NCBI RefSeq assembly: GCF_058153355.1
Contig: NZ_CM177019.1
Direction: 5' to 3' (one strand)
Length of the DNA: 64,000 bases
Part shown: piece by piece, positions 1 to 64,000 of the stretch
Position numbering within the stretch: the stretch's first letter is position 1
Layout of the letters: the number at the start of each line of letters is the position of its first letter
Position numbers and translations under genes: made by a program
Notes under the pieces: generated by a model
The model's database searches: none
Told to the model about the DNA's origin: nothing
What the model saw: the letters and a program-made list of their open reading frames with translations, nothing else

Positions 1-39
1 TAATTCAAGTGATTCACTTACTTTTATCGTTTCAGCCAT
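1..39 (-). CDS. rimL: ribosomal-protein-serine acetyltransferase RimL, first 13 codons only (gene continues past window start)
   Basis: ATG at 37..39 on minus strand preceded by GGAG; N-terminus MAETIKVSESLEL resembles RimL; expected neighbour of ydcH. Confidence 0.55.
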   Translation of the reverse strand, partial: MAETIKVSESLEL

Positions 40-68
40 CTTATCTCCAGTCAATCCATACAGTTGTT

Positions 69-92
69 AAAAAAGCCGCCTGGCTGGCGGCT
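69..92 (-). terminator. rho-independent terminator downstream of ydcH
   Basis: AGCCGCC/GGCGGCT hairpin followed by a 6-nt T run on the minus strand, immediately 3' of the ydcH stop. Confidence 0.6.
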
Positions 93-101
93 TAGGAAAG
101 T

Positions 102-326
102 TTACACCTCTTTGACGCTCTCCTGCTGCAGGATTTTGAGCATCTCATCTTTTAACTGTAGCTTTTGTTTTTTCATGCGGACCACTTCCGCATTGTACCC
201 TCGACCGTCGGAACCTTCCTTTCTGGCAATTTCATGATCAAGTTTATTGTGTTTATCGAACAAGGACATAAAGCGAGGATTTTCGTTTTTCAGACGGGAT
301 ATTAAATCTCGGTATTCTGGAAACAT
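102..326 (-). CDS. ydcH: DUF465-family small protein YdcH
   Basis: 76-aa ORF; conserved 74-aa product starts at MFPEYRDLISRLKNENPRF; position next to opgD. Confidence 0.85.
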   Translation of the reverse strand: MFPEYRDLISRLKNENPRFMSLFDKHNKLDHEIARKEGSDGRGYNAEVVRMKKQKLQLKDEMLKILQQESVKEV

Positions 327-465
327 ACGCACTCCCTGTTAGTGGCTGACAAGGTGTATCTGAAATACACACTATCAGATTACTCATTTAACTTAGGGAA
401 AAATGCGAGCGGGATCGTGTTTAACCAGACGGCACCTCCCGAAGAAGGTGCCGAAGAAAAAACGA

Positions 466-2121
466 TTAACTCATCACGCGGTCGTCAACATACTGACGTT
501 TATCCGGCGCTGGCGGGAAATACTGATACAGCCATGTTTCACTGATAGCGTCGCCCTGACAACGCAGATACATCCGCATATCGACCGGATCAGTGGAGTC
601 CGAAGTCGGATACCAGTCAAACTGAATACGATAACCATCAATGGGTTCAATATAGAGAATTTCGATTTGCTTCGCTTCCCCACTGGAAAGCGTAATCACC
701 GGCTCAATGCCTTTTGGTGCGGCAGCTTTCAGATCACCACCAACGAAATCGACGGCAAAACGACGCGCCCATTTTTCAAGATAGTGTTCACCAGGCGCCC
801 AACCTTCCGGGAAACCGCCCATGCCGGTACGCGTTGCCATAACGCGCGCTAATGGGCAATGAACAGGCGGTTGCGCACTCCAGTACAGACGATACTGGAA
901 TGCAAACTCATCACCCGCTTTTACAGCTTTTTCTGGCTGCCAGAAGCAGACAATGTTATCCAGCGTTTCGCCCGTTGTTGGGATTTCCATCAGGCCGATG
1001 GTGCCCTTACCCCACTTGTTACGCGGTTCCACCCACAGACTTGGGCGTTTGTTATACCAGCCCATAATGTCCTGATAATGAGAGAAATCACGATCCAGTT
1101 GCAATAAACCAAACCCTTTCGGGTTGTTGTCGGTGTAAGCATTGAACTGCAATTTTTGCGGATTATTCAGCGGACGGCAAATCCACTCGCCGTTGCCCCG
1201 CCACATGGACAGACGATCAGAGTCATGGATTTGCGGATGAATGGTGTCGCACATCCGACGTTCATTAGTGCCGCAGCTGAACATGCTGGTCATCGGCGCA
1301 ATGCCCAGCTGTTTAATGTCTTTGCGCGCATATAGGTGATTTTCCACATCCATAATCACCTGACTTTTCTCACAATGGATAGTGAACTTATAGGCACCAG
1401 TAATGCTGGCGCTATCGAGCAACGCATAAACGGTAAAGGTGGTTGCCCCCGGTTTTACCGTATCAAACCAGAAGGCGGTAAAGTCGGGGAACTCTTCTTT
1501 ACTGTCGGTGTAAGTGTCGATCGCCAGGCCGCGAGCCGACAAACCGTATTGATATGTATCATCAACCGCGCGGAAATAACTCGCACCGAGGAATGATACG
1601 ACATCACGGCGCGCCAGTTCGGGGGCTTTAAACACGCGAAAACCGGCAAAACCGAGATCGCTTTGCCCTTCTAATTGTTTGGTATCAACACCCGCATCGT
1701 TGTATTTGAACAACTCCGGGCGAAAGTGAATTTCACGCGCCAGATGTGTTGCGGGATCAACAGAAAACATACGAACGCGGCGACGGAATCCCATTCCCAT
1801 ATGGAAGAACTGAGCGTCCAGTTGACGGTTCTCAACGTTATGCCAGAGCGATTTTTCGGCGTCGTATTGAATACTGTTATAAGCCTGCGGCGTCATTGTC
1901 GCCAGAGTGTCAGGTAACGGACGCGGCGCACCACGCCACGCGGTTTGCGCTAAGTCGTGCGCCATTGACTGTAGAATGGAGAAGTCAAAACGCTGGGTTT
2001 GCCCGTCGGCAATATCAGAATCTGCCGCGAATGCCGCCTGAGAAAAAAGAGAAGCAATGCCGCTGGTACCGCACACGGCGGCCATAGCCATTGAACCTTT
2101 AATAAATCGTCTACGATCCAT
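466..2121 (-). CDS. opgD: glucans biosynthesis protein D (OpgD/MdoD), Tat-exported periplasmic protein
   Basis: 551-aa ORF with twin-arginine N-terminus ([15 protein letters not shown]...); recognised as MdoD. Confidence 0.95.
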
Positions 2122-2345
2122 ACCTGAAAGTGAGTCCTTCTGGTGTTGTGAATGGTCCCGCGCTGGTCGTTTTCAGCGGCAAGAAAGTGCTTATTTATGA
2201 CCGCTCACTCTAGACAATATTTATTAATAATCCAATTGTTGAACTCAGAGAATATGCATTAATCGGCAATTTTTTTATGTCGATGGGATGAGCCTGATTC
2301 GTTTGTAAAATCAGGCAAATTTTTGCAAAGGCGGATGGTCAGAAT

Positions 2346-3689
2346 TTAAAGCAAACCACAGCGACGTTTACTGCGTTCTTCCGCTTCCTGATAAAGCTGG
2401 AACTCATCCAAAACCGGGCAGCCCAACGCCTGCTCAAATGCTTCGCGACTGGCATTACCGTGACTGCGTGCCTGCGTTTCATTACCCAGATTTGACTGGA
2501 AGATCCCCGCCGCGCTAACGGGCAAGAAATCTTCATAGGTAATGGGTTGCGCCACTATCCAACCACGTTCAATTAAGGGCTGTGGATCGTCTCCGGGATG
2601 AATCGCCTGACGATGCGCCTCACCTGAAGGCGTCAGACGGTACCGGAACCATGCCAACCCTTGCTGACGCATTAAAAACTCACTGTCAGGAAAAGTGCGG
2701 AAGGTTTCCTGTAAATGCATTTGGTGAGTGAGATTATCCTGCCCGGTTCCAGCGTTCCGCAGTAGATCATCATACAGTTGTCGTCCTTTCGGCGTTAATG
2801 CCACGCCACGCTGCTCTATTTCACCAAAGCGCGCGGTATGCGTGCCCTGTTTCTGCCCCGCAAACAACACCTTCTCTTCCAGTGCTTTAAAGCTGGTCTG
2901 GCGTAGTAAAATCGGTACCTCGCGGCGCGGCGGCCCTTCGATCAGAATTTTGGGTTCAATTCCGCATTCAGGCATCATCGACTGCACACGGTCAATATCC
3001 AGCGTACGTGGCGTCAGGTGGTTGATATGGCATCCAGGAAAACAGACCACATCAGCAATCAGCCGATGTTCGTTATGCAAGGCGCGATAGGTTACTTCAT
3101 CCACCGTTGCTGACTGGTGCCAGCGAAACGTTTCCAGGGCTTCCTGCACAAACTCCTGTGCCTGTGTTTCGTTAAAACCGCCCAGCTGCTCATACTCCTC
3201 TAACAGTTGTCGACAACGTGGGGTGAAGATATCGCGCTGACGCAGAATCTCCGCCGCTTTCTGGCGCAAAAATTCGTTCTCGATAAGCTCCAGGCGGAGT
3301 AATGAGGTAAAAACGCGGAAGGGATTACGCGCCAGAGAAGCATCATCAATGGGCCGAAATGCTGTGGAATGTACCGGCACGCCCGCCTGCGAGAGATCGT
3401 AATAGCTCACCGGGTACATCCCCATAATGGCAAACATCCGCCGAAGAGTAGCAAGCTCTTGTGCGGTCCCGACGCGAATTGCCCCATGACGTTCAACATT
3501 CAGTCGCGCCAGCTCGTCTGCATTTACCATTTTTTCGTGCAGTTGAGGATTGTTTTCCAGCACAGCCAGATTCACATCAGCTACCAGTTCCAGCAGCGTG
3601 CCGTACTGCGGAACTTCTTGCTGGTACATGGCTGACATTGCCTGCGAAAACTGTTCCCGAATCTCATCCGCCGTGATGCTGTCCGCCAT
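2346..3689 (-). CDS. ydcJ: DUF1338 family protein YdcJ
   Basis: 447-aa ORF, divergent from ydcI; matches remembered YdcJ. Confidence 0.9.
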   Translation of the reverse strand: MADSITADEIREQFSQAMSAMYQQEVPQYGTLLELVADVNLAVLENNPQLHEKMVNADELARLNVERHGAIRVGTAQELATLRRMFAIMGMYPVSYYDLSQAGVPVHSTAFRPIDDASLARNPFRVFTSLLRLELIENEFLRQKAAEILRQRDIFTPRCRQLLEEYEQLGGFNETQAQEFVQEALETFRWHQSATVDEVTYRALHNEHRLIADVVCFPGCHINHLTPRTLDIDRVQSMMPECGIEPKILIEGPPRREVPILLRQTSFKALEEKVLFAGQKQGTHTARFGEIEQRGVALTPKGRQLYDDLLRNAGTGQDNLTHQMHLQETFRTFPDSEFLMRQQGLAWFRYRLTPSGEAHRQAIHPGDDPQPLIERGWIVAQPITYEDFLPVSAAGIFQSNLGNETQARSHGNASREAFEQALGCPVLDEFQLYQEAEERSKRRCGLL

Positions 3690-3905
3690 AATGTCTGCCT
3701 CCAGTGGTCAGTAATCTGGAGTGTAGGTAACCGCATTCACTCTGGCGGGAAGAATTTGCAAACTGTGATCTCGCCGCGAAAACATCAATATTATCCATTT
3801 TGCTGTAACACAATTGCTTTAATTGTTAATAATATTTTGCAATCAAGTTATCATGATCAAACAACTTCACTTGTCAGCGACACCGCTTCGTTTTTAACAT
3901 CGCTT

Positions 3906-4829
3906 ATGGAAAAAAATAGTCTGTTTAGTCAGCGCATCCGTTTGCGCCACCTTCATACATTCGTAGCTGTTGCACAACAAGGAACTTTGGGGCGCGCAGC
4001 TGAAACCCTTAATTTGAGTCAACCTGCGCTCTCCAAGACATTGAATGAACTAGAGCAATTGACAGGTGCTCGCTTGTTTGAGCGTGGTCGTCAGGGGGCG
4101 CAACTTACCTTACCCGGCGAACAATTTTTAACACATGCCGTCAGAGTTCTTGACGCTATTAACACTGCCGGACAGTCGCTTCATCGTAAAGAAGGTCTTA
4201 ACAATGATGTCGTCAGGGTAGGTGCATTACCTACCGCGGCGCTGGGAATATTACCTTCGGTTATAGGTCAGTTTCATCAGCAACAAAAAGAGACGACCTT
4301 GCAAGTTGCGACAATGAGTAACCCTATGATTCTGGCGGGTTTGAAGACCGGCGAAATCGATATTGGCATTGGTCGGATGTCAGATCCTGAACTGATGACC
4401 GGGCTTAATTATGAACTGCTGTTTCTTGAATCGCTGAAGCTGGTTGTCCGCCCTAATCACCCGCTACTTCAGGAGAACGTAACGCTAAGCCGGGTGCTGG
4501 AATGGCCGGTTGTTGTATCACCAGAAGGCACTGCGCCACGCCAGCATTCAGATGCATTAGTGCAGAGCCAGGGCTGTAAAATTCCTTCGGGCTGTATCGA
4601 AACACTGTCTGCTTCGCTATCTCGTCAACTTACGGTTGAATACGACTACGTGTGGTTTGTTCCATCTGGCGCTGTAAAAGACGACCTGCGTCATGCCACG
4701 CTGGTGGCCCTGCCTGTTCCGGGGCATGGTGCAGGCGAACCGATCGGAATATTGACCCGCGTAGATGCGACGTTCTCTTCCGGTTGCCAATTGATGATTA
4801 ACGCTATTCGAAAATCAATGCCGTTCTGA
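3906..4829 (+). CDS. ydcI: LysR-family transcriptional regulator YdcI
   Basis: ORF opens at 3756 but conserved 307-aa product starts at MEKNSLFSQRIRLRHLHTF; N-terminal LysR-type HTH. Confidence 0.85.
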   Translation: MEKNSLFSQRIRLRHLHTFVAVAQQGTLGRAAETLNLSQPALSKTLNELEQLTGARLFERGRQGAQLTLPGEQFLTHAVRVLDAINTAGQSLHRKEGLNNDVVRVGALPTAALGILPSVIGQFHQQQKETTLQVATMSNPMILAGLKTGEIDIGIGRMSDPELMTGLNYELLFLESLKLVVRPNHPLLQENVTLSRVLEWPVVVSPEGTAPRQHSDALVQSQGCKIPSGCIETLSASLSRQLTVEYDYVWFVPSGAVKDDLRHATLVALPVPGHGAGEPIGILTRVDATFSSGCQLMINAIRKSMPF

Positions 4830-4834
4830 AAAGT

Positions 4835-4854
4835 AAGGGATCTTTCGATCCCTT
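4835..4854. terminator. bidirectional rho-independent terminator between convergent ydcI and trg
   Basis: AAGGGATC-TTTC-GATCCCTT hairpin flanked by A/T runs on both sides. Confidence 0.6.
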
Positions 4855-4865
4855 CTTTGATATTT

Positions 4866-6506
4866 TCACGCTGTTGCGAAACTAACAGACTCACCAGCTC
4901 CGCGTGATTCTGCCAACACAGAATGTTTGTTCAGGCGGAAAACGTCTACCGCCTCAGTTAATCGTGCAGCCTGTTCTTCAAGGGATAGCGCCGCCGCAGA
5001 AGCCTCTTCTACCAGAGAAGCATTCTGTTGCGTCACCTTATCCATTTCGGAAATCGCCTGGCTCACCTGCGTTATGCCTGTACTTTGTTCATCCGAGGCG
5101 GCGGCAATCTCCTGCATGATATGTGTGACACTCGCGACGGCATCAACAATCGTGCTCATGGTTTTCCCTGCCGTTGCCACTTCAACCGACCCCAGGTCAA
5201 TTAACCTGACTGATTCACTGATCAAGCCTTCAATCTCTTTCGCCGCTTGGGCGCTGCGACTTGCGAGTGTCCGTACTTCGCTGGCGACAACGGCAAATCC
5301 ACGTCCTTGCTCACCCGCTCGCGCGGCTTCAACGGCAGCATTCAGCGCCAGAATATTTGTCTGGAAAGCAATGCTGTTGATGACGGCAGTGATCTCGGAA
5401 ATTTTCTTTGAACTCGTGGAGATTGCTCCCATCGTTCTAACTACACCGGAAACCGTCTCCCCGCCATCGCTGGCTTTAATGGAGGCCTCCTGCGCCAGTT
5501 TGCTGGCATGATGCGCGTTATCTGCATTCTGTTTCACCGTCGCAGTGAGTTGCTCCATGCTGGCGGCAGTTTGTTCAATTGCCGCCGCTTGTTCTTCGGT
5601 GCGAGATGAAAGGTCCGCATTGCCAGCGGAAATTTCGCTGGTGCCACGATAAATCTCTTCCGCGCCCTGTCGAACAGTCCCGACTGTCATCCCCAGTGAA
5701 TGCTGCATTTGCTGTAAATGACGACTTAAGCGACCGATTTCATTACGACCCGCCGGTTCATCATTCATCGTCAGATCGCCACTGGCAATTTTTTCAATCC
5801 GTTGTGCGGCATGTTGCAGTGGACGAATGACGATCCGACGTAGCACCATAAATGTTATCAGCGTCATGACCACGGCAAGCACAAACGCGCCAATCATAAA
5901 CATCACACCCAGGCGGGTACGCTGATGGGCCTGTTCCGCCAGTTGGTTGGCTCTGGTGCTACGTATCTTAACGGCTTTGCTCAAAATATCGGTATAAGCA
6001 TTATCCAGCGGTCGGATCTGCTCACTTTCATGATTGATAATCGCCTCAAACATGCCATTTTTGGCATATTTCAGCATGGGTTGGATACCCGTGATATAAG
6101 CCTGGAAACGTTGATTTAATTCAGCCTCGAGAGCTTCATCAGCAGGTGTTTTCACCGGCCGACTCCGGTAAGCCCGATAACCTTGCTGCGACTGTTTAAT
6201 CTCCGATTCGGCTTGCGCAATATTTCGCTTCATTGCTTCCATTTCCGCAATACGACTCGCGGCCCCGGCCTGAATCATATTGATCCGGGCCGAACGCAAA
6301 AAATCTGAGCTGTTCGCTAACCCGGTCCGAACCTCAATCTCTGCAGTCACATCACGCTGATCGCGATCGGCCTTCCAGAGGAAATAGCCAGCCAGGGCTG
6401 AACTCAAGGCAAACAGAAGTAAGATACCGCCAAGAATGCAGGCAAATAACGGAACCAGCCTGATGTGATGCAAAAAACCTAATCGCTGTGAGGGAGTTGT
6501 ATTCAT
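4866..6506 (-). CDS. trg: methyl-accepting chemotaxis protein III (ribose/galactose sensor)
   Basis: 546-aa ORF with two TM segments, HAMP and MCP signalling domain; matches Trg. Confidence 0.95.
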
Positions 6507-6545
6507 TACCGTTGTCTCTCTTCCAGGTTTACTCCTGATAGAAAG

Positions 6546-6572
6546 TCATCGGCATTTGACGGTAATTACTTA
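6546..6572 (-). promoter_or_regulatory. putative sigma-28 (FliA) promoter of trg
   Basis: minus strand reads TAAGTAAT-N11-GCCGATGA (consensus TAAAGTTT-N11-GCCGATAA) about 40 nt upstream of the trg start. Confidence 0.4.
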
Positions 6573-6798
6573 CGACTAAAAACCTCTTTGCGTCACATTT
6601 TTACAACAATTATTGCAGAGAAGATTAATGCCATTGGATTGAAGAAAGTGAGGAATGGTTAAACTGGCTAACCCGAATGACGAAAAATTCTGGAAAACAG
6701 CACGCTATTTCGTGAAGTGATTATTTTCGTCCCTAAGGAAACCTCATAGGATGCTCACGGGTGCCTGAGACTTTCTGTTTTCAGGCTAACCGGGAATC

Positions 6799-6846
6799 AG
6801 AAAGACGAAGGCCCCGACCGATATTTCTATCAACCGAGGCCAACGA

Positions 6847-6858
<12 letters not shown>
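6799..6858 (-). ncRNA. sokB: SokB antisense RNA (antitoxin of hokB); ends approximate
   Basis: antisense to mokB start region; candidate promoter TTGCCG-N17-TAACAT on minus strand inside mokB 5' end; hairpin and U-rich tail; coordinates inferred. Confidence 0.35.
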
Positions 6859-7054
<196 letters not shown>

Positions 7055-7125
7055 GGGCAAGCGCGGGGATTTTCCCCGCGCATCTGACTAGCGGATTCAG
7101 TTTCTCATGGCACCCCTTTTACACT

Positions 7126-7299
7126 TCAGTTAGTGCATGTTTTTTTCGATGCACTAATAGAACCATCATTACAGACAAATTTGCCGCCTGCCGTACAGTG
7201 TGAGATCCCCCCTTTCGAACCAGAACAGGGTTTGCGCCCGGCATCGGCATAAAAGGAAACAAGCGCTCCCATAACCAAGATAAGTGCCAATTTTTTCAT
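7126..7299 (-). CDS. ydcA: small secreted protein YdcA
   Basis: 57-codon ORF MKKLALILVMGALVSFYADAGRKPCSG... with signal peptide, translated by hand; between cybB and hokB. Confidence 0.8.
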   Translation of the reverse strand: MKKLALILVMGALVSFYADAGRKPCSGSKGGISHCTAGGKFVCNDGSISASKKTCTN

Positions 7300-7543
7300 A
7301 TAACCTCCATGATTTATCGAATCTTATGTTCGATTTGAACGTTATACGCTGGTTTATTTTGATACCGTTGATGAGATCAAAGATCGGGTGAATTGATTAA
7401 AGATAAGCCAGATGGACATATGGACAAGGATTATGGTTTTATTTGTCATACAAATAAATATAATAGGCGCTTCCGATGTAGGCCCGTATTCTTCGCCTGT
7501 ACCACGGGTCGGTTTTAGTACAGGCGTTTTCTTTAAATATCCT

Positions 7544-8074
7544 TCAGGAACGTTTACGCGGCATCATGCGTAGAAGTGTGTTGTCCTTCCAGAAATAGTG
7601 GTGTGCCAGTGCAGCCGCAGCGTGCAACCCGATGACAAAATATCCCAGATTCGCCAGCGTCTCATGCCACCACTTTAAGCTATCAACCCGTTCGAAATTG
7701 GCCTCTGCTGCATAAGGCATTGTCATACCAAACGCAAACCACGGGTTGCCCCGGTTATACATCATCACCAAACCAATCACTGGCAGCGCAATAAACAGGA
7801 GATAGATCACCAAATGTCCCAAATGTGCCAGTCCCGTCATCATCGGTTTTGGTTTAGGTACAATCGGCGGAGTTGAGTATTTAAGCCTTAGCAAAAGACG
7901 AACAACCATCAGCACGAGAATTGAGATGCCACAGGAAACATGAATCATGTTGATGAGCGGCCGATCGCTACGTGGGAAGAAACCACGAAACTCCATTGCG
8001 CAATACGCTGCGATAACCAGCAAAAAGACCAGCCAGTGAATGCTGATTTGTAACCTTGAGTATTTATTTTCCAT
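7544..8074 (-). CDS. cybB: cytochrome b561
   Basis: ORF 7544..8110; conserved 176-aa product starts at MENKYSRLQISIHWLVF; polytopic membrane protein with His ligands. Confidence 0.9.
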   Translation of the reverse strand: MENKYSRLQISIHWLVFLLVIAAYCAMEFRGFFPRSDRPLINMIHVSCGISILVLMVVRLLLRLKYSTPPIVPKPKPMMTGLAHLGHLVIYLLFIALPVIGLVMMYNRGNPWFAFGMTMPYAAEANFERVDSLKWWHETLANLGYFVIGLHAAAALAHHYFWKDNTLLRMMPRKRS

Positions 8075-8262
8075 AACATTTCCTGCTTTAAAACAATTTG
8101 CCGTTAACATAACGAGCTTTTCTTAAAATTTCATTAAATATTGTTCACCCGTTTTCAGTACGTTACGTTCCACGGCAAGAATGTAGATTGCCCATCCCGC
8201 CATCCTGGTCTAAGCCTGGAAAGGATCAATTTTCATCCGAACGTTCCTGACAGGAGAAGACC

Positions 8263-9264
8263 ATGAGTAAAGTTGGTATTAACGGTTTTGGTCGTATCGG
8301 TCGACTGGTGTTGCGTCGATTACTTGAAGTCAAAAGTAACATAGACATTGTCGCTATTAATGATCTCACTTCCCCAAAAATTCTCGCCTACCTGCTGAAA
8401 CATGATTCAAACTACGGACCGTTCCCTTGGAGCGTTGATTTTACGGAAGATTCACTTATCGTTGATGGAAAAAGTATCGCGGTTTACGCCGAAAAAGAGG
8501 CTAAAAATATTCCATGGAAAGCGAAAGGCGCAGAAATCATTGTCGAATGTACTGGCTTTTATACCTCCGCCGAGAAATCGCAGGCGCACCTTGATGCTGG
8601 TGCGAAGAAGGTGTTGATTTCCGCCCCTGCCGGTGAAATGAAAACCATCGTTTATAACGTCAATGACGACACACTGGATAGCAACGACACCATTGTTTCC
8701 GTGGCGTCATGCACCACTAACTGTCTTGCACCGATGGCCAAAGCCTTGCACGACAGTTTCGGAATAGAAGTCGGCACGATGACGACCATTCATGCCTATA
8801 CTGGCACCCAGTCACTGGTGGATGGCCCGCGAGGTAAAGATCTACGCGCTTCACGTGCAGCGGCAGAAAATATCATTCCCCACACTACAGGCGCGGCAAA
8901 AGCCATTGGTCTGGTGATCCCAGAACTGAGCGGCAAACTGAAAGGTCATGCGCAACGCGTACCCGTGAAAACAGGTTCGGTGACTGAACTGGTGTCTATT
9001 CTTGGAAAAAAAGTGACTGCCGAAGAGGTGAACAACGCGCTTAAAAACGCGACAAACAATAACGAGTCATTTGGTTATACCGATGAAGAAATAGTCTCTT
9101 CTGATATCATTGGCAGCCATTTCGGGTCGGTGTTTGATGCCACGCAAACCGAAATTACCGCCGTGGGCGATTTACAGTTGGTGAAAACGGTCGCCTGGTA
9201 TGATAACGAATATGGCTTCGTCACGCAGCTTATTCGCACCCTCGAAAAATTCGCTAAACTCTGA
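8263..9264 (+). CDS. gapC: glyceraldehyde-3-phosphate dehydrogenase C, intact
   Basis: uninterrupted 333-aa ORF with NAD-binding [10 protein letters not shown] and catalytic SCTTNC motifs. Confidence 0.9.
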
Positions 9265-9272
9265 CGAGCAAA

Positions 9273-9300
9273 GGCGGAGGGAAAAGCCTCCGCCTCTTTC
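9273..9300. terminator. bidirectional terminator between convergent gapC and aldA
   Basis: GGCGGAGG-GAAAAG-CCTCCGCC hairpin with flanking A and T runs. Confidence 0.55.
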
Positions 9301-9305
9301 ACTCA

Positions 9306-10745
9306 TTACGACTGTAAATAAACCACCTGGGTCTGCAGGTATTCATGCAAGCCATGTTTGCCATCTGCGCCGCCAATACCGGATTTACGCCATCCGGCGT
9401 GGAATCCTTGCATAGCTTCGAAGTTTTCACGGTTGATGTAAGTTTCACCAAACTTCAGCCCTTTAATAGCTTTCATCGCGACGTTCAGATTTTGGGTATA
9501 GAGTGATGAGGTCAGGCCGTAATCACTGTCATTAGCCATTGCGATAGCCTCTTCCAGCGTGTCAAATGCGACCACTGGCAGCACCGGGCCAAAGGTTTCC
9601 TCGTGCATAATCGACATTTCCTGACGAACATCCAGTAGCAATGTCGGCGGATAATAATATCCTTTCCCCTCTACTGCCTTGCCCCCCAACGCCACTCTCG
9701 CCCCCTCTTCGACTGCGCGCGCCACTTTTTGCTCGACCCTTTCCAGCGCCGCGGCGTTAATCAACGGCCCCATCGCAATGTCGTTGCGTTCAGCGGGGTT
9801 ACCAAATTGAACCGCCTGCATCGCTTCACCCAGCCGATTGACGAACTGATCATAAATGCCTTTCTGTACATAAACACGTTCTGCACAGTTACACACTTGC
9901 CCACTATTAATGACGCGTGAATCAACGATGGCTTTGACTGCCAGTTCAAGATCGGCATCGTCCATTACAATAGCTGGTGCTTTCCCCCCCAGCTCAAGAC
10001 ACACTTTGGTGATATTTTTCGCTGCAGTCGCCATGATCTTCTCACCAGCAGAAACACTGCCTGTCATACTGACCATTGCGACCTTTGGGTTACCCGCCAG
10101 TTCTTGCCCAACGGTTTCACCACGCCCCAGCACAAGGTTAAACACACCGCGTGGAAGGCCTATTTCATCGACAATTTTGGCAAAAGCAATCGCATTGTTT
10201 GGCGTAAATTCACTGGGTTTAATGACGATAGTATTACCGGTCAAAAGAGCGGGAGCCATTTTGCGGGCAATGAGGAAGAACGGGAAGTTCCACGGCAGAA
10301 TGCCGGTAGTCACGCCAAGCGCACGTTTAAACAGAAGAATATTTTCTCCTGGACGATCGCTTTGAATAATCTCGCCTTCATAACGCCGTGCCCACTCCGC
10401 CATGTAATCGATATAGTCCGCAGTAAAAGCCACTTCGACTTCAGACAGCTGCTGGATCTTGCCCCCTTCTTCAACAATCAGCGCACTAATTTCACTGGCG
10501 CGTTCGCGGATCCCGGCGGAGATTTTGCGCAACCAACTGGCGCGTTCAATGGCAGGCAACGCTTCCCATTCTGGTTGTGCACGTTCTGCTGCATCGATTG
10601 CCTTACGGGCATCCTCGGCCTGACCATCGGGAATGCGGGAAATGACCGCCTCTGTAGCAGGGTTTACCACATCAATCCATGCGTCTCCACGCCAGGTAAC
10701 AAACTGTCCATCTATATACATAGGATGTTGAACGGGTACTGACAT
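9306..10745 (-). CDS. aldA: lactaldehyde dehydrogenase (NAD-dependent aldehyde dehydrogenase A)
   Basis: 479-aa ORF, ALDH family; matches AldA. Confidence 0.95.
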   Translation of the reverse strand: MSVPVQHPMYIDGQFVTWRGDAWIDVVNPATEAVISRIPDGQAEDARKAIDAAERAQPEWEALPAIERASWLRKISAGIRERASEISALIVEEGGKIQQLSEVEVAFTADYIDYMAEWARRYEGEIIQSDRPGENILLFKRALGVTTGILPWNFPFFLIARKMAPALLTGNTIVIKPSEFTPNNAIAFAKIVDEIGLPRGVFNLVLGRGETVGQELAGNPKVAMVSMTGSVSAGEKIMATAAKNITKVCLELGGKAPAIVMDDADLELAVKAIVDSRVINSGQVCNCAERVYVQKGIYDQFVNRLGEAMQAVQFGNPAERNDIAMGPLINAAALERVEQKVARAVEEGARVALGGKAVEGKGYYYPPTLLLDVRQEMSIMHEETFGPVLPVVAFDTLEEAIAMANDSDYGLTSSLYTQNLNVAMKAIKGLKFGETYINRENFEAMQGFHAGWRKSGIGGADGKHGLHEYLQTQVVYLQS

Positions 10746-10940
10746 GGGCGACTCCTGTGATTTATATGTTTGTTTTTGGTAAATGCATTGTTAATTAACA
10801 TCAATCATCATAGAGACGGCATCGTGAAAGGACAATTCTGTGAAGGGCTTCATAAAAACAAGTGTAAAAGGAATAAAAGGCAGAAATAAACGTCAGGAGT
10901 CATGCCCGTTTGCAAACAGTTGTTCTCAAACGGGCAATTT

Positions 10941-11741
10941 TCAACGTAGCGAGCGACTTTCCATCGCCTCGATAAGCACAGCATCGTGTTTCAGCCTTTG
11001 CCATGCCTGGGTGACTTCTGCAGGAAAATCAACGTGAACGATAAAATCTCGCCCGCGTGGACCGTAGCCATCGCTATCATCGCGTAAACGTGGCAGCTCG
11101 CCAGTGAGTAGTGAGAGATAACGCTCAACCGGCCATAATCCTTGCAACGGATTAACAAAGATTACACTGTCTGCGTTGTTTCCTAGCTGAGGAACGAATC
11201 CGGGATAACTTAACCAGCGAGGTGCATCTGGATTGTCCCCGGTCATACGGCGGAACGTCGCCATCGTGCGCCGCTGCATGGTGGGGTCCTGAACAACGAT
11301 AGCCGTATGAACTCTTTCTACGGCCTGATTCAATAGCGCGATGCTAAAGCGTGCGTTTTCACCGCAGTTTGTTGACTGGTCTTCAATCCAGATTTTTTCA
11401 TGCGGAATGTGCCAGAACTGATGAGCGATATCCGCCAGGATGGTAGCTTCTGCTCTGCCAGTGGTGCGGATAGTGTTGTAGTGCGGATGCTGTGCGATGG
11501 CGCTATACAAAAAAGTTGTCGAGTGACCGATACCACCACTAATCAGTAGAGGAATTTGCTGATCGCGGGCAATCTTACATGCCGCATCGATAGTCGGCAT
11601 AACCGCATTGCCTGCAAGGATCACGCAATCGGCCTGATATGGCTCCTCTCCGGAGAAATCATCCTGCGCCAGCCACTGTCCGATAACATTTATGGCATCT
11701 ATGGTTGCCGTCGAAAGCGTCGGAAACGGGGTAATGTTCAT
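10941..11741 (-). CDS. ydcF: DUF218-family protein YdcF
   Basis: 266-aa [27 protein letters not shown]...; matches YdcF. Confidence 0.9.
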
Positions 11742-12155
11742 GGTTCCTCCTTATAGTTCCCTTAAGAATACTGCGTGAGATAATAATGAGAAGCGGAGCC
11801 ATCTGAAAGGTAGTTGATGCTTTTTCTATCGCGCCATCGCGAACCAGACACTTGTTTAAGTCATACACTATTTGCGGAGAAACTGTTGATAAAACATCAA
11901 TAACATAATGTTCTATCATTTTTAAATGACAGATAATCTGGTGTGATATTTATATAATATTCATTCTTATATTTCTCAATCAAGGGGAACATTTGGTATC
12001 CAGTGTATCGTCCTCATCAACCAGATGTGTTATAAGCACTTTACCTCGTTAATTTTAATATTACGAGTTACAGGACAAAACATCACTCGAATTTAGTCCA
12101 GTAACTCGTAGTAGCCAGAGTATACGTACCCATTGATAAAATGTCTGGCAATAAA

Positions 12156-13013
12156 TTAACCAGCTATACTCGCACTCGTCGGCCCTGTTTCAATACTACC
12201 CACAATATCAATAATGTGCCCCCAGAACATATCATCATCGTTATAATATAATGAATAATCTCTATTATAATCCATAGTCAACTCAACAAGATTTATTCTG
12301 CTAACAAACATATCTTCTGTAATTTCTTCATCTTCTTCATCTTGAAGCCAGTCATTGGCCAATTCAGTTAATTGTTCTGCGGCATATTGCCTAAACTCCT
12401 GATCTTTTTGTTGCATATGACTACATAAAAATCGCAGATTTTCAAAAGCCTGTTGCCAGGTATATCTATCATTCTTATCTACTTCCATAGATACAGAAAT
12501 ATTCTGATCATTCCATTTCACTTCCCCGCTAAAACAGGAGTAGTCTTTATTAAGCACGAAAGTCCCCAATTGCTGATCTTCAACAACAACTGGTTTGCGA
12601 TATTCTTTCTGAATATTGAGCAGTTCCTCACACTGAACATGACTTTCAAGAACCTCAAGAACATAAAACCGATTATAAAACTCGGCTAACTTTCCTTCCG
12701 GCACGGTCCTGTCAATCAAATCTCGTACTCTCAGGCGATATATACCACCAGACTGCATATTAAACGGCCACGCACAGCCTTGAGTTTTCTCATTTTCTTC
12801 TGTTATCAACCAGTTGAGTCGTCCATCTCCAACGTGAATTTCTCCCGTCGTCAGACTCTTCCAGGCGAGTAAGTGTTCAACCGCTGTCCAGTAATTATCA
12901 CCGTTACTCTTACCCGCGCCACCGCCAGTATCACTAAGAAGAACGATAATTTCTTCTTCTGTATCTTTAAATGTATGACTAAATTTTTTGTATTCTTCAG
13001 AATTTAAGTCCAT
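12156..13013 (-). CDS. orphan hypothetical protein (285 aa, acidic, no recognisable motif) in AT-rich islet
   Basis: single long ORF in a visibly AT-rich insert between ydcF and hrpA; ATG preceded by a GGGG SD-like run; no TM, signal peptide, HTH or nucleotide-binding motif seen. Confidence 0.6.
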   Translation of the reverse strand: MDLNSEEYKKFSHTFKDTEEEIIVLLSDTGGGAGKSNGDNYWTAVEHLLAWKSLTTGEIHVGDGRLNWLITEENEKTQGCAWPFNMQSGGIYRLRVRDLIDRTVPEGKLAEFYNRFYVLEVLESHVQCEELLNIQKEYRKPVVVEDQQLGTFVLNKDYSCFSGEVKWNDQNISVSMEVDKNDRYTWQQAFENLRFLCSHMQQKDQEFRQYAAEQLTELANDWLQDEEDEEITEDMFVSRINLVELTMDYNRDYSLYYNDDDMFWGHIIDIVGSIETGPTSASIAG

Positions 13014-13163
13014 TTTTGCCCCGGTGAAAAATAAATTTGATCAATAACATTGAGTGCCGCAGTAATGAATGTGTTATCGATAATTCAAAAATGACTGCGT
13101 ACGCCACAAGCCTACTCCCTACGCGACGTAAGGAGTACCGCCCTTGCTATTTTTCAGAATTCA

Positions 13164-13195
13164 TAAAAAAACCCGGCGCTAAATGCTTACCGGGT
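13164..13195 (-). terminator. rho-independent terminator of hrpA
   Basis: ACCCGG...CCGGGT hairpin followed by a 7-nt T run on the minus strand, about 30 nt past the hrpA stop. Confidence 0.6.
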
Positions 13196-13222
13196 TTTAG
13201 ATTTATCAGGCAAATAGCAGTG

Positions 13223-16200
13223 TTAACCGCTAATCTGTTCCATCGCCTGCAGAATACGCTTATCTGAAATCGGATAGGGTGTACCGAGTTGTTGGGCAAA
13301 ATAGCTGACGCGCAACTCCTCTATCATCCAGCGTATCTCTTTCACGTCTTCATCCTCACGACGTGCAGGCGGCAGTTTGTTGATCCATTGCTGCCACGCC
13401 TGCTGGACGTTTTCAACTTTCAGCATCTGAGCACGGTCACGGTGCGGGTCAACCGCCAGTTTTTCCAGACGCTTTTCAATCGCCTGCAAATAACGCAGCG
13501 TGTCGCCCAGGCGTTTGAAGCCATTACCAGTGACAAAACCGCGATACACCAGCCCACTCATCTGCGCTTTAATGTCAGAAAGCCCCAGCGCCATGGTCAT
13601 ATCCACCCGCCCTTTCAGGCGTTTGTTGATATTGAACACCGCTGTGAGGATTTGCTCGACCTGCTTCGCAATATCCACCACCGTGTCGTTCAGTTCAGCG
13701 CGCACTTTTTCATGCAACGCAGCAAAGCCTTCTTCCGTCCAGACCGGGCCGCCCGCCTCATCAATCAATTTATCAACACCGCAGGAGATGCAGTCGTCAA
13801 TAAGATCCAGCACTTTACCGTACGGGTTAAAGTAGAGACCCAGCTTTGCTTTATTCGGCAGTTTCTCATGCAGATATTTAATTGGCGACGGAATGTTCAG
13901 CAACAGCAAGCGACGCAAACCACGCCACATAGCCTGCTGTTGTTCCTGCGGGTTATCAAAAAGCTTAATCGCTACGCTGTCACGCTCATCCACCAGCGCA
14001 GGCCAGGCCTTCACTTTGTAGTTGCCACGTTTCTGCTCGTAGTGATCCGGTAAATTACCGAAGCTCCAGATATGTAACCCGCTTTGCTCAATACCATCAT
14101 CGGCAACGGCGGAAAGCGTTTCCTGCACTTTGCCTTTCAGGGCATCTTTCAGATCCTGTAATGAGCGCCCTTCTTTTAGCTTCTTATTTTTGTCGTCCAC
14201 CACGCGGAAGGTGATTTTCAGGTGATCAGGCACCTGATCCCAGTGCCAGTCTTCGCGGTCAACGGTAACGCCGGTCATCCGCCGTAGCTCGCGCTCAAGG
14301 CTGTCGAGCAACGGCAGTTCCAACGGCGTGACGCGACCTAAAAACGCTTCGGCGTAGTTTGGCGCGGGCACAAAATTACGCCGTACCGGTTTCGGCAACG
14401 ATTTGATTAGAGCAATCACCAGTTCACGGCGCAGGCCTGGGATCTGCCACTCAAACCCGCTTTCCTCAACCTGGTTAAGTAACGGCAGCGGAATATGCAC
14501 GGTCACACCGTCAGCATCCGCCCCCGGCTCAAACTGATAGCTTAAACGCAGCTTGAGATTGCCCTGATGCCAGAAGTTCGGGTAATCCAGCTTGCTGATT
14601 TTTTCCGCCCCTTCTTTGATCAACATGCTCTTTTCAAAGTTGAGCAAATCAGGTGTTTCGCGGCTGACTTTTTTCCACCAACTATCAAAGTGTCGTGCGG
14701 AAATCACATCGTGGCTGATGCGCTGGTCGTAAAACTCAAACAACGTTTCGTCATCCACCAGAATATCGCGGCGACGTGATTTGTGTTCCAGTTCTTCCAC
14801 TTCTGCCCGTAGTTTCAGGTTTTCACGGAAGAATGCGTGACGCGTCTGCCAGTCACCTTCCACCAGCGCGTGGCGAATAAAAAGTTCACGACACAGCGCA
14901 GGATCAATCTGGCTGTAGTTGACCTTACGCGCAGCAACAATCGGCAACCCGTAAACGGTGACTTTTTCAGTTGCCATCACCGCGCCCTGCGCCCGTTCCC
15001 AGTGCGGTTCGCTGTAGGAGCGTTTAATCAAATGCTGGGCAACTGGCTCTACCCATTCCGGATCGATGCGTGCCGCAATGCGCCCCCACAGGCGGCTGGT
15101 TTCTACCAGTTCCGCCACCATTGCCCATTTCGGCGGCTTCTTGAATAAACCAGAACCGGGGAAGATGGAGAAACGCGCGTTACGTGCGCCGGTATATTCC
15201 TGTTTATCGGCATCTTTCATGCCGATATGCGAAAGCAAACCTGTCAGTAAGGCGATGTGAATTTCGCGATACTCCGCCGGTTCGCTGTTAACCGGAATGC
15301 CAAGTTCTTTCACCACCTGGCGCAACTGGGTGTAGATATCCTGCCATTCGCGCACGCGCAGATAGTTAAGGTAATCGGTACGGCACAGGCGACGGAAGGC
15401 GTTTGAAGAGAGCGCCTTTTGCTGCTCGCCGAGATAATTCCACAGATTTACAAACGCCAGGAAGTCGGATTCTTTATCGTGAAAGCGACGATGTTTTTCG
15501 TCCGATGCCTGCTGCTTGTCCATTGGCCGCTCACGCGGGTCCTGAATAGAGAGCGCGGAAGTGATAATCATCGCCTCACGCACGCAGCCATGTTTCTGCG
15601 CTTCCAACACCATTCGCGCCAGACGAGGATCGACTGGCAGTTGCGAGAGCTGGCGACCGAGCGGCGTCAGTTTATAGGCGCTGGCCTGTTCATCAGTGGT
15701 GATCGCGCCCAGCTCTTCGAGCAGACGCACGCCATCCTGGATATTGCGTTTATCCGGCGCTTCTACAAACGGGAACGCAGCGATATCGCCCAGCCCCAGC
15801 GCGGTCATCTGCAAAATAACCGAGGCCAGGTTGGTACGCAGAATCTCCGGATCGGTAAATTCCGGGCGCGAGAGGAAATCGTCTTCGGAATAAAGACGAA
15901 TGCAGATCCCTTCTGACACACGACCACAGCGGCCTTTACGCTGATTAGCTGAAGCCTGCGAAATGGGCTCAATCGGCAGACGCTGTACTTTGGTGCGATA
16001 GCTGTAGCGGCTAATACGCGCCGTACCTGGGTCGATAACGTATTTAATCCCCGGCACGGTCAGCGACGTTTCCGCGACGTTAGTCGCCAGCACAATGCGC
16101 CGTCCGCTGTGCGACTGGAAGACGCGGTTCTGCTCGCTGTTCGAAAGCCGTGCATAAAGCGGAAGAATTTCCGTATGGCGTAAGTTCAGCTTGTTCAGCG

Positions 16201-17125
16201 CATCGGCGGTATCGCGAATTTCTCGCTCGCCGCTCATAAAAATCAGAATGTCGCCAGGGCTTTCCTGGCTCAGTTCATCTACGGCATCGAAAATCGCCTG
16301 CAACTGGTCGCGCTCGGTGTCATCAGCTTCTTCAACAATCGGGCGATAGCGCACCTCCACCGGATAGGTACGACCGGAGACTTCGATAATCGGCGCATTA
16401 TTAAAGTGGCGCGAAAAGCGTTCCGGGTCGATAGTCGCGGAAGTGATAATGATTTTTAGGTCAGGACGCCGCGGCAGTAACTCTTTCAAATAACCGAGGA
16501 GAAAATCGATATTCAGGCTGCGTTCGTGCGCTTCGTCAATAATGATGGTGTCGTACTGCATCAGCAGGCGGTCTTGCTGGAGCTCCGCCAGCAGGATACC
16601 GTCGGTCATCAGCTTGACCATCGTGTTATCACTTACGTGATCGCTGAAACGCACTTTATACCCGATGCAACCGCCCGGCTCCGTTTTCAGCTCTTCCGCA
16701 ATACGGTTCGCCACCGTTCGTGCCGCCAGACGACGCGGCTGGGTATGGCCGATCAGCCCTTTAATCCCGCGGCCCAGTTCCATACAGATTTTCGGTAGCT
16801 GAGTCGTTTTCCCGGAACCCGTTTCCCCGGCGACGATCACCACCTGGTGATCACGGATTGCTTCGAGAATGTCCTGCTTTTTCTGACTAACCGGCAAATT
16901 GTCTGGATAAGTGATTTCCGGTCGTACTGCTTCACGCAGCAGGACTTTCCCTGCCGCCTGGTCAATCTCTTTCGCCATCTCCTGGAAAATGGCCTGTTGT
17001 GCATCAGGATTTTTAACCTTCTTCACGCCGTGCAGACGGCGGGAAAAACGCAGTCTGTCACGCAGCATCAGCGAATCCAACCGTTGCTGCAAGGCCGTAA
17101 AGGTCAATTTTTGTTGTTCTGTCAT
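13223..17125 (-). CDS. hrpA: ATP-dependent RNA helicase HrpA (DEAH-box)
   Basis: 1300-aa ORF with GETGSGKTTQ Walker A and DEAH motifs; matches HrpA. Confidence 0.95.
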   Translation of the reverse strand: MTEQQKLTFTALQQRLDSLMLRDRLRFSRRLHGVKKVKNPDAQQAIFQEMAKEIDQAAGKVLLREAVRPEITYPDNLPVSQKKQDILEAIRDHQVVIVAGETGSGKTTQLPKICMELGRGIKGLIGHTQPRRLAARTVANRIAEELKTEPGGCIGYKVRFSDHVSDNTMVKLMTDGILLAELQQDRLLMQYDTIIIDEAHERSLNIDFLLGYLKELLPRRPDLKIIITSATIDPERFSRHFNNAPIIEVSGRTYPVEVRYRPIVEEADDTERDQLQAIFDAVDELSQESPGDILIFMSGEREIRDTADALNKLNLRHTEILPLYARLSNSEQNRVFQSHSGRRIVLATNVAETSLTVPGIKYVIDPGTARISRYSYRTKVQRLPIEPISQASANQRKGRCGRVSEGICIRLYSEDDFLSRPEFTDPEILRTNLASVILQMTALGLGDIAAFPFVEAPDKRNIQDGVRLLEELGAITTDEQASAYKLTPLGRQLSQLPVDPRLARMVLEAQKHGCVREAMIITSALSIQDPRERPMDKQQASDEKHRRFHDKESDFLAFVNLWNYLGEQQKALSSNAFRRLCRTDYLNYLRVREWQDIYTQLRQVVKELGIPVNSEPAEYREIHIALLTGLLSHIGMKDADKQEYTGARNARFSIFPGSGLFKKPPKWAMVAELVETSRLWGRIAARIDPEWVEPVAQHLIKRSYSEPHWERAQGAVMATEKVTVYGLPIVAARKVNYSQIDPALCRELFIRHALVEGDWQTRHAFFRENLKLRAEVEELEHKSRRRDILVDDETLFEFYDQRISHDVISARHFDSWWKKVSRETPDLLNFEKSMLIKEGAEKISKLDYPNFWHQGNLKLRLSYQFEPGADADGVTVHIPLPLLNQVEESGFEWQIPGLRRELVIALIKSLPKPVRRNFVPAPNYAEAFLGRVTPLELPLLDSLERELRRMTGVTVDREDWHWDQVPDHLKITFRVVDDKNKKLKEGRSLQDLKDALKGKVQETLSAVADDGIEQSGLHIWSFGNLPDHYEQKRGNYKVKAWPALVDERDSVAIKLFDNPQEQQQAMWRGLRRLLLLNIPSPIKYLHEKLPNKAKLGLYFNPYGKVLDLIDDCISCGVDKLIDEAGGPVWTEEGFAALHEKVRAELNDTVVDIAKQVEQILTAVFNINKRLKGRVDMTMALGLSDIKAQMSGLVYRGFVTGNGFKRLGDTLRYLQAIEKRLEKLAVDPHRDRAQMLKVENVQQAWQQWINKLPPARREDEDVKEIRWMIEELRVSYFAQQLGTPYPISDKRILQAMEQISG

Positions 17126-17316
17126 AACGTTAGTGGGCAGCAGGCTGCCTGATTAATTTTCTTTTAAATGATAGATATAGAGTACCACATTGCGGCTTTC
17201 TATGCGTTGTTCAATAAATTCGAACATAGGCTTCGATTTATTGCGCTATCTCTGTGGCAGGATTGTGAATAAAGTGTCAACAAGCAACGGGGCATCGCCC
17301 ATTCAAACATCTATAA

Positions 17317-17931
<615 letters not shown>

Positions 17932-17984
17932 CCGGACACGATCTTGATGTGGACTGTAGATATTCAGTCCACATCTCAATCCGC

Positions 17985-20747
<2,763 letters not shown>

Positions 20748-20762
20748 TTTCTCTATTTTCCT

Positions 20763-21659
20763 TCAGTAACAGCAGTAGCGAATAAAATAAAAAAATACCG
20801 GAGCGGTGAAAATTAATGAGTCAATCCTGTCAAGGAGTCCGCCATGTCCTGGTAATAGTTTTCCACTATCTTTAACACCAATATCTCGTTTGATGGCTGA
20901 CATCACTACATCGCCGCAAAAACCACTAATACCAATTAACAAACCCGCTAATAATGCCTGTAATGTATCTAGCGGTGTCAGCAACGGTCCAATAATCAGT
21001 GACGCAATCATGGTGGTGATTACGCCGCCCATCAGACCTTCCAATGTTTTTCCCGGGCTGACTTTAGGGACCACTTTTCTTCTGCCGCAGGATTTTCCCC
21101 ATAAATACTGTGCAATATCGTTTGACTCGGTTAATGCCAAAAGAAATAACACCAGTAACGCCCCGCCCTGGATATTTGTGGTTGGCAACATTAATAACCA
21201 GGCGGCATGACTCAAGGCGAAAACGGTCATTATCCAGCCCCAAAAAATGGCGCTCACGGTATGCAGAAAACCAGAGGGGTCACCCACTAAAACTCGCCAG
21301 GTGGCTAATATCAGAAACCCAGCCAAAGGTATAAATAACAGAAACAGCTCAAAGCAATTAAAACCGATAAGCAAATAGTTAAGAGGAATACCCCAATATA
21401 ACCAACGCGGAAAATGTACAGATATAAGCGTACAATATTCTTTCAATGCCAGAAAACTTATCAGCGCAAAAAACGTCAACGTCATCCAGCGTGGACCTGA
21501 AATCACCATTGAAAAACAAATGACGATGCCCCACCAGGTACGAATACGTAATGTAACCTCACCCCCTTTTCTCTCCGGTAACCGCCATATCAGAAAACGG
21601 TTTATCAGCGTTGCTAAAATTAACAACGCGAAAAGTGTTGCCAGAGATTTTTCCAGCAT
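20763..21659 (-). CDS. ynbB: YnbB, CDP-diglyceride synthetase (CdsA)-like membrane protein
   Basis: 298-aa polytopic ORF, CTP_transf_1-like; matches YnbB. Confidence 0.85.
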   Translation of the reverse strand: MLEKSLATLFALLILATLINRFLIWRLPERKGGEVTLRIRTWWGIVICFSMVISGPRWMTLTFFALISFLALKEYCTLISVHFPRWLYWGIPLNYLLIGFNCFELFLLFIPLAGFLILATWRVLVGDPSGFLHTVSAIFWGWIMTVFALSHAAWLLMLPTTNIQGGALLVLFLLALTESNDIAQYLWGKSCGRRKVVPKVSPGKTLEGLMGGVITTMIASLIIGPLLTPLDTLQALLAGLLIGISGFCGDVVMSAIKRDIGVKDSGKLLPGHGGLLDRIDSLIFTAPVFFYFIRYCCY

Positions 21660-22264
21660 TATCTTTCAGCACTCATAAAAAGCACACTCCGACAACGATT
21701 AATCGCAGTCCAGAGAAGCAGAATTGAAGCAATGCTCCATAAAAGATTATTCCATTGCATCCACTGTGGATAAATGGCAACGGCCAGCCCCCACAAACCA
21801 AATATTAACGCGCGATCGCTTTTGCCAAATGGACCGGCATAACTGCGAATACCGTTAATCGTCTGCGCGAGTAAACCACAAAACTCAGTCAATATGGTGC
21901 AAAATAACATGAGTATTACGAGTGATGCGTTACTTTCCGGTAAAAATAAAAACGGTAAATAGAGCGCAATATCGGAAATAACATCGCCAGTTTCATTCAA
22001 AATCGCCCCCAGACGTGTTTGCTGATTGCACTCACGCGCCAACATGCCATCCAGCGCATTGAGCGCCATACGGATAAAAAGCACGATGGGCAATAGCAAA
22101 AAGAGGATGGGTCGTGCCACCAACATCAACAGCAATCCGGTAAGAAGAGAAAGCGCCAGTGCAGCAAGAGTGATGTGATTCGCTGTAACGTGGTGCTTAT
22201 AAAGCCAAAACATCGTCGGCCTTAACAGCGACTGAAAGAGCGGTTTTATCTGGTAGAGCGTCAT
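21659..22264 (-). CDS. ynbA: YnbA, CDP-alcohol phosphatidyltransferase family membrane protein
   Basis: ORF to 22270; 201-aa product from MTLYQIKPLF; DG...AR...G...GD motif region (ALDGMLARE...ETGDVISD); stop overlaps ynbB start. Confidence 0.85.
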   Translation of the reverse strand: MTLYQIKPLFQSLLRPTMFWLYKHHVTANHITLAALALSLLTGLLLMLVARPILFLLLPIVLFIRMALNALDGMLARECNQQTRLGAILNETGDVISDIALYLPFLFLPESNASLVILMLFCTILTEFCGLLAQTINGIRSYAGPFGKSDRALIFGLWGLAVAIYPQWMQWNNLLWSIASILLLWTAINRCRSVLFMSAER

Positions 22265-22434
22265 TATCAATCCTTGATAATTCGGTTTGCGCTATGGTGC
22301 ATCAATTCCCCTGACGGAGATATCGCAACACGCCGCTTCATTAAAAATTCAGAATATATCAAGGTATTGGGGACTCACTGTCAGGAATGATTATCCCCAA
22401 TAGATCAAGTGGTTAAAAATTATTACGCTGTTAT

Positions 22435-24747
22435 TCAATACAACTCATCAAGTTTTCTCATCGCTTGTTCCCGTATTGCGCGCGTCTTACCGTTAAGCGC
22501 CAGCTGGCGAACTAAATCCAGTTCAGGGTTAACAAGCTCTAACGCCAGCAAAGGATTACGTTTCAGCCTCGCCTTCAATACATCAACTGGAAAGCGGGGA
22601 TTATTCATCGCCACAATCCACCACTCGGGATCAATTTCTGCCGCCAGTACTGCAGGCGGTGTGTGGCGGTTGCTAAGTGCGCCGAACTTGAAAAATGTGA
22701 GATTGCTTTTCGCCAGTGTACTCCACCATATACGATCCGGTTGTTTTGCCAGTACATCCAGTTGTGCTAACGCATCGGGGTCGAGTGCATAATAAACACG
22801 TAACGCTTCGTTAACCTGCGCACGGGAACTGTTTTCCTGCCTCAGAAAAAACTTCGCCCAAATATCATTGCGTGGCATGTTTTGCTGTAATTCCTTGAGA
22901 ACAACAGCGGGTAAATTATCCCAACTAATTAATGCACTCTCTAAAAAGTCCCAGTCGTCCGAACGTATCAGAGAGGTGGCATTTAATAGCATCTGGTCAT
23001 CAACTTCACCGTAGCTGATAAGCTCAGACAAAATCATATCAGCGCTGGTTTCATATGCATCTGAATCTGCTTTGGGATTATTTTTCCGATGCGATAAAGC
23101 ACGTTGCCAAATTTTTTGTTTCATCGACGTGCTCAGAAACTGATTTTTCGCCAGATTACTCCACCCCTCAGGATCGTTGAAACGTGTCAATAACCGTTGT
23201 AGAGCAGCGTCAGAGTGAATTACCTGCATATCCCGACAGCAAAAGTAGGCAGGGGATTTTTTCTCCATCCTTTTAACAAAATTAAACTGTAAGTTATCTG
23301 GCAATGCTAAAAATAACACACGTATTAGATCATCGTCATTCTCGAATTTTTGGTATAAATAGGCTGCAACTTTGTCACTCTCTTGTGGCGTCATCCGCAA
23401 TAATTGACCATGGTGTTTCATCTCTGCCAGCTTGAACGCTAAGCTTGTGACAACATTGTTTGATGAATCGTTCGCCAACTGCATTGCCTGATTGTAGGTG
23501 AGTTGTCCTCCAGCACCGACCTGACGAATAGAGGAATCATCACTGCGGATATAGCCATCAATAATGGATTCAGGCAATAACCACGCATCTTTATAAAGCT
23601 CCTGAATGATCATATCCCAATCTCTTTTCGCCAGAGTCATGACGATATCCAGAGGGAGATTTTCACGTAGCGCAAGATTCAACGGACCGACACCATCAGG
23701 TAGACGACTCATTCGCGTCATTATTTCGACAGAGAGCGGTTCACGGTCGAGCAACCCCAGAACAACAGGCTGGTAACCCAATTGCTGATCGGTCAACTCC
23801 AGAATCTCATTGTCAGGCATATATCTCGCCATACTTGCAATCGTTTGTTCATCATTGCTATTAATAAGTTGTTTGCGTAGGTTAGCTGAAATTCCTTTAA
23901 GCCTTGGGAGAGTTCGCATTACGGCAAGATCAAATGTCGCAATGTCTCGTCCTTCAAATGCAGCAACGTTGCCTTCATCCAGCATTTGCAATTCCTGCAC
24001 TAACTCAGGAGAAGGCTTAGGGCGAAACAGCGCTTCTTTTTTCATCTGATTACAGACATTCCCTGCCATGCGAATATTGCTTCGCTTAAAAATTTCTTTC
24101 AGAGCATCTTCATCATTTATTAGACCCCAATAATATGCATCAGGATTTATTATCATCAGCGCTTTTTTGACATTTTCAGTGTCATTTTTGTCACTCGCAC
24201 GGACCATGAATTCACTATTTGTCGAAGACGCAACAACAGGTGCAATTATGTCATTGATAAATATCCCACGCGCATTAATACTCCCCTTAATCGTAGACGG
24301 ATTATCGTAATATGAATCGATAAATACCAGTCCACTTGCATTTATCGAACCGGTAATTAACAGTGGTGAATCCGTAACTATATTCGTTGCCGTCACGTTA
24401 CCGAGAATAACCCATGGATTAGAAAGAGAGAAAGTGGAAATATTACCTTTGACTGTCAAATTACCAAGAACAATCAATTTTTGATTACTCTCTATATTAC
24501 CGTCTACCACTAAATCGCCACGATGCACTTTCCAGTCCGATGCAGATAAACCGAAGGGGACAAGATTCACGCTACTGTTGATAGCTTGTTCAACTTGCTG
24601 TTTATCTTCAGCGGTAGCCGCAGATAAAAATGGATTAATATCAACTGCATTTGCAACACATCGAAGTTCCGCCTGTACTGGAAGACTCAGGATAAACAGG
24701 GGAAGTAAACGTATCCAGCCGCAAATCCTGGCCTTAAACATATGCAC
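22435..24747 (-). CDS. ydbD: YdbD, large secreted protein of unknown function
   Basis: 770-aa ORF with N-terminal signal peptide (MHMFKARICGWIRLLPLFILSLPVQA); matches YdbD. Confidence 0.85.
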   Translation of the reverse strand: MHMFKARICGWIRLLPLFILSLPVQAELRCVANAVDINPFLSAATAEDKQQVEQAINSSVNLVPFGLSASDWKVHRGDLVVDGNIESNQKLIVLGNLTVKGNISTFSLSNPWVILGNVTATNIVTDSPLLITGSINASGLVFIDSYYDNPSTIKGSINARGIFINDIIAPVVASSTNSEFMVRASDKNDTENVKKALMIINPDAYYWGLINDEDALKEIFKRSNIRMAGNVCNQMKKEALFRPKPSPELVQELQMLDEGNVAAFEGRDIATFDLAVMRTLPRLKGISANLRKQLINSNDEQTIASMARYMPDNEILELTDQQLGYQPVVLGLLDREPLSVEIMTRMSRLPDGVGPLNLALRENLPLDIVMTLAKRDWDMIIQELYKDAWLLPESIIDGYIRSDDSSIRQVGAGGQLTYNQAMQLANDSSNNVVTSLAFKLAEMKHHGQLLRMTPQESDKVAAYLYQKFENDDDLIRVLFLALPDNLQFNFVKRMEKKSPAYFCCRDMQVIHSDAALQRLLTRFNDPEGWSNLAKNQFLSTSMKQKIWQRALSHRKNNPKADSDAYETSADMILSELISYGEVDDQMLLNATSLIRSDDWDFLESALISWDNLPAVVLKELQQNMPRNDIWAKFFLRQENSSRAQVNEALRVYYALDPDALAQLDVLAKQPDRIWWSTLAKSNLTFFKFGALSNRHTPPAVLAAEIDPEWWIVAMNNPRFPVDVLKARLKRNPLLALELVNPELDLVRQLALNGKTRAIREQAMRKLDELY

Positions 24748-24804
24748 TCCATGCCATTAAAAAAGAAACAAAAGGGAAATGCATCTTTCCCTTTTGTATA
24801 TTCG

Positions 24805-25665
24805 TTATTCTCGCGAAATACCATCCAACGTAGACAACACGTCCGCAGAAAGATGCAATTTTTCTGCGGCCATATTCTCCCGTAAATGAGCAACAGAAGA
24901 CGTTCCTGGGATCAGCAAAATATTCGGTGAACGCTGTAAAAGCCACGCCAGCGCCACCTGCATTGGTGTCGCATTAAGGCTCGCAGCAACATCGGAAAGC
25001 GTGGAGGATTGCAGTGGCGTAAAGCCCCCGAGCGGGAAGAACGGCACGTAGGCAATACCATCGCGGGCCAAAGCATCAATCATTGCGTCATCAGCACGAT
25101 GAGCAATGTTGTATTCGTTCTGCACACAGACAATTTCGGTAATCTTACGCGCCTCTGCAACCTGCGTCGGTGTGACGTTGCTCAGGCCAATATGTTTTAC
25201 CAGGCCTTGTTGTCGCATCTCTGCCAGCACGGTCAGGCTGGCTTCAATCGATCCTTCCGCTGGGCCATGACCATCCCCCATCATAACGCGCAGGTTAACC
25301 ACATCCAGTACGTCCAGTCCGAGATTACGTAGATTATCGTGTACCGCTTTTTGCAACTCTGCCGGAGAAAATGCAGGCAACCAGGAGGCGTCCTCTCCAC
25401 GCCGCGCCCCAATTTTAGTAACAATGGTCAGGTCGTCAGAGTAAGGATAAAGCGCTTCGCGGATAATCTGATTGGTGACGTGTGGACCATAAAAGTCACT
25501 GGTATCAATGTGATTAACGCCTAATGCCAGCGCCTCGCGCAGCACGGTTATAGCGACGTGGCGATCCCTTGGGGGACCAAAAACTCCAGGACCTGCCAGT
25601 TGCATCGCGCCATAACCAAGACGGTTAACGGATTTTGTACCGAGAGTAAATGTGTTGCTGCTCAT
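24805..25665 (-). CDS. pdxI: pyridoxine 4-dehydrogenase, aldo-keto reductase (YdbC/PdxI)
   Basis: 286-aa AKR-family ORF MSSNTFTLGTKSVNRLGYGAMQLAG... Confidence 0.9.
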   Translation of the reverse strand: MSSNTFTLGTKSVNRLGYGAMQLAGPGVFGPPRDRHVAITVLREALALGVNHIDTSDFYGPHVTNQIIREALYPYSDDLTIVTKIGARRGEDASWLPAFSPAELQKAVHDNLRNLGLDVLDVVNLRVMMGDGHGPAEGSIEASLTVLAEMRQQGLVKHIGLSNVTPTQVAEARKITEIVCVQNEYNIAHRADDAMIDALARDGIAYVPFFPLGGFTPLQSSTLSDVAASLNATPMQVALAWLLQRSPNILLIPGTSSVAHLRENMAAEKLHLSADVLSTLDGISRE

Positions 25666-25820
25666 CGCACCCTGCCCTGTAATAAAACGGATTAAGAAAA
25701 ATCAGTATAGAAACGAAAAGAGTTAAATAATGCGAAGGCGTAAACAAGATTACTGGATGAGTTCCTCTATTGTCCTGAAAAACACCAAAACAAAACGCGT
25801 CAAGCGCCGCATCCGGCAAT

Positions 25821-25850
25821 AAAAAACCGCAACCTGTATCAGCGTTGCGG
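25821..25850 (-). terminator. rho-independent terminator of ydbA (with adjacent partial REP)
   Basis: CCGCAAC...GTTGCGG hairpin followed by a 6-nt T run on minus strand just 3' of the ydbA stop; REP-like GCCGCATCCGGCA at 25805..25818. Confidence 0.6.
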
Positions 25851-25872
25851 TTTATGCATCACATACTAAAAA

Positions 25873-28800
25873 TTAGAACGTTTTCTTGAAGTTCAGCATC
25901 ACGCCTTTATCGCTGATACCATCCTCTTTCCAGTGGTAAGCATCCAGATTCAGCGAACTTTCTTTGCTGCTGTACTTCACGCCGACGCTTGCCAGACTGT
26001 TGATGCCGCCGCCCTTTTGCCCATCATCGACATTAAAGTGCTGGCTGCCTGCGCCTGCCAGGCTTGCCGTGCGCTGGCTCTTCGTGTAGCTCAGGTTCGG
26101 GCCGCCTTCCAGCGTGGCGTTCGCGCTCCAGCCGTCTTTGCCTGCGTAGTCCAGCTTCAGCCCGACGATACTGTCCACCGCCGTTTCGCTGCCGCTGTTC
26201 ATGCTCAGGTTAAAGTCTCCGGCATTACGCTCCTGATAACCGCCTTCCAGCGTGTGACGCAGTTTCACACCCGCATATGGCGTGATTTTCAGCCCTTCGC
26301 GCGGTTCAAAGGTTTTCGCCCCTTCGCTGCGGAACTCCAGGTACTGCTGTTTCACGTTGGTATCCGCCGTTTTGCTAACGTCGCCGTAAGCCACCGAACG
26401 GCTGCTGTCCAGTTGGTGAATATCGTAACGCAGCGCGTTATTCCAGCTCATACCGTTGTCAAAGGACATCTGATGCTTCAGGCCAAAGAACTGGCTGTAG
26501 CCGCCTGTAACACCATTATCACCCGCTTTCTGCGCACCATCGCCGTCCAGACGGGCGATACCGTACTCCAGGCTCATGGTCTGGTTTTCGCTCAGGTCGA
26601 GGGTTTTGCGCAGCGCCAGCATGTCGTACTCGGTATTATTCCCCAGCTCTGCACGCGGATCGCCTTTCGCCACCACGTTAAATGCCAGACCGTTGCCCAT
26701 CTTCGGTGCTGCGTCCGCCAACATGCTGAAGCGGTTACTCAACACGCGGGCCTCACGAAATACCGTGGTAGCCTGGCTCCCGCTGACTTGTTTCAGCGCG
26801 CTGTTCAGCTCTGCAGTGGTGCCAACGTTCAGACTGGTATACAGCTCGTTGTTGGTGTAACCCGCATCCAGCGCTTTTGCCACGTCATTCACTGAGGCAT
26901 CCGTCGCCACATCGGTGTAGGCGTTTTTGCTCATGGTCACGTCAACGTTGCCGCTGGCGTCGGTACTGCCTGTCGCCTGCCAGACAACAGATGTCGAAGT
27001 GATCGCTTGCGCATCAGTCAGGTTGCTGCCTTGCACCACATCATCAAAGCTGACGGTTTTGTCCGCCGTTCCCGCCGCAAAATCGGTGTTGATCTCCACG
27101 CCGTTCATACTGGCGTTATTGAGCATCAGCTTACCGGCGCTACCGTCGGCGTTCGTCCCCACCACGTAACCATTGAGGTTGTTCATGCCATCGTTGCGGC
27201 TAACGGAAGAAGAATGGGTGCCGTCGTATGGCGTAATGGTGGGTTCTTCCGGCGCGGTAAAGTCGACATAGTGCACTTCCGTACCGTCTCCGCCTTCGCC
27301 ACTACCCTCCATCGCCGTGCCAGATTGTTTAATTAATCCGGAACCATTCACGCTGTCGTCAATATAAACAGTGCCGTTGTTAACAATATGACCATTGCTC
27401 CCGAGCTTGCTGAAAGCCCAGGAGTTATTGGCGTAGATATTAATCGTACCGTTGTTTTCAACCACACCATCCGCTTTCGCGTCCGATGCTAATTGCATTC
27501 CAACCATACCTGTATGCGAAGTGCCTTCGCTACCAATATTGATAGTGCCATTGTTGACCATTTTTGCGCTGCCGTGCGCATTCATGGCGATGGTATTATT
27601 TTTATCAATATTGATAGTGCCATCGTTAATTGCCCGGCTACCGGCGTTATTATTTGGCGTCGTAACCTGGCCGTTAATCACACCTGTCGTACCGTTATAC
27701 AACGTATGCCCATTACCGCTGGTAGCGATATCAGCATCACCATTCACTGTACCCCAGTTGTTGAAATGCCCAGCCCAAAGTCCGTTATCAAGAAGATCGA
27801 CAACACCACCGACCAGGTTATTAAAGGTCGCGTTTTTATCAACCGAACCACTGTGAACCGTTCCTGCGTTATTGAAAGTGGCTGCGGCAGAAAAATTCAC
27901 TTTATTGACCGTTCCATCCGCTTCGTTATTCATCACGGCAGAAGCTGAGGCCCCTTTCCAGGCTGTTACCGTCCCGGCGTTATAAAACGTACTGGCCCAT
28001 TGTTCAACAGTGTTCATGGTGCCGGAATTGTTGATAACAGAACCCGCAACGGTTGTACCTACCAACCCGGTCACCGTACCTTCGTTAGTGAACACGCCGC
28101 CATCCACAGAAACGGTTTTTGTCGTGCCCTTATTGGTGTATTCCCCACCGGTTGCGATATCAACCTCATTAATACTGCCCGTGGTTTCATTGACCAAACG
28201 GCCAAAGTCAGCCACGGTGACAGGCCCCCCGGTAACCGTACCCGCGTTGGTTACCAGGGTTTCGGCGGTTGCCGTGATATCAGTCGTACCGCCATATGAA
28301 GACAGGTTAAGCGTTTCCCCGTCAGCCGAAATAATGTCACCATTTCTCCAGCTTAATGAAACAAACCCGTCAGTCGGGTTATAGGCGTTATTGTCCTGGC
28401 ATTTCCCAAAAGTACAGATGGTTCCGTAATTAACAATAGTCCCGCTGCCATCGTTATAGAACGCCTGCCCGTTTTCGGCATTGATATTGATGATGCCAGT
28501 CTGATCATTAATCGCAGTGGCACCATTGTAAACAGCCATGCCGACCAATTTATTTGGCCCCAGCGTATCATCATCATTTTCATTTACTTCCAGATTTATA
28601 GTTCCCTGGTTAATAATAATGTTACCTGGCTTCATCGCGGCCATACCGGCACCGGAATTATAGAGTGTTATTTCACCACCCTGCTGGTTAATGGCGGTAG
28701 AATTAACGCTGGCACCAGAACTGTCTGTACCCACAGCCATCCCGACAGCATAATCTTTGGCGCTGTCATGAGCGATATTGGACGCCAGACTGGAAGTATC

Positions 28801-31371
28801 GTTTTCATCAACCCATAATGCGTCAATGAAAATCTTACCCATATTGTCAATGGTTGAATTATTGGAGGCCAGCATGCCAACACTCCCCCGGCCGTACATT
28901 TGGATCTCACCGGCAGTATTATTTGAAGCGGTGCCATTGTTGCCTGCCGTCATCCCCGTCAGACTAATGACTTGATTATTAAAAATTAAAGGGTCACTCA
29001 AACCTTGAGCGTTCAGACTATTGAAAATACGTCCCTGCGCGAGTACCTTACTGGTGATGGCACTGTTATTAACAACTCGACCACCATAGACGCTCAAATA
29101 CGCAGAACTAGCAGAGTCTGATGTATTCCCCTCTACGCCGTAGATAGAAATCGTTACGTTGTTATTATTTACAGCTAGCGACTCTTCACCAGTAGCCCTG
29201 GCAAAGCCAATATTACCCAGTTCTACATCACCATTATTTATCATCTGCGAACCGGAATTCACCAGTACAACCTGTGATGTGTCACTATTATAATGATCAA
29301 ATGTATTTATATCTTTTAGGATAAAAGTGGCGTTGCGGCCAAGTTCTAAATGGGCTCGGTTATTCAGTTGAATGATATCGCCTAATCCAAGCGGAAAAAC
29401 ACCACTGATTGTTGAATCCCCATTTAGATACAGAGTAGAGTGCCCATCGATTTTGATAACAGGCGTATCGCCATAACCATTACGTTTTAAAGCAGGTGTG
29501 GAGCCATCCTGTAGAGTATTTTCTTCGCCAGCTAAATGGATACCACCATTAATTTCGACGGTATTACCGTCACCCGACACAACCAGACCATTAATATTTT
29601 CCTGGCTGCCATCCATTTCATTATAGATACGAGAAGTGACTTCACTGTCAGCAACAACGGTAAGATTGCCATTTAATACGATATTATTGTCGTGTCCCTG
29701 CACCTGAATGCCAACAGAAGGGGTAAAAAAGTCATTTATTGAATGCTCTCCGGCCTGATTTTTATCCACCAGAATATTACCGGTAATTTCAACTTCATTG
29801 CCATCACCGGCTACATTTACCCCTGTCGCAACACTGCCGGTCACATTAAGCTCATTTGTCGCCAGCGTCATGGCGTTATTATTTCCAGAGACATCCAGAC
29901 CGGTTGAATAATCCCCTACATCCACACGGCCAGCCAGAGAAATCAGACCATCATCTCCGATGATGCGAATCCCGGTACTGAAATTATCAGCAATGATGTC
30001 CCCCACATTGATAAGGGTAGAATGATTACCCTCAATCAGAATCCCTGTCGCATTGGCCTCTGAACTACCATTACTGACGGAAATATCCCCCCTGTTAATG
30101 AACGTCGACGCATCACCACTGAGAGAAACACCCTGCGAATTTTCATCCACGACCGTTATATTTCCTTTGTTGCTGACGATCGCGCCATTACCCTCAACAT
30201 CAATACCCCGTGCAGCATTGCTAACGTATAAATCCCCTTCCTGTATAACCGTCGCATTATTACCAACGATTTTGCTGCCCGTTGAATTTTGCCCATCAAC
30301 CGTCATATGTCCTTTATTATCGGTCCTGACATCATTACCGCTAATAACGGCCCCTATTCCGCCGTTATTGACAGTGGAGTCGCCAGTGTTATTTAAGATT
30401 GTACGATCGCCATTGACGATAACCGCCGTGCCAGCATCGACCACCGTCTGACCGTTATTATTGATGGTTATATTATCGCCGGTCAGGATACCGACCACCG
30501 AACCTTCACCGACAGCCTCTGTTTTACCCTCGTTTGTCAGCGCAATGTTGTTACCATTAATCATCATCACCGTGCCGCCATTCAGGGCCGTGTTACCGCC
30601 CTGGTCAGTGATAATCGCATCATTAACGGTAATTATTCTGCCCGTTGTTCCATCAGACACGACACTGGCTAACTGTGTGACGTGGAGTTTACCTTCGTCA
30701 TCGTAGCGCCATTCCATATCACCTGTGGTACTCACACCACTAAACATGGCGGTATGAGTCTCTTCATGGTTTTCCCACTCAGTCACAATGGTTTTTCGGC
30801 CATCTTTTGCCGTCAGCGTGTAGCTACCATCTTCATTTTGGGTATAAGTGAACGTCGCCCCGCGAATCTTCAGGGTTTGCGCGTCCTCGTCCCATGTCAC
30901 ATTGTTATCAAAGACAACGGGTTCTGTTCTCGGGGGGTCAACATCATCACCGCTATTGTCGGGTGGAGTAACATTACCGCCGTTATCTGGCTTTACAGGT
31001 ATACCTGAATCTTCATCACTGGGAACGGGTAGCGGTAGAGGGCCATTATCATCTGGCGGTATGGGCTGGGGAAAAGAAGAGTGAGCAGAATGATCATTGT
31101 CATGAGACAATTCAATCACTGCGAGTGTTGCCAGTACCGCCGTGGCACCTAATGCCAGTAACGAGCTGAAACCATTATTTGTAACAACAGCACATTTTTC
31201 TGGCACTGTTTTCAACTTCGTTGACGGTCGGGCGTGCCCTTCTGACTGACATGTCATTTGAGAGCTTCTGCGCATACTGTCTGCACTCTCGCCTTCTGTT
31301 ATTTCCGCCCCCCAGCTTTGGCCACTTAACGCTATAGCGATACACGCTGATAATAACGTTTTCTTTTGCAT
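25873..31371 (-). CDS. ydbA: autotransporter adhesin YdbA, intact (signal peptide, long repetitive passenger, C-terminal beta-barrel)
   Basis: single 1832-aa ORF; N-terminal signal peptide; Gly/Asn/Thr-rich repeats; C-terminus ends in aromatic residue (...MLNFKKTF) typical of autotransporter barrels. Confidence 0.85.
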   Translation of the reverse strand: MQKKTLLSACIAIALSGQSWGAEITEGESADSMRRSSQMTCQSEGHARPSTKLKTVPEKCAVVTNNGFSSLLALGATAVLATLAVIELSHDNDHSAHSSFPQPIPPDDNGPLPLPVPSDEDSGIPVKPDNGGNVTPPDNSGDDVDPPRTEPVVFDNNVTWDEDAQTLKIRGATFTYTQNEDGSYTLTAKDGRKTIVTEWENHEETHTAMFSGVSTTGDMEWRYDDEGKLHVTQLASVVSDGTTGRIITVNDAIITDQGGNTALNGGTVMMINGNNIALTNEGKTEAVGEGSVVGILTGDNITINNNGQTVVDAGTAVIVNGDRTILNNTGDSTVNNGGIGAVISGNDVRTDNKGHMTVDGQNSTGSKIVGNNATVIQEGDLYVSNAARGIDVEGNGAIVSNKGNITVVDENSQGVSLSGDASTFINRGDISVSNGSSEANATGILIEGNHSTLINVGDIIADNFSTGIRIIGDDGLISLAGRVDVGDYSTGLDVSGNNNAMTLATNELNVTGSVATGVNVAGDGNEVEITGNILVDKNQAGEHSINDFFTPSVGIQVQGHDNNIVLNGNLTVVADSEVTSRIYNEMDGSQENINGLVVSGDGNTVEINGGIHLAGEENTLQDGSTPALKRNGYGDTPVIKIDGHSTLYLNGDSTISGVFPLGLGDIIQLNNRAHLELGRNATFILKDINTFDHYNSDTSQVVLVNSGSQMINNGDVELGNIGFARATGEESLAVNNNNVTISIYGVEGNTSDSASSAYLSVYGGRVVNNSAITSKVLAQGRIFNSLNAQGLSDPLIFNNQVISLTGMTAGNNGTASNNTAGEIQMYGRGSVGMLASNNSTIDNMGKIFIDALWVDENDTSSLASNIAHDSAKDYAVGMAVGTDSSGASVNSTAINQQGGEITLYNSGAGMAAMKPGNIIINQGTINLEVNENDDDTLGPNKLVGMAVYNGATAINDQTGIININAENGQAFYNDGSGTIVNYGTICTFGKCQDNNAYNPTDGFVSLSWRNGDIISADGETLNLSSYGGTTDITATAETLVTNAGTVTGGPVTVADFGRLVNETTGSINEVDIATGGEYTNKGTTKTVSVDGGVFTNEGTVTGLVGTTVAGSVINNSGTMNTVEQWASTFYNAGTVTAWKGASASAVMNNEADGTVNKVNFSAAATFNNAGTVHSGSVDKNATFNNLVGGVVDLLDNGLWAGHFNNWGTVNGDADIATSGNGHTLYNGTTGVINGQVTTPNNNAGSRAINDGTINIDKNNTIAMNAHGSAKMVNNGTINIGSEGTSHTGMVGMQLASDAKADGVVENNGTINIYANNSWAFSKLGSNGHIVNNGTVYIDDSVNGSGLIKQSGTAMEGSGEGGDGTEVHYVDFTAPEEPTITPYDGTHSSSVSRNDGMNNLNGYVVGTNADGSAGKLMLNNASMNGVEINTDFAAGTADKTVSFDDVVQGSNLTDAQAITSTSVVWQATGSTDASGNVDVTMSKNAYTDVATDASVNDVAKALDAGYTNNELYTSLNVGTTAELNSALKQVSGSQATTVFREARVLSNRFSMLADAAPKMGNGLAFNVVAKGDPRAELGNNTEYDMLALRKTLDLSENQTMSLEYGIARLDGDGAQKAGDNGVTGGYSQFFGLKHQMSFDNGMSWNNALRYDIHQLDSSRSVAYGDVSKTADTNVKQQYLEFRSEGAKTFEPREGLKITPYAGVKLRHTLEGGYQERNAGDFNLSMNSGSETAVDSIVGLKLDYAGKDGWSANATLEGGPNLSYTKSQRTASLAGAGSQHFNVDDGQKGGGINSLASVGVKYSSKESSLNLDAYHWKEDGISDKGVMLNFKKTF

Positions 31372-32017
31372 GAGAAATCCTTTTCAATGAATGACATTTC
31401 AAATAATAAAATATGAGTAATAGATAAGAAATAGCCACAGGCTGTGTCATGATTTAATGCCTGCTCTTGAAATTTTATTTAGCAATCCCAGAACATTCAA
31501 CTTAATTAGTATTTCGAAACCTCAATGTAGACACATAAAAAACAAATTATTCGATTACTTAGGCTATTTGTTGCATTAATACACATCCTCTAACAATAAT
31601 CAGACAAAAAGCAATGTCAGCGTCAAATTGGGTAGCTGATTCATATTACTGACCACTCCGGAAATTCATTCATCGTGAAAATATTAACATTTCAACCATG
31701 TTCCATTTAATCAACCCACTGAAAATCTGGAGGTTATCTACTGCGGTTTGTTGTTGACTGCCCCTGACAGGTTTACCAGGCGTTGACAGAAGATGAGGCT
31801 TGCAAGATGCTAAAAACAATGTGGTGTTACAAGCAATCCCATAAACCTCGTAACTTCACTTAAATGAGCGATGCCGTCCATATTTGGGTTGACTATAAAA
31901 ACCCTTAATATTGAGGTTGATGATGATATTCATGATGGCATTGGAAAAATAGGACACCCATAAAATATCTATACAGCCTTTAAATTAAATCATTGAAATA
32001 TCGCTGTTGCATAGTGC

Positions 32018-32344
32018 TTATTTTTGCAACCATTTCCCGTTAATTCCCTGCACATATTCCCCCGGTTTGGCCCGAGCTACAAGCTTTTGTCCGGCAAGCT
32101 TCGCGATATCATCTACCGATACATTATTTTGCTTTGCCAGTTGTTGATAACTCACTTTACGTGCGGCATTAATCTCGGTTACTAATTTCTCTGTTTCAGC
32201 ATCCGTTTTCAACGCAACCAAATAACCGTTAAATGTTTCACCTACCCGCCCCTGAATTCTGGCCTCGTCCAGTGTTAATGCCACTACATTGCTGCTTACC
32301 AGTCCAACAAGAAACGCACAAAGAAGTAATGTTTTCTTCATCAT
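32018..32344 (-). CDS. ydbL: YdbL (DUF1318 periplasmic protein)
   Basis: ORF to 32422; 108-aa product from MMKKTLLLCAFLVGL (signal peptide); last gene of ydbH-ynbE-ydbL. Confidence 0.85.
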   Translation of the reverse strand: MMKKTLLLCAFLVGLVSSNVVALTLDEARIQGRVGETFNGYLVALKTDAETEKLVTEINAARKVSYQQLAKQNNVSVDDIAKLAGQKLVARAKPGEYVQGINGKWLQK

Positions 32345-32348
32345 CCCC

Positions 32349-32534
32349 TCAGAAAAGATCGCTACGGGTTTTGAGTAAATCCTCGACATCTTTGTCTGCC
32401 TTAATGATGATCTCATGCTCAATTTTAACGTTCATATTGATAGTGATCGGTTCCTTAGGTGCAGCGACTTCAATGCGAGGCGTACAGCCAACCAGCATAA
32501 AAGATGACGTCAACGCAGCCAGTAAAATTTTCAT
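32349..32534 (-). CDS. ynbE: lipoprotein YnbE
   Basis: 61-aa ORF MKILLAALTSSFMLVGC... with lipobox; start overlaps ydbH stop by 4 nt. Confidence 0.85.
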   Translation of the reverse strand: MKILLAALTSSFMLVGCTPRIEVAAPKEPITINMNVKIEHEIIIKADKDVEDLLKTRSDLF

Positions 32535-35170
32535 TGTTTTTCCTCACACCCTTTTCCTTGCGGACAGCCATTTTCCGGCAGACGCGCGTTCTGCTCCAAC
32601 CATGCCTGGAGATTATCGCCAAAGCGTAAACTGCGCCACAGGGTAAAAATATTCTCTTCATGATGGTAATTAAGGTTTACCGTACCACTTTTACCGTCGA
32701 CGCGACTGGTACCTGTAATATTGGCCTGCATGGTTAACACACCGAGATTATCTAAATTAATTTTTGTCGATGAACGGTTAATTTCCATATAGCGCAACCA
32801 GTTAATTGCAGAACCCGCGGTCATATTGTCTTTCACCACCGCATCTGCGGTGTCTTTATCCAGCCGCAAGGTCATTGGTCCGCTATTTGCCAGCCAGCCG
32901 TCTTTAACTATCCATTTTTCATTGTTCAGCCATAAAGGCAATGCCCCACTAAATGCCCCGGACATGGCGAATTGTTTCGGATTGACGGCGCTAACCAGTT
33001 CGCTGGATGAGAGATTATTCAGCCGCAACAGCGCCGGGTCATGTTGCGGCATGCGTAATTGTTTCATCAGCACGTTACCGCCTAACACATCGACGCTAAC
33101 ATCGGTCAACAACAATGGTTCGTCTTCACTCCACGGATAACGCCCTTGCAAATCAGCCGTAATATTTTTCGCTGTCACCAGATTAATCACTTCGGCAATT
33201 CGCAACGTAACGGGGCCGCGAGTCCCCAGATGCCAGGCTCCATCGGCAAAACGGAAAGGCAGGACAAAATCGACACCGTTAACCTGATTATCTGGCATCC
33301 AGGCACTACCGCCTTTCAACACACCGTGCCCTCCCGCGCGGAATCCTTGTTCAGGCGCAGCAGAAAATGCGACCTGGGCATACAGTTCGCCATCGCGTAA
33401 GTTCATCTTCCAGTCGGGTGGCACCAGCGGCTGGAATACGGTCAGTGATTGTTTAGGCCACCAGGCGTTACCGCGCAGACGAATACCGTCCCAGCGACCA
33501 TTTACCCGAACCGGGCCAATCTCACCAGCATGTAAATCGCCTTTAAAGAGGAAATACGTCGGATCGCGTCCATCGACGCTAAATTTTAAGGTTGATGGCG
33601 GTAACACACTGCCGCCAGTGAACAGCGTTTGCCCGGCGTCCAGTGACAGCGCGCCGCTAAAGGAGGGATGCTGTGCGTCACGTACCCAGACGACGGGCTT
33701 GTCGAGAATTAATCGCGGCTTTTCTACCGTCATCGTACCGTATTGTAACTGGTCGAAACCGGTTGAGAGATCGGTCAGCGTAATCGTGCTGTCATGCCAC
33801 TCACCTTTTCCTGCGACATCCCAGGTGGCATTCATCGGTGTAAAACTCCCTTTTCCCCAGTAGCGCCACTGCCAGCGGCCAGCGTCAGGGAGAAAATCAT
33901 TCGCCAGCCCATCCATATGCAGTACGAAATCGCCCAGTTCATTTTCATGCGCCTGCAAAATGGCCTGCAAACGTCCGTCAACACCACGTTGGGTGACTTT
34001 TACACCCGCTAAAGGCCAGCGGATTTCATCAATATCCAGCGAATCGATGACTCTTCCCTTCGAACGTAATAACGCGCCTGGCTCAAAGGCCAGCGTTGGG
34101 TCAGTCAGACTTCCGCTTAGCTGCGCAGGTAAACGGGCATATAAAATGAGGTCCGCCTGTTTCGCTTCACCGGTCAGCTGCAAAGGCAGCTGGCTGTTAT
34201 CCATACTTAATTTTCCTGGGCCAAAATTAAGCACCGCGTTGCCCTTACCCGCTTGCCCCTGGGTCAGCACACTCAGTCGTCCGCTGACCAGAGCGTTCTC
34301 AAGCCCTGCCTGCCAGTTGTCGACTTTGACACCCAGTCGTCCACTCAAAGGAAAACCTGCATACGGCCAGCTCCAGCGACCATCGCTTACGGTCAATTGT
34401 TGGCGAGTAATTTGCCACGGCAGATCGAGCAACGGATCGCCGTTATCCCGTGCCAGCACAATCAATTGCCCGCTATTTTCCTGCCAGTCCAGCTCGGCAT
34501 CCACCAGTGAAGGCTCCTGCGGCAAGTTTAACGTCGCAGTAGCATGACCCCTTACAGGAAGTCCATCCGGCACTAGCGGCATAGTAAATTCCCCCACCAG
34601 TTTAACCGGCGGCTGATTTTCAAACGCAGCGACATCCAGTTCGCTGACTGTAAGTTGTTGCCCTTTCAGCTGGCCTTGAAATTTAACTTTTTCGCCCTGA
34701 TAACGCAGTTGCTGGATATCGGAGTTTAATGCGAGAGAGAGTTTTCCCTGCCATTCCTGCCAGGGAGAAAAAATCAGTTTATCGATATTGATCCAGGTGT
34801 TAGGCAACATGGCCTGCCACTGCGCGAGGGTTTTTGGAGCGGCTGGCGATTGCTCCGTCTGCGGCAATTTCGCCAGACAAGCAGAATCAAGTTCTACCGT
34901 GCCGACGTTCAATAACCAGCGGCTGGGATGAGAAAGGCTGGCGTTGGTGATATGTGCAAGCTGACAATCTCCTACCAGATAACGGAGATCGGGAATGATT
35001 AAACCTTTACGCGTAATGCGTGGGCTTTCATCTAAAGCAATACGTGTGCCGAGCGGTAGCCAGATGCCCGCCAGCGTGGGAACCCACAAGCCGAGCGTCA
35101 TCAGCAGCGTCAACGGCACAAGAATAATCAGTAATAACAGCGCGAGAACGGCTTTATATTTACCCAGCAT
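32531..35170 (-). CDS. ydbH: YdbH, AsmA-like large envelope protein
   Basis: 879-aa ORF with N-terminal membrane anchor MLGKYKAVLALLLLIILVPLTLLM...; matches YdbH. Confidence 0.9.
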   Translation of the reverse strand: MLGKYKAVLALLLLIILVPLTLLMTLGLWVPTLAGIWLPLGTRIALDESPRITRKGLIIPDLRYLVGDCQLAHITNASLSHPSRWLLNVGTVELDSACLAKLPQTEQSPAAPKTLAQWQAMLPNTWINIDKLIFSPWQEWQGKLSLALNSDIQQLRYQGEKVKFQGQLKGQQLTVSELDVAAFENQPPVKLVGEFTMPLVPDGLPVRGHATATLNLPQEPSLVDAELDWQENSGQLIVLARDNGDPLLDLPWQITRQQLTVSDGRWSWPYAGFPLSGRLGVKVDNWQAGLENALVSGRLSVLTQGQAGKGNAVLNFGPGKLSMDNSQLPLQLTGEAKQADLILYARLPAQLSGSLTDPTLAFEPGALLRSKGRVIDSLDIDEIRWPLAGVKVTQRGVDGRLQAILQAHENELGDFVLHMDGLANDFLPDAGRWQWRYWGKGSFTPMNATWDVAGKGEWHDSTITLTDLSTGFDQLQYGTMTVEKPRLILDKPVVWVRDAQHPSFSGALSLDAGQTLFTGGSVLPPSTLKFSVDGRDPTYFLFKGDLHAGEIGPVRVNGRWDGIRLRGNAWWPKQSLTVFQPLVPPDWKMNLRDGELYAQVAFSAAPEQGFRAGGHGVLKGGSAWMPDNQVNGVDFVLPFRFADGAWHLGTRGPVTLRIAEVINLVTAKNITADLQGRYPWSEDEPLLLTDVSVDVLGGNVLMKQLRMPQHDPALLRLNNLSSSELVSAVNPKQFAMSGAFSGALPLWLNNEKWIVKDGWLANSGPMTLRLDKDTADAVVKDNMTAGSAINWLRYMEINRSSTKINLDNLGVLTMQANITGTSRVDGKSGTVNLNYHHEENIFTLWRSLRFGDNLQAWLEQNARLPENGCPQGKGCEEKQ

Positions 35171-35377
35171 GGGTAGTTAATATCCTGATTTAGCGAAAAA
35201 TTAAGCATTCAATACGGGTATTGTGGCATGTTTAACCGTTCAGTTTAAGGTTGCGCCTACACTAAGCATAGTTGTTGATGAATTTTTCAATATCGCCATA
35301 GCTTTCAATTATATTTGAAATTTTGTAAAATATTTTTAGTAGCTTAAATGTGATTCAACATCACTGGAGAAAGTCTT

Positions 35378-36367
35378 ATGAAACTCGCCGTTTATAGCAC
35401 AAAACAGTACGACAAGAAGTACCTGCAACAGGTGAACGAGTCCTTTGGCTTTGAGCTGGAATTTTTTGACTTTCTGCTGACGGAAAAAACCGCTAAAACG
35501 GCCAATGGCTGCGAAGCGGTATGTATTTTCGTAAACGATGACGGCAGCCGCCCGGTGCTGGAAGAACTGAAAAAGCACGGCGTTAAATATATCGCCCTGC
35601 GCTGTGCCGGTTTCAATAACGTCGACCTTGACGCAGCAAAAGAACTGGGGCTGAAAGTAGTCCGTGTTCCAGCCTATGATCCAGAAGCTGTTGCTGAACA
35701 CGCCATCGGTATGATGATGACGCTGAACCGCCGTATCCATCGCGCATATCAGCGTACGCGTGACGCCAACTTCTCTCTGGAAGGTCTGACCGGCTTTACC
35801 ATGTATGGCAAAACGGCAGGCGTTATCGGTACTGGTAAAATCGGTGTGGCGATGCTGCGCATTCTCAAAGGTTTTGGTATGCGTCTGCTGGCGTTCGATC
35901 CGTATCCAAGTGCGGCAGCGCTGGAACTCGGTGTGGAGTATGTCGATCTGCCAACCCTGTTCTCTGAATCAGACGTTATCTCTCTGCACTGCCCGCTGAC
36001 ACCGGAAAACTACCATCTGTTGAACGAAGCCGCCTTCGATCAGATGAAAAAAGGCGTGATGATCGTCAATACCAGTCGCGGTGCATTGATTGATTCTCAG
36101 GCGGCAATTGAAGCGCTGAAAAATCAGAAAATTGGTTCGTTGGGTATGGACGTGTATGAAAACGAACGCGATCTGTTCTTTGAAGATAAATCCAACGACG
36201 TAATCCAGGATGACGTATTCCGTCGTCTGTCTGCCTGCCACAACGTGCTGTTTACCGGGCACCAGGCATTCCTGACAGCAGAAGCTCTGACCAGTATTTC
36301 CCAAACTACCCTGCAAAACTTAAGCAATCTGGAAAAAGGCGAAACCTGCCCGAACGAACTGGTTTAA
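35378..36367 (+). CDS. ldhA: fermentative D-lactate dehydrogenase
   Basis: 329-aa ORF, D-isomer 2-hydroxyacid dehydrogenase family, GxGxxG NAD motif (GVIGTGKIG); matches LdhA. Confidence 0.95.
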   Translation: MKLAVYSTKQYDKKYLQQVNESFGFELEFFDFLLTEKTAKTANGCEAVCIFVNDDGSRPVLEELKKHGVKYIALRCAGFNNVDLDAAKELGLKVVRVPAYDPEAVAEHAIGMMMTLNRRIHRAYQRTRDANFSLEGLTGFTMYGKTAGVIGTGKIGVAMLRILKGFGMRLLAFDPYPSAAALELGVEYVDLPTLFSESDVISLHCPLTPENYHLLNEAAFDQMKKGVMIVNTSRGALIDSQAAIEALKNQKIGSLGMDVYENERDLFFEDKSNDVIQDDVFRRLSACHNVLFTGHQAFLTAEALTSISQTTLQNLSNLEKGETCPNELV

Positions 36368-36477
36368 TCTTGCCGCTCCCCTGTACGCCAGGGGAGCTTA
36401 TTCAGATAATCCCCAAAGACCTTTCATCCTCTATTCTTAAAATAGTCCTGAGTCAGAAACTGTAATTGAGAACCACA

Positions 36478-36900
36478 ATGAAGAAAGTAGCCGCGTTTGT
36501 TGCGCTAAGCCTGCTGATGGCGGGATGTGTAAGTAATGACAAAATTGCTGTAACCCCAGAACAGCTACAGCATCATCGCTTTGTGCTGGAAAGCGTAAAC
36601 GGTAAGCCCGTGACCAGCGATAAAAACCCGCCAGAAATCAGCTTTGGTGAAAAGATGATGATTTCCGGCAGCATGTGTAACCGCTTTAGCGGTGAAGGCA
36701 AACTGTCTAATGGTGAACTGACAGCCAAAGGGCTGGCAATGACCCGTATGATGTGCGCTAACCCGCAGCTTAATGAACTCGATAACACCATTAGCGAAAT
36801 GCTGAAAGAAGGTGCACAAGTGGATCTGACCGCGAACCAGTTAACGCTGGCGACCGCGAAACAGACATTAACTTATAAGCTGGCGGATTTAATGAATTAA
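36478..36900 (+). CDS. hslJ: heat-inducible lipoprotein HslJ
   Basis: ORF opens at 36466 (TTG) but ATG at 36478 gives MKKVAAFVALSLLMAGC lipoprotein signal; 140 aa. Confidence 0.9.
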   Translation: MKKVAAFVALSLLMAGCVSNDKIAVTPEQLQHHRFVLESVNGKPVTSDKNPPEISFGEKMMISGSMCNRFSGEGKLSNGELTAKGLAMTRMMCANPQLNELDNTISEMLKEGAQVDLTANQLTLATAKQTLTYKLADLMN

Positions 36901-37163
36901 TAGCTGCCACAGCTCCCGGCGGCAAGTGACTGTTCGCTACAGCGTTTGCCGTTGGGTAATGCACACATCCCAATCGCCGTACCATCCAGTTGACGGGCAA
37001 CAGAAAGCGAACCGCCAATCATTGCACAATTTGCTTCTCCACTACTGGACATTGACGCTTTTAAACCGGGCGCTACGTGCGCCGCAGTCGCCTGCTGAAC
37101 AGGTTCACTACTACACGCCGACAATAATAAAGCGGCACACCCTACCCAAAACGCTGCTCGCAT
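36897..37163 (-). CDS. ydbJ: lipoprotein YdbJ (DUF333)
   Basis: 88-aa ORF MRAAFWVGCAALLLSAC...; convergent with hslJ, stop codons overlap. Confidence 0.8.
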   Translation of the reverse strand: MRAAFWVGCAALLLSACSSEPVQQATAAHVAPGLKASMSSSGEANCAMIGGSLSVARQLDGTAIGMCALPNGKRCSEQSLAAGSCGSY

Positions 37164-37436
37164 CTTTTCTTCCTCTGATCTTCAAGCCAAACGACACCGC
37201 CATAAATAATAGGCAGCACAGAGGGCGGCGTCGAGAGCTGTCCTGCGCGTTGCCCCGCATTTTTACTTTTTTATGGCTATTTTTTTGCCCTCTGTTTGAT
37301 CAAAACATTCATTACGCTGATGTGGGGGACACAAAAGCGAAAATGCAGAAGAAAGCCATTTGCTAAAATTGAAAGATAACTACTGGGCGCGCAGCAATTT
37401 CGTGCGCCCCTCATTTGCGCAATGTAAGGGTGTCAT

Positions 37437-40400
37437 ATGATTACTATTGACGGTAATGGCGCGGTTGCTTCGGTGGCGTTTCGCACCAGTGAAGTTATCG
37501 CCATCTACCCTATTACCCCCAGTTCCACGATGGCAGAACAGGCTGATGCATGGGCCGGAAACGGCTTGAAAAACGTTTGGGGAGACACACCACGCGTGGT
37601 TGAAATGCAGTCGGAAGCGGGTGCTATCGCTACCGTGCATGGTGCTTTGCAAACTGGCGCCCTCTCAACATCGTTTACGTCATCGCAGGGTTTGCTGCTG
37701 ATGATCCCAACGCTGTACAAACTGGCAGGCGAACTGACGCCGTTTGTCCTGCATGTTGCGGCTCGTACCGTTGCCACACATGCACTCTCTATTTTTGGCG
37801 ATCATTCCGACGTCATGGCAGTGCGCCAGACGGGTTGCGCGATGTTGTGTGCAGCAAACGTCCAGGAGGCGCAAGACTTTGCTCTCATTTCGCACATTGC
37901 GACGCTGAAAAGTCGCGTGCCATTTATTCATTTCTTTGATGGTTTCCGCACCTCCCACGAGATCAATAAAATTGTCCCGCTGGCCGATGACACTATTCTT
38001 GAACTGATGCCGCAGGCAGAAATTGATGCTCATCGCGCCCGTGCACTCAACCCGGAACATCCGGTGATCCGCGGTACGTCCGCCAATCCTGACACTTATT
38101 TCCAGTCTCGCGAAGCCACCAACCCATGGTACAACGCAGTCTATGACCATGTTGAACAGGCGATGAATGATTTCGCTGCCGCGACAGGTCGCCAGTATCA
38201 GCCGTTTGAGTATTACGGGCATCCACAAGCGGAACGGGTGATTATCCTGATGGGCTCTGCCATTGACACCTGTGAAGAAGTGGTTGATGAATTGCTAACC
38301 CGTGGCGAAAAAGTCGGCGTGCTGAAAGTTCGCCTGTACCGTCCCTTCTCCGCCAAACACTTACTGCAAGCGTTGCCGGACTCTGTTCGGACAGTGGCGG
38401 TGCTGGATCGCACCAAAGAGCCAGGTGCGCAAGCGGAACCCCTGTACCTGGATGTGATGACCGCACTGGCAGAAGCCTTTAATAATGGCGAGCGTGAAAC
38501 CCTGCCCCGTGTCATTGGTGGGCGCTATGGTCTTTCATCCAAAGAATTTGGCCCGGACTGTGTACTGGCGGTATTTGCCGAGCTCAACGCGGCTAAACCG
38601 AAAGCGCGCTTTACGGTTGGTATTTACGATGATGTGACCAATCTGTCACTGCCGTTGCCGGAAAACACCCTGCCAAACTCGGCGAAACTGGAAGCCTTGT
38701 TTTATGGTCTTGGTAGTGATGGCAGCGTTTCCGCGACCAAAAACAATATCAAGATTATCGGTAATTCCACGCCGTGGTACGCACAGGGCTATTTTGTTTA
38801 CGACTCCAAAAAGGCGGGCGGCCTGACGGTTTCTCACCTTCGCGTGAGCGAACAGCCGATTCGTTCCGCTTATCTCATTTCCCAGGCTGATTTTGTTGGC
38901 TGCCACCAGTTGCAGTTTATCGATAAATATCAGATGGCTGAACGTTTAAAACCTGGCGGCATTTTCCTGCTCAACACGCCGTACAGCGCAGATGAAGTAT
39001 GGTCGCGCTTGCCGCAGGAAGTTCAGGCCGTGTTAAACCAGAAAAAAGCGCGCTTCTATGTGATTAACGCGGCGAAAATCGCCCGTGAATGTGGCCTGGC
39101 GGCCCGTATTAATACCGTCATGCAGATGGCTTTTTTCCATCTGACGCAAATTCTGCCTGGCGATAGCGCCCTGGCCGAATTGCAGGGCGCTATCGCCAAA
39201 AGCTACAGCAGCAAAGGCCAGGATCTGGTGGAACGCAACTGGCAGGCTCTGGCACTGGCGCGTGAATCGGTAGAAGAAGTTCCGCTGCAGCCGGTTAATC
39301 CGCACAGCGCCAATCGACCGCCTGTGGTTTCCGATGCTGCTCCTGATTTCGTGAAAACCGTTACCGCTGCGATGCTCGCCGGACTTGGCGATGCTCTCCC
39401 CGTTTCGGCGCTGCCGCCAGACGGCACCTGGCCGATGGGTACCACCCGCTGGGAAAAACGCAATATTGCCGAAGAGATCCCCATCTGGAAAGAGGAACTC
39501 TGTACCCAATGTAACCACTGCGTTGCCGCTTGCCCACACTCAGCTATTCGCGCCAAAGTGGTGCCGCCTGAAGCAATGGAAAATGCCCCTGCCAGCCTGC
39601 ATTCGCTGGATGTAAAATCGCGTGATATGCGCGGGCAGAAATATGTCTTGCAGGTAGCTCCGGAAGATTGCACCGGCTGTAACCTGTGCGTCGAAGTTTG
39701 CCCGGCGAAAGACCGTCAGGATCCAGAGATTAAAGCCATCAATATGATGTCGCGCCTGGAACATGTCGAGGAAGAGAAAATCAATTACGACTTCTTCCTG
39801 AATTTACCAGAAATCGATCGCAGCAAACTGGAACGTATTGATATTCGTACATCGCAACTGATTACACCGCTGTTTGAATATTCAGGTGCTTGCTCTGGTT
39901 GTGGCGAGACGCCGTATATTAAATTGCTGACTCAGCTCTATGGCGATCGGATGTTGATCGCTAACGCTACGGGTTGTTCTTCAATTTATGGTGGTAACCT
40001 GCCCTCCACACCATATACCACTGATGCCAACGGTCGTGGACCGGCATGGGCGAACTCGCTGTTTGAAGATAACGCCGAATTCGGCCTTGGTTTCCGCCTG
40101 ACGGTCGATCAACACCGTGTCCGCGTGCTGCGTCTGCTGGATCAATTTGCCGATAAAATCCCGGCGGAATTACTGACTGCGTTGAAATCAGACGCCACGC
40201 CAGAGGTTCGTCGTGAACAGGTTGCAGCTTTACGCCAGCAACTCAACGATGTTGCCGAAGCACATGAACTGCTACGTGATGCAGATGCACTGGTGGAAAA
40301 ATCAATCTGGCTGATTGGTGGCGATGGCTGGGCTTACGATATCGGCTTTGGCGGTCTGGATCATGTATTGAGTCTGACGGAAAACGTCAACATTCTGGTG

Positions 40401-40961
40401 CTGGATACGCAATGCTATTCCAACACCGGTGGTCAGGCGTCGAAAGCGACACCGCTGGGTGCAGTAACTAAATTTGGCGAGCACGGCAAACGTAAAGCGC
40501 GTAAAGATCTTGGCGTCAGTATGATGATGTACGGTCATGTTTATGTGGCGCAAATTTCTCTCGGCGCGCAGCTCAACCAGACAGTGAAAGCGATTCAGGA
40601 AGCAGAAGCGTATCCGGGACCATCGCTGATCATCGCTTATAGCCCGTGTGAAGAGCATGGTTACGATCTGGCACTCAGTCACGACCAGATGCGCCAACTC
40701 ACTGCCACCGGCTTCTGGCCGCTATATCGCTTCGATCCACGTCGAGCCGATGAAGGCAAACTACCGCTGGCACTGGATTCACGCCCGCCGTCAGAAGCAC
40801 TGGAAGAAACGTTACTTCACGAGCAGCGTTTCCGTCGTCTGAATTCACAGCAGCCAGAAGTGGCAGAACAGTTATGGAAAGATGCCGTAGCTGATTTGCA
40901 AAAACGCTATGACTTCCTGGCACAAATGGCCGGAAAAGCGGAAAAAAGCAACACCGATTAA
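37437..40961 (+). CDS. ydbK: pyruvate:flavodoxin oxidoreductase (PFOR)
   Basis: 1174-aa ORF with 4Fe-4S ferredoxin cysteine clusters (CTQCNHCVAACP, CTGCNLCVEVCP) and TPP-binding region; matches YdbK/Pfo. Confidence 0.95.
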   Translation: MITIDGNGAVASVAFRTSEVIAIYPITPSSTMAEQADAWAGNGLKNVWGDTPRVVEMQSEAGAIATVHGALQTGALSTSFTSSQGLLLMIPTLYKLAGELTPFVLHVAARTVATHALSIFGDHSDVMAVRQTGCAMLCAANVQEAQDFALISHIATLKSRVPFIHFFDGFRTSHEINKIVPLADDTILELMPQAEIDAHRARALNPEHPVIRGTSANPDTYFQSREATNPWYNAVYDHVEQAMNDFAAATGRQYQPFEYYGHPQAERVIILMGSAIDTCEEVVDELLTRGEKVGVLKVRLYRPFSAKHLLQALPDSVRTVAVLDRTKEPGAQAEPLYLDVMTALAEAFNNGERETLPRVIGGRYGLSSKEFGPDCVLAVFAELNAAKPKARFTVGIYDDVTNLSLPLPENTLPNSAKLEALFYGLGSDGSVSATKNNIKIIGNSTPWYAQGYFVYDSKKAGGLTVSHLRVSEQPIRSAYLISQADFVGCHQLQFIDKYQMAERLKPGGIFLLNTPYSADEVWSRLPQEVQAVLNQKKARFYVINAAKIARECGLAARINTVMQMAFFHLTQILPGDSALAELQGAIAKSYSSKGQDLVERNWQALALARESVEEVPLQPVNPHSANRPPVVSDAAPDFVKTVTAAMLAGLGDALPVSALPPDGTWPMGTTRWEKRNIAEEIPIWKEELCTQCNHCVAACPHSAIRAKVVPPEAMENAPASLHSLDVKSRDMRGQKYVLQVAPEDCTGCNLCVEVCPAKDRQDPEIKAINMMSRLEHVEEEKINYDFFLNLPEIDRSKLERIDIRTSQLITPLFEYSGACSGCGETPYIKLLTQLYGDRMLIANATGCSSIYGGNLPSTPYTTDANGRGPAWANSLFEDNAEFGLGFRLTVDQHRVRVLRLLDQFADKIPAELLTALKSDATPEVRREQVAALRQQLNDVAEAHELLRDADALVEKSIWLIGGDGWAYDIGFGGLDHVLSLTENVNILVLDTQCYSNTGGQASKATPLGAVTKFGEHGKRKARKDLGVSMMMYGHVYVAQISLGAQLNQTVKAIQEAEAYPGPSLIIAYSPCEEHGYDLALSHDQMRQLTATGFWPLYRFDPRRADEGKLPLALDSRPPSEALEETLLHEQRFRRLNSQQPEVAEQLWKDAVADLQKRYDFLAQMAGKAEKSNTD

Positions 40962-40990
40962 ATGCTCTGGATAAGGATTATCCAATTCTA

Positions 40991-41099
40991 AAAAAAAGCC
41001 CGAACGACTGTTCGGGCTTGTCTTCTTATATGTTGGAAAATCAGTGGCAATGCAATGGCCCAACAGAAAATAAAATCTGTGACAATAAAGGCATATAAC
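40991..41099 (-). ncRNA. micC: MicC sRNA (Hfq-dependent repressor of ompC/ompD)
   Basis: minus strand reads GTTATATGCCTTTATTGTCACAGATTTTATTTTCTGTTGGGCCATTGCATTGCC...GCCCGAACAGTCGTTCGGGCTTTTTTTT, recognised as MicC; terminator shared with ydbK. Confidence 0.85.
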
Positions 41100-41326
41100 C
41101 CGCGCAGAATAACGTATAGCAAATTAAAAGTATAATTTTTATTTTGTATGTATTATCTTCGATACATTCACCAGACTTATTATCATTTCAGAGGAATTAT
41201 TTGATTAAGGTTTTACTTAAGGCGTAACAAATGATATTTATCGGCTAACTGAACTTCTCCTTTAGGATGTTTTCATTCCCCGAAATGGGGATAAAAGGCA
41301 AATAAAATAACTAAAGGATTTATTCA

Positions 41327-42460
41327 ATGAAAAGCAAAGTACTGGCACTTTTAATTCCTGCCCTGCTCGCCGCAGGTGCTGCACATGCAGCCGAAGTTTA
41401 TAATAAAGACGGCAACAAATTAGATCTGTATGGCAAAGTTGATGGCCTGCATTATTTTTCTGATAATTCAGCGAAAGATGGCGACCAGAGCTATGCGCGT
41501 CTGGGTTTTAAAGGCGAAACCCAAATTAACGATCAACTTACTGGCTACGGTCAATGGGAATACAATATTCAGGCAAACAACACTGAATCTTCAAAAAACC
41601 AGTCATGGACCCGTCTGGCATTTGCCGGACTGAAATTTGCAGATTACGGTTCTTTCGATTACGGACGTAATTATGGCGTAATGTACGACATCGAAGGCTG
41701 GACCGATATGCTGCCTGAATTTGGCGGTGACTCTTATACCAATGCAGACAACTTTATGACTGGTCGTGCCAATGGCGTCGCGACTTATCGTAACACTGAT
41801 TTCTTCGGTCTGGTAAATGGTCTGAACTTCGCGGTGCAGTATCAAGGTAACAACGAAGGAGCCAGTAATGGTCAGGAAGGCACCAACAACGGACGTGATG
41901 TTCGCCATGAAAACGGTGACGGCTGGGGTCTTTCCACAACATATGATTTAGGCATGGGCTTTAGCGCTGGTGCGGCATACACCTCTTCTGACCGCACCAA
42001 TGACCAGGTTAACCATACTGCGGCTGGTGGTGATAAAGCAGACGCGTGGACTGCTGGGCTAAAATACGATGCTAACAATATTTACCTGGCAACCATGTAT
42101 TCAGAAACGCGTAATATGACCCCGTTTGGCGACAGCGATTATGCTGTTGCAAACAAAACCCAGAACTTTGAAGTCACTGCACAGTACCAGTTTGATTTTG
42201 GTCTGCGTCCGGCAGTCTCTTTCCTGATGTCTAAAGGCCGTGACCTGCACGCTACCGGTGGTGCAGACAACCCGGCAGGTGTTGATGATAAAGATCTTGT
42301 AAAATACGCCGATGTTGGCGCGACTTACTATTTCAATAAAAATATGTCCACTTATGTTGACTATAAAATCAACCTGTTGGATGAAGATGACAGTTTCTAT
42401 GCTGCTAACGGCATCTCTACCGATGATATTGTCGCTTTAGGTCTGGTTTATCAGTTCTAA
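41327..42460 (+). CDS. ompN: outer membrane porin N
   Basis: 377-aa ORF with signal peptide and porin C-terminus (...VALGLVYQF); matches OmpN. Confidence 0.95.
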
Positions 42461-42468
42461 ATCCTCCT

Positions 42469-42493
42469 GCCCGCTGTTATGGCGGGCTTTTTC
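42469..42493 (+). terminator. rho-independent terminator of ompN
   Basis: GCCCGC-TGTTATG-GCGGGC hairpin followed by TTTTTC. Confidence 0.65.
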
Positions 42494-42519
42494 TGCTTAT
42501 TCTTCCTCCTTTGATCTAA

Positions 42520-43035
<516 letters not shown>

Positions 43036-43042
43036 CACTAAC

Positions 43043-43067
43043 GCCCGCACATTGCTGCGGGCTTTTT
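43043..43067 (+). terminator. rho-independent terminator of uspF
   Basis: GCCCGCA-CATTGC-TGCGGGC hairpin followed by TTTTT. Confidence 0.65.
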
Positions 43068-43123
43068 GATTCATTTCGCAAATGTGCTGACATTTTCCCC
43101 TCTAATCATTACAATTTAAATTT

Positions 43124-43735
43124 ATGAATTATGCATTGATAATCGCTATTATAATATCGTTCCCCTGTGCATTATTATCAGTTTTTCTGGTATTAAAAGA
43201 CTGGGCGCTAATAGGAGATGCAATGAACCACGCAATGTTTCCTGGCATAGTTCTAGCCTGGATTATAGGTATGCCGCTGGGAATTGGTGCATTTATTGTA
43301 GGACTGTCTTGTGCAATTGCAACTGGCTATCTGAAAGATAATAGCATCATAAAGAAAGATACCATTATAGGTATCGTTTTTTCAGGAATTTTTGTCTTGA
43401 CTATCAACAGGCACAAGTCAGCGGATTACAGATATCATTATTACATTACGGTTTACTCTGCATGGTATCGCCTACCATTTTTGCCACATTAAAAGCAGTC
43501 GGAATTATTCTGTCTATATACTATTAATAGCTCCAGGGTCTATTGCTGTCCTCATCACGCATCGCTTTCATAAGACATTACTTATCGCCGTAACGATATC
43601 AATAACAATATCAGGCGTATGGTTATTATATTTTCTCGACAGAGCCCCAGCGCCGACAATCGTCCTCTTATTTGCTGTAGCATTTCTTTTCGCGCTTATA
43701 ATAATCAATTTTCGGAAACAATAATCTCAACAGTA
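43124..43735 (+). pseudogene. decayed ABC-3 family (Mn/Zn/Fe) transporter permease gene, frameshifted and internally truncated
   Basis: frame of 43124..43492 encodes an ABC-3 permease-like N-terminus (DAMNHAMFPGIVLAW, TIIGIVFSGIFVLTI); permease-like C-terminus (LLIAPGSIAVLITHRFHKTLLIAVTISITISGVWLLYFLDRAPAPTIVLLFAVAFLF) continues in another frame to stop at 43733..43735; AT-rich. Confidence 0.5.
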
Positions 43736-44991
43736 GAATAAAGAGGCAAATCAATCATTACATATATAAGATGGTGCTAATATTGCACCGCCTTTAAATT
43801 GAACTTTATCCTTTCACCCTTACACAATTTAAGGAATGCAGATGACTATTTTATCAGCACCCAGCCTTTTTCCTGGTAATCGAAAACTTGAAAATCATTA
43901 ACTCTAAGAAATTCTGCCAAATCGTTGAAATTACTTTAAATTAGACTCGAACAAATCAACCCCTGATGGGGCTTTTACTTATCCATTTAATCGGGTATAT
44001 ATCGACCTCCATCTGCCCGCCTCAGATTCGTACCTGGTGGAGGTCTTTTTTCGTTACCTCTTTCCCCCTTTAGTTCAGTATAAAATCATCAAACTAATGC
44101 TGTTCACACTATTTACCTCCAGCATTCTATATAAATAATAGAAATAAAAACCCCAATACATAGTGCATTGGCATGACCAAACATCAATGCCATTATACTC
44201 GCCTCTGTTAAATACTCGCTAGTTAATATGATAGGCACGCATGATATAACAATCCATATGCTAATACATAAATACACCAGTATTTTTCTCATAGTCAGTC
44301 CCTGTGATTAACAATCAAGGCATAGTTAAGCATATTTCACATTCAAACGTAAACATTATTAATAACATTATGTCAATCGAACTGACATCACGATTCAAGC
44401 CCTCTTCAGACTGAAGGCTAGAGCAGCGTAGAACATTTCAAAACAATACACTGAAAAAATACTTGAACAAAAAACTTAATTCTTTTTTATTGTGAACTTT
44501 AGTAATTTTGTCATGCAACTCTTTATTACATTTAGGCCTATCTTATTTCATGGCAACGCAAATACAGGACCATTTCTTGTGCTATGGATAAGTAATAAGC
44601 TAGTTACATCTTATTAAGAGAACCATTTTCACATATCAAAATATCATCACCACCCACAATGAATTAAGTATTTTTCTTATTCTTTAGATTAGATACGTAA
44701 TGAATCCCTAACTCCATTCGGGTGTCATGGCTCTTTCATTTGAAATACATTCATATCCAATGTAATATTTCTATGCGCAAATATAACTACCGACCATACT
44801 CATCATTTATTACAGAGAATTATTTTATTCACCGAAAAGTTTCACAAAATATCCCCTGATAGAAAACTAAAAAACACTGCATAATATCGCTATTCTGGCA
44901 CTTGCGAAAAATTATATTCTGCACCTGTTGTAGCGTTCTATTTCTCCGCCTGGCAACGAATGCACAATGTCCGCCACAGTTTCTGTTCTAA

Positions 44992-45309
44992 TTTCTTCCT
45001 GTGTTACCGCATCCTGTACGGGTAGCGCAACACCAGCATGCTAAGCAAGGCTTTCCCATCAGATTTCACTACGACTATTTGGGAGCGAGATGGAATGCAG
45101 CAGTAAAACGTGCTGGTATTCGCCGCCGTAATCCGTACCATACGCGACATACTTTTGCCTGCTGGCTGTTGACGGCAGGAGCGAACCCGGCATTTATAGC
45201 CAGCCAGATGGGGCATGAAACTGCGCAGATGGTGTATGAAATTTACGGTATGTGGATTGATGACATGAACGACGAACAGGTAGCTATGTTGAATGCGCGG
45301 TTATCGTAG
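44992..45309 (+). pseudogene. 3' fragment of a tyrosine-recombinase (Rac-type prophage integrase) gene
   Basis: open frame encodes only the integrase C-terminal catalytic region (RRNPYHTRHTFACWLLTAGANPAFIASQMGHETAQMVYEIYGMW) with no N-terminal domains; directly upstream of ttcA where K-12 carries intR. Confidence 0.7.
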
Positions 45310-45360
45310 TTGCAAAGTTTGCCCCCAATTTGCCCCATTTAGTACCAGAGAACTGAAATA

Positions 45361-46296
45361 ATGCAAGAAAATCAAAAGAATACGAAGAAAGAGATATACA
45401 ATCTGAACAAATTACAAAAACGTCTGCGTCGTAACGTGGGCGAAGCCATTGCTGACTTCAATATGATTGAAGAAGGCGATCGCATCATGGTTTGCCTCTC
45501 CGGGGGTAAAGACAGCTATACCATGCTGGAGATTCTGCGCAATTTGCAGCAAAGCGCGCCAATCAATTTTTCGCTGGTGGCTGTTAACCTCGATCAAAAG
45601 CAACCGGGCTTCCCGGAACACGTTCTGCCCGAGTATCTTGAAAAGCTGGGCATTGAGTACAAGATTGTGGAAGAGAACACTTACGGTATCGTGAAAGAGA
45701 AGATTCCGGAGGGCAAAACCACTTGCTCACTGTGTTCTCGTCTTCGTCGCGGAATTCTTTACCGTACCGCAACGGAACTGGGAGCGACGAAGATCGCGCT
45801 GGGTCACCATCGTGACGATATCCTGCAAACGTTGTTCTTAAATATGTTCTACGGCGGCAAGATGAAAGGTATGCCTCCGAAACTGATGAGCGATGATGGC
45901 AAACATATTGTGATTCGTCCGCTGGCCTACTGCCGCGAGAAAGATATTCAGCGCTTTGCCGATGCAAAAGCGTTCCCGATTATTCCTTGCAACCTGTGCG
46001 GTTCACAGCCTAACCTGCAACGTCAGGTGATTGCTGACATGTTGCGTGACTGGGATAAACGTTATCCGGGGCGTATCGAGACGATGTTCAGCGCGATGCA
46101 GAATGTGGTGCCGTCGCATCTGTGCGATACCAACCTGTTCGATTTCAAAGGCATTACCCACGGTTCTGAAGTGGTTAACGGGGGTGATCTGGCGTTTGAT
46201 CGCGAAGAGATCCCTCTACAACCGGCGGGTTGGCAGCCTGAAGAAGATGAAAATCAGTTGGATGAGTTACGACTGAATGTGGTGGAAGTGAAATAA
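45361..46296 (+). CDS. ttcA: tRNA-cytidine(32) 2-sulfurtransferase
   Basis: 311-aa ORF with PP-loop SGGKDS and CxxC motifs; matches TtcA. Confidence 0.95.
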
Positions 46297-46304
46297 CCCG
46301 GATA

Positions 46305-46376
46305 GCGCCCGATGCGCAAGCTTATCGGGCTACTCTTATGGAGGCCGGATAAGACGCGGCCAGCGTCGCATCCGGC
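46305..46376. repeat. REP/BIME-like palindromic units between ttcA and dbpA
   Basis: two palindromes, GCGCCCGATGCGCAAGCTTATCGGGC and GCCGGATAAGACGCGGCCAGCGTCGCATCCGGC, the latter a classical REP consensus. Confidence 0.6.
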
Positions 46377-46424
46377 AATCCCGAAGAAGATGTTTACTCT
46401 TGCACCCTGCGATTCAACATTTCA

Positions 46425-47798
46425 TTATTTTAATAACCGCACCCGGCACGTTTTTCCTTTAATTTTACCGCCCTGTAACTGTTTCCATGCTTTATGAGCA
46501 ACAGCCTGACGCACCGCGACATAGACATGCGCCGGATGCACGGCGATTTTGCCAATATCTGCGCCATCAAGCCCGATATCTCCTGTCAGCGCACCTAATA
46601 CATCACCCGGGCGCATTTTGGCTTTTTTCCCGCCATCGATACATAACGTTGCCATTTCTGCTTCCAGCGGCACAATGGAACTATTAACTGGCGGCGTTTG
46701 CCAGTTAAGTTTTATCTGCAACATGTCAGAAATGATATTGGCCCGCTGTGCTTCTTCCGGGGCACAGAAACTGATCGCCAGACCGCTATTTCCTGCACGC
46801 GCTGTACGCCCGATGCGATGTACATGAACTTCAGGGTCCCACGCCAGTTCAAAGTTCACTACCAGCTCAAGCGATTTAATATCAAGACCACGCGCAGCAA
46901 CATCCGTCGCAACCAGCACACGAGCGCTACCGTTAGCAAAACGTACCAGGGTCTGATCGCGGTCACGTTGCTCCAGATCGCCATGTAACGACAATGCACT
47001 TTGCCCTATGTCATTCAGCGCGTCGCAGACAGCCTGACAATCTTTTTTGGTATTGCAAAACACCACGCAAGAGGATGGCTGATGCAAACTTAATAACCGT
47101 TGCAACAGCGGAATTTTGCCTTTGCTGGATGTCTCATAAAATTGTTGTTCAATGGGAGGCAGAGCATCTGTTGAGTCAATTTCAATCGCCAATGGATCGC
47201 GTTGAACTCGTCCGCTGATTGCGGTGATGGCTTCCGGCCAGGTTGCCGAAAACAGAAGCGTCTGTCGAGATGCTGGCGCAAAACGGATAACATCATCAAT
47301 GGCATCGCTAAATCCCATATCCAGCATGCGATCGGCTTCATCCATCACCAGCATATTCAACGCATCCAGTGATACCGTGCCTTTTTGCAGATGGTCCAGC
47401 AAACGCCCCGGGGTTGCCACGATAATATGCGGCGCATGTTGCAACGAATCACGCTGCATACCGAACGGTTGACCACCGCACAAAGTCAAAATTTTGGTAT
47501 TTGGCAGAAAACGCGCCAGCCGACGCAATTCACCTGCCACCTGATCCGCCAGTTCACGCGTAGGGCACAGCACTAAAGCCTGGGTCTGAAATAGCGACGC
47601 ATCAACTTTCTGTAGCAGCCCGAGGCCAAAAGCCGCCGTTTTGCCGCTGCCGGTTTTCGCCTGCACGCGAACATCTTTTCCGGCAAGGATCGCCGGAAGC
47701 GCGGCAGCCTGCACCGGCGTCATAGTTAAATAACCCAACTCATTAAGGTTCGTGAGTTGGGCGGGAGGCAAAACATTCAGGGTAGAAAAAGCGGTCAC
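46425..47798 (-). CDS. dbpA: ATP-dependent RNA helicase DbpA (DEAD-box, 23S rRNA-specific)
   Basis: 457-aa ORF with AKTGSGKT Walker A and DEAD motif (MDEADRM); matches DbpA. Confidence 0.95.
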   Translation of the reverse strand: MTAFSTLNVLPPAQLTNLNELGYLTMTPVQAAALPAILAGKDVRVQAKTGSGKTAAFGLGLLQKVDASLFQTQALVLCPTRELADQVAGELRRLARFLPNTKILTLCGGQPFGMQRDSLQHAPHIIVATPGRLLDHLQKGTVSLDALNMLVMDEADRMLDMGFSDAIDDVIRFAPASRQTLLFSATWPEAITAISGRVQRDPLAIEIDSTDALPPIEQQFYETSSKGKIPLLQRLLSLHQPSSCVVFCNTKKDCQAVCDALNDIGQSALSLHGDLEQRDRDQTLVRFANGSARVLVATDVAARGLDIKSLELVVNFELAWDPEVHVHRIGRTARAGNSGLAISFCAPEEAQRANIISDMLQIKLNWQTPPVNSSIVPLEAEMATLCIDGGKKAKMRPGDVLGALTGDIGLDGADIGKIAVHPAHVYVAVRQAVAHKAWKQLQGGKIKGKTCRVRLLK

Positions 47799-47828
47799 AA
47801 TCTGTTCTCGTGGTCATCGACGCAAAAA

Positions 47829-48002
47829 TTAGCAAGCGCGTATCCTCGCAGATCTACGCTCACGATGCGACAATTTAATCGGTTCTTCATCGGGTGGTGG
47901 GTCAGGCATGGGTTGCGGGCGAGGGATTGGATCGGGCACTGGAACAGGATCGCCAGGAATCGGTTCAGGGACAGGAATTTGCAAATAAATGAGTGTCGTC
48001 AT
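47829..48002 (-). CDS. candidate small proline-rich protein (57 aa)
   Basis: ORF MTTLIYLQIPVPEPIPGDPVPVPDPIPRPQPMPDPPPDEEPIKLSHRERRSARIRAC with strong SD (GGAGGG, 5-nt spacer); below ORF-track cutoff, translated by hand. Confidence 0.3.
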   Translation of the reverse strand: MTTLIYLQIPVPEPIPGDPVPVPDPIPRPQPMPDPPPDEEPIKLSHRERRSARIRAC

Positions 48003-48059
48003 ATTTCCCTCCGGTCATTGGGTGGACTCTTAAAGGGTAGACGCTGATATATAACAGGC

Positions 48060-48181
48060 AAAAAAAAGCCGACTCATCAAAGTCGGCGTCGTACGAATCA
48101 ATTGTGCTATGCAGTAATTCAAAAAAGGAAGTAAGACAATATGGAGCGCAACGCCCATCGCTTGACGTTGCATTCACCTGC
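48060..48181 (-). ncRNA. fnrS: FnrS sRNA (FNR-activated, Hfq-dependent)
   Basis: minus strand reads GCAGGTGAATGCAACGTCAAGCGATGGGCGTTGCGCTCCATATTGTCTTACTTCCTTTTTTGAATTACTGCATAGCAC...GCCGACTTTGATGAGTCGGCTTTTTTTT, recognised as FnrS with intrinsic terminator. Confidence 0.85.
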
Positions 48182-48216
48182 AAGAGAGATATTGCCCTGA
48201 ATGGGTAGAGAGTTTA

Positions 48217-48230
48217 TTGACTTCGCTCAA
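48217..48230. promoter_or_regulatory. putative FNR binding site of the fnrS promoter
   Basis: TTGACttcgCTCAA matches FNR consensus TTGATnnnnATCAA at 8/10 positions, centred about 42 bp upstream of the inferred fnrS 5' end. Confidence 0.5.
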
Positions 48231-48276
48231 ACTTTGCGGCGTTTTTGTATACAGACCGCCGGAAAAATTGCTTTTG

Positions 48277-49281
<1,005 letters not shown>

Positions 49282-49513
49282 TTATTTTGTAGTCTAGCCT
49301 TCTGGCCCTGTTACGCAACATCTCATCACCCCATTACCCTGAAATGATTAATAAAATTCTGTCTAAATTGAATACAAAAAGCAAAATGCTTTTCCATATA
49401 CAAACCGTGTGAAGTGTTAAATAGCGTCTATCATTATCAGAATTATCTGATCATATGACGTGGCTTTTTGCGATCGGATAGCAACAAAAATTGATAAAAA
49501 TAACGGGATCTCA

Positions 49514-50746
49514 ATGATTACGCACAACTTCAATACCCTAGACTTACTCACCAGTCCTGTCTGGATCGTTTCGCCCTTTGAGGAACAGTTAATTTATGCC
49601 AACAGCGCGGCACGACTGTTGATGCAAGACCTCACGTTTAGTCAGCTACGAACCGGTCCCTATTCCGTCTCCTCACAAAAAGAACTACCGAAATACCTCT
49701 CCGATCTGCAAAACCAACACGATATTATCGAAATCCTCACCGTTCAACGTAAAGAAGAGGAAACAGCATTAAGCTGTCGGCTTGTTTTGCGAGAGCTGAC
49801 AGAAGCAGAACCGGTGATTATTTTCGAAGGTATCGAAGCGCCGGCAACGCTGGGTTTAAAAGCCAGTCGCTCGGCAAATTATCAGCGCAAAAAACAAGGT
49901 TTTTATGCGCGCTTTTTTCTGACTAACTCTGCACCAATGTTGTTGATTGACCCCTCACGAGATGGCCAAATCGTCGATGCTAACCTCGCCGCGCTCAATT
50001 TCTATGGTTATAACCATGAAACGATGTGCCAGAAACATACCTGGGAAATTAATATGCTCGGGCGTCGCGTCATGCCTATCATGCATGAAATCTCGCATTT
50101 ACCCGGTGGTCATAAGCCTTTGAATTTTGTTCATAAACTGGCGGATGGTTCGACTCGTCATGTGCAGACCTATGCTGGGCCGATTGAAATTTATGGCGAC
50201 AAGCTCATGTTATGTATTGTGCATGATATTACGGAGCAAAAACGGCTGGAGGAGCAGCTGGAACATGCTGCCCACCATGACGCGATGACCGGATTACTGA
50301 ATCGGCGACAGTTTTATCACATTACCGAGCCAGGCCAAATGCAGCACCTCGCCATCGTTCAGGATTACAGCTTATTGCTCATCGACACCGATCGTTTTAA
50401 ACACATTAACGATCTCTATGGGCATTCTAAAGGTGATGAGGTGTTATGCGCCCTTGCCCGCACTCTCGAAAGCTGCGCTCGCAAAGGCGATTTGGTGTTT
50501 CGTTGGGGAGGCGAAGAGTTTGTCTTATTGCTACCAAGAACCCCACTGGATACCGCGCTTTCGCTGGCTGAAACTATCCGCGTAAGCGTGGCAAAAGTGA
50601 GTATTTCGGGCTTACCACGCTTTACCGTCAGCATTGGTGTGGCGCATCACGAAGGAAATGAAAGCATCGATGAACTGTTTAAACGCGTTGATGATGCTTT
50701 GTATCGGGCGAAAAATGATGGACGCAACCGCGTGCTGGCGGCATAA
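49514..50746 (+). CDS. dgcM: diguanylate cyclase DgcM (PAS-GGDEF)
   Basis: ORF opens at 49460; conserved product starts MITHNFNTLDLL; GGEEF active site (RWGGEEFVLLL). Confidence 0.9.
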   Translation: MITHNFNTLDLLTSPVWIVSPFEEQLIYANSAARLLMQDLTFSQLRTGPYSVSSQKELPKYLSDLQNQHDIIEILTVQRKEEETALSCRLVLRELTEAEPVIIFEGIEAPATLGLKASRSANYQRKKQGFYARFFLTNSAPMLLIDPSRDGQIVDANLAALNFYGYNHETMCQKHTWEINMLGRRVMPIMHEISHLPGGHKPLNFVHKLADGSTRHVQTYAGPIEIYGDKLMLCIVHDITEQKRLEEQLEHAAHHDAMTGLLNRRQFYHITEPGQMQHLAIVQDYSLLLIDTDRFKHINDLYGHSKGDEVLCALARTLESCARKGDLVFRWGGEEFVLLLPRTPLDTALSLAETIRVSVAKVSISGLPRFTVSIGVAHHEGNESIDELFKRVDDALYRAKNDGRNRVLAA

Positions 50747-50766
50747 GCCGCGGATGCGTCTCGAGA

Positions 50767-51330
50767 TCAACGACTGCGCTTAGCGTGGCGCTCCCAGTTT
50801 TCTTGCTTTGCCTGCGCCGTTTTACGTAGTGCGACGTAACACGCCCCGCTGCCGCCATGATGCGGTAGCGCGGTACAATATGCCTGGACATCATCAAATT
50901 CGGTCAACCAGCGCGCCACATAGCTGCGGACAATATTGGCATGCGATTTATCTTCCCGCCCTTTACCATGAATAATCAGCACATTACGCAAACCATCCGC
51001 CAGGGCTTGTTGAATGAAACTGAACACCATTTTGCGGCACTCTTCCACCGGCTGGCGCAAAAGATTCAGGCTCGCCTGTTGCGGATATTTACCACTGCGC
51101 AGCTTATCCAGCACCCCATGTTGCAACCCTTCCCGCCGAAACTCCAGCGGCTGGCTTAGCGGGATGATGTCGAGAAATCCGGTGGTGAGGAAATTATCAA
51201 GTTGCAGCGTGTCGATACGCTGCGGCGCACGTTGGTTACGCGTTGGATGCCAGTGGACATCTGTAGCACGTTTCAGCGGCTGGACATCTTCCATGGCGTC
51301 AAGAAACAGCGATTTGTCGTCAAGGTTCAT
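50767..51330 (-). CDS. smrA: Smr-domain endonuclease SmrA (YdaL)
   Basis: 187-aa ORF MNLDDKSLFLDAMEDVQPL...; Smr domain; matches YdaL. Confidence 0.9.
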   Translation of the reverse strand: MNLDDKSLFLDAMEDVQPLKRATDVHWHPTRNQRAPQRIDTLQLDNFLTTGFLDIIPLSQPLEFRREGLQHGVLDKLRSGKYPQQASLNLLRQPVEECRKMVFSFIQQALADGLRNVLIIHGKGREDKSHANIVRSYVARWLTEFDDVQAYCTALPHHGGSGACYVALRKTAQAKQENWERHAKRSR

Positions 51331-51557
51331 GTTACATCCTCCCGCAATTAAGAGCGCGATATGATAACCAGACCGGGTCGGTCCAACAACGTATTACCCA
51401 AAATTCCAGTAATAAGTTCCAAATATTGCCGATATTTTAAGCAAAATGCTTATGCATGATTATTCATTCACGATATTAATAATGTAACTTATATTTTCGT
51501 GAAATCTGTCACTGAAGAAAATTGGCAACTAAAGGTTAAAACCGTTATAACACAGTC

Positions 51558-51651
51558 ACCGGCGCAGAGGAGACCATGCCGGATTTAAGACGCGGATGCA
51601 CTGCTGTGTGTACTGTAGAGTCTGGCGGATGTCGACAGACTCTATTTTTTT
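51558..51651 (+). ncRNA. mcaS: McaS sRNA (IsrA)
   Basis: ACCGGCGCAGAGGAGACCATGCCGGATTTAAGACGCGGATGCACTGCTGTGTGTACTGTAGAGTCTGGCGGATGTCGACAGACTCTATTTTTTT recognised as McaS; terminal hairpin plus T7; between smrA and abgR. Confidence 0.7.
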
Positions 51652-51659
51652 ATGCAGTT

Positions 51660-52568
51660 TTAACTTTGCAGATAGCCGCATTCTCGCCGGAATTGCGTGA
51701 TTAATGACGCGGTCAGCGGTGTCTGGCGACTATCACGCCGCTGAATCAAATAATAGGCCGCTTTCGGTAAAATTTCGCTAACCGGCAACATCACCAGCCC
51801 CTGTCCGTGCAAGGGATCGCAGCCCATTTCTTCAGGTAGTATGCTGAGAAAATCGCTTTTTGCCACCAGACTGATACAGGCTGAAAACGTCTCGCAGACT
51901 ACGCCGACCTGTGGCGTTTGCGCCTGATCGTCAAGCAATTCACTCAACTGTTTGTAGTAGCTGCCGTGTGGCGTCGGCATTGTCCAGCTGTAGTCCAGTA
52001 ACTGTTTGATCGAACGGGCACCAATGGCGGGATGTCCCGGGCGGCAAAAGATCGCGAATTGCTTTTCCAGTAATTTCTCAAAAGTAAATTCGTGGTCGTA
52101 GGGTCCCTGATAATAGGTATTGATGGTGAAATCCAGTTCTCCCTGGCGCAATTCATTAATCATCGACACCAGTTGCCCTTCCATAATGCGTACTTTTACC
52201 TGCGGATGCTGCTGATGAAAACGAGATATGACAGCTGGCATCAGACTGCGGGAAATACTGGCCCCCATGCCGATATTAATTTGCCCTGCCAGTTGCCCTT
52301 GTCGTTGGCGAATATCCTCTTGCGCTGCGCGCAGCTCTTCAAGAATAAGACTGGCGTGCTGATAAAAACTTTCGCCGGCATCAGTTAACGTCACGCCTTT
52401 ACTACGGCGAAAAAAGAGTTGTGCCGCTAACCCTTCTTCCAGCTCCTGAATAGATTTACTCAGTGCCGGTTGCGACATATTCAACATTCGGCTCGCTCCG
52501 CGAATGCTGCCCTGACGAGCCACTTCAACAAAAGCCCGAATTTGATGAATTTTTACCTGAAAAGCCAT
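51660..52568 (-). CDS. abgR: LysR-family regulator of the abg operon
   Basis: 302-aa ORF with LysR HTH; divergent from abgA. Confidence 0.9.
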   Translation of the reverse strand: MAFQVKIHQIRAFVEVARQGSIRGASRMLNMSQPALSKSIQELEEGLAAQLFFRRSKGVTLTDAGESFYQHASLILEELRAAQEDIRQRQGQLAGQINIGMGASISRSLMPAVISRFHQQHPQVKVRIMEGQLVSMINELRQGELDFTINTYYQGPYDHEFTFEKLLEKQFAIFCRPGHPAIGARSIKQLLDYSWTMPTPHGSYYKQLSELLDDQAQTPQVGVVCETFSACISLVAKSDFLSILPEEMGCDPLHGQGLVMLPVSEILPKAAYYLIQRRDSRQTPLTASLITQFRRECGYLQS

Positions 52569-52743
52569 GACGCCACCGATAACCGTTATTTATCAGACCA
52601 AAGAAACTGGCATCTACTTTAATGCAGATGATTGTGTCAGGGTAATTTATGAACGGTTAAAACTGTGAAAAATCAGTTAGTGATAAGTAAAAACTATCAC
52701 TACGTGAACCGGGTCACATTTTTTACTGATGACGGGAAAGGTT

Positions 52744-54054
52744 ATGGAGTCTTTGAATCAATTTGTTAATTCGCTTGCCCCAAGATTATCGCACTGGCGA
52801 CGTGATTTTCATCGCTATGCAGAGTCTGGCTGGGTGGAATTCCGCACAGCCACCCTTGTTGCAGAAGAATTGCACCAGCTCGGCTATTCACTGGCGCTGG
52901 GCCGCGAAGTCGTTAATGAAAGTAGTCGGATGGGACTACCTGATGAACTCACTCTACAGCGCGAATTCGAGCGCGCTCTTCAACAAGGTGCGTTAGCACA
53001 ATGGATTGCGGCTTTTGAAGGTGGTTTCACTGGCATCGTCGCCACCCTGGATACCGGTCGCCCCGGTCCGGTGATGGCTTTCCGTGTCGATATGGACGCG
53101 CTGGATCTCAGTGAAGAACGGGATGTCAGCCATCGCCCCTACCGCGACGGTTTTGCGTCATGTAACGCCGGAATGATGCATGCCTGTGGTCATGATGGAC
53201 ATACCGCTATTGGGCTTGGGCTGGCGCACACCCTTAAACAGTTCGAGTCCGGACTTCACGGCGTCATCAAACTGATTTTTCAGCCTGCAGAGGAAGGTAC
53301 GCGTGGCGCGCGGGCGATGGTCGATGCAGGTGTAGTGGATGATGTTGATTATTTTACTGCCGTGCACATTGGCACTGGCGTACCTGCGGGCACCGTGGTG
53401 TGCGGCAGTGATAATTTTATGGCAACAACCAAATTTGACGCGCACTTCACTGGTACCGCCGCTCACGCAGGCGCAAAACCACAAGACGGTCACAATGCCT
53501 TACTGGCGGCAGCACAAGCAACTCTTGCGCTGCATGGAATCGCCCCGCACAGCGAAGGGGCTTCCAGAGTAAACGTGGGCGTTATGCAGGCAGGAAGCGG
53601 TCGTAATGTGGTTCCTGCCTCGGCGTTGCTGAAAGTTGAAACTCGAGGGGTCAGCGACGTCATCAATCAATATGTTTTTGACCGTGCACAACAAGCGATT
53701 CAGGGCGCAGCAGCCATGTATGGTGTCGGCGTTGAAACTCGGCTGATGGGTGCAGCTACCGCCAGTTCTCCTTCGCCGCAATGGGTCGCATGGTTACAAA
53801 GCCAGGCGGCTCAGGTCGCGGGGGTCAATCAGGCCATTGAACGTGTTGAAGCGCCTGCGGGTTCCGAAGATGCCACATTAATGATGGCCCGCGTGCAGCG
53901 ACATCAAGGGCAAGCCTCCTATATGGTGTTTGGCACACAGCTGGCAGCAGGTCATCACAACGAAAAATTCGATTTTGACGAGCAGGTTCTCGCTATTGCC
54001 GTCGAAACGCTGGCGCGCACCGCGCTCAACTTTCCCTGGACGCGAGGTATCTGA
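52744..54054 (+). CDS. abgA: p-aminobenzoyl-glutamate hydrolase subunit A (M20 peptidase family)
   Basis: ORF opens at 52729; conserved 436-aa product starts at MESLNQFVNSLAP. Confidence 0.9.
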   Translation: MESLNQFVNSLAPRLSHWRRDFHRYAESGWVEFRTATLVAEELHQLGYSLALGREVVNESSRMGLPDELTLQREFERALQQGALAQWIAAFEGGFTGIVATLDTGRPGPVMAFRVDMDALDLSEERDVSHRPYRDGFASCNAGMMHACGHDGHTAIGLGLAHTLKQFESGLHGVIKLIFQPAEEGTRGARAMVDAGVVDDVDYFTAVHIGTGVPAGTVVCGSDNFMATTKFDAHFTGTAAHAGAKPQDGHNALLAAAQATLALHGIAPHSEGASRVNVGVMQAGSGRNVVPASALLKVETRGVSDVINQYVFDRAQQAIQGAAAMYGVGVETRLMGAATASSPSPQWVAWLQSQAAQVAGVNQAIERVEAPAGSEDATLMMARVQRHQGQASYMVFGTQLAAGHHNEKFDFDEQVLAIAVETLARTALNFPWTRGI

Positions 54055-55499
54055 TGCAGGAAATCTATCGTTTTATCGACGATGCGATTGAAGCCGATCG
54101 CCAACGTTATACCGATATTGCCGATCAAATCTGGGATCATCCAGAAACACGTTTTGAAGAGTTCTGGTCAGCGGAGCATCTGGCTTCGGCGCTGGAATCT
54201 GCAGGCTTCACCGTGACTCGCAACGTAGGCAATATCCCAAATGCCTTTATTGCTTCGTTTGGTCAAGGCAAACCGGTTATCGCCTTGCTGGGGGAATATG
54301 ACGCCCTGGCAGGTTTAAGTCAGCAAGCAGGTTGCGCGCAGCCTACATCCACGACGCCCGGTGAAAATGGTCACGGTTGCGGACACAATTTGCTGGGAAC
54401 CGCCGCTTTTGCCGCAGCAATAGCCGTCAAGAAATGGCTGGAACAATATGGGCAAGGCGGCACGGTGCGCTTTTATGGTTGTCCTGGCGAAGAAGGCGGC
54501 TCGGGAAAAACGTTCATGGTCCGCGAGGGGTTATTTGATGATGTGGATGCGGCACTCACCTGGCACCCGGAAGCCTTTGCCGGTATGTTCAATACCCGCA
54601 CGCTGGCAAATATTCAAGCATCATGGCGCTTTAAAGGGATCGCAGCACATGCTGCAAATTCCCCTCATTTGGGACGCAGCGCCCTTGATGCCGTAACGTT
54701 GATGACCACTGGCACCAACTTCCTCAACGAACATATTATTGAAAAAGCGCGCGTACACTATGCCATCACAGAGAGCGGCGGGATCTCGCCCAACGTGGTC
54801 CAGGCGCAGGCAGAAGTGCTTTATCTTATCCGCGCCCCCGAAATGACCGACGTGCAGCATATTTATGATCGGGTAGCCAAAATCGCCGAAGGTGCGGCAT
54901 TGATGACCGAAACCACGGTTGAATGCCGCTTCGACAAAGCCTGTTCCAGTTATCTCCCTAATCGCACCTTAGAAAAGGCCATGTACCAGGCTCTGTCCCA
55001 TTTTGGAACCCCTGAATGGAAATCCGAAGAACTGGCTTTTGCGAAACAAATTCAGGCTACGCTCACCCCCAACGATCGGCAAAACAGTCTGAATAATATC
55101 GCCGCAACCGGTGGAGAAAACGGCAAGGCTTTTGCACTACGTCATCGTGAAACGGTACTGGCGAATGAAGTCGCTCCATATGCCGCCACCGATAACGTGC
55201 TTGCGGCATCAACTGATGTCGGCGACGTCAGTTGGAAACTGCCTGTTGCCCAGTGTTTCAGCCCCTGTTTCGCCGTCGGTACACCGCTACATACGTGGCA
55301 ACTGGTTAGCCAGGGGCGAACGTCTATTGCTCATAAAGGAATGCTGCTGGCGGCGAAAACTATAGCAGCAACCACACTTAATCTCTTCATTGATTCAGGG
55401 CTATTGCAAGAATGCCAACAAGAGCATCAGCAAGTTACGGACACGCAACCGTATCACTGCCCTATCCCGAAAAACGTGACACCGTCACCTTTAAAATAA
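54054..55499 (+). CDS. abgB: p-aminobenzoyl-glutamate hydrolase subunit B (M20 peptidase family)
   Basis: 481-aa ORF; start overlaps abgA stop (translational coupling). Confidence 0.9.
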   Translation: MQEIYRFIDDAIEADRQRYTDIADQIWDHPETRFEEFWSAEHLASALESAGFTVTRNVGNIPNAFIASFGQGKPVIALLGEYDALAGLSQQAGCAQPTSTTPGENGHGCGHNLLGTAAFAAAIAVKKWLEQYGQGGTVRFYGCPGEEGGSGKTFMVREGLFDDVDAALTWHPEAFAGMFNTRTLANIQASWRFKGIAAHAANSPHLGRSALDAVTLMTTGTNFLNEHIIEKARVHYAITESGGISPNVVQAQAEVLYLIRAPEMTDVQHIYDRVAKIAEGAALMTETTVECRFDKACSSYLPNRTLEKAMYQALSHFGTPEWKSEELAFAKQIQATLTPNDRQNSLNNIAATGGENGKAFALRHRETVLANEVAPYAATDNVLAASTDVGDVSWKLPVAQCFSPCFAVGTPLHTWQLVSQGRTSIAHKGMLLAAKTIAATTLNLFIDSGLLQECQQEHQQVTDTQPYHCPIPKNVTPSPLK

Positions 55500-55535
55500 C
55501 AACAACAACGCAAACACAACAATCGAGGAATGCCC

Positions 55536-57062
55536 ATGAGTATGTCATCCATACCGTCGTCCTCCCAATCCGGGAAGCTCTATGGCTGGGTCGAAAGAAT
55601 TGGTAACAAGGTTCCCCATCCTTTTTTGCTCTTTATCTATTTGATTATCGTACTCATGGTGACGACGGCAATTTTGTCGGCCTTTGGCGTCAGTGCGAAA
55701 AACCCGACCGATGGTACGCCAGTGGTCGTGAAAAACCTGCTCAGTGTGGAAGGATTACACTGGTTTTTACCCAATGTGATTAAAAACTTTAGCGGTTTTG
55801 CCCCACTAGGCGCGATCCTGGCGCTGGTTTTAGGTGCTGGTCTGGCGGAACGCGTCGGCTTACTGCCAGCGTTAATGGTTAAAATGGCATCGCATGTGAA
55901 TGCCCGCTATGCCAGTTATATGGTGTTGTTTATTGCTTTTTTCAGCCATATATCATCCGATGCGGCGTTAGTTATCATGCCACCGATGGGCGCATTGATT
56001 TTTCTGGCGGTGGGCAGGCATCCAGTGGCAGGTTTACTGGCCGCCATTGCAGGCGTCGGTTGCGGCTTTACGGCTAATTTACTGATTGTCACAACCGACG
56101 TGTTGCTGTCGGGGATCAGCACGGAAGCTGCGGCTGCGTTCAATCCGCAAATGCACGTCAGTGTAATTGATAACTGGTATTTTATGGCCAGCTCCGTAGT
56201 CGTACTGACGGTTGTTGGCGGCCTGATAACCGACAAAATCATTGAGCCACGGTTAGGTCAATGGCAGGGAAACAGCGATGAGAAACTGCAGACATTGACC
56301 GAAAGTCAGCGTTTTGGTTTACGCATAGCAGGTGTCGTATCGCTACTTTTTATTGCTGCGATTGCGCTGATGGTGATCCCGGTAAACGGTATATTGCGCG
56401 ATCCGATTAATCACACCGTGATGCCATCACCCTTTATTAAAGGTATCGTGCCACTGATCATTCTTTTTTTCTTTGTGGTCTCGCTGGCTTATGGCATCGC
56501 TACCCGCACAATTCGACGTCAGGCGGATTTACCGCATTTAATGATTGAACCGATGAAAGAGATGGCGGGATTTATCGTGATGGTTTTTCCCCTCGCCCAG
56601 TTTGTCGCCATGTTTAACTGGAGCAACATGGGGAAATTCATCGCCGTGGGGCTGACCGATATACTGGAAAGTTCAGGGCTTAGCGGCATCCCGGCGTTTG
56701 TCGGTCTGGCGTTGCTTTCCTCTTTCTTATGCATGTTTATCGCCAGCGGTTCCGCAATCTGGTCGATTCTGGCCCCCATTTTCGTACCGATGTTTATGCT
56801 ACTTGGCTTTCACCCGGCATTTGCGCAAATCCTCTTTCGTATTGCCGACTCATCCGTATTGCCTTTAGCGCCGGTATCTCCTTTTGTTCCACTGTTTCTT
56901 GGATTCCTGCAACGTTACAAACCAGACGCGAAACTGGGTACTTACTATTCGTTAGTTTTGCCCTATCCACTTATCTTTTTGGTGGTATGGCTGCTGATGT
57001 TGCTGGCGTGGTATCTTGTTGGTCTGCCGATAGGTCCGGGGATTTACCCTCGTTTGTCTTAA
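55536..57062 (+). CDS. abgT: p-aminobenzoyl-glutamate transporter
   Basis: ORF opens at 55530; conserved 508-aa product starts at [18 protein letters not shown]; polytopic membrane protein. Confidence 0.9.
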
Positions 57063-57072
57063 GAGAGAACGG

Positions 57073-57588
57073 ATGCTGAGATTACTTGAAGAAAAAATTG
57101 CCACGCCACTAGGTCCACTGTGGGTGATTTGCGATGAGCAATTTCACTTGCGGGCGGTTGAATGGGAAGAGTACAGCGAACGCATGGTGCAGCTGCTGGA
57201 CATTCATTACCGCAAAGAAGGCTATGAACGCATTTCTGCCACCAACCCAGGTGGTTTAAGCGACAAGCTTCGTGAATATTTTGCCGGTAATCTTAGCATT
57301 ATTGATACGCTTCCCACTGCCACGGGGGGGACGCCATTTCAGCGCGAGGTCTGGAAAACATTACGCACAATCCCCTGCGGGCAGGTAATGCATTACGGCC
57401 AACTGGCTGAACAATTGGGCCGCCCCGGCGCGGCGCGTGCCGTAGGTGCGGCAAATGGATCGAATCCCATCAGCATTGTTGTGCCTTGTCATCGGGTCAT
57501 TGGCAGAAACGGTACCATGACCGGATATGCAGGCGGAGTTCAGCGAAAAGAGTGGTTATTACGCCACGAAGGTTATCTTTTGCTGTAA
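57073..57588 (+). CDS. ogt: O6-methylguanine-DNA methyltransferase
   Basis: 171-aa ORF with PCHRV active site ([10 protein letters not shown]); matches Ogt. Confidence 0.95.
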
Positions 57589-57782
57589 ACATTAAACAAT
57601 TTGTGCCAGCTTGTTCACACTTTTATGTAAAGTTACCCTTAATAACTTAAGGGTTTTCAAATAGATAGACATATATTTACATCTAATATCGGAATTCTCT
57701 GCTGTTAAGGTTTGCTTAGACTTACTTGCTCCCTAAAAAGATGTTAAAATTGACAAATATCAATTACGGCTTGAGCAGACCT

Positions 57783-58535
57783 ATGATCCCGGAAAAGCGA
57801 ATTATACGGCGCATTCAGTCTGGCGGTTGTGCTATCCATTGCCAGGATTGCAGCATCAGCCAGCTTTGCATCCCGTTCACACTCAACGAACATGAGCTTG
57901 ATCAGCTTGATAATATCATTGAGCGAAAGAAGCCTATTCAGAAAGGCCAGACGCTGTTTAAGGCTGGTGATGAACTTAAATCGCTTTATGCCATCCGCTC
58001 CGGTACGATTAAAAGTTATACCATTACTGAGCAAGGCGACGAGCAAATCACTGGTTTCCATTTAGCTGGTGACCTGGTGGGATTTGATGCCATCGGCAGC
58101 GCTCATCACCCGAGCTTCGCGCAGGCGCTGGAAACCTCGATGGTATGTGAAATTCCGTTCGAAACGCTGGACGATTTGTCCGGTAAAATGCCGAATCTGC
58201 GTCAGCAGATGATGCGTCTGATGAGCGGTGAAATCAAAGGCGATCAGGACATGATCCTGCTGTTGTCGAAGAAAAATGCCGAGGAGCGTCTGGCTGCATT
58301 CATCTACAACCTGTCCCGTCGTTTTGCCCAACGCGGCTTCTCCCCTCGTGAATTCCGCCTGACGATGACTCGTGGCGATATCGGTAACTATCTGGGCCTG
58401 ACGGTAGAAACCATCAGCCGTCTGCTGGGTCGCTTCCAGAAAAGCGGTATGCTGGCAGTCAAAGGTAAATACATCACCATCGAAAATAACGATGCGCTGG
58501 CCCAGCTTGCTGGTCATACGCGTAACGTTGCCTGA
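57783..58535 (+). CDS. fnr: fumarate/nitrate reduction transcriptional regulator FNR
   Basis: ORF opens at 57726; conserved 250-aa product starts at [29 protein letters not shown] with N-terminal Cys cluster and C-terminal HTH. Confidence 0.95.
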
Positions 58536-58686
58536 TTTTTCCGCATAACTCACTATCCTTCTGTCATATCATTAAATTTTTCTGATTTATTGATCTGGCA
58601 GAAGGTTCATCACTGTTTCATTCACCAGATATGGGTTAATCTTTTAATTACAAACTGCGTTGACAGTTGTTGTAAGGAGACCCTGT

Positions 58687-59637
58687 ATGGCTATGTATCA
58701 GAACATGCTCGTTGTTATCGATCCTAACCAGGACGACCAACCAGCATTGCGGCGAGCTGTTTATTTACATCAACGGATTGGTGGCAAAATTAAAGCCTTT
58801 TTGCCGATCTATGACTTCTCATACGAAATGACCACCCTGCTCTCCCCGGACGAACGTACCGCTATGCGTCAGGGCGTCATCAGCCAGCGAACAGCCTGGA
58901 TCCACGAGCAGGCAAAATATTATCTCAATGCTGGCGTTCCCATTGAAATTAAAGTGGTCTGGCATAACCGTCCATTCGAAGCCATCATTCAGGAAGTGAT
59001 CAGCGGCGGACACGATTTGGTGCTAAAAATGGCGCACCAACATGACCGTCTGGAAGCGGTGATTTTTACGCCAACGGACTGGCATCTGTTACGCAAATGC
59101 CCAAGCCCGGTGTGGATGGTGAAAGACCAGCCGTGGCCGGAAGGGGGTAAGGCGCTGGTGGCGGTGAATCTCGCCAGTGAAGAGCCGTACCATAATGCGC
59201 TCAATGAAAAACTGGTTAAAGAGACGATCGAACTGGCGGAACAAGTCAACCATACCGAAGTTCATCTGGTTGGCGCTTATCCGGTAACGCCAATTAATAT
59301 CGCGATTGAACTGCCGGAATTTGACCCGAGCGTTTATAACGATGCCATTCGTGGGCAACATTTGCTGGCAATGAAAGCCCTACGGCAGAAATTCGGCATT
59401 AATGAAAACATGACGCACGTAGAAAAAGGTCTACCAGAAGAGGTGATTCCTGATTTGGCGGAGCACTTACAGGCGGGGATTGTGGTTCTGGGTACGGTCG
59501 GACGCACCGGTATTTCAGCAGCATTCCTCGGCAACACGGCGGAACAGGTGATTGATCATCTTCGCTGCGACCTGCTGGTCATTAAACCTGACCAGTATCA
59601 AACACCCGTTGAACTGGATGACGAAGAAGACGATTAA
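58687..59637 (+). CDS. uspE: universal stress protein E (tandem Usp domains)
   Basis: ORF opens at 58660; conserved 316-aa product starts at [17 protein letters not shown]. Confidence 0.9.
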
Positions 59638-59687
59638 TGACTCTTCAATAACTGACAAGGCCCGATTTATCGGGCCTATTTTTTTAA

Positions 59688-59945
59688 TTACTGCTCCTCG
59701 CCGCCAAGGAAATAAATTCCCAACGGGATTGCCAGCAACACAGTAAAGACCAGGCTATAAACAAAAATCATTGATGACTGAATCACATACATTGATGTCG
59801 TCCACTCAGACAGCGGAATATTGTACTGTTCTATCACGCCGCCGATGGTCGCGCGAGTCACAACCGACGCCGCAATAATGAAAACCGCCAACAAACCAAA
59901 GAGAAATTTCTTCCCTTTCGCTGACTTCAGTTTCGCCATAATCAT
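59688..59945 (-). CDS. ynaJ: small inner membrane protein YnaJ
   Basis: 85-aa ORF with two hydrophobic helices; matches YnaJ. Confidence 0.85.
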   Translation of the reverse strand: MIMAKLKSAKGKKFLFGLLAVFIIAASVVTRATIGGVIEQYNIPLSEWTTSMYVIQSSMIFVYSLVFTVLLAIPLGIYFLGGEEQ

Positions 59946-60029
59946 GATGTAATCCTTGTGCAGACAAATTTCTTGTTACCTAACCGTAACAATACCATGA
60001 CATTTCACCGTTGTCTGCTCTGAAAACCT

Positions 60030-60042
60030 CACCTCTTAGCTG
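60030..60042. repeat. 13-bp target-site duplication (left copy) of IS4
   Basis: CACCTCTTAGCTG immediately outside the IS4 left end; identical copy at 61469..61481. Confidence 0.85.
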
Positions 60043-61468
60043 TAATGCCAGTCAGTTAAGCAACTGACTGGCTCTTTTTCGGGGCTGTGGGGTATTTCCA
60101 GGGCCTCTCCTTTACCACTCTCGGGAAGGCCCTTTCCCTTCTTGTCGGTAATTTCACAAGTTGTCCCATACTTGCAAGATCGCGCATCAGCTCCGGTATA
60201 CGTCCCGGTGAAGCGCCCTGCAATGTCATCAGCATTCTCATCACCATTCCGCATGATTCTGAGAAACTCAGTTGATTCGGCCAGTAACCTTTCAGATGTT
60301 CCGCCATTTTAATCATCTGATATCTCACCAGATTATAAGCCAGTAAGACACCCCACAGCTCTTGCTCCACAAGCTCCGGCTTTTTACTTCTCAGCGTCAG
60401 CCTGCTCAGTTGCATCGTCTGTTTTATCTCCCTGTATCCCAGTTCGATTTCCCAGCGATGACTGTACAGATCCGCCATTTCTCCTCCGGGGAAGCGCATG
60501 GCGTCCGTCATCGACGTCAGCAGATGGCAGACTTTTCCTTTGCGCGTCACGGTCAGCAGGCGGGCTGTCACTTCATTTCCCAGTCCCGGCCACTTTTTTC
60601 GTGCCTGCGGGCTGGTTTTCAGCTTCACCAGATGATCGCCTTTACCCAGTTTTCTGATCTCTTCATATTGCGCTCCCTTTCTGAGAGGTATCATCCAGTG
60701 GCGGTGTTCTCCCGCCAGGCTCCAGGCATTTAACAGTCCCAGTGAGTAATAACCTTTATCCATTAACGTCAGAGTGTTATCGCCGGTTTGTTCTATAAGT
60801 TGCTCAGCAAGCTCATTTTCGCTGTTCTTCATCGTGCCGAAGGCTGCAGCCGTCAGCAGATGGCTGGTCAGTTCCATCTGGCAGACCATTTTGACCTGCG
60901 GGTAGAGCGCCGGGTTCCCGGCATGTGTCTGGCGGGGGAAGGCTGCATCGTTCTCTGGTGTATCCGGTGTGCGCCAGAACACACCATCGATGGCCAGCAG
61001 GGTCAGGCCGCACCAGTGCGGATGCGGCGTGGCGTTATGCCAGAGCTGCGCTGTTTTCGTGAACACGCGGCGGACAGCCTCACTTCCCAGGCGCTGGCGG
61101 GCCTGAATAACGGCACTGGGGGCAACGAAGGGGCGATTGCCCGGCAGCATGATGTCCAGGCGATTCACAATCTGGTGAAGAGGTTCTTTACGCTCAAGCG
61201 CCATGCCAACAATACACCAGACCATCATTTCGAGGGGAAGACGGCGCTTGCGTAGCGTTACAGTACCTGATTCGGCAAGGCAACGAGAGATGAGTTCGGG
61301 GTCGAGGTAATCCCCCAGAGAAGTCAGTGGGTTACGCAGAGAATCGTAACGGGATACCAGATCAAGAGCCTGTCCAATGTGCATAAAAAAATCCGGAAAC
61401 AAGTGAGCGTTTCCGGATTCTTACACAGCCACTGGATCGGTCAACTGATCCTTAACTGATCGGCATTA
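60043..61468 (-). mobile_element. insertion sequence IS4, complete (1426 bp)
   Basis: ends TAATGCCAGTCAGTTAAG... and ...CTTAACTGATCGGCATTA (imperfect terminal inverted repeats); encodes IS4 transposase; flanked by 13-bp direct repeats. Confidence 0.9.
60056..61384 (-). CDS. insG: IS4 transposase InsG
   Basis: ORF opens at 61402; conserved 442-aa product starts at [20 protein letters not shown]; IS4-family DDE transposase. Confidence 0.9.
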
Positions 61469-61481
61469 CACCTCTTAGCTG
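61469..61481. repeat. 13-bp target-site duplication (right copy) of IS4
   Basis: CACCTCTTAGCTG immediately outside the IS4 right end. Confidence 0.85.
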
Positions 61482-61627
61482 GATTTACAATCAACGCATT
61501 GATTAGTTAGCTAATGTTGCTACTTCCTTCCCTGACTATTGATGATCTGAATGAATTGTCGCGGTAAAATAGCCCCGCCAGGGGTTTCCGGCATGACGAC
61601 AATTATCTGGAGGAGCCTGATAAAACA

Positions 61628-62659
61628 ATGATCGCTGAACTGTTTACAAATAATGCGCTTAATCTGGTCATTATTTTCGGTAGCTGCGCAGCATTGATTC
61701 TGATGAGCTTTTGGTTTCGCCGCGGAAATCGTAAAAGAAAAGGATTTTTATTCCATGCGGTGCAATTTTTAATCTACACCATAATTATCAGTGCTGTTGG
61801 TAGCATCATTAATTATGTTATAGAAAACTATAAACTCAAATTTATCACCCCAGGCGTTATCGATTTTATCTGTACGTCCCTGATTGCGGTTATTCTGACG
61901 ATTAAGTTATTTCTGCTGATTAATCAGTTTGAAAAACAGCAGATTAAAAAAGGTCGTGATATCACCAGTGCGCGGATTATGTCGCGTATCATCAAAATCA
62001 CCATTATTGTGGTACTTGTTTTGCTTTATGGCGAACATTTCGGCATGAGCCTTTCTGGCTTGCTGACCTTTGGTGGTATTGGTGGTCTGGCTGTCGGTAT
62101 GGCCGGTAAAGATATTTTGAGTAACTTCTTTTCCGGGATTATGCTCTATTTCGACCGTCCTTTTAGTATTGGCGACTGGATCCGTTCACCGGACAGAAAT
62201 ATCGAAGGTACAGTAGCGGAAATTGGCTGGCGAATTACCAAAATTACGACCTTTGATAATCGTCCGTTATACGTCCCGAACTCGCTGTTTTCGTCTATCA
62301 GCGTAGAAAACCCGGGGCGAATGACCAACCGACGTATTACCACGACAATCGGTTTACGTTATGAGGATGCGGCAAAAGTGGGAGCCATTGTCGAAGCCGT
62401 ACGTGAGATGCTTAAAAATCACCCAGCCATCGACCAGCGACAAACCTTACTGGTTTATTTCAACCAGTTTGCTGACTCGTCATTGAATATTATGGTTTAT
62501 TGCTTTACCAAAACCACAGTATGGGCTGAATGGCTTGCCGCCCAGCAGGATGTTTATTTGAAGATTATCGATATTGTACAGTCACACGGCGCGGATTTCG
62601 CGTTCCCAAGCCAGACGCTGTATATGGATAACATTACACCACCAGACCAGGGTCGTTAA
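61628..62659 (+). CDS. ynaI: MscS-family mechanosensitive channel YnaI
   Basis: 343-aa ORF with N-terminal TM helices and MscS core; matches YnaI. Confidence 0.9.
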
Positions 62660-62704
62660 TTCAGACATCACTGGCGTTACCCACAAGGGTAACGCCAGTT
62701 CACA

Positions 62705-64000
62705 TCAATGTTTCACAATATACATAGTCCGGCTATACGCCACATCTTCCGGGTTATTAATGGGATAACCTTTCAGCCACGGCTTGATTAATCGTCCATT
62801 GGTATATTGATAAATTGGTGCAATCGGTGCTTGCTCCATGAGGATTTTTTCTGCCGCATTGTAATCGGCATTACGCGCTTTAACGGTATTTTCCGTCGAT
62901 GCCTGGGCCAAAACTTTGTCGTAGGCCGGGTTGTTAAAGCGTGAAATGTTGCCTGAATGCGTTGACGTTAATAATGTCAGGAAGGTGGAGGGTTCATTAT
63001 AATCCCCCACCCACGAGGCGCGGATAACATCAAAATTACCTGTATTACGACTATCGATATAGGTTTTCCATTCCTGATTTTGCAATTTAACATCTACGCC
63101 AAGGTTCTTTTTCCACATCGATGCTACAGCAATCGCAATTTTTTGATGGTTTTCTGAAGTGTTATACAAAAGCGTCAGCTTCAGCGGTTTTTGCGGACCA
63201 TAACCAGCGGCGCTCAACAAAGTTTTTGCCTGCGCATTCAGTTCTTCCTGACTCATTTGTTCAAACGGCGAAGGTTCCGGCGTAAATCCCGCGGTAACAT
63301 CTGGTGTAAAATGCCACGCTGGCTTTTCGCCCGTCCCCAACACTTTTTCGGTCATCAGGCGGCGATCTATCGTCATACTTAATGCCAGGCGAACGCGCTG
63401 ATCTGCCGTCGGCCCTTTTTGCGTGTTAAACGCATAATAATAGGTCCCGAGCTGCGGCGGCGTATAAACCTGCCCCGGAATATCCTTCAACAGCTTCTGA
63501 TACATATTTTTCGGGAAGGATTCGGTGATATCAATATCCCCCGCGAGGTAACGCTTAGTGGCTGCGGATTCCTGATTAATTGGCAGGAAGGTCACTTTTT
63601 GCAGTACCGTTTTGGCGTTATCCCAATAATGGGTATTCGGTACCACGACCAGTTTTTCATTGACTACGCGCTCTTTAAGAACATAAGCGCCATTGCCGAT
63701 CAGATTTCCGGGTTTCGTCCACTCTTTACCGCTTTCTACGTTGGCTTTTTGCACCGGGAAGAAGGCAAAGTTAGCGGTTAAATTCACAAACCACGGCAAC
63801 GGTTTATCAAGCTGAATTTTCAAAGTATGGGCATCAACTGCGGTGACGCCAAGCTGGTCAGGCGTAGCTTTACCATCAATAATCGCCTGTGCGTTGTTGA
63901 TTCCCGCCAGCGCGGCAAACCATGCAAATGGCGATAGAGTTTTCGGGTCCACCAGACGCTGCCAGCTGTAGACAAAATCTTGCGCCGTTACCGGTATGCC
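62705..64000 (-). CDS. mppA: murein tripeptide ABC transporter periplasmic binding protein MppA, 3' portion (5' end beyond window)
   Basis: OppA-like family-5 solute-binding protein; open frame continues to the window edge; C-terminus ...YSRTMYIVKH. Confidence 0.85.
   Translation of the reverse strand, partial: GIPVTAQDFVYSWQRLVDPKTLSPFAWFAALAGINNAQAIIDGKATPDQLGVTAVDAHTLKIQLDKPLPWFVNLTANFAFFPVQKANVESGKEWTKPGNLIGNGAYVLKERVVNEKLVVVPNTHYWDNAKTVLQKVTFLPINQESAATKRYLAGDIDITESFPKNMYQKLLKDIPGQVYTPPQLGTYYYAFNTQKGPTADQRVRLALSMTIDRRLMTEKVLGTGEKPAWHFTPDVTAGFTPEPSPFEQMSQEELNAQAKTLLSAAGYGPQKPLKLTLLYNTSENHQKIAIAVASMWKKNLGVDVKLQNQEWKTYIDSRNTGNFDVIRASWVGDYNEPSTFLTLLTSTHSGNISRFNNPAYDKVLAQASTENTVKARNADYNAAEKILMEQAPIAPIYQYTNGRLIKPWLKGYPINNPEDVAYSRTMYIVKH

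Follow-up and report, generated by a model that had tools for sequence, protein, structure and literature searches.

A probable sitD remnant within a prophage scar between uspF and ttcA of Escherichia coli

Phage-borne sit operons and the ttcA attachment site

The Rac prophage of E. coli K-12 is integrated at ttcA, carries ynaE, ynaM and pinR at its uspF-proximal end, and contains no sit genes. For the sit island of Shigella, Fisher et al. reportedly described phage-like flanks in 2009. The sitABCD genes are known as a moron, an accessory gene cassette, of lambda-like coliphages, and occur on 70% of the lambda phages from infant-gut E. coli (PMC6969025). The phage Perceval of strain LF82 bears sitABCD (PMC9928086), and the "PAI sit" island is unstable and deletion-prone and has been found at several chromosomal sites (PMC7545054). 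In our own phage DNA comparison, sitABCD was found in many phage records.

An arrangement of this kind with intact genes is found at ttcA in strain K12a, from which we took the intact comparison genes (locus L003). There, uspF is followed by a ttcC-like attR, by sitA, sitB, sitC and sitD, and then by prophage tail fibre genes, all in the orientation of the fragment described below. The element in ttcA is thus a lambdoid prophage with the sitABCD operon at its attR end, and a uspF-sitA junction of the same type is common to 495 E. coli genomes.

Here we describe the corresponding interval in a 64,000-nucleotide stretch of E. coli DNA, referred to as the window, in which uspF (42601-43035) and ttcA (45361-46296) are separated by a 2.2-kb prophage scar at the ttcA attachment site. 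When positions 43036-45360 were compared with the loci L003, L004 and H183, at least four states of the uspF-ttcA interval could be distinguished in E. coli: empty, occupied by Rac (K-12), occupied by a prophage with intact sitABCD (495 genomes), and reduced to the scar (1044 genomes). From these four states it follows that the attachment site has been occupied repeatedly. The order in the window is uspF, a sitD fragment (hereafter sitD'), a DUF1627 fragment, an integrase fragment and ttcA, with uspF abutting sitD'. The features, in window coordinates, are as follows.

43036-43107, plus strand: uspF downstream flank, chromosomal, including the uspF terminator hairpin (43043-43062); left side of the junction
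43106-43396, plus strand: sitD' piece 1, in the frame of 43124; SitD residues 9-103, first transmembrane segments; 68 of 95 residues identical
43397-43398, plus strand: internal deletion junction; 169-bp gap relative to sitD (SitD residues 104-161); frame shift of -1
43399-43518, plus strand: sitD' piece 2, in the frame of 43399; SitD residues 162-201; 34 of 40 residues identical
43519-43521, plus strand: site of a 1-bp deletion, TCTATAT-ACTATTA in the sitD alignment; second frameshift
43521-43724, plus strand: sitD' piece 3, in the frame of 43521; SitD residues 203-271; 42 of 65 residues identical
43742-44940, no strand assigned: AT-rich filler, 31-37% GC, always co-occurring with sitD' and present only in the same 1043 genomes
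44948-45066, minus strand: prophage early-region gene fragment (DUF1627/DUF977-like); Pfam DUF1627, E 1e-9, near 44950-45040
45079-45309, plus strand: C-terminal fragment of a Rac-type tyrosine integrase, 77 codons; PHROG integrase, E 1e-22; attL side

The position of sitD', between uspF and the phage DNA with the integrase at ttcA, and its orientation both agree with the intact sit-prophage examples, and the setting resembles that of the sitABCD moron and "PAI sit", where attR-proximal sit genes lie beyond the tail fibre genes of a prophage in ttcA. Unlike those, the window keeps the 2.2-kb scar alone; the divergent sit allele may have been carried by the same type of phage. With Rac the scar has the integration site in common, and 283 bp of the window (45078-45360) are 99.3% identical in DNA to the intR region of phage Rac-SA53; unlike at Rac, the attR/ttcC fragment is deleted. 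The NCBI annotation pipeline PGAP calls the fragment directly upstream of ttcA a partial integrase. The DUF1627 fragment is about 75% identical in DNA to prophage DUF977 genes, and PGAP labels it "DUF1627 domain-containing protein", partial and frameshifted. The first-pass annotation had placed no such gene at this K-12 locus, and this was borne out, as Rac without a sit gene is found there. The absence of an ATPase or binding-protein partner nearby was likewise upheld, since tblastn with SitA and SitB over the whole 64-kb window gave nothing better than E values of 0.08-0.4.

Neither Pfam nor PHROG gave a domain in any frame of the AT-rich filler; phage DNA yielded no homolog of it, and its DNA matches are confined to the 1043 E. 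coli genomes that bear the scar. Remnants of sit partners, or domains of any kind, were sought in the 1.2 kb downstream of sitD', where only the DUF1627 fragment was found. The filler has a strongly negative GC skew, is left unannotated by PGAP, and holds a hydrophobic ORF of 59 codons on the minus strand (44113-44292). An Rfam scan of 42400-45500 gave sub-threshold matches only; among them, a match to the Salmonella sRNA STnc420 at 44445-44495 on the plus strand (26 bits, with the gathering score at 70; E 0.036) is probably due to chance.

Three pieces of a permease gene

We find that the feature beside uspF is very probably a non-functional remnant of sitD, the gene for the second membrane-permease subunit of a SitABCD-type Fe2+/Mn2+ ABC importer, and we hold the overall reading, that of a sitD remnant within a prophage scar at ttcA, with the same high confidence. 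The first-pass annotation had proposed a decayed ABC-3 permease gene (ZnuB/MntB/SitD-like) at 43124-43735, in AT-rich DNA and split over two frames. The family assignment proved correct and can be narrowed to the SitD type, as both the profile and the tblastn check returned ABC-3 and SitD matches on every piece, and the DNA is indeed AT-rich, with a GC content of 37-39% over the feature. The number of frames has to be revised, as an ABC-3 (PF00950) permease gene on the plus strand at 43106-43724 is split over three, the third containing a middle piece of 40 residues (SitD 162-201). In the Pfam scan, beside which the three forward-frame translations of 43124-43741 were made, frame 1 matched at 43124-43402 (E 1.4e-25, 90.8 bits, profile positions 5-98), frame 3 at about 43405-43524 (E 2.8e-6, 27.5 bits, positions 157-191) and frame 2 at 43521-43724 (E 1.1e-7, 32.1 bits, positions 193-257). 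Each match is significant and above the PF00950 gathering score of 20.1 bits, and the three are collinear on the profile, from which we conclude that this is a true feature rather than an ORF that arose by chance in AT-rich DNA. The membrane domain they make up is incomplete: profile positions 99-156 are missing, the pieces lie in three frames, and the N-terminus is cut.

That the central part is missing had been seen correctly. It corresponds to SitD residues 104-161 and appears as a 169-bp alignment gap against E. coli sitD at columns 401-569; as 169 equals 3×56+1, the deletion moves sitD' from frame 1 to frame 3. For the frame break, previously placed at about 43400..43500, the break itself stands, but two separate lesions account for it: the deletion junction, near 43397/43398, and the loss of 1 bp near 43519-43521, the latter moving sitD' from frame 3 to frame 2. 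Both outer limits shift as well. The downstream end is the TAA stop codon of piece 3 at 43722-43724 rather than 43735, and the pseudogene called by PGAP ends at the equivalent position. The upstream limit lies before 43124, since homology begins at about 43106, where sitD' reads S-L-Q-F-K-F-M and SitD reads P-L-Q-F-T-F-M, and ends on the upstream side at a TAA at the 5′ junction. The ATG at 43124 is thus equivalent to SitD Met14, and the gene is truncated at its 5′ end too: sitD' lacks codons 1-7 as well as the operon promoter and the sitABC genes that would be expected upstream.

The 5′ junction itself could be placed by comparison with K12a. The uspF flank matches the K12a downstream sequence exactly up to ...CCCCTCTAATC (at about 43107) and then diverges, and the identity with native uspF-downstream DNA runs to CTCTAATC, where it is joined to sitD codon 8. 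In K12a the same flank continues into the native ttcA upstream region, the ttcC-like fragment (attR) and then sitA. Measured against that arrangement, the window would have lost attR, the expected sitA, sitB and sitC and the first seven codons of sitD, about 3.1 kb in all. The joining of the two sequences also formed a sigma-70-like promoter match across the uspF/sitD' junction (43087-43115, plus strand, CTGACA-17-TACAAT, 10/12), which is a consensus match only and is situated 9 bp before the ATG at 43124.

Affinity and divergence of the allele

SitD of E. coli, Shigella and Salmonella (YfeD-type) belongs to the same family and is the same subunit as the product of sitD', with about 70% amino-acid identity across SitD residues 9-103, 162-201 and 203-271, and the motifs PCALLSVFLVLK, DYQQAQVSGL, LHYGLLCMVS and APAPTIV are kept in both. 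The two differ in that sitD' alone is 5′-truncated, lacks residues 104-161, is frameshifted twice and stands without sitABC. At the DNA level the identity to sitD is just 68-73%, and the GC content at third codon positions is 0.58 in sitD and 0.33 in sitD'.

Two other sources for the sequence can be weighed against these data. A remnant of another ABC-3 system, of the ZnuB, MntB, SitC or YfeC type, could be suggested from NCBIfam, where sitD' gave generic AztB, SloB and ZnuB matches; these lie far below their cut-offs, and they are only generic because no SitD-specific model was returned. With E. coli SitD as the tblastn query against the whole window, the three pieces showed 72%, 74% and 59% identity (E 1e-43) with scores of 150, 72 and 76 bits, whereas SitC gave 36% and 43% identity at 77 and 48 bits (E 2e-18), its similarity within the 64 kb being confined to the sitD' fragment. 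sitD' is thus nearer to SitD than to the paralogous SitC. The best 120 protein matches to sitD' are SitD-type permeases, and in the 5,426 complete E. coli genomes the divergent DNA matches are only to sitD, at about 68% identity, among the matches listed; in the distant-mode DNA search of E. coli the match takes up about 176 more bases on the sitD side than on the side of the query. We dropped SitC, ZnuB and MntB as identities on the higher SitD tblastn scores and the sub-threshold NCBIfam matches, and regard an origin from such a system as very improbable. Somewhat less remote, yet still very unlikely, is that an ordinary E. coli or Shigella sitD decayed in place, its AT-richness and 30% divergence arising from AT-biased neutral mutation. 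E. coli SitD proteins are indeed among the closest intact relatives, and relative to sitD there are 122 GC-to-AT changes and 36 in the opposite direction. Against this, codon positions 1/2/3 account for 42/22/135 of the differences from E. coli sitD, synonymous sites have reached saturation (pS 0.84, against a pN of 0.16), as expected from a long divergence under purifying selection, and the 200 homologous codons are free of in-frame stops. This pattern indicates that most of the divergence arose while the gene was functional. Furthermore, the alleles of the genomes that carry the scar are only about 0.3-1.5% apart, and over 202 alignment columns sitD' shows 64-70% identity to each of the intact family members found, which among themselves reach 71-99% (median 83%). 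The distribution over codon positions, the comparison of pS with pN and the absence of stops largely refute decay in place of a modern sitD, which was dropped.

We therefore read sitD' as a distinct low-GC sitD lineage that diverged under purifying selection, rather than as a decayed copy of modern sitD. It is an outlier to all intact SitD found. No intact relative above about 70% identity was found in a database of 5.8 billion proteins, and none was detected in 100,044 species-representative (GTDB) genomes by a lineage-specific peptide scan. A gapped DNA pattern requiring the deleted segment gave 0 matches in the JGI metagenomes, and the search of IMG/VR for an intact relative gave a single match, which is the same scar and has the 169-bp deletion, the 1-bp deletion and the 5′ junction. 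Within the complete E. coli genomes, phage records and viral contigs, the sitD' allele was found neither outside the scar nor linked to phage structural genes.

Carriers, proposed history and possible function

The scar fragment occurs in 1044 of the 5426 complete E. coli genomes; in 1034 of them its length is practically that of the window copy (660-662 bp, compared with 661 bp). The carriers include LF82, NRG 857C, 536, UTI89, Nissle 1917, F11 and O25b:H4 ST131; the named reference strains among them we take to belong to phylogroup B2. Base-by-base alignment took in seven of the about 1034 full-length alleles, and three founding lesions, namely the 5′ truncation, the 169-bp frameshifting deletion and the 1-bp deletion, are common to the window and the six other alleles. 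Further lesions are lineage-specific, with an additional T in LF82 and FDAARGOS_536 and a missing C in A25, and the database variants P0001 and P0091 contain different fused ORFs. Of the 21 SNPs within the homologous frames, 5, 10 and 6 are at codon positions 1, 2 and 3, respectively, as expected under neutrality. PGAP labels the equivalent of window positions 43124-43724 "metal ABC transporter permease, frameshifted", so that the sitD' pseudogene as such is not new; in the literature searched we found no mention of this particular pseudogene. In the urinary isolate CFE299 (locus L007, 3433-4554) the pseudogene is interrupted by ISEc40 (IS630-like), and there PGAP artefactually annotates the C-terminal piece of 56 codons as an intact CDS for a "metal ABC transporter permease" (WP_349771454.1).

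These population data also bear on whether sitD' is a pseudogene at all. If the frameshifts were errors of assembly or sequencing, the gene would be intact, an outcome named in the first-pass annotation as a refutation, and we found no evidence in favor of this. A copy of the same length is present in 1034 independent complete genomes, the deletion junctions are identical in the seven alleles and on the IMG/VR contig, and repair of the frameshifts would still leave 58 residues and the N-terminus missing; on the population data we consider an artefact ruled out for practical purposes. A different suggestion is that the 122-codon ORF at 43124-43492 has been retained and is expressed as a small membrane protein, for instance as a three-helix modulator of SitCD or of other ABC-3 permeases. 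The ORF is open in the window, in 536, in ST131 and in UID2309220013, and the promoter-like site with its 10 of 12 consensus matches lies just upstream. On the other hand, its ATG is an internal SitD methionine with no evident Shine-Dalgarno sequence upstream, the SNPs show no excess at third codon positions, and the frame is broken by separate frameshifts in LF82 and FDAARGOS_536, in A25 and in variant P0091. Because the N-terminal ORF has been disrupted independently in other strains, a retained function is in our view highly unlikely. For sitD' as a non-functional remnant, without operon promoter, partner subunits and a complete membrane domain, we expect no function, although the site at the junction, judged by its match to the consensus, may allow low-level expression of the three-helix fragment. 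Just as doubtful as a retained function is a more far-reaching proposition, in which sitD' would be the only surviving trace of an unsampled low-GC SitABCD lineage on ttcA phages and its N-terminal ORF would interfere with SitCD. This is a joint proposition: the lineage would once have been carried on ttcA-integrating phages of the carriers' ancestor, and the three-helix fragment would be expressed from the junction promoter, the target being a functional SitCD permease carried elsewhere in strains with an open N-terminal ORF.

The first-pass annotation had considered the gene a probable fragment of a metal-uptake operon acquired by lateral transfer, and had suggested a search for an intact operon at the uspF-ttcA junction. 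The intact sitABCD on the prophage in ttcA of K12a, with its junction in 495 E. coli genomes, answers that search and supports the suggested origin. From this arrangement and the lesions described above we infer the following order of events. A lambdoid or Rac-type prophage with a divergent, low-GC sit operon would have entered ttcA in an ancestral strain of the lineage to which the B2 reference strains now belong, the operon being situated next to uspF at the attR end of the integrated temperate phage. A deletion of about 3 kb could then have removed the DNA from 72 bp past the uspF stop codon, through attR, sitA, sitB and sitC, to codon 8 of sitD. The 169-bp frameshifting deletion would have taken SitD residues 104-161, and the 1-bp deletion would have added the second frameshift. 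Finally, at least one large deletion would have removed nearly all of the prophage, leaving the 2.2 kb with sitD', the 1.2-kb AT-rich filler, the DUF1627 fragment and the C-terminal integrase fragment. Since then, sitD' would have been inert and drifting neutrally, gaining further strain-specific frameshifts and the IS insertion. As the filler between sitD' and the integrase fragment matches nothing known, successive elements could also have built the scar.

Identification of sitD' accounts for the unusual AT-rich DNA next to uspF as a prophage scar and points to the ttcA attachment site as a place repeatedly occupied by sit-carrying phages. As the founding lesions are shared, the scar can serve as a convenient and stable marker of the lineage that carries it. 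sitD' implies neither a new mechanism nor a new function; what is mildly new is a sitD lineage without a sampled intact relative, the divergent allele hinting at an unsampled branch of Sit transporters.

We also point out a very large ORF upstream of the locus, on the minus strand at 25873-31371 (1832 codons). Its counterpart in strain 536 is a 7.8-kb gene labelled "EntS/YbdA MFS transporter", a label that looks mis-annotated, the product looking instead like a large surface or autotransporter-type protein.

Follow-up and report, generated by a model that had tools for sequence, protein, structure and literature searches.

Does a small hydrophobic reading frame lying in a decayed stretch of the Escherichia coli chromosome encode a protein, and of which kind? 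The frame in question, here called ORF59, lies on the minus strand of the window (the whole stretch of DNA that was analysed, 64,000 nucleotides long), and the initial annotation had likened its product to small membrane-active peptides such as type I toxins or prophage-derived small proteins. Our reading, held with moderate confidence, is that ORF59 is a true protein-coding gene derived from a prophage, and a member of an undescribed family of 59-residue hydrophobic proteins that E. coli and Shigella carry in their lambdoid phages and prophages. The frame and its start signal are as follows:

44113-44292, minus strand: ORF59 (type A), 59 codons plus TAA, based on the sequence, homologues, selection and an AlphaFold2 model.
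44299-44303, minus strand: weak Shine-Dalgarno-like AGGGA, followed by CTGACT (6 nt) and then the ORF59 ATG.

The 59-codon hydrophobic ORF first seen by hand translation was reproduced exactly from the window sequence, in coordinates (ATG at 44292-44290, TAA at 44115-44113) and in translation (MRKILVYLCISIWIVISCVPIILTSEYLTEASIMALMFGHANALCIGVFISIIYIECWR), and the AGGGA claimed six nt upstream of the ATG was also found, at 44303-44299. The predicted product has 59 amino acids and a GRAVY of 1.4. At the position aligned with AGGGA, the type B relatives described below carry AGGAGG or AGGGGG (DNA alignment). A consensus scan detected no sigma-70-like promoter directly 5' of the type A ORF59. The length of the frame carries no evidential weight and was dropped as coding evidence, because an ATG ORF of 59 codons or more occurs in 43% of Markov-1 simulations of the tract, with the same length and composition.

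The window is a piece of E. coli chromosome with the gene order nifJ-ompN-uspF ... ttcA-dbpA. From uspF to ttcA there are, in this order, a frameshifted metal ABC permease pseudogene, an AT-rich tract, a DUF1627 fragment and a tyrosine integrase C-terminal fragment abutting ttcA, which we take, from what is established for K-12, to be a prophage scar at the Rac-type attachment site. The features of this interval that matter here are:

43123-43724, plus strand: metal ABC transporter permease pseudogene, frameshifted, between uspF and the prophage scar.
43958-43973, minus strand: terminator-like hairpin AGCCCCATCAGGGGTT with a T-rich tail, on the 3' side of the hok fragment (consensus scan only).
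43988-44058, minus strand: fragment of a hokD/relF-type gene that starts at about codon 24 and is broken by an in-frame TGA (VTKKDLHQVRI*); 56 nt of it match hokD with 84% identity.
44068-44112, minus strand: 3' flank of ORF59, homologous to the phage spacer from the ORF to around the -35 region of the hok promoter.
44823-44971, minus strand: C-terminal fragment of a LygF/DUF977-type lambdoid replication-region gene, from its similarity to phage LygF.
45001-45309, plus strand: open frame over the tyrosine integrase C-terminal fragment (PGAP pseudogene at about 45079-45309), adjoining ttcA at the outer edge of the scar.

The tract itself (43725-44950) has 34% G+C and its other ORFs all have 45 codons or fewer, in agreement with its earlier description as about 1.2 kb of AT-rich, otherwise ORF-free DNA; that ORF59 sits there alone does not hold, as it is flanked by the hokD-type and LygF fragments. 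Some variation was observed in the surroundings. The sampled alleles segregate at around 10% of the sites of the permease pseudogene, and their lengths differ there by single bases at 43165 and about 43255. In ompN (plus strand), it is the 3' half, approximately 41900-42500, that is hypervariable, with 24-47 segregating sites per 120 nt, compared to 1-5 per 120 nt in the rest of ompN and in uspF in the same genomes; the ompN of one RefSeq genome contains an internal stop. The variability suggests recombination or diversifying selection on the porin loops.

The LygF/DUF977 fragment sits 530 nt upstream of ORF59, and by tblastx this fragment, ORF59 and the hok fragment show the order and orientation found in the lambdoid early-right region. 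The LygF fragment shows the tract to be colinear with that region, and colinearity was found with phages PhiR42_1 and vB_EcoS-640R1. At the other side, the hokD-type fragment starts 55 nt downstream of ORF59 on the same strand. In a distant-mode phage search, 56 nt just 3' of ORF59 corresponded to phage hok (labelled MokW or HokD) with 84% identity, and positions 44057-43990 read in frame VTKKDLHQVRI*GGQMEVD where Hok has VTRKDLCEVRIRTGQTEVA; the fragment is therefore the C-terminal half of a hokD-type gene with an internal stop. When the phage DNA was aligned, the window was seen to jump, after approximately the -35 region of hok, to hok codon 24, with the junction at about 44058-44068, the placement of the hok promoter being a reading of the aligned phage sequence. 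According to this alignment, a deletion of around 240 nt has taken away sok, the first half of the hok coding sequence and, ahead of it, the promoter, leader and mok start. In the remaining spacer (44068-44112) polymorphism is zero among 35 alleles. The terminator-like hairpin could be the 3' end of a transcript carrying ORF59. As a whole, the tract is a collapsed copy of the phage nin region, with ORF59 as the only intact reading frame left.

This tract was found in 1049 of 5426 complete E. coli genomes with 97.7-99.8% identity, carriers including ST131, Nissle 1917, ATCC 25922, F11, NC101 and E2348/69. In ST131 isolate 46, an ISEcp1 (IS1380-family) transposase lies in the AT-rich tract around 400 nt upstream of ORF59, with a breakpoint at about 44697, and the insertion replaces the LygF, DUF1627 and integrase fragments. 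A palindrome, CTTCAG-T-CTGAAG, was also seen at 44404-44416 (minus strand), on the stop codon of the former upstream gene. In type B, TTTAG-A-CTAAA aligns to it around 120 nt 5' of the ATG, with both arms changed and the symmetry kept, and the palindrome could be a putative protein-binding site or hairpin.

Relatives of ORF59 were searched at several depths. A word-indexed search returned near-identical E. coli proteins only, and protein-derived patterns gave zero relatives among the GTDB species representatives. With phmmer against 1.84 billion representatives, full-length and ungapped relatives were recovered with 38-44% identity to the window protein (type A); this second group, type B, 41-44% identical to type A, was enlarged by a profile search, all its members being from E. 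coli or Shigella. Its sequence is MKNALQFLFVAFWLF[AV]SCMPIIFTARYMEK[IV]DVLIL[MI]FG[HY]INALFLGVFMAVMCIEYWR, and it is encoded in phages PhiR42_1 (from ECOR13), vB_EcoS-640R1 and vB_EcoS-813R8 and in 1568 of the 5426 E. coli genomes. The Qin prophage of K-12 does not have a gene of this family, and Qin was discarded as a source of experimental data for that reason. In IMG/VR, 159 relatives turned up and 80 loci were retained; among them was type C, with 76% protein identity to type B. In the DNA alignment, the three types have 59 codons each, with the ATG and the TAA aligned and no indel within the ORF, and the alignment of the upstream flanks requires several indels.

The frame is intact in the 80 kept IMG/VR loci, and the hok ATG lies 257-259 nt past the ORF stop in 71 of the 73 that are long enough to judge, the two exceptions being the type A locus itself and one locus with hok around 1.5 kb downstream. 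In intact phages the gene is part of the early-right (nin) region, where it has the orientation of O, LygF and Q and sits beside hok, after the replication genes and before Q. The genes 5' of the ORF vary among prophages and the ORF-hok unit is constant, so that the ORF and hok/sok travel together. We define the family by its position in the lambdoid early-right region and its invariant residues (W13, S17-C18-x-P20, G39, N42-A43-L44, G47 and E56-x-W58-R59-stop); the window copy has the 59 codons, the invariant residues and the position upstream of hok. Conservation of the reading frame in related genomes, on which the initial annotation had made its case depend, was thus found across types A, B and C, and its suggestion of a prophage-derived small protein is borne out by diverged 59-codon homologues in active lambdoid phages and many prophages, together with the colinearity of the tract with the nin region.

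Other arrangements were noticed around phage hok genes. In two type B loci the hok beside the ORF is broken at its start codon by an insertion element, and these loci have a second hokD further downstream, after relBE, so some prophages have two hok loci. Phage mEp460 carries at the equivalent position, just upstream of the hok promoter (minus strand, about 1626-1537), another unannotated hydrophobic ORF of around 29 codons (VLVLKCALAITAVMAIYCLAIVLMDRLSD) with GGAGG in front of it. Phage hok loci may recurrently have small membrane ORFs as upstream neighbours.

The substitutions between types were used to ask which frame is maintained. Types A and B have 59% nucleotide identity and 24 of 59 amino acids in common, and their differences are distributed 25/16/31 among the codon positions, with pN of 0.33 and pS of 0.71. 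For a permutation test, the observed A-B substitutions were shuffled among sites that start from an identical base. An open frame was retained in 2% of the trials, 24 or more identical amino acids were obtained in 2.5%, both together in around 0.1%, and a hydropathy correlation of at least 0.78, the observed value, in 0.025%. The comparison of C with B, in which dS is not saturated, gave differences of 8/4/16 by codon position, pS of 0.31, pN of 0.12 and an omega of 0.34 (Fisher p = 0.009), the ORF identity of 84% not being above that of the flanks. Among types, the substitutions spare the reading frame, the hydropathy profile and non-synonymous sites (omega about 0.2-0.34), and the whole pattern indicates that the ORF59 frame is the one that has been under selection.

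A more modest account accepts the family as real and takes the window copy for a dead relic, an ORF open by chance in a decaying scar, silent and with no consequence for the host. In favour of it, the neighbours are all pseudogenes or fragments (the permease gene, hok, LygF, DUF1627 and the integrase), the Shine-Dalgarno sequence is weaker than that of type B (AGGGA versus AGGAGG), the promoter-like site directly upstream is absent, and rare disrupted type A alleles exist (W58*, start loss and frameshifts). The clade is also young, as shown by the identity of its tracts, so that its frame would be expected to be intact with no selection at all. Polymorphism was followed in 35 type A alleles, from nine genomes (window included) and 26 metagenome contigs, retrieved with anchors outside the ORF. 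Against the relic, the frame is intact in all 35 and in more than 1000 contigs, ORF59 is the sole prophage piece that has kept its frame, and only 1.7% of its sites segregate among the 35 alleles, a density 4-6 times below that of both flanks (6.5-10%) and equal to that of uspF (1.6%), with 10% in the permease pseudogene.

The kind of changes found within types speaks against the main reading and, in type A, for the relic. The three type A polymorphisms are non-synonymous, with no synonymous one (V6M, S11N, A31V), and so are the five of type B (A16V, M28I, I31V, M37I, H40Y). Eight non-synonymous changes out of eight are compatible with neutrality (P about 0.17) and hard to square with an omega of 0.2 or lower, which argues against strong recent purifying selection; all eight are conservative, of the kind that membrane helices tolerate. 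Low diversity is not peculiar to the type A ORF: only 2.6% of the sites segregate in the integrase fragment, and 8% of the 180-nt windows across the degenerate zone have values as small as that of ORF59. Because diversity is patchy along the region and the integrase fragment is similarly poor in it, the low diversity is suggestive of ongoing constraint and goes no further, and a Poisson estimate by which low polymorphism proved constraint was softened on the same grounds. Within the integrase fragment, positions 45021-45260 have 5 segregating sites in 240 nt, nearly as invariant as ORF59, which might be due to ttcA upstream signals or to patchy recombination. On balance, we regard a dead relic as possible, if doubtful.

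According to a second alternative, ORF59 would be a chance ORF in AT-rich non-coding DNA that codes for nothing, its hydrophobic look coming from T-rich codons. The frequency of such ORFs in the simulated tracts goes along with this, as do the fact that PGAP never called ORF59 and its failure to match any family above noise in Pfam, PHROG, NCBIfam or PADLOC. Nevertheless, the identical frame, start and stop in three diverged types, the permutation and dN/dS tests favouring this frame, the canonical AGGAGG of type B and the intact frame in every kept viral locus make this explanation very improbable, and by such comparative data it is largely refuted.

We also find it very hard to see ORF59 as a type I toxin silenced by a cis-encoded antisense RNA, as the initial annotation had in mind. 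ORF59 is small and hydrophobic, with a basic N-terminus, and agrees with the usual size and hydrophobicity of these toxins (usually less than 60 amino acids, with a transmembrane helix); in addition, a bona fide type I system, hok/sok, adjoins it, the Shine-Dalgarno region is paired with upstream sequence in the minimum-free-energy fold, and a consensus scan detects promoter-like sites on the opposite strand of the ORF59 region, inside the ORF, at 44168-44196 and 44112-44139. However, two helices and 59 residues are atypical, and ORF59 gave no match above noise with the Hok/Gef profile (PF01848), only the adjacent fragment at 44058-43988 being hok-like. Rfam, even with permissive thresholds, showed no family at ORF59 and none reaching threshold. 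Its sub-threshold hits are most likely due to chance; the best of them, a weak match to STnc420, a Salmonella sRNA, lies outside ORF59 at 44445-44495 (plus strand; E = 0.036, with 26 bits where the gathering score is 70).

The in silico look for an antisense RNA and for promoters on both strands did not favour the toxin either. The antisense hexamers are not visibly conserved in type B as read from the DNA alignment, the consensus scans found no sigma-70-like promoter anywhere in the type B locus and no antisense terminator at ORF59, and the folding z-scores lie within the range of the shuffles (0.22 for type A sense, -0.82 for type A antisense and -0.64 for type B sense). With such ordinary folding energies in both strands and both types, a highly structured mRNA occluding the ribosome-binding site was not found. 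Furthermore, the orphan copy persists in more than 1000 genomes without a recognisable antitoxin. The type I toxin of this neighbourhood is the adjacent hok, which survives in the window as a fragment.

The least probable alternative is that the real gene is on the opposite strand. PhiR42_1, vB_EcoS-640R1 and vB_EcoS-813R8 annotate opposite the type B gene an 83-codon ORF (4407-4658, minus strand, of the extracted phage loci) as "hypothetical protein" or "hornerin", of which ORF59 would be the mirror image, and this frame is open in types B and C, with pS of 0.34 and pN of 0.115 between them. This signal is not independent, because the third codon positions are shared with ORF59, and the antisense ORF was rejected as a conserved frame since its ends vary (it has 83 codons in type B but 60 in type C, and type A has two stops in it), pN and pS are about equal between A and B (0.40 and 0.44), no Shine-Dalgarno is seen before its ATG on reading the sequence, and what it encodes is a polar, low-complexity sequence that mirrors a membrane protein. 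The annotation of this ORF is probably an error to which the mirror frame gave rise.

Returning to ORF59 as a genuine gene, we analyzed what its product could be. AlphaFold2, with an alignment of 18 type A and B sequences, predicts two helices (residues 2-24 and 30-58) with a short acidic loop between them, at a mean pLDDT of 79.5. Residues W13, S17, C18, P20, T24, G39, N42, A43, L44, G47, E56, W58 and R59 are invariant in this alignment, clustering as S17-C18-x-P20, as G39, N42-A43-L44 and G47 (a GxxxAxxxG small-residue face) and as E56-x-W58-R59 at the C-terminus. Fold searches against BFVD and PDB returned generic helical hairpins only, all with E > 1. We also applied a lipobox rule of the PROSITE PS51257 type, requiring K/R in the first 7 residues, an uncharged h-region, and [LIVMFWSTAG]2-[LIVMFYSTAGCQ]-[AGS]-C with the Cys at 15-35. 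The rule is passed at Cys18 by type A (IVIS|C), type B (LF[AV]S|C) and type C (LFAS|C), and by 8% (A) and 2.4% (B) of composition-preserving shuffles. Since the three types pass it, a cleaved and lipidated product is a live alternative to the hairpin, and we infer from these predictions that ORF59 is a two-pass inner-membrane protein or a small lipoprotein.

The product would insert in the inner membrane in one of these two forms. In the first, it would be an N-in/C-in helical hairpin made of MRK, a first transmembrane segment, the acidic loop TSEYLTEAS and a second transmembrane segment with the packing motif G39xxxA43xxxG47. In the second, helix 1 would be a lipoprotein signal peptide cut at S17|C18, leaving a lipidated peptide of 42 residues with one transmembrane helix.

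We compared ORF59 with known small membrane proteins. Like Hok/Gef proteins (PF01848), encoded by the hok/sok systems of plasmid R1 and of E. coli prophages (hokD/relF), it is a small hydrophobic membrane peptide of lambdoid prophages. Whereas Hok has one transmembrane segment and a periplasmic tail, two helices are predicted for ORF59; the two proteins are not similar in sequence, and ORF59 is without a mok-like coupling frame, a sok-like antisense RNA or a fold-back mRNA structure. With Ldr, Ibs, TisB, ShoB, DinQ and ZorO it shares the size class, the hydrophobicity and the basic N-terminus, but those peptides have 19-35 residues, a single helix and a mapped antisense or divergent sRNA, and ORF59 has none of these signals. 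The N-terminal K/R, the hydrophobic stretch, the lipobox at Cys18 and a precursor of about 60 residues are comparable to those of small envelope lipoproteins, such as the Rz1 o-spanin, the Cor/Llp exclusion lipoproteins, the colicin-release "lysis" lipoproteins and the entericidins. By contrast with these lipoproteins, the mature ORF59, its lipidation being predicted, would carry a full transmembrane helix and only around 14 periplasmic residues, its gene is outside the lysis cassette and the tail region, and no sequence similarity is found. As a phage-encoded helical hairpin of comparable size, it also resembles the superinfection-immunity protein Imm of T4 and class II holins such as S21. 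It differs from both in that its gene is found upstream of Q in the nin region rather than beside the endolysin, and in the lack of a charged C-terminal tail; as regards class II holins in particular, it has two helices, but its C-terminus is only ECWR and the gene is outside the lysis cassette. Peptide strings of ORF59 had no match in the literature searched or in the supplements of the EHEC Sakai small-gene study, and nothing on the gene was found in the literature on small proteins and hokD.

In phages, ORF59 would probably be transcribed by read-through from pR during lytic growth, which is the simplest inference from its orientation with the pR operon and the absence of a detected promoter of its own. 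The protein may act there on the envelope, for instance in exclusion or membrane modulation, possibly linked to hok. The copy in the chromosomal scar of B2 strains, with a weaker ribosome-binding site and no recognisable promoter, could be a domesticated remnant or a still-intact relic. A more ambitious version of this reading, which we consider unlikely, is that ORF59 and hok/sok form a functional two-gene membrane module in which ORF59, as a small lipoprotein or a hairpin protein, modulates Hok or excludes incoming phage, and that B2 E. coli domesticated only ORF59 after the loss of hok. Such domestication would explain the single intact, low-diversity frame in a scar common to around 1000 genomes.

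The initial annotation had described the ORF as unannotated, which is right for RefSeq/PGAP in every record inspected and wrong for GenBank, UniRef and JGI, where the protein appears as "hypothetical protein" or "uncharacterized membrane protein" in more than 1000 contigs. The type B gene is likewise without PGAP annotation. In about half of the complete E. coli genomes that were searched (1049 with type A and 1568 with type B out of 5426, two sets that may overlap), RefSeq annotation misses this conserved gene for a membrane protein of 59 residues, and phage records annotate the wrong strand at this locus. Although hok/sok is among the best-studied toxin-antitoxin systems, its constant neighbour is described in none of the protein-family libraries searched. 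If ORF59 is silent in the scar, it is an ordinary relic and the finding shrinks to an annotation note. If it is expressed, it would be a new small envelope protein for ST131, CFT073-like UPEC, Nissle 1917 and EPEC E2348/69. The family also provides a simple handle on the accessory genes that travel with hok in prophages.

Follow-up and report, generated by a model that had tools for sequence, protein, structure and literature searches.

Two terminator-like hairpins between uspF and ttcA of Escherichia coli are probably the remains of a hokD/hokW-like toxin gene

Introduction

Inactivated hok loci in the chromosome of Escherichia coli K-12, among them hokA, hokC and hokE, were reportedly described by Pedersen and Gerdes in 1999. 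Degenerate hok copies are a recognised class, and a recent catalogue that filtered them out put coding sequences with internal stops at 2.6% and those shorter than 40 amino acids at 5.1% (bioRxiv 10.1101/2025.08.07.668861). For hok of R1 it was found that the processed, active mRNA has its 3' end in the last stem-loop, and that weakening this stem by mutation abolishes the processed form, probably via 3'-5' exoRNases (PMC9841398). A second point of reference is the 23-kb cryptic prophage Rac, which in K-12 lies between ttcA and uspF (PMC6379469). The known small RNA EcsR1 belongs to the adjacent ompN-uspF spacer and is located outside the locus considered here (PMC4350180), and in the literature on the uspF-ttcA interval we found no report of a small RNA or of a hok relic.

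Here we analyze two hairpins in this interval, located in a stretch of 64,000 nucleotides of contig NZ_CM177019.1 that is referred to as the window. A preliminary description had presented them as plus-strand structures resembling terminators, with no plus-strand gene upstream, and had proposed that they mark the 3' end of an uncharacterized small RNA, or else a surviving prophage terminator or att-adjacent structure. As detailed below, both were probably inherited from a dead toxin gene of the hokD/hokW type that is encoded on the minus strand and is now an inert relic.

Results

Sequence and location of the hairpins

The two hairpins and their T-runs are present as previously described. On the plus strand, hairpin 1 reads CCCC TGAT GGGG (43960-43971), a stem of 4 bp that is followed by CTTTTACTT, with the tail CTTTTACT at 43972-43979. 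The arms of hairpin 2 are GACCTCCA (44004-44011) and TGGAGGTC (44038-44045); with one T.G pair included, its stem reaches 10 bp, encloses a loop of 22 nt and is directly followed by TTTTTT (44046-44051). RefSeq places no annotated feature under either hairpin. The window is from E. coli, and the surroundings of the hairpins are arranged as follows:

41327-42460, plus strand: ompN
ending at 43035, plus strand: uspF
43108-45078, 31-39% GC: AT-rich block, read as a highly deleted lambdoid prophage remnant, occupying the Rac/ttcA site
43124-43724, plus strand: frameshifted pseudogene of a sitD-like metal ABC transporter permease (RefSeq annotation, three-frame translation)
between the permease pseudogene and the DUF1627 fragment: annotation-free stretch of ~1.2 kb
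44838-44939, minus strand: C-terminal fragment of a Ren-like exclusion protein (PHROG 142, E=4.4e-7, profile positions 80-114 of 116)
44951-45066, minus strand: fragment of a DUF1627 phage protein (RefSeq pseudogene in a 99.9%-identical locus; PHROG 11856, E=6.6e-11)
45079-45309, plus strand: 3' fragment of a Rac-type integrase gene (intR) that adjoins ttcA (RefSeq annotation)
45361-46296, plus strand: ttcA
after ttcA in the local order, minus strand: dbpA

Of 5426 complete E. coli genomes, 1043 carry the whole block with 95-100% identity, E2348/69, Nissle 1917, ATCC 25922 and ST131 strains among them. In ~4,400 genomes, including K-12, the match is restricted to 43000-43107 and about 45078-45400.

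Homology to hokD and hokW

A nucleotide profile was built from three hokD/hokW loci, and the whole window was scanned with nhmmer with all filters off. Two significant matches were obtained. The intact hokB locus at 6748-7145, serving as a positive control for the same profile, was recovered at full length (E=2e-14), and the second match was to the minus strand, from 44058 to 43962 (E=2.7e-10; envelope 44078-43947; positions 273-373 of the 462 in the model), spanning both hairpins. A sensitive blastn search with 43850-44150 returned the 1043 full-length copies and in addition a 56-nt match under hokD in about 135 other genomes. This match covers 44003-44058, with 84% identity to annotated hokD and E=4e-6 in 28 Gb. 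In the hokD locus that was fetched the gene is opposite in strand to the query, so that the homology lies on the minus strand of the window. The phage and plasmid collections contain the same 56-nt core at 80-84% identity: 33 phage records and the majority of 411 plasmid records match it, in genes named hok, mok, MokW or 'host killer'.

The homology is also evident from the translation. The minus strand encodes VTKKDLHQVRI*GGQMEVDIY, with GGQMEVDIYPIKW following the internal stop, and aligns with VTRKDLCEVRIRTGQTEVAVF of HokD; BLASTP counted 13 identities in 21 positions to HokD residues 24-44. HOK_GEF was the sole Pfam family matched, at 15.3-17.8 bits (E=0.015-0.0026) and thus under its gathering score of 22, the match being confined to profile positions 19-36 of 42, and MokW-like host killing was the sole PHROG match at the relic (E=0.012). 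Nucleotide homology to hok genes, one trait by which a Hok/Gef locus can be recognized, is hence present, with the limit that significant homology spans just ~100 nt. The features that we assign to the relic and its immediate surroundings are:

43962-44058, minus strand: relic of a Hok/Gef type I toxin gene (hokD/hokW-like), 3' half through the stop position into the post-stop hairpin (nhmmer, blastn, BLASTP)
44046-44051, minus strand: AAA AAA (Lys-Lys), of which the T6 'tail' is the complement; AGG AAA (Arg-Lys) in hokD
44004-44011 and 44038-44045, minus strand: arms of hairpin 2 as codons, GAC CTC CA(C) for D-L-H and (A)TG GAG GTC for M-E-V
44022-44024, minus strand: in-frame TGA, CGA (Arg) in hokD, common to five aligned E. 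coli copies
43949-43984, minus strand: extended hairpin 1, a 14-bp two-part stem (outer GGAUAAGU/AUUUGUUC, inner AGCCCC/GGGGUU) that contains 43960-43971
44113-44292, minus strand: hydrophobic ORF of 59 codons directly upstream of the relic, in the place of the hok leader and Sok, absent from RefSeq

Lesions and missing parts

The reading frame is inactivated by the in-frame TGA together with a 4-nt deletion that follows 3' of it, before the stop region, and a conserved cysteine is replaced by histidine. Both the internal stop and the T6 run are kept in all five diverse E. coli copies that were aligned. Upstream of 44058 no significant similarity to the N-terminus, leader or promoter of hokD was detected (z about 0.7 versus shuffles), and an N-terminal membrane helix is not recognizable in the relic. 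The 5' end of any ancestral transcript is likewise unrecognizable, which leaves the long-range tac/fbi pairing of the 5' and 3' ends without an assignable partner. Stop codons occur in all three minus-strand frames across 44120-43960, leaving no mok frame. A search with the Rfam sok family (RF01794) over 42400-45500 gave nothing at E<=10, while sokB at 6759-6910 in the same window scored 114 bits; the other Rfam matches at E<=10 in 42400-45500 were sub-threshold noise, such as STnc420 with 26 bits against a cut-off of 70. Since an intact ORF of ~50 codons, an N-terminal membrane helix and a Pfam score passing 22 bits are all missing, we regard the locus as a relic rather than as a functional member of the Hok family.

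Note that GGAGG followed by GTG is found at 44120-44105, and that a short frame reads VNSISLMILY. The arrangement may be the ghost of a hok start, a reading without statistical support. The 59-codon ORF has homologues in near-identical E. coli copies only and matches no Pfam or PHROG family. One apparently divergent homologue with 67% identity was discarded, as it turned out to come from the same locus of an assembly in which single-base gaps abound. The ORF is probably not a real gene.

An intact hok of the relic lineage was searched for in several collections. The phage and plasmid collections yielded no more than the 56-nt core at 80-84% identity, apart from near-identical copies of the whole stretch in two records that are filed under plasmids. 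There was no match at 90-95% identity in 5426 E. coli genomes, viral contigs held hokD/hokW types only, and one genome for each of 100,044 species gave 0 matches. As no intact hok of this lineage was found, we infer its full-length ancestor.

Hairpin 2 as an inverted repeat of hok codons

Both arms of hairpin 2 consist of toxin-gene codons when the minus strand is read. The equivalent arms of hokD/hokW, GACCTCTG/CGGAGGTC, encode K-D-L-C and T-E-V and are nearly invariant across more than 120 viral contigs, from which it follows that the inverted repeat is a legacy of the gene. Two stem pairs differ from hokD: pair 8, which is G-C there, is A-U in the relic, and pair 7, which is U.G there, is C-G. 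In hokB the corresponding arms are not complementary as judged by eye, and the repeat appears to be specific to the hokD/hokW clade, with almost no variation there. We read hairpin 2 as an inverted repeat built into the hok coding sequence, with the K-D-L codons pairing with the T/M-E-V codons. The T6 run arose where hokD has AGG AAA, and the terminator-like look is therefore specific to the relic lineage.

Folding was compared with 200 dinucleotide shuffles for each element. On the plus strand, hairpin 2 reached -16.9 kcal/mol (z=-3.05), with 2 of 200 shuffles as stable. Hairpin 1 gave -7.5 kcal/mol (z=-1.5; 14 of 200), not above chance, and the region 43900-44060 as a whole -30.1 kcal/mol (z=-0.47; 63 of 200) on the plus strand and -36.5 kcal/mol (z=-0.88; 33 of 200) on the minus strand. 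The expectation from the preliminary description that the structures would fold better than shuffled controls was thus borne out for hairpin 2, but neither for hairpin 1 on that strand nor for the whole region.

The stability of hairpin 2, with a 10-bp stem and six T directly after it, would be compatible with a plus-strand intrinsic terminator, accidental or selected, that insulates the AT-rich relic or ttcA from transcription coming out of the region of uspF and the sitD-like pseudogene. The view that there is no plus-strand gene upstream proved incorrect, as the frameshifted permease pseudogene on this strand ends at 43724, and this too would suit a terminator. Stem and T6 are moreover unchanged in the five aligned E. 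coli copies, an invariance that carries no weight because the compared copies are 98-100% identical. However, the loop of 22 nt far exceeds the 3-8 nt typical of terminators, and on the plus strand neither hairpin was picked up by a consensus terminator scan. A U-tract does stand right after both stems, but neither hairpin combines a GC-rich stem of 5 bp or more with a loop of 3-8 nt, the stem of hairpin 1 having 4 bp and the loop of hairpin 2 22-26 nt. Furthermore, two hairpins further upstream are more terminator-like than hairpin 2, namely the canonical terminator of uspF itself at 43043-43062 and a tailed hairpin at 43772-43790, past the stop of the permease pseudogene. As the hok codons fully account for the stem and the T-run, we consider a plus-strand terminator unlikely.

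A further possibility is that the inverted repeats of the hairpins arose by chance in AT-rich junk DNA and share no origin with any gene. In Markov-simulated sequence, motifs of the hairpin 2 type, defined as a perfect 8-bp inverted repeat with a loop of at most 30 nt and a T-rich tail, occurred about 2.4 times per 64 kb, both strands counted, so that hairpin 2 alone is not very rare. The unremarkable fold of the whole region and the z of -1.5 for hairpin 1 on the plus strand fit this explanation as well. On the other hand, the hok homology, which is significant and specific to one strand, accounts for the two arms as well as for loop and T-run, and hokD/hokW contain the same repeat. We regard a chance origin as extremely unlikely.

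Hairpin 1 as a probable counterpart of the hok post-stop stem-loop

Inheritance from the hok gene can be extended to hairpin 1, albeit with a different kind of evidence. Hairpin 1 is situated just past a TAA that aligns with the stop codon of hokD, and both hokD and the hokB of the same window have a GC-rich hairpin 8-10 nt after the stop codon. A stable stem-loop just 3' of the stop, another trait of Hok/Gef loci, is accordingly found here, the equivalence being positional only. In its extended minus-strand form (43984 to 43949) it reaches -14.8 kcal/mol (z=-3.63), and none of 200 shuffles was as stable. The similarity of the 3' flank to hok is modest (z 2.5-3.8), and the sequence of the stem differs. 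By position and weak flank similarity hairpin 1 would then be the counterpart of the hok post-stop stem-loop, the remnant of a structure that, in active hok mRNAs, makes up the 3' end of the processed transcript and protects it. When viral contigs were scanned for hairpin 1, a single one matched.

Strains differ at one base pair of this hairpin, 43960/43971 (alignment columns 171 and 160). In minus-strand terms, 31 genomes have C-G, 758 have C.A and 254 have U-A, adding up to the 1043 carriers, among which the fourth combination is absent; the window and E2348/69 are of the C-G type. The plus-strand equivalents are C-G, U.G and U-A, and pairing is possible in all of them. By a rough estimate that allows for all predicted pairs, 2 of ~8 polymorphic sites would fall on a single predicted pair with a probability of about 0.02. 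Both changes are GC-to-AT transitions, which a decaying pseudogene is expected to accumulate, and C.A, the most frequent state, weakens the minus-strand stem. The variation could be a hint of residual selection on structure, and we treat it as a curiosity. It is the sole reason to suppose that the relic is not inert and that hairpin 1 is selected within a short RNA still being made, be it from the plus strand or from the hok 3' UTR, which we judge very unlikely.

The same alternation of C-G and U-A bears on the question whether the minus-strand hairpins form the 3' end of an RNA that is still expressed, either the mRNA of the 59-codon ORF or a small RNA derived from the 3' part of hok, with hairpin 1 as the stabilizing element. 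The significant stability of the extended hairpin agrees with this, as does the terminator scan, in which hairpin 1 was called on the minus strand only. A promoter-like site was found at 44106-44077 on the minus strand, and the stop of the 59-codon ORF overlaps the GGAGG just upstream of the relic. Yet 758 of 1043 genomes have a mismatch at the minus-strand stem pair, several strains have a broken outer stem, and as a U-tract the minus-strand tail GAUUUGUUCG is poor. AT-rich DNA commonly contains promoter-like sites, of which 15 were found versus 8.8 expected, and the 59-codon ORF lacks both a family match and homologues beyond its near-identical E. coli copies. An RNA of this kind is quite unlikely in our view.

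The surrounding prophage remnant

The nin region of lambda has ren at its start. In phages, hok is found within the nin region, flanked by the replication genes on one side and on the other by Q, with which it is co-directional. In the window, the Ren-like and DUF1627 fragments are located upstream of the hok relic on the same, minus, strand. The sitD-like pseudogene has ~68% DNA identity to sitD of plasmids and lambda-like phages, and sitABCD is found aboard lambda-like phages. The intR 3' fragment shares 96-99% identity with intR of Rac-carrying strains. Taken in order, the fragments of int, DUF1627, ren, hok and sitD are colinear with a lambdoid prophage, and phage gene fragments in lambdoid order thus occur at a known att site. 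Judged by these fragments, the hairpins sit inside a ~2-kb lambdoid prophage remnant at the Rac/ttcA integration site, and the earlier suggestion of a surviving piece of prophage holds. An att-adjacent structure finds no place here, as the attR/ttcC sequence is absent altogether from the remnant. The hairpin stretch has no similarity to the ends of K-12 Rac, with which the remnant has nothing in common except the 3' end of the integrase.

Discussion

The two hairpins are probably part of an ordinary pseudogene relic and not a new RNA element. In place of the plus-strand terminators or small-RNA 3' end that had been proposed, they lie inside a minus-strand stretch homologous to hokD/hokW, and the T-run is the complement of two lysine codons. 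The homology, its strand and the inactivating lesions are established by the results above; the lack of a present function, and the survival of the hairpins through nothing but incomplete decay, are what we infer.

The biological importance of the finding is small. It adds an unannotated degenerate hok copy and a Ren-like fragment to a prophage remnant that is present in about a fifth of sequenced E. coli. It also advises caution, as a hairpin with a T-run in a 'non-coding' AT-rich tract can be a coding relic read on the wrong strand, and the built-in inverted repeats of hok genes mimic terminators. Finally, the relic illustrates how a type I toxin locus decays: the antitoxin and the membrane helix go first, and the 3' core stays recognizable.

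The resemblance to known systems is graded. With intrinsic terminators, hairpin 2 shares a GC-rich stem with six U at once after it on the plus strand. It differs in its loop of 22-26 nt versus 3-8 nt, hairpin 1 differs in its 4-bp stem, no intact gene lies upstream, and the sequence of the hairpins is explained by coding homology on the opposite strand. Like the inactivated hok loci of K-12, the relic is a chromosomal or prophage copy that has lost its function, but those loci can still be recognized at full length with their Sok, hokB/sokB of the window being an example, whereas the relic keeps the 3' half only. The remnant has the integration site at the 5' end of ttcA and the integrase 3' end in common with Rac of K-12 (PMC6379469); unlike the 23 kb of Rac it measures ~2 kb, attR/ttcC are missing, and no other sequence is shared. 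The closest relatives are hokD and hokW themselves. From these the relic is set apart by the internal TGA, the 4-nt deletion, the exchange of Cys for His, the absence of a recognizable N-terminal membrane helix, mok frame, leader or Sok, a different post-stop stem sequence and a T6 run that occurs only in the relic lineage. Nevertheless, the 56-nt core coding for VT(R/K)KDL..VRI..GQ.EV is still 82-84% identical at the DNA level, the inverted repeat GACCTC...GAGGTC is shared, a stem-loop again follows directly on the stop, and the orientation and the nin-region neighbourhood inside a lambdoid prophage are the same.

Remnants of prophage genes around the hok relic

Four features of the prophage remnant lie outside the hok relic, the decayed hokD/hokW-like toxin gene that holds both hairpins of the preliminary description:

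43124-43724, plus strand: diverged sitD-like permease pseudogene, about 68% DNA identity to sitD
43772-43790, both strands: palindromic hairpin TGGTGC-TAATATT-GCACCG, called terminator-like on each strand
44113-44292, minus strand: hydrophobic 59-codon ORF, two-helix, with the sequence MRKILVYLCISIWIV..., immediately upstream of the hok relic
44838-44939, minus strand: C-terminal piece of a Ren-like exclusion protein, without annotation (match to PHROG 142 at E=4.4e-7)

The sitD-like pseudogene carries frameshifts and an internal loss. Lambda_2E9 and Perceval are examples of lambda-like phages with sitABCD. As the pseudogene starts only 17 bp past the breakpoint of K-12 homology, sitABC-like genes and attR have been deleted. 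The palindrome at 43772-43790 sits about 50 bp past the sitD-like stop codon, and as the old terminator of this gene it is a better candidate than the hairpins at 43960-43971 and 44004-44045.

The 59-codon ORF finds its homologues exclusively in near-identical E. coli copies; it matches no family, and RefSeq has no annotation at this position. Note that its stop codon overlaps a GGAGG motif. The Ren-like fragment adjoins a stretch that matches DUF1627-type phage proteins, with partial overlap in another frame.

The same locus in another assembly (GCA_002230435.1, NLPC01000004.1, 2700-3600) shows many single-base gaps with respect to the window, several of them within homopolymer runs. These gaps look like sequencing errors, and as a result of them the protein database lists small proteins that are only spuriously 'divergent'.

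Variation in hairpin 1

The stem pair 43960/43971 of hairpin 1 (columns 171 and 160 in the alignment of E. coli copies) varies across the 1043 complete genomes that carry the whole AT-rich block. Read on the minus strand it is C.A in 758 of these, U-A in 254 and C-G in 31, and the U.G state is found in none of the 1043; on the plus strand the same three states read U.G, U-A and C-G, respectively. This variation may reflect a compensatory change, or else two GC-to-AT decay events.

Known toxin-antitoxin and small RNA loci

The positive control for the hokD/hokW profile was an apparently intact type I toxin-antitoxin locus, which the profile matched at full length (E=2e-14):

6748-7145, plus strand: hokB/mokB/sokB-type locus

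Its hok ORF (6905-7054) encodes MKHNPLVVCLLIICITILTFTLLTRQTLYELRFRDGDKEVAALMACTSR, and 6759-6910 matches Rfam sok with 114 bits.

A weak Rfam match to the Salmonella sRNA STnc420 (44445-44495, plus strand; 26 bits, where the gathering score is 70; E=0.036) falls in an AT-rich unannotated stretch and is probably due to chance. The 126-nt sRNA EcsR1 of E. coli has its gene in the spacer between ompN and uspF (PMC4350180). That spacer corresponds to 42461-42600, and EcsR1 was not among the Rfam matches within the 64-kb window. Four sRNAs were identified at the Rfam gathering threshold, each in its expected K-12 neighbourhood:

7470-7533, plus strand: RydC
40982-41102, minus strand: MicC
48064-48181, minus strand: FnrS
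51558-51653, plus strand: McaS

Follow-up and report, generated by a model that had tools for sequence, protein, structure and literature searches.

The window analyzed here is a stretch of 64,000 nucleotides from contig NZ_CM177019.1 of NCBI RefSeq assembly GCF_058153355.1. On its minus strand it carries a short open reading frame whose neighbors are FnrS and zntB upstream and dbpA downstream, an order that is also found in a RefSeq locus (Table 1). An earlier note, made from the sequence alone, had placed a candidate small-protein gene on the minus strand downstream of the FnrS terminator, and this position is confirmed, the ATG being located 62 nt past the FnrS 3′ end. The encoded peptide is MTTLIYLQIPVPEPIPGDPVPVPDPIPRPQPMPDPPPDEEPIKLSHRERRSARIRAC (57 aa), 16 residues of which are prolines. 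Its proline-rich part holds seven D/E residues vs. one K/R, while the tail has six K/R in 16 residues, so the description of a PxP-type peptide with a basic tail given in the same note holds as well. The note had also reported a Shine-Dalgarno (SD) sequence GGAGGG with a 5-nt spacer. The motif is present as stated; the spacer is 4 nt when counted from GGAGGG and 5 nt if the core is taken to be GGAGG, which is a trivial difference.

Table 1. Positions of genes and sequence elements around ynaL in the window.
Feature	Position	Strand	Description
dbpA	46425..47798	minus	ATP-dependent RNA helicase, GTG start; from ORF listing, RefSeq and conserved synteny
ynaL-dbpA spacer	47799..47828	minus	30 nt; weak dbpA SD-like GAGA (47806..47809)
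ynaL CDS	47829..48002	minus	57 codons plus TAA, ATG start; from ORF listing and sequence
Invariant block 2	47835..47855	minus	AGATCTGCGAGGATACGCGCY; codons for RSARIRA (AGA TCT GCG AGG ATA CGC GCY)
Invariant block 1	47865..47888	minus	GAAGAACCGATTAAATTGTCGCAT; codons for EEPIKLSH (GAA GAA CCG ATT AAA TTG TCG CAT)
Acidic (xP)n proline-rich segment	47880..47978	minus	ynaL codons 9-41
Conserved core of (xP)n segment	47889..47951	minus	ynaL codons 18-38, including DPPPD
Shine-Dalgarno sequence	48007..48012	minus	GGAGGG, followed by AAAT and ATG
Putative ynaL promoter	48031..48061	minus	TTGCCT (48056..48061), 16-nt spacer, TACCCT (48034..48039)
-10-like box	48031..48041	minus	TCTACCCTTTA, holding TACCCT
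FnrS sRNA gene	48064..48181	minus	Rfam RF01796, 134.8 bits
FnrS terminator	48087..48068	minus	hairpin and T8 run
zntB	48277..49260		upstream of FnrS
ynaN	49274..49321	minus	15 codons; RefSeq; 13 nt upstream of the zntB GTG start

The ORF is ynaL, a genuine, translated and annotated small-protein gene. Its product matches the Pfam family PF23677 with 136.9 bits (E = 2.1e-40; gathering score of the family, 27 bits), residues 1-57 being aligned to profile positions 1-57. The 57-aa string is identical to that of YnaL from E. coli K-12, and the two DNA sequences differ at three positions, each of them synonymous. The K-12 gene also shares the position between fnrS and dbpA, the SD sequence and the start codon, while the window has one more nucleotide between ynaL and dbpA. 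Among NCBIfam profiles, only TonB and proteins like it were matched, below threshold and by composition. When 601 nt around the ORF were used as a query, 5392 of 5426 complete E. coli genomes matched, and in all the rows sampled the RefSeq label under the match was “ynaL: proline-rich small protein YnaL” or “protein YnaL”. The suggestion that the ORF might correspond to a small protein annotated in E. coli was thus correct. At the nucleotide level, the region 47700..48300 shows 97-98% identity to most of the 5392 matching genomes and 99.7% identity to a single strain, 2020CK-00188, a pattern which suggests that the window derives from an Escherichia lineage that is sequenced less often. An identical YnaL is encoded in a metagenome-assembled genome labelled ‘Proteobacteria bacterium’ (L002).

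The protein has been detected experimentally on two occasions. Nakahigashi et al. (2016; PMC4909307) list an identical 57-aa peptide as entry IVP7 in Table S5 of their tetracycline-inhibited ribosome profiling (TetRP), and IVP7 was one of five sORFs picked for genomic Venus fusions. VanOrsdel et al. (2018; PMC6001520) placed ynaL, with the identical 57-aa sequence, between fnrS and dbpA (K-12 coordinates 1409308-1409481), and included it among the 36 sORFs that gave an immunoblot band from chromosomal SPA-tag fusions. The same authors noted a positive result for ynaL in tetracycline-inhibited ribosome profiling as well, and a possible operon with dbpA. Both experiments named in the earlier note as checks of its candidate, ribosome profiling and epitope tagging, are therefore already on record with a positive outcome. 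In the light of the peptide identity, the PF23677 match, the RefSeq annotation and the published detection, the flagged ORF is correct but known: the gene has been annotated, assigned to a Pfam family and experimentally detected since 2016-2018. The material on ynaL that is new here is limited to its linkage to FnrS, its stand-alone relatives, the inferred promoter and the nucleotide-invariant blocks at its 3′ end. Our literature search returned no functional study of YnaL.

Selection on the ynaL reading frame and on its 3′ end

For the selection test we used 29 loci from reference genomes, with an ungapped core of 42 codons and pooled Nei-Gojobori estimates. Variable columns were found at 12, 12 and 28 of the 42 first, second and third codon positions, respectively. 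The dN/dS of ynaL was 0.17 vs. 0.09 for codons 2-120 of dbpA, and the two shifted sense frames over ynaL gave values of 1.9 and 2.4. In the proline-rich core, comparison of Enterobacteriaceae with Erwiniaceae/Phytobacter gave a pN of 0.04-0.15 and a pS of 0.42-0.86, and non-proline residues (D, I, R/Q/T, Q, and M) were conserved across the families at near saturation of synonymous sites. The ynaL reading frame is under purifying selection, and conservation at the codon level across Enterobacterales, the third check named in the earlier note, is borne out by these values. A coding signature was seen in about 35 loci from many genera, which makes the ORF far more than a chance occurrence. Constraint is unevenly distributed along the protein: in the YnaL alignment the first ~15 residues vary freely and the stretch from D18 to C57 is nearly invariant.

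Several natural length variants of the proline repeat were observed (L009 3001-3141; proteins P0053 and P0112). A 46-aa version with 11 residues fewer occurs in an E. coli strain, another E. coli variant has 42 aa, and in Salmonella a 70-aa variant carries a duplicated PDPRPHPQPM unit. The 46-aa and 70-aa variants remain in frame, which fits repeat slippage under coding constraint.

The two blocks at the 3′ end of ynaL (Table 1) behave differently from the rest of the gene. They are separated by nine variable nucleotides and together show a synonymous change in 1 of 11 invariant-residue codons, vs. 201 of 206 in dbpA codons 2-300. No synonymous variation at all was found in block 1 among the 29 sequences, and its core, CCGATTAAA.TGTCGC, was invariant in 13 genus-level sequences. 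Block 2 contains a 19-nt invariant run, while the longest such run in 900 nt of dbpA is 5 nt; it includes an internal GAGGA, and its rare codons AGA, AGG, and ATA are kept in 27-29 of the 29 sequences. The invariance held when Klebsiella, Raoultella, Kosakonia, and Leclercia were added (~30 sequences, >10 genera). These data imply that the 3′ ~57 nt of ynaL are under an extra nucleotide-level constraint, i.e., that they contain an overlapping element. The constraint is as strong as that of an sRNA and offers a handle on how dbpA is expressed. The blocks are absent from the distant loci L036-L039, including the region upstream of dbpA in L037, and the tail that contains them, EEPIKLSH...RSARIRAC, occurs only in the clade with dbpA 14-30 nt downstream.

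A number of candidates for the overlapping element were tried and rejected. The region 47700..48070 gave no Rfam match with E <= 10. Mimicry of the hairpin-92 region of 23S rRNA by the ynaL 3′ end or dbpA leader, as would be expected of DbpA autoregulation, reached a score of 14 vs. 16.6 +/- 2.3 for shuffled sequences. Pairing of FnrS with the blocks was likewise rejected: the full-length duplex was not better than shuffles, and among 3000 background 30-mers the best 30-nt windows reached only about the 6% quantile. A putative hairpin formed by the two blocks (UCGCAUC, 9-nt variable loop, GA(UC)UGCGA) is not supported: changes in Kosakonia and Raoultella break its pairs, and since its stems are invariant, covariation is impossible. 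Both a repeated element and a universal dbpA upstream element were discarded, the former because E. coli genomes hold one copy of each block and the latter because the blocks do not precede dbpA in L037. Readings of the blocks as sigma-54, sigma-E or sigma-70 promoters were examined by inspection and failed in spacing or key bases, or were not conserved in Enterobacter. Finally, there is a 31-aa ORF in an alternative frame (47795..47890, minus strand). Its start is an ATG within GAT-GAA of ynaL, and its stop is the TGA in the GTGA with which dbpA begins. It ends there because the spacer is 30 nt in the window; in K-12 the spacer is 29 nt and the frame is not conserved. Such an ORF was rejected as the cause of the synonymous constraint, given that spacers of 14-30 nt shift its frame.

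Upstream signals, linkage to FnrS and distant relatives

An SD-like purine run and the ATG are conserved across the L001-L030 loci. The run is mostly GGAGGG, with AAAGGG, AGAGGG, GGAGGC or AAGGGG in a few of them. Further upstream, a -35-like TTGCCT abuts the FnrS terminator and is followed at a fixed distance by the -10-like box. The geometry TTGCnn-16 nt-TACCCT was found in 28 of 33 loci, with a spacer that varies in sequence and is fixed in length. By inspection, Klebsiella and Raoultella, which the matching script had missed, have the same geometry with TACGCT, and three Citrobacter loci show a spacing of 7 nt rather than 16 nt. A simple promoter scan called no sigma-70-type promoter in the window and no promoter-like site in 47500..48500; in L037 it did call the homologous site (TTGCCA-17-TATGCT). 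From this positional conservation we infer that ynaL is probably transcribed from a promoter of its own, whose -35 element would directly adjoin the FnrS terminator.

The box resembles the extended -10 consensus for sigma-S, KCTAYRCTTAA (Weber et al., 2005, as quoted in PMC5650638), in 9 of 11 positions. Exact 11/11 matches to the consensus as quoted there occur at the homologous site in Raoultella (L033 1954-1964) and in a Mixta-type locus (L038 2464-2474), with no others in the fetched loci. Matches with two mismatches to this quoted consensus are not unusual, as 84 were observed in the window vs. 79 expected. We hypothesize that the promoter might be sigma-S dependent. An alternative role of the CCCU in the box, pairing with the ynaL SD sequence as an anti-SD, was rejected: it would involve just 4 bp (-2.5 kcal/mol) and showed no informative covariation. 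A -10 element is the better explanation of the box.

In a homologue search across 5.8 billion proteins, 162 matches were obtained, and all 120 of those listed carry PF23677. The genera among the matches listed were Escherichia, Citrobacter, Salmonella, Enterobacter, Klebsiella, Raoultella, Kosakonia, Leclercia, Lelliottia, and related ones. Searching 1.84 billion representatives exhaustively with an HMM gave 36 matches at E <= 0.001. The family is very small and confined to Enterobacteriaceae and Erwiniaceae. Several distant members (Mixta, Erwinia, Phytobacter, Scandinavium, and unclassified Enterobacter) keep the core SDPxPTDPVPxPDPIPxPQPxPDPP and end otherwise, e.g., with ...DPDPRPIVDPPPHR. 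The versions of L036-L039 end in ...DPPPH(M/R), which places a second PPP near the stop codon.

In these four distant loci, too, FnrS (111-133 bits) lies immediately upstream of the YnaL-like ORF, and the same synteny was seen in RefSeq, reference-genome and added loci. What follows downstream is different. In L036, L038, and L039 (Phytobacter, Mixta, and Enterobacter-like; about 2300-2760) it is a hairpin and then a ttcA in convergent orientation, without dbpA. In L037 (Erwinia-type; about 2350-3860) the ynaL-like gene is followed by a terminator-like hairpin with a T-run, by ttcA and then by dbpA. The constant partner of ynaL is the FnrS locus, not dbpA. We conclude that ynaL is an ancient stand-alone gene linked to FnrS, and that the part of its product under selection is the acidic (xP)n core, which is shared by Erwiniaceae and Escherichia. 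The nucleotide element at its 3′ end may relate to the derived ynaL-dbpA arrangement.

The junction with dbpA

Klebsiella and Raoultella have 14 nt between ynaL and dbpA, and those of the L001-L030 loci that were measured have 23-30 nt; the spacer of the window (TAATTTTTGCG) and that of K-12 (TAACTTTGCG) have the lengths given above. A CGAGA-N-TTGTG motif at the dbpA start is conserved. A single terminator-like match was found at this junction, a 5-bp stem at 47849..47832 that is weak and overlaps the ynaL stop codon; other genera do not conserve its T-tract. As no promoter was seen between the two genes and the terminator-like stem is weak, co-transcription of dbpA with ynaL is likely. Translational coupling of the two genes is plausible, given the GTG start of dbpA and its weak SD-like GAGA. 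Folding of the junction gave z = -0.13, so a stable structure sequestering the dbpA start is not supported, and the consensus structure (-10 kcal/mol) contained no compensatory pairs. DbpA itself remodels the peptidyl-transferase region of 23S rRNA. Our literature search returned no description of dbpA regulation, and ynaL, dbpA, and fnrS are not mentioned in the text or in the supplements consulted of the 3′-end maps of Adams (2021).

The YnaL protein and competing explanations

We consider the overall account probable (roughly 0.8), in which ynaL is a genuine, translated gene under purifying selection that directly follows the FnrS terminator, and in which it would have its own promoter, encode a free acidic rod protein, require EF-P for its synthesis, form an operon with dbpA, and have a dual-use 3′ end. 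The functional part of the protein would be the conserved acidic (xP)n core. In the proline-rich part all four proline codons are in use and 10 of 10 invariant-residue codons vary synonymously. An AF2 model built on the family alignment had a pTM of 0.23; its residues 21-40 reached a pLDDT of 91-92 and contained neither helix nor strand, and this region is thus predicted to be an extended, polyproline-II-like rod rather than a globular fold. No sequence relatives of YnaL were found among solved structures. A fusion model of YnaL, linker and DbpA had a mean pLDDT of 40 and was uninformative as a test of contact between the two proteins. We propose that an acidic (xP)n segment of ~25-30 residues may form an extended rod in a free protein and serve as a rigid ligand for a partner. 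That YnaL acts in this way, with the X-Pro rod as a rigid binding surface, is somewhat more probable than not.

Runs of prolines stall ribosomes, and EF-P-dependent polyproline proteins have at least three consecutive prolines or a strong XPP/PPX context. YnaL contains DPPPD at residues 34-38 (PPP codons 35-37), so its synthesis would be expected to depend on EF-P. Most relatives share DPPPD, and E. albertii and some Citrobacter have DPSPD. The change of PPP to PSP in these species implies that such dependence is not universal. In the Escherichia-Salmonella-Klebsiella-Enterobacter clade ynaL would be the first gene of a ynaL-dbpA operon, and its last ~57 nt are most plausibly cis-acting on dbpA expression. 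A more specific version, in which 47835..47888 encodes the basic tail of YnaL and at the same time acts as a new cis element that couples translation of the proline-rich, EF-P-demanding ORF to the expression of dbpA, is a speculative proposal to which we give a low probability. If true, it would represent a sensor of translation capacity wired to DbpA, a ribosome-assembly factor.

The strongest competitor would reduce ynaL to a leader uORF of dbpA, whose slow translation at PPP or xP runs (through EF-P or proline supply) and at rare codons gates dbpA by coupling or by protection from Rho and whose peptide has no function. Only 14-30 nt separate the ynaL stop codon from the dbpA GTG with its weak GAGA, the scan found no separate dbpA promoter, and the conserved rare codons AGA, AGG, and ATA would suit slow translation. 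The conserved last ~40 residues correspond to about the length of the ribosomal exit tunnel. The mRNA of the proline-rich part has 43 C vs. 18 G in 102 nt, and Rho sites are C-rich and G-poor; this composition, however, follows trivially from the CCN codons. There are precedents for short leader ORFs upstream of a larger gene in TnaC (tnaCAB), SpeFL (speF), and MgtP/MgtL (mgtCBR and mgtA), and YnaL shares with them Pro codons or PPP, rare Arg codons, and a C-rich RNA. It differs from them in that it also exists without the downstream gene, and alternative RNA structures or a terminator are not supported. A position always upstream of the regulated gene is found in the Escherichia-Klebsiella clade and not in L036-L039: the Mixta, Phytobacter, and Enterobacter-like loci have neither dbpA nor any other gene on that strand after the YnaL-like gene, and in the Erwinia-type locus a hairpin and ttcA intervene. 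That ynaL is kept without dbpA downstream speaks against a role as a mere dbpA leader. Furthermore, the non-proline residues are kept across families at near-saturated synonymous sites, tagged YnaL accumulates to a detectable level, the PPP is not invariant, and the junction is without a stable or covarying RNA switch. We regard the leader explanation as improbable, and prefer a protein-coding gene whose 3′ end carries an additional element.

The composition of YnaL could also point to an antimicrobial-type proline-rich peptide that binds the ribosomal tunnel or DnaK, or to a TonB-type spacer that spans a compartment. It shares PRP and PxP motifs and an extended conformation, the latter from the AF2 model, with oncocin, Bac7, and apidaecin, and its sub-threshold matches include the polyproline region of TonB. 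Ribosome-targeting proline-rich peptides are strongly cationic, and oncocin, Bac7, and apidaecin are imported, whereas YnaL is made in the cell, its proline-rich segment is acidic, and no homology to them was detected. The likeness to the TonB proline-rich spacer (PF16031; NF008084) lies in the prediction of an alternating X-Pro rod. The scores are far below the cut-offs (NF008084, 20.8 bits vs. 315; PF16031 TonB_N, 11 vs. 33) with just the Pro-rich stretch aligned, and TonB has a membrane anchor and a C-terminal TonB domain, both lacking in YnaL, so the likeness is compositional and not homology. The N-terminus of YnaL is short and not conserved, with no signal peptide or anchor suggested. 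We consider either function very unlikely.

A further explanation is that the ORF is no gene, that what is conserved between FnrS and dbpA is a non-coding element of RNA or DNA, and that the open frame is incidental. It draws on the 3′ third, where conservation of nucleotides could yield that of amino acids as a by-product. The proline-rich two-thirds show the opposite in their synonymous variation, and a dN/dS of 0.17 was seen only in the ynaL frame and in the antisense frame that shares its wobble positions. Together with the conserved SD and ATG, the in-frame length variants, the TetRP start-site signal and the SPA-tagged protein, this leaves the no-gene explanation with hardly any credibility. 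Least credible of all is a real gene on the other strand, a 96-aa plus-strand ORF at 47757..48047, which is long and open because CCN codons are read as NGG, so that no stops are possible and an open frame is to be expected as a by-product, and which has a dN/dS of about 1.1 and neither annotation nor a family match.

A second small ORF in the neighborhood, ynaN, is full of rare codons (AGG, AGA, AGG, CTA, and ATA), a composition that would fit a regulatory role as a uORF of zntB.

Follow-up and report, generated by a model that had tools for sequence, protein, structure and literature searches.

An Escherichia coli fnrS locus matching that of K-12, with an FNR box in the class II position

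We analyzed a window of 64,000 nt of DNA (NCBI RefSeq assembly GCF_058153355.1, contig NZ_CM177019.1), in which positions 48060..48230, read on the minus strand, are almost certainly the E. coli chromosomal fnrS gene with a class II FNR-dependent promoter. This interval extends exactly from the last terminator U of the small RNA to the upstream edge of an FNR-type palindrome. The fnrS gene, its FNR site at -42.5, and its co-activation by ArcA were already known from work published in 2010–2013, and the locus is known in every respect that we tested, this copy being the same as the one studied in K-12. In our own analysis, we identified the gene and its promoter elements, located the box, assessed conservation across species, and found fnr in the window; for FNR and ArcA occupancy, anaerobic induction, and targets, we draw on the literature. 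By analogy, fnrS of this strain would be expected to behave like that of K-12.

The gene specifies a 122-nt small regulatory RNA and occupies 48060..48181 on the minus strand, with its 5′ G at 48181 and its last U at 48060. The Rfam model for FnrS (RF01796) matched 48064..48181 on the minus strand at 134.8 bits (gathering score 60, E=5.5e-25) over its full length (model positions 1-119 of 119), and the match was recovered again when the whole window was scanned with Rfam. In the alignment, all 122 nt were the same as annotated b4699 of K-12 MG1655, whose record gives fnrS as a 122-nt ncRNA with zntB on one side and ynaL on the other. The sequence-only reading had proposed alignment with the K-12 fnrS promoter as a check; the two sequences were the same from -75 through nine bases past the terminator U-tract, and we place fnrS at 48060..48181 because of this identity across the annotated b4699. 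The copy in the window also equals the consensus of 76 Enterobacterales sequences, among which the RNA is conserved over its entire length. Its RF01796 score, K-12 orthology, U-tailed intrinsic terminator, and conserved pairing regions all mark it as a member of the FnrS family. Of 5426 complete E. coli genomes, 5392 carried one copy of promoter and gene together (186 nt), with at least 99% identity in 4999 of the 5392. K-12 carries an ncRNA feature at this position, and none of 12 genomes among the matches listed had a RefSeq feature under the fnrS match; fnrS has apparently been left out of most RefSeq E. coli annotations.

The MFE and centroid folds of FnrS contain four elements and agree with the Rfam structure line. 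A 5′ stem-loop (nt 10-35, 48147..48172, minus strand) appears in both folds, in the Rfam structure line, and among the alifold pairs, and a second stem-loop (nt 62-87, 48095..48120, minus strand) appears in the fold and in the Rfam structure line. The intrinsic terminator (48060..48087, minus strand), which had been placed on this strand along with FnrS before any database was consulted, was found there by the terminator scan; it consists of a hairpin at 48068..48087 (nt 95-114), with an 8-bp GC-rich stem from 48087 to 48068, followed by eight T residues (U8 in the RNA, 48060..48067). In sRNAs of this class, a terminator with a U tail serves as the module for Hfq binding. Two pairs of the terminator stem covary across species (AU 33/GC 29 and CG 52/UA 20). 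The energy of the single-sequence fold was not significant compared to shuffles (z = -1.67), and of the expected structure RNAalifold, applied to a MAFFT alignment, returned just the 5′ hairpin and a portion of the terminator; the Rfam model is better structural evidence than single-sequence or alifold folding.

The segments outside the stems include the published target-pairing regions. The extreme 5′ end (nt 1-9, 48173..48181, minus strand), one of two such regions and the site of the fnrS-III mutant, is invariant in the 76 sequences. The C/U-rich linker CUUACUUCCUUUUUUG (nt 47-62, 48120..48135, minus strand) separates the two hairpins as a single strand in the Rfam structure line, and the single-sequence fold leaves 10 of its 16 nt unpaired; at least 90% of the 76 sequences share nt 47-50, 52-53, 58-60, and 62, and the other six positions vary more. 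Read from the sequence, UUCCU in the linker is complementary to the Shine-Dalgarno element AGGAA, which makes the linker a putative anti-Shine-Dalgarno-like seed and fits the published Hfq-dependent pairing at ribosome-binding sites. As quoted in PMC8595263, the Durand & Storz mutants are fnrS-I (U57A/U58G/U59A), fnrS-II (C47A/U48A/U49G), and fnrS-III (G4C/G5U), and the conserved 5′ end and linker match the sites of these mutations. The literature, as quoted by later papers, describes Hfq-dependent pairing of FnrS through two separate regions, with targets that include sodB, gpmA, folE, and marA.

For a cross-species comparison, the conserved 5′-hairpin pattern was scanned against one genome per bacterial species, yielding 120 loci, of which 98 carry the 5′ end GCAGGTGAA; of these, 96 extend 100 nt or more upstream, and 94 of the 96 are distinct. 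The 22 pattern matches from outside the Enterobacterales, which have neither the GCAGGTGAA 5′ end nor any box, were discarded as chance. The 94 loci include Escherichia, Citrobacter, Enterobacter, Serratia, Yersinia, Pantoea, Erwinia, Dickeya, Pectobacterium, Edwardsiella, Hafnia, Photorhabdus, and Arsenophonus, among others.

We took the transcription start (+1, G at 48181, minus strand) from the K-12 annotation and the literature, relying on quotations in later papers for the results of Durand & Storz 2010 and Boysen et al. 2010. An earlier concern was that the 5′ end might be mapped elsewhere, which would shift the palindrome away from its claimed position. G48181 fits four published values, namely the K-12 annotation, the numbering of the Durand & Storz mutants, the -42.5 of Myers 2013, and the ArcA coordinates -155..-102 of Park 2013. 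Counted from G48181, G4/G5, C47U48U49, and U57-59, as quoted for the mutants, land on exactly those bases. The four sources may derive from one original 5′-end mapping. Across species, every one of the 94 loci has G at +1 and C or T at -1. Transcription usually starts at a purine preceded by a pyrimidine at -1, and the conserved G after C or T fits this preference.

The palindrome upstream of this start is TTGAGcgaaGTCAA on the minus strand and TTGACTTCGCTCAA on the plus strand (48217..48230). As the FNR box TTGAGCGAAGTCAA of the minus strand, it spans -49..-36 and overlaps the -35 region; it matches the consensus TTGAT-N4-ATCAA at 8 of 10 positions, and its core TTGA-N6-TCAA is intact. Its center at 48223.5 lies at -42.5 from G48181, in accord with the sequence-only reading, which put an FNR-like palindrome some 42 bp ahead of the 5′ end; that reading had also named a position of about -41.5, and a class II-like site does lie near there, but its exact center is -42.5, not -41.5. 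In 92/94 loci, the 14-mer at -49..-36 agrees with the FNR consensus at 8 or 9 of 10 positions and the box is centered at -42.5; in the other 2, the center is at -41.5. Within the half-sites, T-48 and A-36 are invariant, and G-47, T-39, C-38, and A-37 are present in 92/94 loci. For fnrS, Table 1 of Myers et al. 2013 (PMC3688515) gives a single FNR site, at -42.5, together with a peak in FNR ChIP-seq, and the same study found higher sigma-70 occupancy at fnrS in the absence of O2; the ChIP-seq peak belongs to a K-12 sequence that is the same as that of the window.

Downstream of the box, A-12 and T-8 are present in 92/94 loci, G-14 and C-13 are near-invariant as well, and these bases stand at a fixed distance. 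From this spacing, we infer that CAATAT (-13..-8, 48189..48194, minus strand) is the -10 element. The spacer from -30 to -19 is almost without information in the 94 loci, positions -35..-30 are weakly conserved, and no TTGACA-like -35 signal was found among them. A consensus scan found no sigma-70 consensus promoter in 47800..48400, which we attribute to an activator-dependent promoter that lacks a -35 element rather than to absence of a promoter. Judged by its bases, the footprint is that of a promoter whose -35 element is replaced by an activator site. In a textbook class II promoter, the activator site is centered at -41.5 and the -10 element lies at -12..-7. The -10 hexamer begins 29.5 bp downstream of the center of the fnrS box, the spacing that is canonical for class II; the nominal center is -42.5 rather than -41.5 because 7 nt, not 6, separate the predicted -10 hexamer from +1. 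Thus, taking CAATAT as the -10 element, the geometry of the fnrS promoter is canonical class II, and the class II-like architecture first suggested for it holds in the overlap of the box with the -35 region, the 29.5-bp distance, and the lack of a -35 hexamer. An inverted repeat, its position, the missing -35 hexamer, and an fnr gene encoded in the same window are the class II FNR features found here, and the cross-species footprint illustrates a class II activator-dependent promoter with textbook clarity. An A-tract at -64..-61 (48242..48245, minus strand), with A in 73-87 of the 94 loci, is also kept at a fixed distance from +1, and its flanks are not conserved; the alpha-CTD of the polymerase may dock there at a set distance, or the tract may belong to a further regulator's site. 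A CpxR motif near the fnrS promoter has been proposed (PMC8313858).

As a bare motif match, the box is unremarkable. With up to two mismatches, TTGATNNNNATCAA occurs at 59 sites in the window compared to 43.1 ± 6.8 in shuffles, and the strict core TTGA-N6-TCAA occurs 4 times compared to 1.7 ± 1.2, a count reached by 10 of 100 shuffles; neither is clearly enriched in the window. Two of the four strict cores lie within long ORFs, and the others are those of the fnrS and fnr promoters. These frequencies are what would speak for the palindrome being a chance near-match to the FNR consensus, with fnrS driven by something else. Because the motif match is weak as a significance test, our argument rests on position and conservation, and the position of the box is far beyond chance: the same box recurs at the same distance from +1 in 92/94 species loci although the adjoining spacer varies, FNR occupies a K-12 sequence with the same letters (PMC3688515), and the fnrS promoter has no alternative -35 element. 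Conservation effectively refutes the chance explanation, and we give it next to no credence. Binding mainly by CRP or another regulator of the CRP/FNR family, instead of FNR, is also very improbable. CRP and FNR sites are related (TGTGA-N6-TCACA and TTGAT-N4-ATCAA, respectively), one species, of Rosenbergiella, has a GTGA left half-site, and Durand & Storz reportedly saw an effect of CRP on FnrS levels. However, the box in the window has TTGA and TCAA, not the CRP half-sites TGTGA-N6-TCACA; TCA is followed by A, giving TCAA and not TCAC, in 94/94 loci; and the base before TGA (-49) is T in 74, C in 16, A in 3, and G in 1, so that TTGA or CTGA, not GTGA, is found in 90/94. By these letters, the discriminating bases of the fnrS box are FNR-type, not CRP-type, and we consider the CRP reading of the box to be ruled out by them; the published FNR occupancy of K-12 fnrS (PMC3688515) likewise argues for FNR.

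The other alternatives concern the RNA itself. FnrS might also, or mainly, be processed from read-through zntB transcripts, as a 3′-UTR-derived sRNA would be. The zntB gene lies on the same strand 70-139 nt upstream in the 90 loci in which its 3′ end is fully aligned, and a terminator-like site was found between the zntB stop codon and fnrS +1 in only 3 of these 90, compared to 87/90 in which the same scan detected the fnrS terminator. In the window, the gap contains no minus-strand terminator and no stable structure, and zntB transcripts may end at the fnrS terminator. Against processing, the invariant 5′ end is immediately preceded by an activator-type promoter that is complete and conserved, with a purine at +1 following a pyrimidine at -1; published work treats FnrS as FNR-activated from its own promoter; and zntB transcription may terminate by a Rho-dependent route. 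We regard processing as an improbable account of FnrS. A broader proposal, that zntB lacks its own terminator and forms a co-transcript with fnrS from which an FnrS-like RNA is processed as a second, FNR-independent source, seems rather unlikely. If true, a zntB–fnrS co-transcript would be expected aerobically or in zinc-related conditions, and it would explain why the 70-139 nt spacing is kept across Enterobacterales. A full-text literature search for zntB and fnrS returned no paper on their co-transcription, the only match being a Yersinia sRNA survey. The chance that a 47-codon ATG ORF (48030..48173, minus strand) encodes a small protein is close to nil. This ORF is in the ORF list and opens at nt 9 of the RNA behind an AGGUGA, but that AGGUGA abuts the AUG with zero spacing, the ORF passes through the terminator and thus leaves the 122-nt RNA without a stop codon, and linker indels of 1 and 2 nt shift the frame between close relatives. 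We rejected both this and a 72-codon ORF overlapping fnrS as coding sequences on the grounds of frameshifting indels among relatives and of read-through of the terminator.

Transcription of fnrS from its own FNR-activated promoter also calls for the activator, and the fnr gene (57783..58535, plus strand) lies in the same window, 9.6 kb from fnrS, as a 250-aa ORF that is annotated fnr in the nearest genome. Its product retains E209, S212, and R213 for DNA recognition and Cys20/23/29/122 as cluster ligands, and differs from that of the nearest genome by one substitution, G107A; fnr is intact in the window. The fnr promoter has an FNR box of its own, TTGACAAATATCAA (57750..57763), which matches the consensus at 9 of 10 positions and lies 20 nt before the start codon. 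We take it to be, probably, the known autoregulatory site at which FNR represses. Upstream of fnrS, a predicted ArcA array of four direct repeats (-155..-102, 48283..48336, minus strand) sits in the 3′ end of zntB, among its last codons. Park et al. 2013 (PMC3798270) predicted this four-repeat site at -155..-102 of fnrS, with a low-scoring PWM match of 9.1 bits, and ArcA is described there as a co-activator of fnrS; the 54-nt sequence in the Park 2013 supplement is unchanged in the window, and its published coordinates fit a +1 at 48181.

These elements suggest the following sequence of events, which is established for the same K-12 sequence. In the absence of oxygen, FNR would gain its [4Fe-4S] cluster and dimerize. 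The dimer would bind TTGAGcgaaGTCAA at -42.5, stand in for the -35 element, and recruit RNA polymerase to the weak -10 hexamer CAATAT, with ArcA, bound further upstream (-155..-102), as co-activator. Transcription from G48181 to the hairpin and U8 terminator would yield the 122-nt Hfq-binding RNA, whose 5′ end and C/U-rich linker would pair with ribosome-binding regions and repress mRNAs of enzymes not needed anaerobically. FnrS would in this way widen the FNR regulon to genes without an FNR site.

On the minus strand, the end of zntB is followed by the gap with TTGAGCGAAGTCAA, the RNA beginning GCAGGTGAATGC at 48181, the terminator, a 57-codon ORF, and a 457-codon ORF (46425..47798, minus strand, from the ORF list). 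By ORF and annotation, zntB comprises 327 codons (48277..49260, minus strand) with its stop codon at 48279..48277, 95 nt ahead of fnrS +1, and the FNR box lies within this gap; the 57-codon ORF is the proline-rich gene ynaL (47829..48002, minus strand; product beginning MTTLIYLQIPVPEPIPGDPVPVPDPIPRPQPMPDPPPDEE). Among the species loci, zntB is upstream on the same strand in 92/98, and the distance from its last sense codon to fnrS +1 is most commonly 98 nt (39/90 loci). Downstream, dbpA is found in about 29 of 98 loci, mostly Enterobacteriaceae, and is missing at several loci despite ample downstream sequence. Similarity to ynaL was detectable in only 12/98 loci, suggesting a young or fast-evolving gene. 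Thus, the conserved anchor of fnrS across species is zntB, not dbpA. The idea that fnrS anchors a zntB–dbpA intergenic region therefore survives in part: zntB does flank fnrS, but ynaL lies between fnrS and dbpA, and dbpA is poorly conserved at the locus.

Within E. coli, the 701-nt surroundings occur once in 5393/5426 complete genomes, with zntB, ynaL, and dbpA annotated. This 701-nt region is 98.6% identical to that of most genomes, and only two reach 99% identity or more, which points to a sparsely sampled lineage as the source of the window. Six matches of the E. coli collection fell on records labelled plasmids. Further Rfam matches above the gathering score were MicC (40982..41102, minus strand, 124.4 bits), McaS (51558..51653, plus strand, 117.0 bits), RydC (7470..7533, plus strand, 90.5 bits), and the sok antitoxin RNA of a hok/sok locus (6759..6910, plus strand, 114.0 bits). 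In the nearest genome, ttcA is directly followed by uspF, ompN, and nifJ (ydbK), and in the window MicC is only about 7 kb from fnrS (about 41000..46300 region); this arrangement implies that no prophage lies next to ttcA. K-12 carries the Rac prophage there. On the fnr side of the nearest genome, the abgT/abgR region consists of pseudogene fragments, with an AraC/HlyD/MFS cluster beside it.

As a discovery, the locus carries little weight, because it is already published and the copy is the same as the one studied. It is a reliable landmark that places the window on the E. coli chromosome in the zntB-dbpA-ttcA region, and it serves as a positive control in which a small RNA and its regulatory site could be recognized from raw sequence.

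The closest known system is FnrS of K-12 MG1655 (b4699; RF01796), which has the same 122-nt RNA, FNR box, -10 element, and ArcA array and the same neighbors zntB, ynaL, and dbpA. Compared to the K-12 locus, the flanks differ only by single bases, at 48257 (-76) and at two positions past the terminator, whereas the surrounding chromosome differs. Other class II FNR promoters resemble that of fnrS in having a single site over the -35 region, no -35 hexamer, a weak -10 element, and the 29.5-bp distance. In Table 1 of Myers 2013 (PMC3688515), the class II sites of narK, nrfA, caiF, and bssR are at -41.5 and that of ydhY is at -42.5; fnrS differs from the class II examples in its nominal center of -42.5 and in specifying a regulatory RNA instead of an mRNA. 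The box of the fnr promoter, TTGACAAATATCAA, would serve the same protein and has the same core TTGA-N6-TCAA as the fnrS box, but is closer to the consensus (9/10 compared to 8/10).

Follow-up and report, generated by a model that had tools for sequence, protein, structure and literature searches.

Two insertion sequences of different families are found in the divergent spacer between ynaJ and ynaI, one in the DNA analysed here (a stretch of 64,000 nucleotides, hereafter the window) and one in Escherichia coli K-12. This raises the question of whether the spacer is a place where insertions recur, whether the element in the window has been retained because it alters the expression of its neighbours, or whether it arrived by ordinary transposition. 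There are strong grounds for favouring the last of these. In all likelihood, the locus records a single, simple cut-and-paste insertion of canonical IS4 that is recent and intact, with the site set by the sequence preference of IS4.

Structure and identity of the IS4 element

Positions 60043-61468 (minus strand) are occupied by a complete IS4 element of 1426 bp. From end to end, it shares ~99.9% identity with features that carry the annotation 'IS4-like element IS4 family transposase' in numerous E. coli genomes. Both ends directly adjoin a copy of CACCTCTTAGCTG, located by repeat search at 60030-60042 (left copy, 13 bp) and 61469-61481 (right copy, 13 bp). The two copies are identical, and they are the only two matches to this sequence in the 64-kb window with one mismatch allowed, compared with ~0.04 expected from shuffles. 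This is the arrangement left by a simple insertion; the original prediction of a complete 1426-bp IS4 between perfect 13-bp repeats in the divergent ynaJ/ynaI spacer was correct in all its coordinates. Such an arrangement would arise if the transposase cut the two target strands at points staggered by 13 bp and repair of the resulting gaps then duplicated CACCTCTTAGCTG. The ends of the element form imperfect terminal inverted repeats that match at 16 of 18 positions, namely TAATGCCAGTCAGTTAAG at the transposase 3′ end (60043-60060) and TAATGCCGATCAGTTAAG, given as the reverse complement, at the transposase 5′ end (61451-61468).

The element is an unremarkable, full copy of the known IS4, whose biology is already established. 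Its InsG-type transposase is encoded by an open reading frame of 442 aa (60056-61384, minus strand) with no internal stops, in agreement with the untruncated frame initially reported; the PGAP annotation begins at an alternative TTG at 61402, extending the same frame upstream to 448 aa. The protein matches the Pfam families Nterm_IS4 (3e-33) and DDE_Tnp_1 (9e-32), and contains the catalytic residues D133, D209 and E314 (spacers of 75 and 104 residues), as well as a Y(2)R(3)E(6)K motif at residues 307-321. Members of the IS4 family have a D(60-110)D(100-150)E arrangement, a YREK motif, a single ORF and direct repeats of 10-13 bp (De Palmenaer et al. 2008, PMC2266710). The IS4 subgroup is further distinguished by a size of 1400-1650 bp (PMC2266710 Table 1) and by the end signature -AATR--------WTW---- (PMC2266710). 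The present element conforms to both family and subgroup in its size, its terminal repeats and end signature, its single frameshift-free ORF, its DDE triad and YREK motif, and its 13-bp duplication.

Inside the IS end, a promoter-like site for the transposase (TTGACC, 16 nt, TG-n-AAGAAT; 61417-61444, minus strand) was recognized by consensus match only. A leader hairpin (61387-61422, minus strand; -18.9 kcal/mol, z = -3.4) is followed directly by U7 and the AUG, and spans the region in which the ribosome-binding site of the transposase is expected. The -10 hexamer of the promoter-like site overlaps the 5′ arm of this hairpin, so that transcripts from the element's own promoter would be missing the arm and could be translated. 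Those that enter from the ynaI side would instead contain the full leader hairpin, which may cause termination or a translational block. The same logic of protection against outside transcripts operates in IS10 and IS50. At the opposite end of the element, a hairpin with an 11-bp stem and a subsequent T-run (60047-60072, plus strand) overlaps both the IS end and the transposase stop codon. By pattern match, it would be terminator-like solely for transcription coming into the element from the ynaJ side.

IS4 is present in 2686 of the 5426 complete E. coli genomes searched, occupying a median of one place per carrier and a maximum of 24. The present copy shares its length of 1426 bp and both of its ends with the 11 other IS4 copies with which it was compared, and differs from the 12-copy consensus at three places (IS positions 1089, 1167 and 1218, corresponding to 60380, 60302 and 60251 in the window). 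These three differences are all synonymous, since the encoded protein is identical to the products of loci L004-L013 of the comparison set. The G at IS position 1089 (60380) is private to this copy, being absent from the 11 others, which means that this insertion, or the copy from which it derives, need not be very young. The identical protein allele appears in 6926 index blocks of the searched collection and is encoded at 10 or more distinct places in a single assembly (GCA_900448835.1), indicating that the allele has recently been active. Given that the ends, promoter-like site, leader hairpin and DDE/YREK transposase are all intact, the copy should still be able to transpose. The earlier suggestion that it is probably still mobile is thus plausible, with ends the same as those of 11 other copies and a protein corresponding to a multi-copy allele.

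Distribution of the insertion and target preference of IS4

The state of the site before insertion was reconstructed by removing the element and one repeat, leaving a query of 592 bp. This empty site is contiguous in 5059 of the 5426 complete E. coli genomes (~93%) and is 100% identical in strain R32_14_1F; in K-12, CACCTCTTAGCTG is present as a single copy that is unoccupied by IS4. The comparison with IS-free ynaJ-ynaI spacers proposed alongside the original prediction therefore came out in its favour, with a single CACCTCTTAGCTG in place of the flanking pair.

The occupied site has a far narrower distribution. The left junction, between IS4 and the ynaJ side, had no match among the 5426 complete E. 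coli genomes (megablast, coverage ≥ 80%). The best junction coverage among them was 58%, accounted for by the IS part and a fortuitously similar flank; megablast ran 20-25 nt into foreign flanks because CACCTCTTAGCTG resembles the duplication at another IS4 target, rpoD-mug. An exact search with 33 nt of the junction gave no match in 100,044 GTDB species-representative genomes, and none in JGI metagenome contigs. Contigs encoding the identical YnaI allele (24 read) or the identical AbgT allele (25 read) all have an empty spacer of 243 bp. The closest flanks in sampled genomes are 99.6% identical over 5.9 kb (R32_14_1F) and 98.8% identical over 13.5 kb, and over 22 kb no complete E. coli genome is as much as 99% identical; the lineage of the window therefore seems to be poorly represented among sampled genomes. 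Given that the junction is missing from all collections searched, the insertion is probably private to its lineage, younger than the split from anything sampled, and probably recent. This agrees with the relatively recent origin first proposed, and the perfect duplication and intact ends are likewise compatible with a recent event. The junction may be useful as a strain- or lineage-specific marker, because it was found nowhere else searched.

The choice of site would be explained by the target preference of IS4, in which an A-run is followed by ~3 nt, a GC-richer core of 11-14 bp that often forms a dyad or hairpin, another ~3 nt and a T-run. In 1984, Mayaux et al. reportedly arrived at an IS4 target consensus of AAA-N20-TTT. 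To define the pattern among sampled genomes, 13 other distinct IS4 targets were rebuilt from loci L001, L004-L013 and L024-L033. The A-run, ~3 nt, duplication of 11-14 bp, ~3 nt and T-run recur in all 13. Nine of these targets form strong GC hairpins (-10.7 to -16.6 kcal/mol when the duplication is folded together with 4 nt of flank at either end) and resemble bidirectional intrinsic terminators (rpoD-mug, adhE-tdk, yceK-opgH, raiA-bamD, eno, degS-mdh, bipA and aroA); the other four are weak dyads. IS4 has inserted in opposite orientations at the same site in two cases, at rpoD-mug (L001 versus L008) and at yceK-opgH (L005 and L031 versus L026). These must therefore be independent hits, which points to strong site specificity. 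Conservation of both target arms has been described as striking among elements of the IS4 subgroup (PMC2266710). Taken as a collection, the sites reveal a strong liking for terminator-like arrangements of A-run, hairpin and T-run that are reused in both orientations, and this helps to predict where IS4 will land.

The target between ynaJ and ynaI reads AAAA-cct-CACCTCTTAGCTG-ga-TTT, with spacers of 3 nt and 2 nt, and its two half-sites start with CACC/CAGC. The duplication is equal to that at rpoD-mug, CACCTTTTCGGTG, at 10 of 13 positions. A half-site weight matrix trained on the other IS4 sites only placed the true site and length at rank 322 of 250,098 (top 0.13%), and the locus at rank 33 within the 62.6-kb empty window. 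Sites with clearly better scores have gone unused, among them the MicC terminator (near 41000) and, ~370 bp away, the uspE/ynaJ terminator (near 59662). The hairpin potential of the target core is weak (-1.9 kcal/mol). Overall, the site appears to fit the IS4 pattern moderately well, as one of the weak-hairpin minority and not as the best available. No special property of the region would be necessary to explain an insertion here.

Consequences of the insertion and competing explanations

The insertion lies between the start codons of two divergent genes. ynaJ (59688-59945, minus strand) encodes a small membrane protein of 85 aa with a DUF2534 domain, and ynaI (61628-62659, plus strand) encodes a low-conductance mechanosensitive channel of the MscS family (343 aa). 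Their spacer is 243 bp long when empty, and the insertion would add 1.44 kb between the upstream regions of the two genes. On the ynaJ side, 84 bp separate the start codon from the left repeat, or 97 bp if counted to the IS end; on the ynaI side, the start codon lies 146 bp beyond the right repeat and 159 bp beyond the IS end. The distances of about 85 and 160 bp initially reported are right, though they were taken from different reference points (the repeat for ynaJ and the IS end for ynaI). In those parts of the window compared with K-12, this was the one insertion sequence noticed; ydbA is intact. An origin of the window in Shigella, in which IS4 is expanded, is accordingly regarded as unlikely.

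Effects on transcription of the two genes are likely to be limited. Under strict settings, a promoter scan of the empty spacer gave no candidate of at least 9/12. With relaxed settings, the best candidate for ynaJ is CAGACA-17-TGnTATTGT (~60017-59989; 8/12), and the best candidate for ynaI is ATGATC-17-TAAAAT (-10 at ~61565-61570; 8/12). Both candidates are situated between IS4 and their respective genes, and that of ynaI is also on the gene side of the point at which IS5 is inserted in K-12. The core promoters of ynaJ and ynaI are thus probably retained, with only the sequences upstream of them displaced. No outward-facing promoter was found by promoter scan at either IS4 end, and no known RNA family was found in the spacer by Rfam search. 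The transposase gene and ynaJ have the same direction, and the end hairpin of the element lacks a following U-run on the minus strand. Given this shared direction and the absence of a canonical terminator between the two, ynaJ may receive some weak read-through from the transposase gene. The consequence of the insertion for both genes, the expression of which may be altered according to the original prediction, is probably mild.

The other insertion in this spacer is well documented. IS5 (insH4, annotated 'IS5F') is located between ynaI and ynaJ in K-12 MG1655 and likewise in JM83, and an IS5 copy is listed at ynaI/ynaJ in BW25113 (PMC11677980). The original prediction was accurate in placing an IS5 in the same intergenic region of K-12: alignment with K-12 places insH4 at a 4-bp TTAG target homologous to 61507-61510, which is unoccupied in the window and begins 26 bp beyond the right IS4 repeat. 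K-12-type genomes consequently match the empty-site query in two parts (1-322 and 319-592). The K-12-type junction between IS5 and ynaI is present in 353 of the 5426 genomes, and the ten listed are K-12-type laboratory strains; the 353 junctions look like one event.

Two families of insertion sequence in different lineages, 26 bp apart within 243 bp, would be accounted for if the spacer were a regional hotspot, of which IS4 and IS5 are two samples, as a result of DNA bending, AT-richness or selection; insertions are also well tolerated in divergent promoter regions. This explanation, which corresponds to the recurrent hotspot suggested in the original prediction, is considered very unlikely. 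A hotspot should be revealed by many independent insertions across the population, and this is not what is seen at the ynaJ/ynaI spacer. The empty-site query is matched by 5422 of the 5426 genomes, and setting the 5059 contiguous matches against this total, and discounting the K-12 type as a single historical event, leaves a remainder of only ~10. Extra 'places' number 354, against 353 K-12-type genomes, which suggests that about one of this remainder is split by a large insertion, in a tally in which insertions of less than ~0.8 kb (e.g. IS1) would be joined and hence uncounted. IS4 is at this site in 0 of the 5426 genomes. Moreover, each element fits its own target rule (TTAG/CTAA for IS5; A-run and T-run for IS4), and two elements with distinct target rules in a permissive AT-rich spacer adequately explain the coincidence without a hotspot. 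Misassembly is a more general concern, given that insertion sequences are a frequent source of it, and a copy of IS4 could in principle have been misplaced into the spacer. However, such an artefact is exceedingly improbable: both junctions are clean, a misjoin would not generate the signature of IS4 transposition seen here, in which 13 bp present only once in the empty site have been perfectly duplicated, and the site matches the target pattern of IS4.

Selection on gene expression offers a different account of why the insertion is present. The insertion would be an adaptive regulatory change, kept by selection, if read-through changed the expression of ynaJ or if ynaI had been cut off from upstream operator or UP sequences. 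The co-directional arrangement of the transposase gene and ynaJ, the possibility of read-through past an end hairpin lacking a U-run on the minus strand, and the position of the IS end ~25 bp upstream of the best ynaJ -35 candidate are all in keeping with this proposal. It is nonetheless very unlikely to be correct, as the IS ends have no detected outward-facing promoter, the best candidate core promoters remain with their genes (albeit as weak 8/12 matches), the spacer contains no known RNA family, and the insertion is confined to a single lineage with no sign of spread or parallelism. There is a similarly slight chance that IS4 is non-neutral through splitting of the control region and read-through into ynaJ that alter YnaI or YnaJ expression, with the IS5 of K-12 representing parallel selection for uncoupling of the two genes. 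Were this to be true, all K-12 expression data for ynaI and ynaJ would come from a promoter region that was already disrupted. A single insertion of IS4 at a site of its own preference remains by far the most probable origin.

Comparison with known insertions

Annotation should record the element as an intact IS4 with a 13-bp duplication and mark the ynaJ/ynaI spacer as interrupted; the insertion is otherwise of little importance. Studies of K-12, it may be noted, deal with an IS5-interrupted ynaJ/ynaI control region and not with the native form present in ~93% of complete E. coli genomes. Although the IS5 of K-12 lies in the same 243-bp spacer as the IS4 described here, it belongs to a different family and has a duplication of 4 bp (TTAG) rather than 13 bp. 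It is also nearer to ynaI (121 bp from the ATG), and occurs only in the K-12 lineage (353 genomes).

With other chromosomal IS4 insertions (among them rpoD-mug, adhE-tdk, yceK-opgH, raiA-bamD and degS-mdh), the insertion between ynaJ and ynaI shares its target architecture. Most of the other sites (9 of 13) are terminator-like and downstream of genes, whereas the target described here forms a weak dyad and lies between divergent promoters, as in the minority represented by L010-L012 and L033. Relative to E. coli IS4 itself (insG; founder of the IS4 family and member of the IS4 subgroup), the element has the same length of 1426 bp, the same terminal repeats matching at 16 of 18 positions, the same 442-aa DDE/YREK transposase in the form of a widespread protein allele, and the same 11-14-bp class of duplication. 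It differs solely in its chromosomal location and in three synonymous substitutions, one of them private.

Stereotyped target sites of IS4

The flanks of the other IS4 copies (loci L001, L004-L013 and L024-L033) share a highly stereotyped order: an A-run, 3 nt, the 11-14-bp target duplication, a further 3 nt and a T-run. Those of the copy in the window (60018-60042 and 61469-61490) fit this order moderately. A strong GC hairpin is present at 9 of the 13 distinct sites, and these nine look like bidirectional intrinsic terminators; rpoD, adhE, eno, degS and raiA are among the genes that they follow. Individual sites have been used repeatedly. IS4 lies in opposite orientations in different strains both at the rpoD-mug site (locus L001 versus L008) and at the yceK-opgH site (L005 and L031 versus L026); each has been struck independently, in both orientations, in separate strains.

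Under a half-site weight matrix built only from IS4 sites other than that of the window, empty sequences at window positions 59662, 41000, 47636, 43045 and 20722 outscore the occupied site. Sequences that are unoccupied and score above the used site include the MicC terminator and the convergent uspE/ynaJ terminator, the latter ~370 bp from the insertion. Such higher-scoring empty sequences are candidate future landing sites for IS4.

The IS4 leader and the ynaJ/ynaI spacer

All examined IS4 copies carry a leader hairpin (-18.9 kcal/mol, z = -3.4), which is immediately followed by U7 and the AUG, and whose 5' arm is overlapped by the -10 element of a promoter-like site; in the window, hairpin and promoter-like site together occupy 61387-61444 (minus strand). 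By analogy with IS10 and IS50, transcripts initiated within IS4 itself would be translatable under this arrangement, and read-through transcripts from outside would be terminated or masked.

The part of the spacer that separates the IS4 insertion from the position of IS5 in K-12 contains a perfect 6-bp inverted repeat, AATCAA-cgca-TTGATT (61489-61504), which could be a regulator-binding site. The repeat does not match the FNR-type arrangement, TTGAT-N4-ATCAA. The repeat lies on the ynaI side of IS4 in the window, whereas it is on the ynaJ side of IS5 in K-12.

Lineage and gene content relative to K-12

No complete RefSeq E. coli genome reached at least 99% identity across window 38000-60042 (22 kb); the best match was 98.9% over 90% of the query, or ~97.3% over its full length. 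The hrpA-ynbD region is only 93.9% identical to K-12. The window therefore derives from a lineage or mosaic region poorly represented among complete genomes.

Between the ydbL and ydbA matches (window 27188-32020), 26.5 kb of K-12 DNA, including the feaR-feaB-tynA-paa cluster, is absent. The ydbA-type autotransporter ORF (25873..31371, minus strand; 1832 aa) is uninterrupted, whereas IS2 and IS30 break up ydbA in K-12. Rac prophage, which occupies 23 kb between ttcA and uspF in K-12, is also absent and is replaced by ~2 kb (window 43107-45078); the corresponding segment of strain GmM077, which is colinear with the window, has annotations for a metal ABC permease with a frameshift, a DUF1627 fragment and a truncated integrase. 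An extra acidic protein of 285 aa (DUF7021 and DUF2262) is encoded between ydcF and hrpA (12156..13013, minus strand), in a segment of ~1.3 kb that spans only ~130 bp in K-12.
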